DNA from: Piromyces finnis finn
Lineage: Eukaryota > Fungi > Neocallimastigomycota
DNA: 20,640 nucleotides
Direction: 5' to 3'
NCBI GenBank assembly: GCA_002104945.1
Contig: MCFH01000182.1
Span: 1-20,640 of the forward strand
Below are positions 1-20,640 of this stretch, in pieces. The position numbers were made by a program, and so were the translations under genes. The notes beneath the pieces were generated by a model. It saw only the letters and a list, made by a program, of their open reading frames with translations, had not been told where the DNA came from and ran no database searches. Positions within the stretch are counted from its first letter, which is position 1. Each line of letters begins with the position of its first letter.

Positions 1-763
1 TAATTATTAATTGAATTAATATAGATATTTAAATGATAATTACAATAACTAAGCTTCCCTGGAAGGAGATAAAAATACATTTTAATTTGTATTATCATTT
101 TTTATAAAAGTATTATATATAAAAATTGAAGTATTTAATTAATTGAATAAATTTTATTATATAGATGTTTAGATAATAATTACATTACTGAGCTTCCCAC
201 TATTAAAAGTGAATATATTTTATTAGGTAAACATTTTTCGTCATTATTTTTTCTAAAAACTAATTAAATTTATAAATAGCGAAAATAAATTATTTTATAT
301 TATTATCAATTTTTTCTTTCAAGTTAATTAAACAAATTTATATTTAAAAAATAGTATACAATACAGAGAATATTTTTCGTCTCCTGTCATTACTGGTGAT
401 GAAGTAATACAATTATTAATTAAACTATTAATTATTTTTAAAATATAAAATTTTGTTAAAAAAAAAAGCAAAATAATAAAATTGTTAAATTTAATAGATA
501 CATAAAATAATTTTATAATGATTTAATTAAATAATTACCTAATAAAAAATATATTCACTTTTAATAGTGGGAAGCTCAGTAATGTAATTATTATCTAAAC
601 ATCTATATAATAAATTTATTTCAATTAATTAAATACTTCAATTTTATATATAATACTTTTATAAAAATGATAATACAAATTAAAATGTATTTTTATCTCC
701 TTCCAGGGAAGCTTAGTTATGTAATTATCATTTAAATATCTATATTAATTCAATTAATAATTA
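1..763. repeat. Inverted repeat: 1-230 is the reverse complement of 535-763 (about 305-nt non-palindromic spacer); places inverted copies of two gene D exons on the + strand
   Basis: 1-13 taattattaattg pairs with 751-763 caattaataatta. aagcttccctggaaggag (51-68) and gagcttcccactatt (190-204) recur reverse-complemented at about 696-713 and 563-577. The arms differ only by homopolymer-length indels. Confidence 0.93.
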
Positions 764-3700
764 AATAAATATATATTAATAAATTATTTATATTTTCATT
801 TTATTTAGACTATATTTTTATTATAATCTGTTTTTGATTAAATACAAATGTTGAATATAATTATATATAATTTCAGCTGGAATCTTGGTTATTTTATTAT
901 TGTTTAATTCTCTACATTAATTAAATATATATAAATAAATATATAATTAATAAAATATTTTAATTAATAATTAATTATTTATAATAATACTTTAATAATA
1001 AGTAATATAAATGCTTACAAATATTTAATACCCCCAAACTTAGCAGGAATCTCACTAATTCTATTATCATTGAGTTCTCTATATTAATTAAATTATTATT
1101 TAAATTAATTAATCAAATATTTCAATATATTAATTAAAGATAAATAATAAAATATATACAGTGAATAAAGTTTAGTGAGATTTCCAATCTCAGGAGGAAT
1201 CTCACTAATTCTATTATCATTGAGTTCTCTATATTAATTAAATTATTATTTAAATTAATTAATCAAATATTTCAATATATAATTAAAGATAAATAATAAA
1301 TATATACAGTGAATAAAGTTTAGTGAGATTTTTCAATCTCAGGAGGAATCTTGGTTATTTTATTATTGTTTAATTCTCTACATTAATTAAATGATGATTA
1401 ATTAAATTTATATAAATATCAACTATAATTAATTATACATATAATATTTTATAAATATATATAAATACATACAAATGTTCAATTCTTCCTGTTTTAAAAG
1501 GAAACTCGGTAATTTTATTATCGCTTAATTCTCTATATTAATTAAATTATTATTTACATTTTTTAAAAAAATATAATTAATAGAATATTTTAAATTTTAA
1601 ATCATTGTATATAATACTTTTATTATAAATAATATAAATCTATACAATCTCCAAACATTTCCAAGTTCAGCAGGAATCTCAGTTAAACTATTATTATTTA
1701 AATATCTTTAAAAATATTAATGGATTATTTAAATTATATAAATAAATATATAATTAATAAAATATTTTAAATTATAATTATTATATATAATGATTTTATG
1801 ATAAATACTTACAATGAAAAGCTTTCATTGCAATTTACAATTTCCTTTGAAACTTAGATATCTTGTTATTAGACAATTCTCTATGAAATATTTAAAATAT
1901 TATCATTAAATTATCTCCACTATTATTATAAATTCTTGATTATATAAATAATATAAAGAATAATATACAAAACTCTAATATTAGAAAGCTTTCCAGCTGA
2001 ATCAGGAATTTCGGTAAAATTATTATAATTTAAATTTCTATTTAAGTTAATATTTTATAAATATTTTTTAATATTATTTTTCATAAGATAAAGCATAATA
2101 TTGTTAACATAGAAAAAGAGGAAAAACATACAAATACTCAATTGGAAGATTTACTATTTATCAAAAATCTCAGATAAACTATTATTACTTATATATCTAT
2201 AAAATACAATAAATACAATTATATATATTAATAATTAAGTATTATTTTTACTTTTCAATTATTTAAATTCATACAAATAAGTAAGATTAATCATTCCTTC
2301 GATAGAATCAGGAAGGACAGTTAAATTATTGTTTGACAAATATCTTAGTAAATTAAATAATATGAAAAATATATAAATATTTAATAAAGTATTTTTATGT
2401 ATTATATTATATTATATTATATTATATTATATTATATATATTATATTATATTATATTATATTATATTATATTATATTATATTATATTATATTATATTATT
2501 ATATTATTTTAAAATGTAATGAAAACTTACAAACAATGAAGTTGAGTAAGCTTTCCAATGGTATCAGGAAGAGTTGTTAATTATTTCCGAATAAATCTCT
2601 ATAAGATTATTTTAAATAAAAACTTTAATATTTATTTTAATTATTTTCTAAATCAAGAAAAACATACATTCTTTCAAGTTTTGTAAGATTTCCAATGGAA
2701 TCGGGAAGAGTTGATAAATTATTTTCTATCATCTCTCTAATATTTACAAATATTAAATATTAAATATTAATAATTGATTATAAAAATATTTATTTATTTT
2801 ATAAAGTATTCATCAAATTATATAAAACAAAATTTATACAGAGATGAAAGATTAGAAAAATTTCCAATGGAATCTGGAAGTGTTTCCAAATTATTATAAT
2901 TTAAATACCTATAAAACAATTATCAAAAAAAAAAAAAAGAATAAATTAATACAATTCCAATTCTATTCAATAATAACATAAAATTTTATATTCTCTTTTT
3001 TTTTAAAAAAAAATAAATCATAATTTAATTGTATTTTAAAAATTTATCACTTACAGTTGTTCAAGTTTTGTAAGCTTTCCAATGGTATCAGGAAGAGTTT
3101 TTAAATTATTATAATTTAAATACCTATAAAAGTATTTTAAGAAAAGCATCAATATTAAAAAACTATTATTATTTTAATTATTTTCTAAATAAAAAAACAT
3201 ACAGTAAAGTGAGATTACTAAGGTTTCCAATTGAATCTGGAAGTGTTTCCAAACTATTACTATTTAACTCCTATAAAACAATTTTCAAAAAAAAATGAAT
3301 AAATAAATATTTTAGAATTTTTTAAAAAGAATGAAATTTCAATTCTATTCAATAATAATATAAATTTTTTATATTCTCTTTTTTTTTTAAAAAAAAAATA
3401 AATCATAATTTAATTGTATTTTAAAAATTTAGCACTTACAGTTGTTCAAGATTTGTAAGTTTTCCAATGGTATCAGGAAGAGTTTTTAAATTATTTCCGT
3501 ACAAAATTCTATAAATTTATATAATTATATTAATAATTAAAATCAATATAAATGTTAAAATAATTAATATTTAATATCTTTTTTTTTTTTTTTTTTTTTT
3601 TTTTGGAACACATACAACTCTTTTAGATTAACAAGATTTCCAATTTCAGAGGTAATTTTAGAAAAATCATTACCTCCTAAATTTCTTTTTAATTTATTTT

Positions 3701-4884
3701 TTAATTTTTAAAATTATTAAAACTTTACAATGAAATTTTTTTTTCTCTTATTAATTTTATTATATATGCATTATCATACAATTTTTCAAGATTGGTAAAA
3801 TTTCCAAAAAAACACGGAACCAATTCTAATTTATTATTTTGTATATCTCTTTAATTTTTTAAAAATAGAATTATTATACAATAAAATAATTTATTACTAT
3901 TATTTCTTATATTTTTACTATAAATAATAATAATACATACAAACTCCAAAGTTCAGTCAAATTTCCAAATGAATCTGGGATGGAAGAAATTTCATTACTA
4001 TTTAAATGTCTATTTTGTATTTTTATTTTAAAATAAGAAAATTAATAAAATATAATAATTATGATAATAATCATGTGATAAAAATGCACTTACAAATTCC
4101 ATAAACCTCTTAATTCACCAATTTCATTAGGGATATTTTTTATATTGTTATAGCCTAAATCTCTATTATATTTTTTATATATAATTTAACTATTATTATT
4201 AATGTTTTTATTTAATTTTATATTTAAATATTTAAAAAATAATTACTAACAAATATCTTAGATTAGTGAGTTTTCCTATTTCATTTGGAATATTGTTTAT
4301 ATCATTTTTGTATAAAAGTCTTTTTTTAATTTTTTTATTAAAATGAATATTTATTTACTAAAATTGATTTATAAATACTTTTATTTTATAATTAAAAAAA
4401 AATATACAAACAAATGTTCAAGATTTTTAAGATTTCCTATTTCAACTGGAATTTCAGTCAATTTATTTATAGAAAGATCTCTATATAAATTTATTTAAAT
4501 AAATGAATAAAATATAAAATATATACAGGTGGATAATTTAGGGTGATTCTCTTTAACTTATTTTAACTTTATTTACTTACAATTTTTTTAAGGTTGTTAC
4601 ATTAAAAATAAATTCAGGAATCTCTAATAAGTCCTTTCTAGACATTAATCTTAATATTTTTTTTATTTTTTTAGTACTTTTGATAAACTACCAAGTAGAT
4701 AAGAATAATATATTTATTTCATTATTAATAATATCAATACATACAATTCAATGGCATCTCCATTACTATCCTCTTTACAGTTATTATAATTTTCTACTTT
4801 TAGTTGTTCACAAATTTCTTCGCATGAATATCCAAATGCTATTGTAATCAATAGCAATAAATTCATAATAAATTTTAATATCAT
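365..4884 (-). CDS. Gene D: secreted/surface LRR protein, signal peptide + Cys cap + 26 single-repeat LRR exons (mostly 23-aa repeats); 3' end not identified
   Basis: Hand-spliced, all introns GT-AG. Exon 1 4884-4745 (MILKFIMNLLLLITIAFGYSCEEICEQLKVENYNNCKEDSNGDAIE). LRR exons: 4649-4581, 4480-4412, 4319-4251, 4162-4094, 4009-3941, 3848-3780, 3684-3616, 3508-3440, 3270-3203, 3123-3055, 2908-2840, 2736-2668, 2598-2531, 2343-2275, 2196-2132, 2037-1969, 1880-1813, 1705-1646, 1532-1473, 1377-1308, 1228-1160, 1078-1019, 911-846, 739-677, 602-539, 424-365. Examples: LDLSINKLTEIPVEIGNLKNLEH, LYLNYNNLKTLPDTIGKLTKLEQ. Six exons are 1 nt off frame (68, 68, 65, 68, 70, 64 nt), each explicable by a homopolymer length change, so this is either an intact gene with sequence errors or a young pseudogene. 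Confidence 0.88.
1045..1351. repeat. Near-perfect tandem duplication, period 150/149 nt, flanked by AGGAATCT
   Basis: tgagttctctatattaattaaattattatttaaattaattaatcaaatatttcaatatat occurs at 1071 and 1221. AGGAATCT occurs at 1045-1052, 1195-1202 and 1344-1351. Confidence 0.95.
2401..2507. repeat. (ATATT)n pentanucleotide microsatellite, intronic in gene D
   Basis: Direct reading; about 20 units with small interruptions. Confidence 0.95.
2861..3495. repeat. Diverged direct duplication of an exon-intron-exon segment (about 2861-3110 vs about 3224-3495)
   Basis: Shared blocks: aatctggaagtgtttccaaa, ctataaaacaatt, ttctattcaataataa, aaataaatcataatttaattgtattttaaaaattta, cacttacagttgttcaag, tttccaatggtatcaggaagagtttttaaattatt. 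Confidence 0.9.
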
Positions 4885-7213
4885 TTTTATTAATTATTCT
4901 TTACACCTTTTGGCAAAAGATTAAAAAAAAAAAAGGAAGGAAGAAAGAAGAAGAAAAAGAAAAAGAAAAATTCTTCTTTTATACCTTTTAAATTCGGAGG
5001 TGATTTAAAGAATTTCTTTTAAAAAAATTAATTTAAATAAATTGAATATATTGAAATATATTGTAATATATAATTAAATTTTTTAATTAAATTTTTAATT
5101 CTAATTAAAAAAATTTATTTAAATATAAAAAAATAAATTAAAATATCTAATATATTACAATATACTCTAATATATAATTAAATTTAATATTATTATCTTT
5201 AACAAATAATATTATTTTTAAATAACTAATATTTTTTGTAAAAATAATAATATTTGTAAAAAAAGATTTTAATAAAATATATATTGTTATATTGTTATAT
5301 ATAAATATTATAAATATTGCTATACATTATTAGGAATCCTCTATTTTTAAAGGTTTTTTTTATAAATAATTATTTTAAAAATAATAAATTGAAAATGCTG
5401 ATGAAAGAAAGGCAGATTTATCATTTATTTCCCCAAAAAAAATTCTTTTAAAAGAAATTCTTAATTCGGAAATTTTTTTTAATTAAAAAATTATAATTAA
5501 TTAATTATATTGTAATATATATTACTTTATACTATAATATATGATATTTATTAATTAATTATATGCATGTATAATAATTAGACTTTAATTATTATACTTG
5601 ACTATTTTACATTATAATTTTTTGTATATATATATTTTTGAATATTGAATATTAAATATTTTCTATGATTATTTAATAATAAATAATTTTTAATGAAAAG
5701 AATAACTAATAATTAAGAAAGAGGTATATCAAAGATACTATATAGGATTATGGTTACTTTGATAACAAAGATATTTTTATTATTGATATAATGTAATAAT
5801 AAAATGAATTATAACAAATGATTATAGTGATAATACAAAGAAGGTAAGCCTGGAAAAAAGAATTGGAAAGAAGAAAAAACAAATTAACAATATAGAAACT
5901 AACATAGTAAAGAAAATTTTTATATTATATACAATTTATGCTATTTTATAAATTAGATATATATAATACTTATTATTATAAAATTTATTATTATTAGATG
6001 AGAGTACATACTCATAAAACATCTAAGGCTTATACTTTTGTTATTAAATTTAATATTCTTCTAATAATATAATAACATTAATCTATTTATATATCATATA
6101 AATATAAAAGTTTCATATATAAAAATTATGATTATATAGTCTAGAAATAGTAATACTCAAAAAAGTATATAATAGAAAAATTCACAATATTAATAATAAT
6201 TATATAACTTGATTTATATCATTTATAGGAATGATATAATATAATGAATAGTACACACCTAATATTGGAAAAATTCATAAATGGATTTAATATAAAACTG
6301 AATTATATTATATATAAAATTTAATATATATATTAACTAAAAATCCAATAATCTATTTTAACATCATTTTAATTAATAATATAATTTTATAAATGTTAGT
6401 GTCATGCATTATATAAATAGATAAAAAAAAATAATATCTAATATAAAAAAACCTTTAATCCTTAATAATTTTATTTCAATAATTTTTAATTATTAATATT
6501 TATATTTATTTTATTTGTCCTTTATAGACTCACTAATACATAATACATTAAATAAGTTGTAATTAAAAATGAGATAAAAATTGTTAAATATTTTACATAT
6601 TATTTACAAAATACAGTATTTTTTGGTTAAAAGATTCACGATGTTTGTTATAAACATCGTCTGATTCGTTATATTCAAATTCTGTAATATCAATTGAACA
6701 ACTTTCTCTATTTAATATTTCGTTTGTTAATGAATTTGTATAAACAAATTTAGGGACAGAGTGATCAAAGGAAGAATTTGAAGTGACAGAGTTTTCATCA
6801 ATAGTTATAATGATATAATCTCCATTCTTACTTGTTCCAAAAATACTACCTACACATTCATGTCCAACAAGATAGTTTTTAGCTGGCATTGTAACATCTG
6901 CTGTAATTTTGTAGATTAAATAAATATTAAATTGATTATCATCAATAACTTCAATCTTTCCATTTGAACTTTTACCGAATTTATAACCAGAACATCCTTT
7001 TTGAGTACAGGTATAAATGCCATTCTTACTATTAATATAATAACCTAAATCCCCTTTTTTATTACATTCAAAAATATCATTATTAGTTTCACAATAATAA
7101 AGTAAACCTGGTATAGATTTGTCTTCTTGAAGTAAATGTTTATCTTCATCAACGACCAAGTTATAAGTTTTTTCTTCACAATTTACATCCTTATCTTCAT
7201 TACACTTTAAAAT

Positions 7214-7379
7214 AATATAATATAATATAATATAATATAATATAATATAATATAATATAATATAATATAATATAATATAATATAATATAATATAATATAA
7301 TATAATATAATATAATATAATATAATATAATATAATATAATATAATATAATATAATATAATATAATATAATATAATATA
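7214..7379. repeat. (AATAT)n pentanucleotide microsatellite, about 33 units, intronic in gene E
   Basis: Direct reading. Confidence 0.97.
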
Positions 7380-7767
7380 GCATTAATTAAAAAAAAAAAG
7401 AGAAATCTTTATAATTTTTATTTTTATATACTATCATCTTCAATTGGATCTTCTTTTGGACCTATGATTATTATATTATAATGTTAGATTTCTATTTATA
7501 TTTTAATTTCATTAAAAGATAAATAAACATAAATAATAATAGATTTATACACTTTTTAAGACCGTAATAATTGCATCTTCTACTAATAATTGTATAACAT
7601 AATCCAGTTGTAATTGACAAGTTTTATTTGCAGGATTCAATTCCATATTATCATAAATATTTAAATCAGGTATTTCACCAGTTAAACCAGAATTAACCTT
7701 GACATATCTGTTACAGTCATTTATTTTTAATCTTTTAAAAAATATTATAACATGAAAATAAAATTTC

Positions 7768-7977
<210 letters not shown>

Positions 7978-8405
7978 TAGTATAAACTTATTTTAAAAGA
8001 ATTCTAAATATTTTAGGTCTTCAGTTTCCGAAGGAATTGAATCTGCTAATTTGTTATTACTTAAATCTCTATATTATTAATAATTAAAATTAAAAAATAT
8101 ATAAAAAGCTTGTTTACTGTCTTCTTCTTTCTATGTATTAATAATTTAAAGTAATTCATTAATTCATTTTTACAAAGCTTCTAAATATTTAATATTTTTT
8201 ATATCCGATGGGATCGAGTCAGTTAATTAATAAAAATTTAGAATTCCTATTGAATATCAAATCAAATATAATATATATAATATTTATACATTAATTCCAC
8301 ATATGGCATGGATCCAAATGAATCAGGGAATACAGTATTTTTGACTTTTTCTTTTGTAAATGTACTATCATATATTTTTAATATTTAATATAAATTGTAG
8401 GTTCC

Positions 8406-8438
<33 letters not shown>
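8406..8438. repeat. (AAT)11 microsatellite, intronic in gene E
   Basis: Direct reading. Confidence 0.9.
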
Positions 8439-10298
8439 TTAATAATTATCTATGGTAATATATTAACTACAAACTTTCTAAATATTGTAAATTTTAAATA
8501 CCTTCAGGAAAAGTCAAAGATAATTCATAATTACTGAAATTACTTTTTAAAATAAATAAAGGATTATTCTTTACCAATTAAATTATTAATAAATTTGCAT
8601 TCAACATTAGTCTCTGTATTAATGAATGGATTATTCCTTAAATTTCTATTTTATATAATCAATATATAAATAGATATTTTAAGATATTAATATAACTATA
8701 AAAAAAATAATTTTTATTTTTTAATGTAAATATATATTTACAATTCTATTTTATCTGAGAGATCTTTAAATATTTGAGGAATTTCACCAAATAATTGATT
8801 ATTATTTAATTTTCTATAATATATATTCAATTATAATATTTTTCAAATTAAAAAAAGCCACAAATGAATTTGACTAAAAAATATATAATCAGTTATATAT
8901 ATAAGTTGAAAATATATAGGTATTTATTATTAACAAAAGGCATATAAAAAAGTTTTAAAGTATCTAGAATATTTTTAAATATTTTTTTTATTTAAAACCA
9001 TAAAATAATAAATATTAATTGTTATTTGATGAAGTATAAAAATGATTTCTCAAAAACTAAACTATTTAATATTTATTAATTATATAAAAACTAGAAAATT
9101 TTGTCAACTTTATTGAAGATATATTTTCCTTATTTAGATGATCTGGATAATTTATTTTGTTAAAATTATTACATAAATATTTCATATTCAATAACTTGGT
9201 TTATATTTGGATAGAGAATTAGAAATCATTATTAAAAATATATTTTTTATTACCATTTTAAAATAGATGAGATACAGTTATTAATGTATTAAAGCATTAA
9301 AATAGTTTCATTATATACCATTATGAATAATTTTAAAATTTTTTTGTTTTATGAAAATATATTTTGTATTAAATACCATTTTCTGAATATTTCCAATTTA
9401 AATTACATATCTAAAGGTACTAAGAAGGAACTTAACCACATAATTAATTTGTCCGCCTGATATATAGTAAACATTTTATTTTTTTATTTTTATTTTATTT
9501 TAAAAATATTAAATACCTTTAATTTTTTTCCATATATTCGAAATAAATTTATTTATTAGTTGTAAAGTAATTGAATATTTATATATATAAATATAAATAT
9601 TTCAAATAATATCAAATCAGCATTTCCATATTACTAAAGCATCTTTTTTATATTAAACAAAAGTAGTATATATATATATATAAATATAAAAATAAATAAA
9701 TTCTAAATAAAAGTTATTATTTTCAATAATTTAAGATTAACTTTAAAAAAATACATTTAAATACATGTTAATTTTAAAAAGAAAAAAAAACACTATAAAG
9801 AATAATAAATAATAAATAGCTATTCTTTTTTAATTTTTCAAAATAAATAAAGTAACCAAAAAAGTTATTAAAATTAACCTGGTAAAGATATGGAATATTT
9901 ATTATAAACTTTAATTGAAATTAAACCATTTTTATTATTATAAAATTCCTTTATATATATAATTAAACTATTTAAATCTTATCGCTTTTAAAAAATAGAT
10001 ATTATCCATTTTTATTAATACTATATTATTTAAACATTGGACATTTTATTTAATTATTTAATAATTTTAGGATAAAATAAGTTTATTCCTGTATTAAGAT
10101 ACTTATCTTTCATTATAAATTATTTAATATTCTTTTATAGCATGTCGAAATAATATATATATTTATAATTTATACAATCTTTGAATATTAACATCTTATC
10201 ATAATTTAATTATTAATTTGAAAATAAAAATTTTAATACTTTACATGTTTACATAGCTAAAAAAACTTTTTTTATTTTGGTGAAATTTTTGGTAAATC

Positions 10299-10332
<34 letters not shown>

Positions 10333-10877
10333 TATTTGTGTTGTTACTTTAAAAATAATTAATAAAAAGGTCAAAGGATTTATTATTATTTTTAAAAACC
10401 ATACTATAATCTTTTTATTTATAATAATATTATAAAATATTATATTTAGTTACTACTAAAAACATTACTTTTTTTTAATATTAAAAACAAACAAATTATA
10501 AAGTTTTTTTTTATTCCAAAGTATAATTTGTAACATAATGTATTAAAATAACGTATACAACAAATTTTTTATATAAATTTTCAGTTTAATTAATATTGAA
10601 AAAGTTAAAATTATGATAAATGTAATTCTTTCGCCGATGTAAATTTAAACATATTTATAGATTTGTAAAATAAATAAAAAGGAACATATATGTTAAAATA
10701 ATAACATTTCTTTATAGTCTAACAAAAATTAAAAAGTTTATGTTTTGAGTAATTTTTAAGAATTTATATTTATATAAAATTTTGAAATATTTATTAATTA
10801 AAAGAATGATAGAAATATAAAGTTATAATAAAGATTTCAAATTAAAGAAATTTAAATATTAGATATTTATTGATTTC

Positions 10878-13341
10878 TTAATTTTCATCATTTGAAGAAT
10901 TATTTCTACTTTCTTCTATGGTAAAGTTTCTGTTTTTTGCTTTTAGATATATTAACACCACCACTGTAATAAATAATAGAATACATACTGAAATAATAAT
11001 AATCGTTAAAAGAGGTGACCTTTTATCCTCTTCAGTTTCTAATAACGGATTATTTGATACATTTCTTAATATTTGAATTAAAAACGTAAAATAATATAAT
11101 TAATAATTTAACATCATAATAAAAAGAAATTTATATTAAAGTATATTTAAATTTATATTTTGATAGAGTAAAACTTATTTACAATTTTATATCCTTTTTT
11201 TTTAATTCTTTTGGAATGGAACCACTTAAATTATTATCATTTAAGAGTCTATTTTGTTTTTCATATTAAAATAATATTAACAATAAAATAAAAATTGTAA
11301 ATATATTATATTATATTTTGTTAACTTGTTCAATAAATAATAAAAACTTTTAATTACAAAGATTTTAAATTAGATAAATTTCCTAGCTCAGATGGAATAG
11401 ATCCTGATAATTTATTAAAAGATAAATCTCTATATTATACAAAAATAAGATATTATGCAAAAAAATATGTTATATTTTTTATTATTAATTATCATTATTA
11501 TTGTTGTTGTTGTTATTTTTATTTTAATTACAATTTTTCCATATTAGTTAGCTTTCCAAGTTCAGGAGGAATAGAATCTACCAGAAAGTTATCGGATAAA
11601 TCTCTATCATATTAAATTATACATTTAATATTAAATATAATAGTAAATATGTAATAATATTCATTTATTAAAATAAAGTATGTTAACATTCAGCAATTAC
11701 AATGTTTTTAAATTAGACAAATTTCCGAGTTCAGAAGGTATAGAACCAATTAAATCATTTATATTAAGTTCTCTATTTTAAATAAAATAATAATTATGTA
11801 TATTACATAATAAGTAAATATTTAATTTTAAATAATAATGTTTTAAAATTTTTTAAATATATACAAATTCTTTAATTTTGATAATTTTCCAAATTCCCGA
11901 GGTATATGTCCAGATAAATAGTTATATGAAAAATCACTTTTTTATATTTAATAAAATATTAAGTATCAATCAATAAATGTATAGTATTTAATATACTAAT
12001 TAATATATTACATCAACTATAAATATAAATATTAAACCCATTTATTATTACATTCTTTCCAGATTTGATAAATTTCCAAGTTCGGATGGTATTTTACCAT
12101 CTATTAAATTTTGATCTATAACTCTTTTCAAATGAAAGTTATGGGAAATAATAAATTATTATTTAATAGTATTTAATTGATTGATATTTAATTATTATTT
12201 TTAATTAATTACAATGTTTTTAAATTTGATAATTTTCCAAGTGAAGAAGGAATTGAACCTGTTATATTATTTCTAGTAATATACCTTTTTTTTTTTCGTA
12301 TAAAGTATATAATAAATTAATGCCTTTTTCATAAACATGTAACATAAAATGATATCTAAATAGTTACATTTCTTTCAAATTTGTTAAATTTCCAAGTTCA
12401 GATGGCAAAGTACCATTTATACTTTTTCCATGCAAATATCTTTAATGAATTAAAAGTAAATTCAAAATTTAATAAACATAACAATAATAATTAATATAAG
12501 AAATTTTAATAAATACAGTACATATATTCTAATTTTGATAAGTTTCCAAGTTCAGGTGGTATGGTACTAGATAATTTATCTCCATATATATATCTATTGA
12601 AATGTACAAAATATGTTATTATAAATATAAAAACATATTTGATGATTAATAAAATAATATAATTAGGTAAAAAAGCATTTACAAATATTCTAGATTTGTT
12701 AAGTTTCCGAGCTCAGATGGTATAGAACCTTTTAAATTTTTTCCACTTATACTCCTGTTTCCAAATAAAAATATATATAAATATAAAATCATTTTTTAAT
12801 AGATATAATATTTATTATGTATTATAAAGCATTACAAATATGTTAGATATGTTAAATTTCCAAATTCAGGTGGTATGGATCTATTTAAACAGTAAAAATA
12901 TATTTGAATATTTTATTAATAAATATTATAAAATCTTGAATATATAATGATCATTTATATAAAAGTAATATTAGTAATATTAAAAAAAAAAAAAAAAAAA
13001 CGTATTACTTTTCATTTGTAATATCTTCAACTTCATCAGAATTTGAATAACCAAAATTAAAATTTCTTTTATTTAATAAAAATTGTTATTAATACTACTA
13101 ATAAAAAATATTTACAATTATAAATATCTAATAATGAAATAAATATTTTAATATTAATTCATTACATTCTAATTATATGACCATCATCTGAACATATAAT
13201 ATTCTTGTGTATACAACAATCAAATGATAGATCTATATTTAATAATTTATTTACTATTTCACATTCTTTATTAATATCTTTTTCAGCAAGTATAAATTTT
13301 ATTATAAAAATGAAATTAATCAATAAAATAAATATATTCAT
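10878..13341 (-). CDS. Gene A: intact LRR receptor-like protein (signal peptide, Cys cap, about 11 LRRs, single TM, short cytoplasmic tail), 392 aa, 14 exons
   Basis: Exons 13341-13166 (176 nt), 13065-13009 (57), 12880-12836 (45), then nine of 72 nt (12754-12683, 12593-12522, 12439-12368, 12284-12213, 12123-12052, 11936-11865, 11772-11701, 11603-11532, 11429-11358), 11248-11183 (66) and 11064-10878 (187). Sum is 1179 nt, open to TAA, all introns GT-AG and phase 2. Repeat e.g. LDLSFNKLSGSIPSELGNLSNLKS; TM LLTIIIISVCILLFITVVVLIYL followed by KAKNR; many NLS/NLT glycosylation sequons. Confidence 0.93.
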
Positions 13342-14572
13342 TATCAAAAATATTTTTATACTATTTAAAAATAATAAAATGAAAGGTATAATAAAAAAAA
13401 ATCCTACTAAATCTATTATTTTTTAAAAATACTTTAATAACTTTTATAGGACTATTAATAAAAATTAAAAATAAAATTTTCCATCCGTGTATGGAATAAG
13501 GTTCAATGATAAATTGTAATTATTTATGTTTTTAAGAAAAGTATTAATTTTCTTTTTAATGAACTTTAAATTATTTAATTTTATTTTGAATTATGTTAGC
13601 TCTGTTTAATTGTACTATTTTTCTATTATTTAAACTATTTGAAATTATCATTTCTCCCGATAGCATATGGCTAACAATACAAAATACTATAGAAATACGC
13701 TCTATATAGAATTAATAAGAATTAATGAATAATTTTCCTATTTCTAATAATTAAAGATACATAATTCTATATGGACTATTATAAAAAATATAACATTTAA
13801 TTATTAGCTATTTTTGATGTTTCCTACATTTATATACATTATTTAATATTTTAATACAATAATTACTTATATAATGAACTATAATTTTTATTATTTTATA
13901 TTTCATATCTACTAATTATTAGAATGACTCAATTTAATAATTAAAGCCCATTAAATAAGAATAAATATATTATATTTATTGTTTTTAATCAGCATAGATT
14001 AAAAGGTTCAGTTCCTTTACATAATATGTAAATTGACATATTTAATTATGTTTTAATAAAAGTTTTATACTAATTTTCTATGCTATTTTAAATTATAATT
14101 TTAATATATCCTTTTTTTCTCAAGTATCATTTAAAAAAAAAACAAATAATTCATCTTAAATATTGCTATAAAAATTAGTTATTTAAAATATATTCTCTCT
14201 TTATTTAAGCTTTACATAATTATTGTTATTTATTTTATTGAGCTTTTCTATTAGAATTGGACTATTACAGAAACAATTTATTAAAAATAATGTTTTCGTT
14301 CGTTGTGTTAATTAGAATGTCAGATAATGGCATGCACTCATAGAGATTATATAATGTATAGATAGGGTGAAATGTATTAAAATTGGTAATCTTGTTGTGT
14401 TTTATTTATATTTCCATTAATTTTTATAAATATACAATTATTACATGAAATAATTTTTGTTTATCTTATTATATTATATATATATATATATCAAATAAAA
14501 TTAAACAGTATGACAATTTTAGTTAATATTTTTATACACTAAATTGAAAATAAAATGAATTATTTGAATTTA

Positions 14573-14603
<31 letters not shown>

Positions 14604-16541
14604 TATGATTTGTTATTTTGTCAACTTTTGATATTGAAGTACCCTTATAAAATAATATTTTATTATATTATTAAATTATCATTAAATAACAATATTATTA
14701 TTATTATTATTATTATTAAATTCTTTTTAAATATATTTTCTTTTATGTTTGAATGAGGTTTTTTCGATTGTGTAAATATTTGAAACGATATTAGCCCTTT
14801 CAAGTGATTAAAAAATAGGAGGTGTATTTGAAAAAGAATTATTATTTATTCGTATTTACCAAAGTAACATATCCTAATCCTAATTTATAGGAGAAAATCT
14901 CAAGTGTAAAACCAGAAAATAAAACATGGTAAATTAGTTTTTATCATGATTTAGACATTAATTTAGTTTACATTGGAGATTAAATTATATTTTTATCTGG
15001 GTGAAATGTTTAATACTTTCATAATTAAACTTTCATATACAAAAACAAATAAATTTTTAGAATAGAAGAAAAAAGAAAATTACTTTCTTAACAAAGAACT
15101 TTTAATATTTTCTAAAAATAATAATATTTTTATAATATTTATTTGTATTTGCTTTTACTTAATAAACAACTATTATTAATAGAAAGCTGAAATAATGACA
15201 TGGCTTCAATTAAATATGTAATATAAACAGTTTATAAAAATTAAAAAAAAAAACCTCAACATTTCATTATTAAATTTTATTTTTAACAAAGAAATTATAT
15301 ATTAATTTTTAAAAAAAAATAAATAATAGAGATAAAGAAATAAACATTGTAAGTAATAGTATTTAAAGTATTTAAATAAAATTTTATTTATTATTGACTG
15401 TGATATTTTTTAAATTATATTATATCTACATATTGACATAATTTAAAAAATACGAATTATTAGATATAAACAATATATTTAATAAACTTGTTTTTATATA
15501 AGTATATAAGTAGAGAATTAGAAATTATTAATTAAAGATATTAACTTATTTAAATGCTTTAGATTTTAAATTTTTTGATTAGTTATTTTTTTGTATATTT
15601 CAATTAAGATTTTGGAAAGAATATATTAGAACCTGAAAGTTATCGTATATTAAAGATTTAAAATTTAAATGACTAAGTTGTAAACTTTATTTAAGATATA
15701 ATAGTTTCTTGAGTCTTGAATGTTATATCATTGTTCTAGTACATAAAAAAAATTAAAATTGTTTATATGTTGGTTTATTCATACTAACAATAAATAAACA
15801 ATTCAAATATGGATTCTAGTCAGTCCTAAAAAATAATTTATATCTTATATTATTAATATTATTTTTTCCTCTAAATTATATATAATATATATGATATATA
15901 CATCATGTTAAGTTTATATCTTAATTTATTAATAAATTTTCAATAAATATAATTTCCTACATTTTTAATCCAATTAAAGTTAATAAGAGTATAAAATTTT
16001 TATTTTATTTTTTTGTTGTTGGAATTATTACATTTTTTGTGGAAGATGTTATTAAATTTCCCTTTTTTTTTTTATGAAATTAACTTGTGTGGAATTCAAA
16101 TTAATTAATATATTAATGATATAATTGGTATTTAATAAAAGTGGAATCAATTTATTATTTCTTTAATAATAATACTAATTTATTCAATTTTTATTTTTTT
16201 TATTTCAATTATAAGTTTATATTTATTATAGAAAATATATTAATATTAATAGTTTCTTGTTGATCATATATTATATACTAATTAAGAAAAAGTAAGTATT
16301 CTCAAAATTTAATAAATACTCCATATAAGAAAAGAAAGAAAGGAGTGTTAATTTTAAATTTATTGATTTGATTTATTTTATTTATTAATATATAATATTT
16401 ACTTTAATTTATAGTTTATTGAAAGTTCTATTTTAAAATAAAATAAATAAAAATTATTTTATTTATATTTTATTCATTTAAATTATTAATAATAATTGAT
16501 AACATATTTAAAAAGATGTATATTTGTAGATCTATTTGCTT

Positions 16542-19079
16542 TCATGAACAATTAGATACTTTAACATTTTTTAGAGTATTGCCAATTGTACTAGTTTTAT
16601 TTCCATTATCATAGATTTTCCTTTTAGTTTTTAGATATATTAATAATATTACTATAGCAAGAACTAAAATACATATAATTGCAATAATTATATATGAAAT
16701 TGATGAATCATTATCTTCAGTTTCTAATAACGGATTATTTGATATGTTTCTTAATTTATAAATTTAAGTTAATACATGTAATTATTAATTTAAAAAATGA
16801 TAAAATATATATTAATAGATTAATAGTATAGTTTATTTACAATTTTATTTCCATTTTTTTTAATTTTTTTGGAATTGAACCACTTAAGTTATTTTCTGCT
16901 AAATTTCTATAAATTATACAAAGTAAAAAAAAGTTATATGTTACTTATAACATTTTATTTCATATTATTTTAATTAAAAAAAATTTAATTACAAAGATTT
17001 TAAATTTGATAAATTCCCAAGTTCAGGTGGAATAGATCCTGATAATTCATTATGAGCCAAGAATCTTTCAATTATAAAAACAAATTATTAAATATAGAAA
17101 TTATTATTATTATTATTATTATTTTAACTACAGTTTTCTAATTTAGATAGTTTTCCTAGTTCTGGTGGAATAGAATCTACTAAATAATTACTACTTAAAT
17201 CCCTAAAAGTTAAAATTTAATAATAAAGAAATTATTAATAATTATAATTATTTAAAAAATTATAGAAATATATGACAATTAAAATTACAAGGTTTTTAAA
17301 TTAGATAGGTTTCCAAGTTCAGGAGGTATAGGACCAATTAAATCATTTAAATCAAGATCTCTGTTTTAAATAAAATTAAATTTGCATGAAATAATATTAA
17401 AATAAGAATTATTATATAAATAATGTTATTTTAATTTATTCTTTTTTTTAATACTTACAAATTTTTAATTTAGATAATTTTCCTAGTTCTGGTGGTATTT
17501 GACCAGATAACGTATTATTGGAAAAGTCTCTATTTTACATGTCATTTGAAATATTAATAAAAGTAAAAAATTTATTAATAATTAACATATTATTAATTAA
17601 TTACTATTAATATTTATTTAAAAATCTTATTAATTAATAAAAAAGCGAAAGTATTACATTCTTTTAATTTTGATAAATTTCCAAGTTCAGGTGGTATTTC
17701 ACCACTAATAGAATTTTGATCTATTACTCTTTTCAATTAATAATACGTAAATGGTGGAATTATTAAACTATTATTAAATAGTTTTTAATTAATTACTATT
17801 TATAAATATTTTTTATTACAATGTTTTTAAATTCGATAATTTTCCAAAATGAAGAAGGAATTGGTCCTGTTAAATAATTTCTTGAAAAATACCTATTATA
17901 AATAGAATTATAGATAAATTAATAATAGAATATAATAATACTTAATACTTTTTTTTCATTTTTCTTTAATAAATATTTAATTAATAAACATTACATTTCT
18001 TGCATATTTGATAAATTTCCAAGTTCAGATGGTATAGTACCATTAATATATTTTCCATGCAAATATCTATTATTAAAATTAAAAAATAATTAAAATCATA
18101 GGGATTATTACAAATATAATAAATGTGATAAACATAATTACATTTTATTAATATAAATAATTTAATAACATGTACATATAAAATAATTTTTTTAAATTCC
18201 CAATTTCAGGTGTATAGAAGTAACCAATTTATCTCCATATATATATCTTTTTAAAAATTAAAGTATTTATTGTAATTTTAAAGTTAATATAAAAAATAGA
18301 TATAAATAATAATGTAATAATCAAATAGAAAATTTTAAAACAATTACAAATATTCTAAATTTGTTAAATTTCCAAGTTCAGGTGGTATAGAACCTCTTAA
18401 GTTTTCTCCTTTTATACTCCTATTTTCGAATAAAAATATAAATATTATATATTATAAATATAAAATTGAATTATATTTTATTATATATTATATATTATAT
18501 ATTATTTATTATAAATTTTACAAGTATGTTAAGTTTGTTAAATTCCCAAGTTCAGATGGTATGCATCTATTTTAATCATTTAAAAAATATAAAATCTTAA
18601 TATAATAATAAATTATATATATAATAATATTAATATAGAAATAATTAATTAATTACTACCTATATTTATCATTTGTAATATCATCTTCTCCATCAGTATA
18701 TTTAATATCTAAGTTTCTTTTATTAACATGAATAATAAAGATGAATAAAGAATATTAAAATTAAAAAATATAAATCACATCACTTTATAAATTTTAAATA
18801 TTGTTGAATATTAAGATTGGATATTTAACCGATTAAAAATATGCTTTAATATTTTTTAAAAAAATATCATAATTAACAAAATATTAAAATTTTGATTTAT
18901 TACATCCTCGTAATATGACCATCATTTGAACATAAAATATCTCCATGTGTACAACAATCAAATGATGGATCTTTGTTTAATAATTTGTTTACTCCTTCAC
19001 ATTCCTTATTAACATTGGTTTGTGCATAAATGAATTTTACTATTAAAATGAAATTAATTAAAAAAATAGGTATATCCAT
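16542..19079 (-). CDS. Gene B: paralog of gene A, same 14-exon LRR receptor-like architecture; five 1-nt indels (sequence error or pseudogene)
   Basis: Exons 19079-18904 (176), 18716-18660 (57), 18566-18522 (45), 18419-18348 (72), 18246-18176 (71), 18066-17995 (72), 17892-17820 (73), 17728-17658 (71), 17529-17459 (71), 17360-17289 (72), 17202-17132 (71), 17064-16993 (72), 16906-16841 (66), 16749-16542 (208; LNISNNPLLETEDNDSSISYIIIAIICILVLAIVILLIYLKTKRK...VKVSNCS*). Exon-for-exon similarity to gene A. Confidence 0.85.
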
Positions 19080-20075
19080 TTTCAATGAATATTTTTATTA
19101 TTTAAAAAAAATAATATTTTTTTTTTTTTTTGTTAAGTAAATATATATATTGATATATTTTTTGAATTTATAAAAAAAATCTAGTTAAGTTTAATAATTT
19201 AAACTATTTTTAAGACCTTTAAAATAATTTTTATCCATATTTTATAATTCTGTTTTAATAAAATAATTAAAAAAATATAATAAATTTAAATAATCATATA
19301 TTATAAATTATGAAAGTAGGTTAAATTTTGACTATTTATTTTTATTAGCAAATACATAAATATTTAACTACTTATTCATTTCCAAATATAATATATCATA
19401 AAATGGTATATTATAAAATATCATAAATAAGCCTTTAAAATAAATCTTAATTTTAAATAAAATAAATTAATATATTTAAAAATTGTTATATAATTCAATA
19501 ATAAATATTATAACCTATCAAAAATAGATATTTCTTTTTTAAAATATATCATATATATACATATCTAGTGTAAGTTAATTTTTAATAAAATCTTTTTAAG
19601 AAATAAATTAAGCAATTTAAGTTTTGAAAAATAAAAACTTTAATTCATGGAGATTATTTACTTTCTTGAGCAATTAGATAGTATAGTTTTCAATAGTTCG
19701 ATTACAATATAGGATTAATAAATAAAAATAATAAAAATCAATATGATTGCTTTTCTTTTAGTAAATAAGTACAAAGCAAAAATAATTAAAAATATTAAAA
19801 AAAAAGGATTAAAATACATTTTTTATTAAAATTTTAATTTTTTTTAAATTATTGAATAAAAATATATAATAAAATGTTATATACAAAGTATTAAATTTAA
19901 TATCAATTGTAAATCATTATTACTTAATAATTAATAACTTTAAATTATAATTATTTTATTAAATCATATTATAATTAATATAAAAAAGTATACTTTCATT
20001 TAATAAGAATCATTATAATTAATACTATTAATCAATATCTATGTTCATTAGCAATAACCATTTAGTATTTTCCAA

Positions 20076-20620
20076 TTAGCAATTAGACAGAATGTACATT
20101 TTGGTTATTAGATATTGAATTACTTTTTCTATTTCCCATAAATTTTCTTTTTAGTTTTTAAATATATTAATACTATTACTATAATAAGTATTATGATGCA
20201 TATTGCTATTATAATAATAGTTACAAGTGATGAATCATTATCTCCAGTATTTAAATAATGGGTTATTTGATACATTTCTTAATATTTAAATTTAAAGTTA
20301 TAAATAAAAAATTATTATTATTTAATATGCTTATATATTTTTTCCTAAAATATATTTATATTTTATATTAATAATAAAGATTAATTACAATTTTATATCC
20401 ATTTTCTTTAATTTTTTTGGAAATTGAACCACTTAAATTATTGTCTGCTTAAATATTTCTATTATTTATAACCAAAAAAAAAAAAATTATAAAAATATCA
20501 AATATTATAGGTTACATTTTATTTATACTATAAATATATCTTTATTACAAAGATTTAAATTAGTTAGATCTCCAAGTTCAGGTGGAAATAGACCCTGTTT
20601 AATTTTTTATTTTTATAATT
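20076..20620 (-). CDS. Gene C: 3' end (last three exons) of a third A/B paralog, running off the window edge; many 1-nt indels
   Basis: Exon ~20620-20549 (…GSIPPELGDLTNLKS, acceptor not visible), exon 20458-20389 (…ADNNLSGSIPKKLKKMDIK; 70 nt vs 66 expected), and terminal exon 20277-20076 (LNVSNNPLL…DNDSSLVTIIIIAICIIILIIVIVLIYLKTKKK…SNC*) after correcting extra bases in T/G runs. Confidence 0.8.
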
Positions 20621-20640
20621 TTTTAAAAAGTAATTTTTAT

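What the first reader, a model, noticed from the sequence alone, without database searches (positions are those of the whole stretch)
365..20620. Cluster of LRR genes built from freely interchangeable one-repeat exons: a candidate variable receptor repertoire in a probable gut fungus
Seen: about 55 LRR exons in five same-strand genes are each cut at the same place, after base 2 of the codon for the hydrophobic residue preceding xLxxNxL. Nearly all LRR exons end in TT, CT or AT and start with A, G or T, so any joining gives Leu/Ile/Met/Phe and keeps the frame. Skipping, duplicating or swapping an exon therefore adds or removes exactly one well-formed repeat. Known: repeat-per-exon LRR genes exist in the plant ERECTA family, Ectocarpus ROCO/LRR candidate immune receptors and Tetrahymena LRR families; extracellular LRR receptor arrays are not a standard feature of Dikarya fungi. 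Inference: this is a rapidly diversifying non-self or ligand recognition system using exon shuffling and possibly alternative splicing.
Basis: partly seen in the sequence, partly recalled or inferred. Interest (0 to 1): 0.88.

Follow-up and report, generated by a model that had tools for sequence, protein, structure and literature searches.

The report
One-repeat-per-exon LRR genes, gut fungus
A gene cluster of the gut fungus Piromyces finnis really does encode surface leucine-rich-repeat proteins with one repeat per small exon, cut exactly as in plant receptor genes, but the evidence points to ordinary evolution by tandem duplication, not to a shuffling or splicing repertoire.

Summary
I count 54 LRR exons on the minus strand, nearly all 69 or 72 nt. 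Every intron splits the Leu/Ile codon before xLxxNxL after its second base.

The window is the whole contig MCFH01000182.1 of Piromyces finnis. It is a poorly polished, redundant copy (99.5%) of a locus on MCFH01000049.1. My first reading, that genes A and D are pseudogenes, was wrong. Seven tested frameshifts are window-only homopolymer errors.

- Gene A is a secreted protein with 25 LRRs, a Thr-rich stalk and two chitin-binding modules. The window loses that tail to a fold-back.
- Genes C, D and E are plant-type receptor-like proteins: signal peptide, Cys cap, LRRs, membrane helix, short tail.
- Gene B is decayed LRR exons plus an orphan ORF.

Repeat number does change by whole units: a perfect 148-nt exon-plus-intron duplication, and neighbouring paralogues with 6 versus 9 LRR exons. 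But exon order stays colinear, dN/dS is below 1, and RNA word shares fit full exon inclusion. Rice LRR-kinase genes have the same 72-nt, phase-2 cut.

The scan has noted the same architecture on many other pieces of this genome.

The parts
231..4884 (-). Gene A: secreted LRR protein. It has a signal-peptide exon, 25 one-LRR exons (A2-A26), a 60-nt cap exon (A27) and the first 29 nt of the last exon. The rest of the last exon (Cys module, Thr-rich stalk, two Chitin_bind_1 modules) is missing from the window.
   Evidence: Exons: 4884-4745, 4649-4581, 4480-4412, 4319-4251, 4162-4094, 4009-3941, 3848-3780, 3684-3616, 3508-3440, 3270-3203, 3123-3055, 2908-2840, 2736-2668, 2598-2531, 2343-2275, 2196-2132, 2037-1969, 1880-1813, 1705-1646, 1532-1473, 1377-1308, 1228-1160, 1078-1019, 911-846, 739-677, 602-539, 424-365, 259-231. 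On MCFH01000049.1 (L002) the same 28 exons give an open 899-aa frame. The NCBI model there has 893 aa. The tail scores 58.3 bits against Chitin_bind_1, cut-off 27.8.
1..230 (.). Fold-back at the contig end: an inverted copy of window 543-772 (exons A25-A26 and their intron).
   Evidence: Inverted-repeat arms are 97-100% complementary. In L002 and L003 the sequence continues colinearly past this point, and window 230-1 matches L002 17139-16910 in reverse at 98.3%. Most likely an assembly artefact.
1034..1399 (-). Recent tandem duplication of one exon-plus-intron period (148 nt; about 150 nt in the window because of indel errors). It covers A21, A22 and A23.
   Evidence: TRF finds period 150, 2.4 copies, 91% matches. 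On L002, 16341-16477 equals 16489-16625 exactly (137 nt; 156 nt with one mismatch). The two intron copies are 79/79 identical, and the break points lie inside the exons at the Ile-Pro codons.
2840..3508 (-). Older duplication of a two-exon cassette (A9-A10 and A11-A12, period about 385-390 nt), introns included.
   Evidence: A9/A11 are 84% identical and A10/A12 78%. The introns A9-10 and A11-12 match at 135 of 147 aligned bases, against 41 of 69 for an unrelated intron pair. Direct repeats D7 and D9 are 84% identical.
7997..8813 (-). Gene B, upstream part: five decayed LRR exons and one cap-like exon.
   Evidence: Exons: b1 8813-8742 (72 nt, open), b2 8645-8575 (71 nt, resembles the start of exon C14), b3 8542-8471 (in-frame TAA), b4 8364-8290 (75 nt), b5 8246-8174 (73 nt, stops), b6 8068-7997 (donor lost). 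This stretch lies in the clean middle of the contig and is the same in all three assembly copies, so the defects are real.
6597..7730 (-). Gene B, downstream part: an orphan Cys-rich ORF, NCBI hypothetical protein BCR36DRAFT_415269 (P0275, 235 aa).
   Evidence: The 202-aa exon 7204-6599 is 100% identical to P0275, which was the only match in that search. It has no Pfam family, no atlas neighbour above 0.59, and an AlphaFold2 pLDDT of 32.
10878..13341 (-). Gene C: intact plant-type LRR receptor-like protein, 392 aa. It has a signal peptide, a 4-Cys cap, an acidic spacer, a half repeat, ten LRR exons (nine of 72 nt, one of 66 nt), a membrane helix and a tail of about 20 aa.
   Evidence: Exons: 13341-13166, 13065-13009, 12880-12836, 12754-12683, 12593-12522, 12439-12368, 12284-12213, 12123-12052, 11936-11865, 11772-11701, 11603-11532, 11429-11358, 11248-11183, 11064-10878. 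The NCBI model has the same range and 392 aa. RNA run X2 holds 0.29 of the sampled words, against 0.31 expected if all exons and no introns are present.
16542..19079 (-). Gene D: paralogue of C with the same 14 exons in the same order.
   Evidence: Exons: 19079-18904, 18716-18660, 18566-18522, 18419-18348, 18246-18176, 18066-17995, 17892-17820, 17728-17658, 17529-17459, 17360-17289, 17202-17132, 17064-16993, 16906-16841, 16749-16542. Exon-by-exon identity to C is 72-89% and always highest on the diagonal. D9 and D11 read 71 nt in the window but 72 nt in L002 and L003. D5 (71), D7 (73) and D8 (71) lie in the error-rich end and could not be checked. The NCBI model P0001 passes the LRR_1 and LRR_8 cut-offs.
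20130..20620 (-). Gene E: 3' part of a third C-type paralogue (last two LRR exons and the membrane-helix exon), cut by the contig end.
   Evidence: It is 76% identical to the D and C tails. The frame is broken at least four times in the last 600 nt of the contig. That region is where window-only indel errors pile up, so its status is unresolved.

Best explanation
This is a tandem cluster of cell-surface leucine-rich-repeat proteins of Piromyces finnis that evolves in the germ line by birth and death.

There are two kinds of protein:
- Genes C, D and E encode type-I membrane receptor-like proteins with plant-type 24-residue repeats and only a short cytoplasmic tail.
- Gene A encodes a secreted protein with 25 repeats of 23 residues. 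It is held on the fungal wall by a Thr-rich stalk and two chitin-binding modules.

Each repeat sits on its own 69- or 72-nt exon flanked by phase-2 introns. The arrays grew by repeated tandem duplication of one exon-plus-intron period. In-register unequal crossing-over or replication slippage between neighbouring periods adds or removes whole repeats. The frame survives because the exonic part of a period is a multiple of three, wherever the break falls.

Shown here: the exon structure, the domain make-up, a recent one-period duplication, whole-exon differences between paralogues, colinear exon order, and purifying selection.

Inferred: the exons are spliced constitutively, and the proteins bind ligands or partners at the cell surface (adhesion or sensing of plant material, bacteria or methanogens). 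The membrane forms would signal through partners, or in some relatives through a MATH-domain tail.
For: - Exon and intron regularity.
- Agreement with NCBI model lengths for gene C (392 aa) and gene A (893 against 899 aa).
- LRR_1 and LRR_8 cut-offs are passed by the NCBI model of gene D.
- The tail of gene A on the main contig matches Chitin_bind_1.
- A perfect 137-nt duplication with a 148-nt period has its break points inside exons.
- An older two-exon cassette duplication has alignable introns.
- The paralogue on another contig (P0170) has the same 176-nt first exon, 72-nt phase-2 exons and 66-nt penultimate exon, but 6 LRR exons against 9 in its neighbour. The matches are colinear: G1-F1, G2-F2, G4-F6, G5-F8, G6-F9.
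- C and D match one to one.
- dN/dS is 0.17 for scaffold positions, 0.40 for other positions and 0.55 for concave-face positions.
- RNA word share for gene C is 0.29 against 0.31 expected.
- Rice LRR-kinase introns split the first Leu of xxLxLxx in phase 2 and give 72-nt exons (PMC3050792).
- An intron-less transcript contig of a relative encodes cap, 8 LRRs, a membrane helix and a MATH_2 domain.
Against: - No reads could be laid on the locus. Splice junctions and isoforms rest on gene models and word shares only.
- No ligand, localisation or expression data exist for these genes.
- The selection test uses only 11 exon pairs.
- D5, D7, D8 and all of E could not be checked against a second assembly copy, so one or both genes could truly be broken.
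- The signal peptide and membrane helix were judged by eye, not by a predictor.
Confidence: 0.72

Rival explanations
1. The symmetric exons serve as a diversity generator: exon skipping, duplication and swapping, partly at the transcript level, give a variable receptor repertoire for non-self recognition.
For: - All LRR exons are phase 2-2, and any junction restores Leu, Ile, Met or Phe.
- Repeat number differs between paralogues by whole exons.
- There is a very recent one-unit gain.
- The family is large and arrayed in tandem.
- Comparable claims exist for Ectocarpus ROCO genes (PMC3341825) and Tetrahymena 90-bp exon genes (PMC6564038).
Against: - Exon order is colinear in every comparison.
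- The dated duplication broke inside exons, so it did not need the symmetric borders.
- dN/dS is below 1.
- RNA word share fits all exons being present.
- An earlier follow-up on a 45-repeat gene of this genome reported constitutive splicing and conserved repeat number (not tested here).
- Plant genes with the same architecture are not splice-diversified (PMC3050792).
Confidence: 0.1
2. Origin by transfer. The C/D/E type descends from a plant LRR receptor gene taken up with its introns by an ancestor of the plant-degrading gut fungi, and later expanded. This concerns origin and is compatible with the best explanation.
For: - The nearest atlas clusters by features are all Streptophyta LRR receptor-like proteins or kinases, score 0.93.
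- Exon length (72 nt), phase and cut residue are the same as in rice LRR-kinases.
- The cap carries a CC...C...GH(I/V) motif. Its weak profile matches fall on the N-caps of plant phytosulfokine receptor 1 and RXEG1.
Against: - The cap matches are not significant (E 0.06-0.27), and Pfam LRRNT_2 was not found.
- Many bacterial proteins share the same repeat consensus at 45-58% identity.
- Gene A, which is not of the plant type, has the same cut place. The site may therefore be an old or convergent property of LRR exon arrays; Tetrahymena arrays are also phase 2.
- No tree was made.
Confidence: 0.13
3. The cluster is a graveyard of pseudogenes: genes A, D and E carry many frameshifts and stops.
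For: In the window as read, 11 internal exons of A and D are out of frame, and E is broken several times.
Against: - Seven of the frameshifts tested (A10, A14, A16, A18, A21, D9, D11), and the false stop in A26, are absent from both other assembly copies.
- 124 of 130 differing columns are single-base homopolymer indels. 79 of the 130 are unique to the window and concentrated at its ends.
- Gene A is an open 899-aa frame on the main contig.
- dN/dS between C and D is well below 1.
- Only gene B's defects are shared by all copies.
Confidence: 0.04

Closest known systems
Plant LRR receptor-like kinase and receptor-like protein genes with one LRR per exon (rice LRR-kinases with complex structures, PMC3050792; ERECTA and SERK types from general knowledge)
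   Same: - The 24-residue plant-type consensus LxxLxLxxNxLSGxIPxxLGxLxxL.
- 72-nt exons, with 66- and 45-nt exons at the ends of the array.
- Introns in phase 2 that split the first Leu of xxLxLxx.
- The layout signal peptide, Cys cap, LRRs, single membrane helix.
- Growth by exon and tandem gene duplication.
   Different: - No kinase domain; the tail is only 20-45 residues.
- The cap is not recognised as LRRNT_2.
- The host is a fungus, a kingdom reported to have almost no LRR receptors (PMC2939053).
- Some relatives carry a MATH domain instead of a kinase.
Tetrahymena 90-bp-exon LRR genes (PMC6564038)
   Same: - Tandem arrays of equal-length exons separated almost only by phase-2 introns, with a junction residue shared by two exons.
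- Thousands of copies in tandem clusters.
- Growth by clonal expansion through unequal crossing-over.
   Different: - Exons are 90 nt (30 residues), not 69 or 72 nt.
- Ciliate-specific.
- That paper states such arrays were not known from other organisms.
Ectocarpus ROCO LRR candidate immune receptors (PMC3341825; brown-algal follow-up PMC11378527)
   Same: One 72-nt exon per LRR, length-symmetric exons, birth-and-death families with pseudogenes, and non-coding LRR relics near genes (compare gene B).
   Different: - The exon is cut at another place in the repeat (it starts at GxxP).
- The proteins are intracellular ROCO GTPases.
- Shuffled exon order and positive selection were reported there but were not found here.
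Chitin-anchored LRR proteins of the same genome
   Same: Secreted, one 23-residue LRR per 69-nt exon, and C-terminal Chitin_bind_1 modules.
   Different: Gene A has 25 LRRs and two chitin modules, against 9 or 12 LRRs and four modules in that note. That note's details were not re-tested here.

Membership tests
Leucine-rich repeat superfamily (Pfam LRR_1, LRR_8) | A match to the Pfam LRR models above their curated cut-offs | tested here: met
   P0001, the NCBI model built from gene D exons, scores 39.6 bits on LRR_1 (cut-off 20.6) and 29.0 on LRR_8 (cut-off 27). The relatives P0026 and P0035 score far higher.
Plant-specific (PS) class of LRR | A 24-residue unit with the consensus LxxLxLxxNxL(S/T)GxIPxxLGxLxxL | tested here: met
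   Exons C4-C12 and D4-D12 read, for example, DLSFNKLSGSIPSELGNLSNLKS plus the split Leu. The nearest atlas clusters are all Streptophyta LRR proteins, score 0.93. Gene A does not belong: it has a 23-residue unit xLxxNxLxxLPxxIGxLxxLxx.
Plant LRR receptor-like kinases | A cytoplasmic protein kinase domain | tested here: not met
   The last exons of C and D encode a membrane helix plus only 20-45 residues, with no kinase match.
Plant LRR receptor-like kinases | Phase-2 introns splitting the first Leu of xxLxLxx, with 72-nt one-repeat exons | tested here: met
   This holds for all LRR introns of C, D, F and G. The plant rule is taken from PMC3050792.
Plant LRR receptor-like proteins and kinases | An LRRNT_2 (PF08263) N-terminal cap | tested here: inconclusive
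   Pfam finds no match for the cap exon.
Exon-shuffled LRR receptor families (Ectocarpus type) | One repeat per symmetric exon, and repeat number varying between paralogues | tested here: met
Exon-shuffled LRR receptor families (Ectocarpus type) | Exon order rearranged between paralogues, and positive selection on exposed residues | tested here: not met
   Best matches are colinear for C/D and F/G. dN/dS on concave-face positions is 0.55 (small sample).
Splice-diversified LRR receptors | Several in-frame exon-skipping isoforms per gene | not testable with these tools
Only word shares of RNA runs are available.
Chitin_bind_1 (CBM18) wall-binding proteins | Hevein-like 8-Cys modules above the Pfam cut-off | tested here: met
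   L002:17573-18238 has two stretches scoring 58.3 bits, cut-off 27.8. This tail of gene A lies outside the window, because the contig folds back at position 231.

The most novel reading that the evidence does not exclude
The gut-fungus LRR arrays are a true surface recognition system of plant-like receptors in a fungus. Repeat number would be polymorphic between isolates through frequent one-period gains and losses, and symmetric exons would be skipped in a share of transcripts. A population, or a single thallus, would then display many binding surfaces. Some members would signal through MATH-domain tails. None of this is excluded, because no reads could be laid and no second isolate was compared.
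Probability: 0.1. Interest if true: 0.8.

Novelty: new member of a known kind. Interest (0 to 1): 0.42.

Why it matters
A 101-genome survey found LRR receptors almost absent from fungi: only five LRR-plus-membrane-helix proteins in four species (PMC2939053). Later work mentions only a few in chytrids and zygomycetes (PMC13618815).

Anaerobic gut fungi instead carry large tandem arrays of such proteins. I found no paper describing them in four literature searches.

Their gene structure is the same, to the base, as that of plant LRR receptor genes. That makes the age or transfer of this exon unit a testable question.

Two readily testable protein types come out of this locus: a chitin-anchored wall LRR protein, and kinase-less membrane LRR proteins. 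Both are candidates for attachment to, or sensing of, plant fibre, bacteria or methanogen partners in the rumen.

A practical lesson: small redundant contigs of this assembly carry about one indel per 220 bases at their ends and a fold-back. Apparent pseudogenes there should not be trusted.

Tried and rejected
- **Pseudogene reading for A, D and E.** Rejected after the three-way comparison with MCFH01000049.1 and MCFH01000166.1.
- **Homologue searches with P0035 and P0001.** Both were flooded by generic plant-type LRR proteins from bacteria, plants and metagenomes. They returned neither gene C's own protein nor transcript-derived fragments, so no cDNA contig could be fetched for C or A.
- **Cap-exon profile search.** It returned mostly 55-83-aa exon-1 ORFs. 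These are useful only to show the conserved intron site.
- **Pfam on the cap, the tail and exon A1.** Nothing significant.
- **Cap profile against solved structures.** Only chance-level matches.
- **Orphan ORF P0275.** No homologue, no atlas neighbour, and an unusable AlphaFold2 model with pLDDT 32, so no fold search was run.
- **tRNA and Rfam scans of the window.** Empty.
- **Spliced proteins.** I did not type them into any tool. Gene C and gene A proteins were therefore not scanned directly against Pfam and not folded.
- **Upstream part of MCFH01000049.1.** It could not be fetched, so D5, D7, D8 and E remain unchecked.


Full report
**What the window is**

The window has 12-19% G+C. It is the complete contig MCFH01000182.1 (20,640 nt) of assembly GCA_002104945.1. 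A protein encoded on it is named 'L domain-like protein [Piromyces finnis]' by NCBI and UniRef.

The contig is not a unique locus. Window 17,618-231 is 99.5% identical to part of the 421-kb contig MCFH01000049.1 (locus L002) and to the 22-kb contig MCFH01000166.1 (L003).

In a three-way alignment, 124 of 130 differing columns are single-base indels in homopolymers. 79 of the 130 are unique to the window. They pile up in its first 4 kb and after 16 kb, while 5-13 kb is clean.

Window 1-230 is an inverted copy of 543-772, whereas both other contigs run on colinearly. The contig therefore ends in a fold-back, most likely an assembly artefact.

**The observation**

All genes lie on the minus strand. 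A search for open AG...GT segments with an LRR motif, followed by hand curation, gave 54 LRR exons:
- 25 in gene A
- 11 each in genes C and D
- 2 in gene E
- 5 decayed ones in gene B

All 52 introns of A, C and D (67-187 nt, median 95) lie after the second base of a codon. In LRR exons that codon is the Leu, Ile, Met or Phe that precedes xLxxNxL.

Exons start with A (40), G (8) or T (2). They end in TT (32), CT (8) or AT (7), with three exceptions. Exons have 24.5% G+C and introns 10.2%.

The NCBI model of gene C has the same range and the same 392 residues as mine. The NCBI model of gene A on the main contig has 893 residues, which equals my 899-residue model started at its second Met.

**A correction to my own first reading**

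As read in the window, 11 internal exons of A and D have lengths that break the frame, and E is broken several times. I first took A, D and E for pseudogenes.

The other two assembly copies agree with each other against the window at A10, A14, A16, A18, A21, D9 and D11. There these exons are 66, 69 or 72 nt and open. The copies also agree against the false stop in A26. On L002 gene A is one open frame of 899 codons.

D5, D7, D8 and E lie beyond the stretch I could fetch, in the error-rich end. They are probably errors too, but that is inference.

Only gene B's stops, frameshift and lost donor are shared by all three copies and lie in the clean part.

**What the genes encode**

*Gene A.* A signal peptide, 25 repeats of 20-23 residues (xLxxNxLxxLPxxIGxLxxL), and a 60-nt cap exon. 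On the main contig there is also a last exon with a small Cys module, a Thr/Ser-rich stretch of about 130 residues, and two Chitin_bind_1 modules (58.3 bits, cut-off 27.8).

*Genes C and D.* A signal peptide, a cap with four invariant Cys, an acidic 57-nt exon, a 45-nt half repeat, nine 72-nt exons and one 66-nt exon of plant-type repeats, a membrane helix and a short tail. Signal peptide and helix were judged by eye. The NCBI model made of D exons passes the LRR_1 and LRR_8 cut-offs. The nearest clusters in the protein atlas are all Streptophyta LRR receptor-like proteins or kinases.

*A relative.* P0026, recovered as an intron-less 1,344-nt contig from a JGI sample and hence a transcript, has the same cap and eight LRRs, followed by a membrane helix and a MATH_2 domain.

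*Gene B.* Decayed LRR exons followed by an orphan Cys-rich ORF with no family, no homologue and no usable model.

**How repeat number changes**

1. On L002, positions 16341-16477 are repeated exactly 148 nt downstream. The repeat is 156 nt long with one mismatch. The two intron copies are 79/79 identical. The break points lie inside exons A21, A22 and A23, at the Ile-Pro codons. TRF sees the same array in the window at 1034-1399. One in-register unequal exchange or slippage event therefore added exactly one repeat. It did not use the intron borders. The frame is kept because the exonic part of a period is a multiple of three.
2. Exons A9-A10 and A11-A12 form an older duplicated two-exon cassette whose introns still align, 135 of 147 bases.
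3. On contig MCFH01000003.1, the paralogue P0170 (gene G) has the same 176-nt first exon, five 72-nt exons, a 66-nt exon and a last exon, all in phase 2. Its upstream neighbour F has nine LRR exons. The best matches are colinear: G1-F1, G2-F2, G4-F6, G5-F8 (90%) and G6-F9 (89%). G therefore lacks whole exons relative to F.

**What speaks against a shuffling or splicing repertoire**

- C and D match exon for exon. Each of the ten LRR exons has its best match on the diagonal, 72-89% against 56-78% elsewhere, and no comparison shows a change of order.
- Over 11 orthologous exon pairs, dN/dS is 0.17 at scaffold positions, 0.40 at other positions and 0.55 at the five concave-face positions. That is the usual LRR pattern under purifying selection, though the sample is small.
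- RNA runs of the organism hold 0.29 (X2), 0.22 (X3) and 0.13 (X4) of the sampled 31-letter words of the gene C stretch. The expected share is 0.31 if every exon and no intron is present.
- For gene A the runs hold 0.16-0.18, against 0.24 expected, and the window's own errors lower that expectation.
- These shares show that the exons are transcribed and the introns removed. They cannot exclude minor skipped isoforms.

**Comparison with what is known**

- Rice LRR-kinase genes with complex structures have mostly 72-nt one-repeat exons. Their phase-2 introns 'split the first Leu ... of the xxLxLxx motif' (PMC3050792). This is the same length, phase and residue as here.
- The short exon-1 ORFs found with the cap profile nearly all end ...GH(I/V)xxM and then stop, because the exon ends AT|GTAA. 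The first intron site is thus shared by more than 25 divergent family members.
- Tetrahymena has tens of thousands of 90-bp LRR exons with more than 96% phase-2 introns, explained by clonal expansion and unequal crossing-over (PMC6564038).
- Ectocarpus ROCO genes have 72-nt LRR exons cut at another place, with shuffled order and positive selection (PMC3341825).
- A 101-genome survey found LRR receptors almost absent from fungi (PMC2939053). Later work mentions a few in chytrids and zygomycetes (PMC13618815).
- I found no paper describing the gut-fungus arrays. One Pecoramyces study lists a gene annotated 'LRR receptor-like serine' among the ten most down-regulated in methanogen co-culture (PMC6414434).

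**Verdict**

The units are modular and are gained and lost one at a time. But the evidence fits ordinary germ-line birth-and-death evolution of a surface LRR family whose gene structure matches that of plant receptor genes. It does not fit free exon exchange.

Transcript-level diversity remains untested. An origin from plants is possible but unproven: the cap homology is inconclusive, and bacterial proteins share the repeat consensus.

The scan has already noted the same architecture on many other pieces of this genome, including arrays of 5, 6 and 13 genes. This window adds the recent 148-nt duplication, the exon-level comparisons, and a warning about redundant contigs.

Noticed in passing
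window 1-230 versus 543-772: The contig end folds back on itself (98-100% inverted copy of exons A25-A26). The two other assembly copies continue colinearly. The fold-back cuts off gene A's chitin-binding tail and, together with an extra T, creates a false stop in A26.
   Followed up: yes
window 1-4000 and 16000-20640: Window-only single-base homopolymer indels occur at up to 19 per kb at the contig ends and almost never in the middle (60 missing bases, 13 extra). Small redundant contigs of this assembly mimic pseudogenes.
   Followed up: yes
window 6597-7730 (minus strand): An orphan Cys-rich ORF (NCBI BCR36DRAFT_415269, 235 aa) with no Pfam family, no homologue among 5.8 billion clustered proteins, and an unusable structure prediction. 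It sits directly downstream of decayed LRR exons.
   Followed up: partly
L005 (JGI sample 3300018087, 1344-nt contig): A transcript of a family member encodes signal peptide, Cys cap, eight plant-type LRRs, a membrane helix and a MATH_2 (TRAF-like) domain. This LRR-receptor layout may give the family a signalling arm.
   Followed up: partly
window 2400-2511, 7208-7379, 7768-7975: Long pure microsatellites sit inside introns: (TATTA)23, (TAATA)34 and (TAT)70. The 7-kb tract differs in length between the three assembly copies.
   Followed up: no
window 13400-16500 and 8900-10850: These are long AT-rich spacers with no convincing ORF, tRNA or Rfam match. The NCBI models nevertheless stretch gene B's start to 9474 and, on the main contig, the C-like model about 1.9 kb upstream.
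   Followed up: no
L004 6852-11792 (MCFH01000003.1): A second tandem pair of C-type genes (F with 9 LRR exons, G with 6) has the same exon lengths and phases. The 348-nt first intron of G is long enough to hide lost spacer exons.
   Followed up: partly

Follow-up and report, generated by a model that had tools for sequence, protein, structure and literature searches.

A 148-nt tandem duplication with a hybrid leucine-rich repeat exon in a CBM18-LRR gene of the gut fungus Piromyces finnis

The LRR gene and the contigs that carry it

The window analyzed here is a 20,640-nt stretch of Piromyces finnis DNA with a G+C content of ~15%, and it comprises the whole of one contig (C93) of an assembly that totals 56,455,805 bases in 232 contigs. 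The published assembly is PacBio-only (SMRT) and was built with Falcon, FinisherSC, and Quiver (56.46 Mb, 232 contigs; PMC5622200). Positions 231–20610 of the window align to the main contig C177 (34697–55135) at 99.43% identity, and the 20.5-kb alignment has 91 gap openings but only 2 mismatches; the same locus is present on a third, small contig (C75). Thus, C93 is a redundant, indel-rich duplicate of the C177 locus and does not represent an independent locus. Because both C93 and C75 are redundant with the C177 locus and have inverted starts, they are poorly polished by-products of the assembly. Specifically, window positions 1–236 are an inverted copy of C177:35004–35239 (about window 538–773) and are probably an assembly artifact standing in place of the true 3′ end of the gene. 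On C75, positions 1–865 are an inverted copy of the adjoining 880 nt, a direct fold-back that is typical of a missed PacBio adapter, whereas the inverted start of C93 derives from ~300 nt further in.

The errors revealed by comparing C93, C75, and C177 are almost all indels. Three bases (1130, 1149, and 1329) are present only in the window and absent from both C177 and C75, and they are consensus errors. We used C177 as the reference and then mapped the coordinates back onto the window. On C177, all 25 of the exons that encode single leucine-rich repeats (LRRs) have an intact frame and AG/GT borders, while an indel separates the window from C177 in 6 of these 25 exons, and the window copies of e14, e16, e18, and e21 (the four indel exons whose reading frame was followed) are out of frame. 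A pseudogene reading of the window copy was ruled out, since the frameshifts are missing from C177, and a ciliate origin with reassigned stop codons, suggested by the in-frame TAA and TAG codons in the window exons, was rejected, because C177 shows these to be indel errors. Genes read from C93 may therefore look frameshifted or pseudogene-like even though they are intact, and C177 is the better check.

An exon finder applied to C177 and mapped to the window placed an LRR gene on the minus strand, with the part inside the window spanning 231–4884. The gene runs from an ATG at C177:39373 (window 4884) to a stop codon at C177:33911. Exon 1 begins at this ATG, lies in an open reading frame at 4714–4884, and encodes a hydrophobic, signal peptide-like N-terminus together with a Cys-containing cap; exon 2 starts from 4637. 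These are followed by 25 consecutive exons (e3–e27; window 4480 down to 365), each of 60–69 nt and each encoding one repeat of the form xLxxNxLxxIPxxIGxLxxLxx (23 residues per roughly 69-nt exon). Every one of them has 1 leading and 2 trailing bases, and all of their introns are in phase 2; introns of the gene are of the GT…AG type and about 80–300 nt long. The array thus consists of tandem repeats within the 20–30-residue range and with the LxxLxLxxN(x)L core by which LRRs are defined, carried one per symmetric (phase 2-2) exon. Adjacent exon-plus-intron units are ~55% identical, and a few short blocks, located at conserved codons and the intron 3′ end, are the same in both. When four of the exons were run against Pfam singly rather than as a joined protein, the best match of each was LRR_4, LRR_1, or LRR_8 at sub-gathering scores (E-values of 9e-4 to 0.02), as expected for a query that consists of one 22-residue repeat.

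The last exon (C177:34726–33911, minus strand; 272 codons) lies beyond the usable part of the window and encodes a Cys-rich cap, a Thr-rich linker, and two hevein-type CBM18 domains, the latter matching Pfam PF00187 (Chitin_bind_1) in two stretches with 59.4 bits (cutoff, 27.8) and an E-value of 4e-16. The product is probably a secreted LRR protein attached to the chitin wall. Among the best 150 HMMER hits to the last exon (1.84 billion representatives), none had the LRR exon peptides and 1 carried several LRR motifs; the hits arise via the CBM18 domains. Since the combination of LRRs with CBM18 is missing from these best 150 hits, it may be an uncommon architecture. A search of metagenomes for orthologs with the last exon and a degenerate ELNDNRISEIP pattern gave no match, and a public gene model or ortholog with these exons was found neither among the best 150 HMMER hits nor in the metagenomes.

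Other features of the region include low-complexity tracts, both in the introns of the LRR gene [(TATTA)23 at window 2400–2511 and an A26 run at 3579–3604] and in intergenic DNA [(TAATA)34 at 7208–7379 and (TAT)70 at 7768–7975]. A 188-codon open frame (6593–7159, minus strand), with nothing significant in Pfam, lies between the LRR gene and a downstream trio of LRR genes. Elsewhere, 726-codon intron-free frames with many LRR matches and identical scores occur at C177:8807–9763 and C192:302495–303451; the genome therefore also has intronless LRR genes, and these two frames are possibly another duplicated segment. The family profile yielded 1,212 preliminary LRR candidates, of which some lie in short exons and others in long intron-free frames.

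The duplicated unit, the hybrid exon e22, and two further tracts

Tandem Repeats Finder reported a repeat at 1034–1399 with a period of 150, 2.4 copies, 91% matches, and a score of 595. The two copies lie at 1045–1194 (150 nt in the window; 148 nt in C177, 35524–35671) and at 1195–1343 (149 nt in the window; 148 nt in C177, 35672–35819). The preliminary description of this DNA had reported a 150-nt tandem duplication running from mid-exon to mid-exon; the structure is real, with the unit length corrected to the 148 nt seen in C177 and C75. The 8-mer AGGAATCT on the plus strand, which reads AGATTCCT on the coding strand, begins at 1045, 1195, and 1344, the third occurrence (1344–1351) following directly after the second copy, so that, as had been noted, each of the three junction points has the same 8 nt. 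In C177, the two copies plus the trailing 8-mer agree at 155 of 156 positions. The sole difference (C at 35661 versus T at 35809) yields GGA (Gly) in e22 and GAA (Glu) in e21 and is the same in C177, C75, and C93. Abutting, near-identical, full-period copies with a short shared sequence at the borders and the junction are what characterizes a tandem duplication.

Three minus-strand exons are involved. The first, e21 (1308–1377; ELNNNKITKIPPEIENLTKLYS), is exon C of the preliminary description; the extra T at 1329 brings its window copy to 70 nt, whereas the copies in C177 and C75 are in frame at 69 nt. The second, e22 (1160–1228; ELNDNRISEIPPEIGNLTKLYS), is 69 nt long and in frame, with its AG acceptor and GT donor intact. 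The third, e23 (1019–1078; ELNDNRISEIPAKFGGIKY), is exon A of the preliminary description and has 60 nt. Unit alignment revealed that e22 with its upstream intron equals e23 with its upstream intron up to AGATTCCT and that, past AGATTCCT, e22 with its downstream intron equals e21 with its downstream intron. Accordingly, the first 11 residues of e22 are a copy of those of e23 and the last 11 a copy of those of e21, which confirms the proposal that e22 is a hybrid, with e23 as the likely donor of its 5′ half and e21 as the likely donor of its 3′ half. An independent phase-2 exon search reproduced the borders originally given for these three exons and for e24 (846–911, minus strand; ELNNNKITKIPAEIIYNYIQH, 66 nt).

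A second, shorter identity links e21 and e24. Positions 879–926, which run from intron position −15 to exon position +33 of e24, are exactly identical to 1345–1392 in e21, and the match cannot be extended either way; as already recognized, these two exons thus share their 5′ half and splice acceptor, together with the final 15 nt of the preceding intron. The flanks on both sides show identity at background level. Because the 48-nt patch is bounded on both sides and leaves the length unchanged, it looks like a short gene conversion tract. Its ends coincide with the outer edges of blocks common to all these units (ATTTAATTAAT in the intron and AGATTCC in the exon), and for this reason the segment truly transferred between e21 and e24 may be as short as ~30 nt.

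The third tract is older and lies at 2840–3508 (minus strand), where e9(+13)–e10(+48) matches e11(+13)–e12(+48) over ~275 nt at about 95% identity, with one 20-nt indel and flanks at background identity. This tract ends inside exons, at AATAATTT (N-N-L codons) and ATTGGAAA (I-G-N/K codons), and not at the IP codons. Its copies are non-adjacent and hence do not form a simple tandem duplication. The 5′ ends of e11 and e12 also have 29 nt in common, ending in AATAATTT. Altogether, three tracts were found, all in this one gene, and their ends fall at four different conserved blocks.

The gene has in-register exact runs of 137 and 48 nt, and 8 exon pairs share runs of at least 23 nt. In comparison, such runs reach at most 22 nt in nine further arrays with one LRR per exon from this genome (78 exons, 414 within-array pairs), and no recent mosaics were found among these 78 exons. 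The identities in the CBM18-LRR gene are thus far beyond chance. Non-coding LRR cassettes were not observed in the introns. When the 5′ and 3′ half-exons of the gene were compared by nearest neighbor, the result was informative for near-identical pairs only, the halves being too short.

Probable origin of the duplication and the proposed role of the IP codons

The 148-nt tandem duplication is probably the product of one homology-driven unequal exchange or slippage event that added a spliceable exon, e22. Removing one unit gives a presumed ancestral order of e21, intron, e23. When the e21 and e23 units are aligned one unit out of register, they are 55% identical and have five exact blocks of at least 6 nt in common (ATATTT, ATTTAATTAAT, TAGAGAA, ATAATA, and AGATTCCT), with AGATTCCT being the second longest of them. 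A misaligned exchange between e21 and e23, resolved within this common 8-mer, would have duplicated a segment in which the intron is framed by the 3′ half of e21 and the 5′ half of e23. Candidate routes are unequal crossing over and sister-chromatid exchange, and the AGATTCCT microhomology could have served just as well for replication slippage or template switching. Unequal crossing over and replication slippage lead to an identical product and cannot be told apart from that product alone; the earlier proposal of an unequal crossover inside exons therefore holds as a description of the exchange, with slippage fitting equally well.

The outcome would be one extra in-frame 69-nt exon and a solenoid longer by one turn. 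The single Gly/Glu substitution would have arisen between the copies after the duplication, and a separate, non-reciprocal gene conversion between e21 and e24 would have moved between 30 and 48 nt. At one substitution per 148 nt, the duplication is probably recent, though not brand new. The mechanism and timing of the duplication, as well as the expression of e22, are what we infer from the genomic sequence. Since e22 repeats the existing concave-face (LxLxxN) half of e23 and the convex half of e21, it is predicted to contribute one more turn with no new residues and no new binding surface.

The preliminary description went further and saw the conserved IP codons (ATTCC) as a preferred recombination point, at which the β-strand half and the convex half of different repeats are mixed and which yields a diversification finer than whole-exon shuffling. 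Two recent events, each with one end in AGATTCC(T), point toward such a preferred or programmed site, as does the restriction of exon pairs with exact runs of at least 23 nt to this gene, with 8 pairs here and none in the nine other arrays. However, identical blocks between units are few and the motif is simply one of them, and the other end of the 48-nt patch is a conserved block in the intron. Moreover, the ~275-nt tract ends at the NNL and IGN codons, the 29-nt match between e11 and e12 ends at NNL, and the hybrid exon brings no new residues. AGATTCCT needs no hotspot to serve as a breakpoint, since it is one of the few common blocks where a homology-driven exchange would be likely to land; the breakpoints appear to fall in whichever conserved block offers identity, as any homology-dependent process predicts. 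The lack of recent mosaics in the 78 exons of the nine other arrays, a limited sample, argues against an ongoing, family-wide process. We therefore consider a preferred IP site very unlikely, and neither this part of the preliminary description nor the finer diversification derived from it is upheld; what was found does not have the features of a programmed or hotspot-driven (VLR-like or Ectocarpus-like) diversification.

It is similarly improbable that gene conversion overwrote a pre-existing third exon with no unit added. Conversion between repeats is common, and a short conversion-like patch exists in the same gene (e21/e24), but the near-identity at e21–e23 spans a complete period, including the whole intron (155/156 positions). 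In addition, the copies abut exactly, which is the signature of a tandem duplication, and mimicking it would take two independent, perfectly abutting conversions.

A further reading, to which we likewise give a slim chance, is that the duplication is an assembly or consensus artifact of an AT-rich repetitive region and that the genome holds one unit only: the window contig is admittedly poor (91 indels versus C177, an inverted start, and six falsely frameshifted exons) and the published assembly is PacBio-only, but reads of several kb span the whole 300-nt array, so that copy number needs no guessing, two units are present in all three contigs (which come from one assembly and one culture and are incompletely independent), and the copies differ by a substitution, the same in three contigs, rather than by an indel-type error. 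With the structure present in three contigs and one substitution separating the copies, assembly stutter is an unlikely source of the two units, and a single exchange or slippage event remains our preferred explanation.

Relation to known LRR systems and significance

In plant resistance genes (Cf-4/9, RPP5, and flax L/M), intragenic unequal crossing over between misaligned, adjacent LRR units alters how many repeats a gene has and creates hybrid repeats. Because one exon mostly contains the entire LRR array of these genes, a hybrid repeat results, whereas in P. finnis the product is a hybrid exon. In the assembly of lamprey VLR genes, short homologies inside the LRR-coding sequence reportedly act as switch points for copy choice and give rise to hybrid LRR modules. 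VLR assembly is a programmed somatic process that employs donor cassettes and cytidine deaminases; in contrast, the P. finnis gene shows one germline-type event and no donor-cassette system.

The closest parallels concern genes with one LRR per exon. Tetrahymena LRR genes are built from tandem 90-bp exons with an extreme phase-2 bias, and unequal crossing over has been described among these LRR exons (Xiong et al. 2019, PMC6564038). The P. finnis gene resembles them in its exact-length tandem LRR exons and phase-2 introns, but the Tetrahymena system comprises thousands of genes with 90-bp exons and is associated with a LINE-like element (PMC6564038), whereas P. finnis, a fungus, has exons of 60–69 nt, no retroelement was seen, and there is a single recent event. 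In Ectocarpus, ROCO and LRR-kinase genes likewise carry one LRR per 72-nt exon, and intragenic and intergenic recombination alters the number and order of the LRR exons (Zambounis et al. 2012, PMC3341825). There, turnover is high and introns contain many rearranged or inverted non-coding LRR exons, none of which were present in the P. finnis gene or the nine other arrays. Because unequal exchange between LRR units and exons has already been described (for exons, in Tetrahymena), as has the shuffling of LRR exons in Ectocarpus, no new principle is involved: the event follows a well-known growth route for such genes and is a tidy fungal instance of it, with no special diversifying mechanism seen.

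A broader idea, which we regard as a long shot, is that microhomology at conserved LRR codons recombines half-repeats in surface-protein genes of gut fungi often enough to produce strain-level variation in cell-wall-anchored LRR proteins, with the present gene, which has three tracts against none in the other arrays, as an active example. If this were true, half-repeat recombination would parallel, in the germline, the copy-choice logic seen in lamprey VLRs. As it stands, the locus offers a clean, datable gain of a unit in a repeat protein whose symmetric exons each carry one repeat; the fungal lineage has received little study, and the gene pairs an LRR ectodomain with chitin-binding anchors, an unusual combination.
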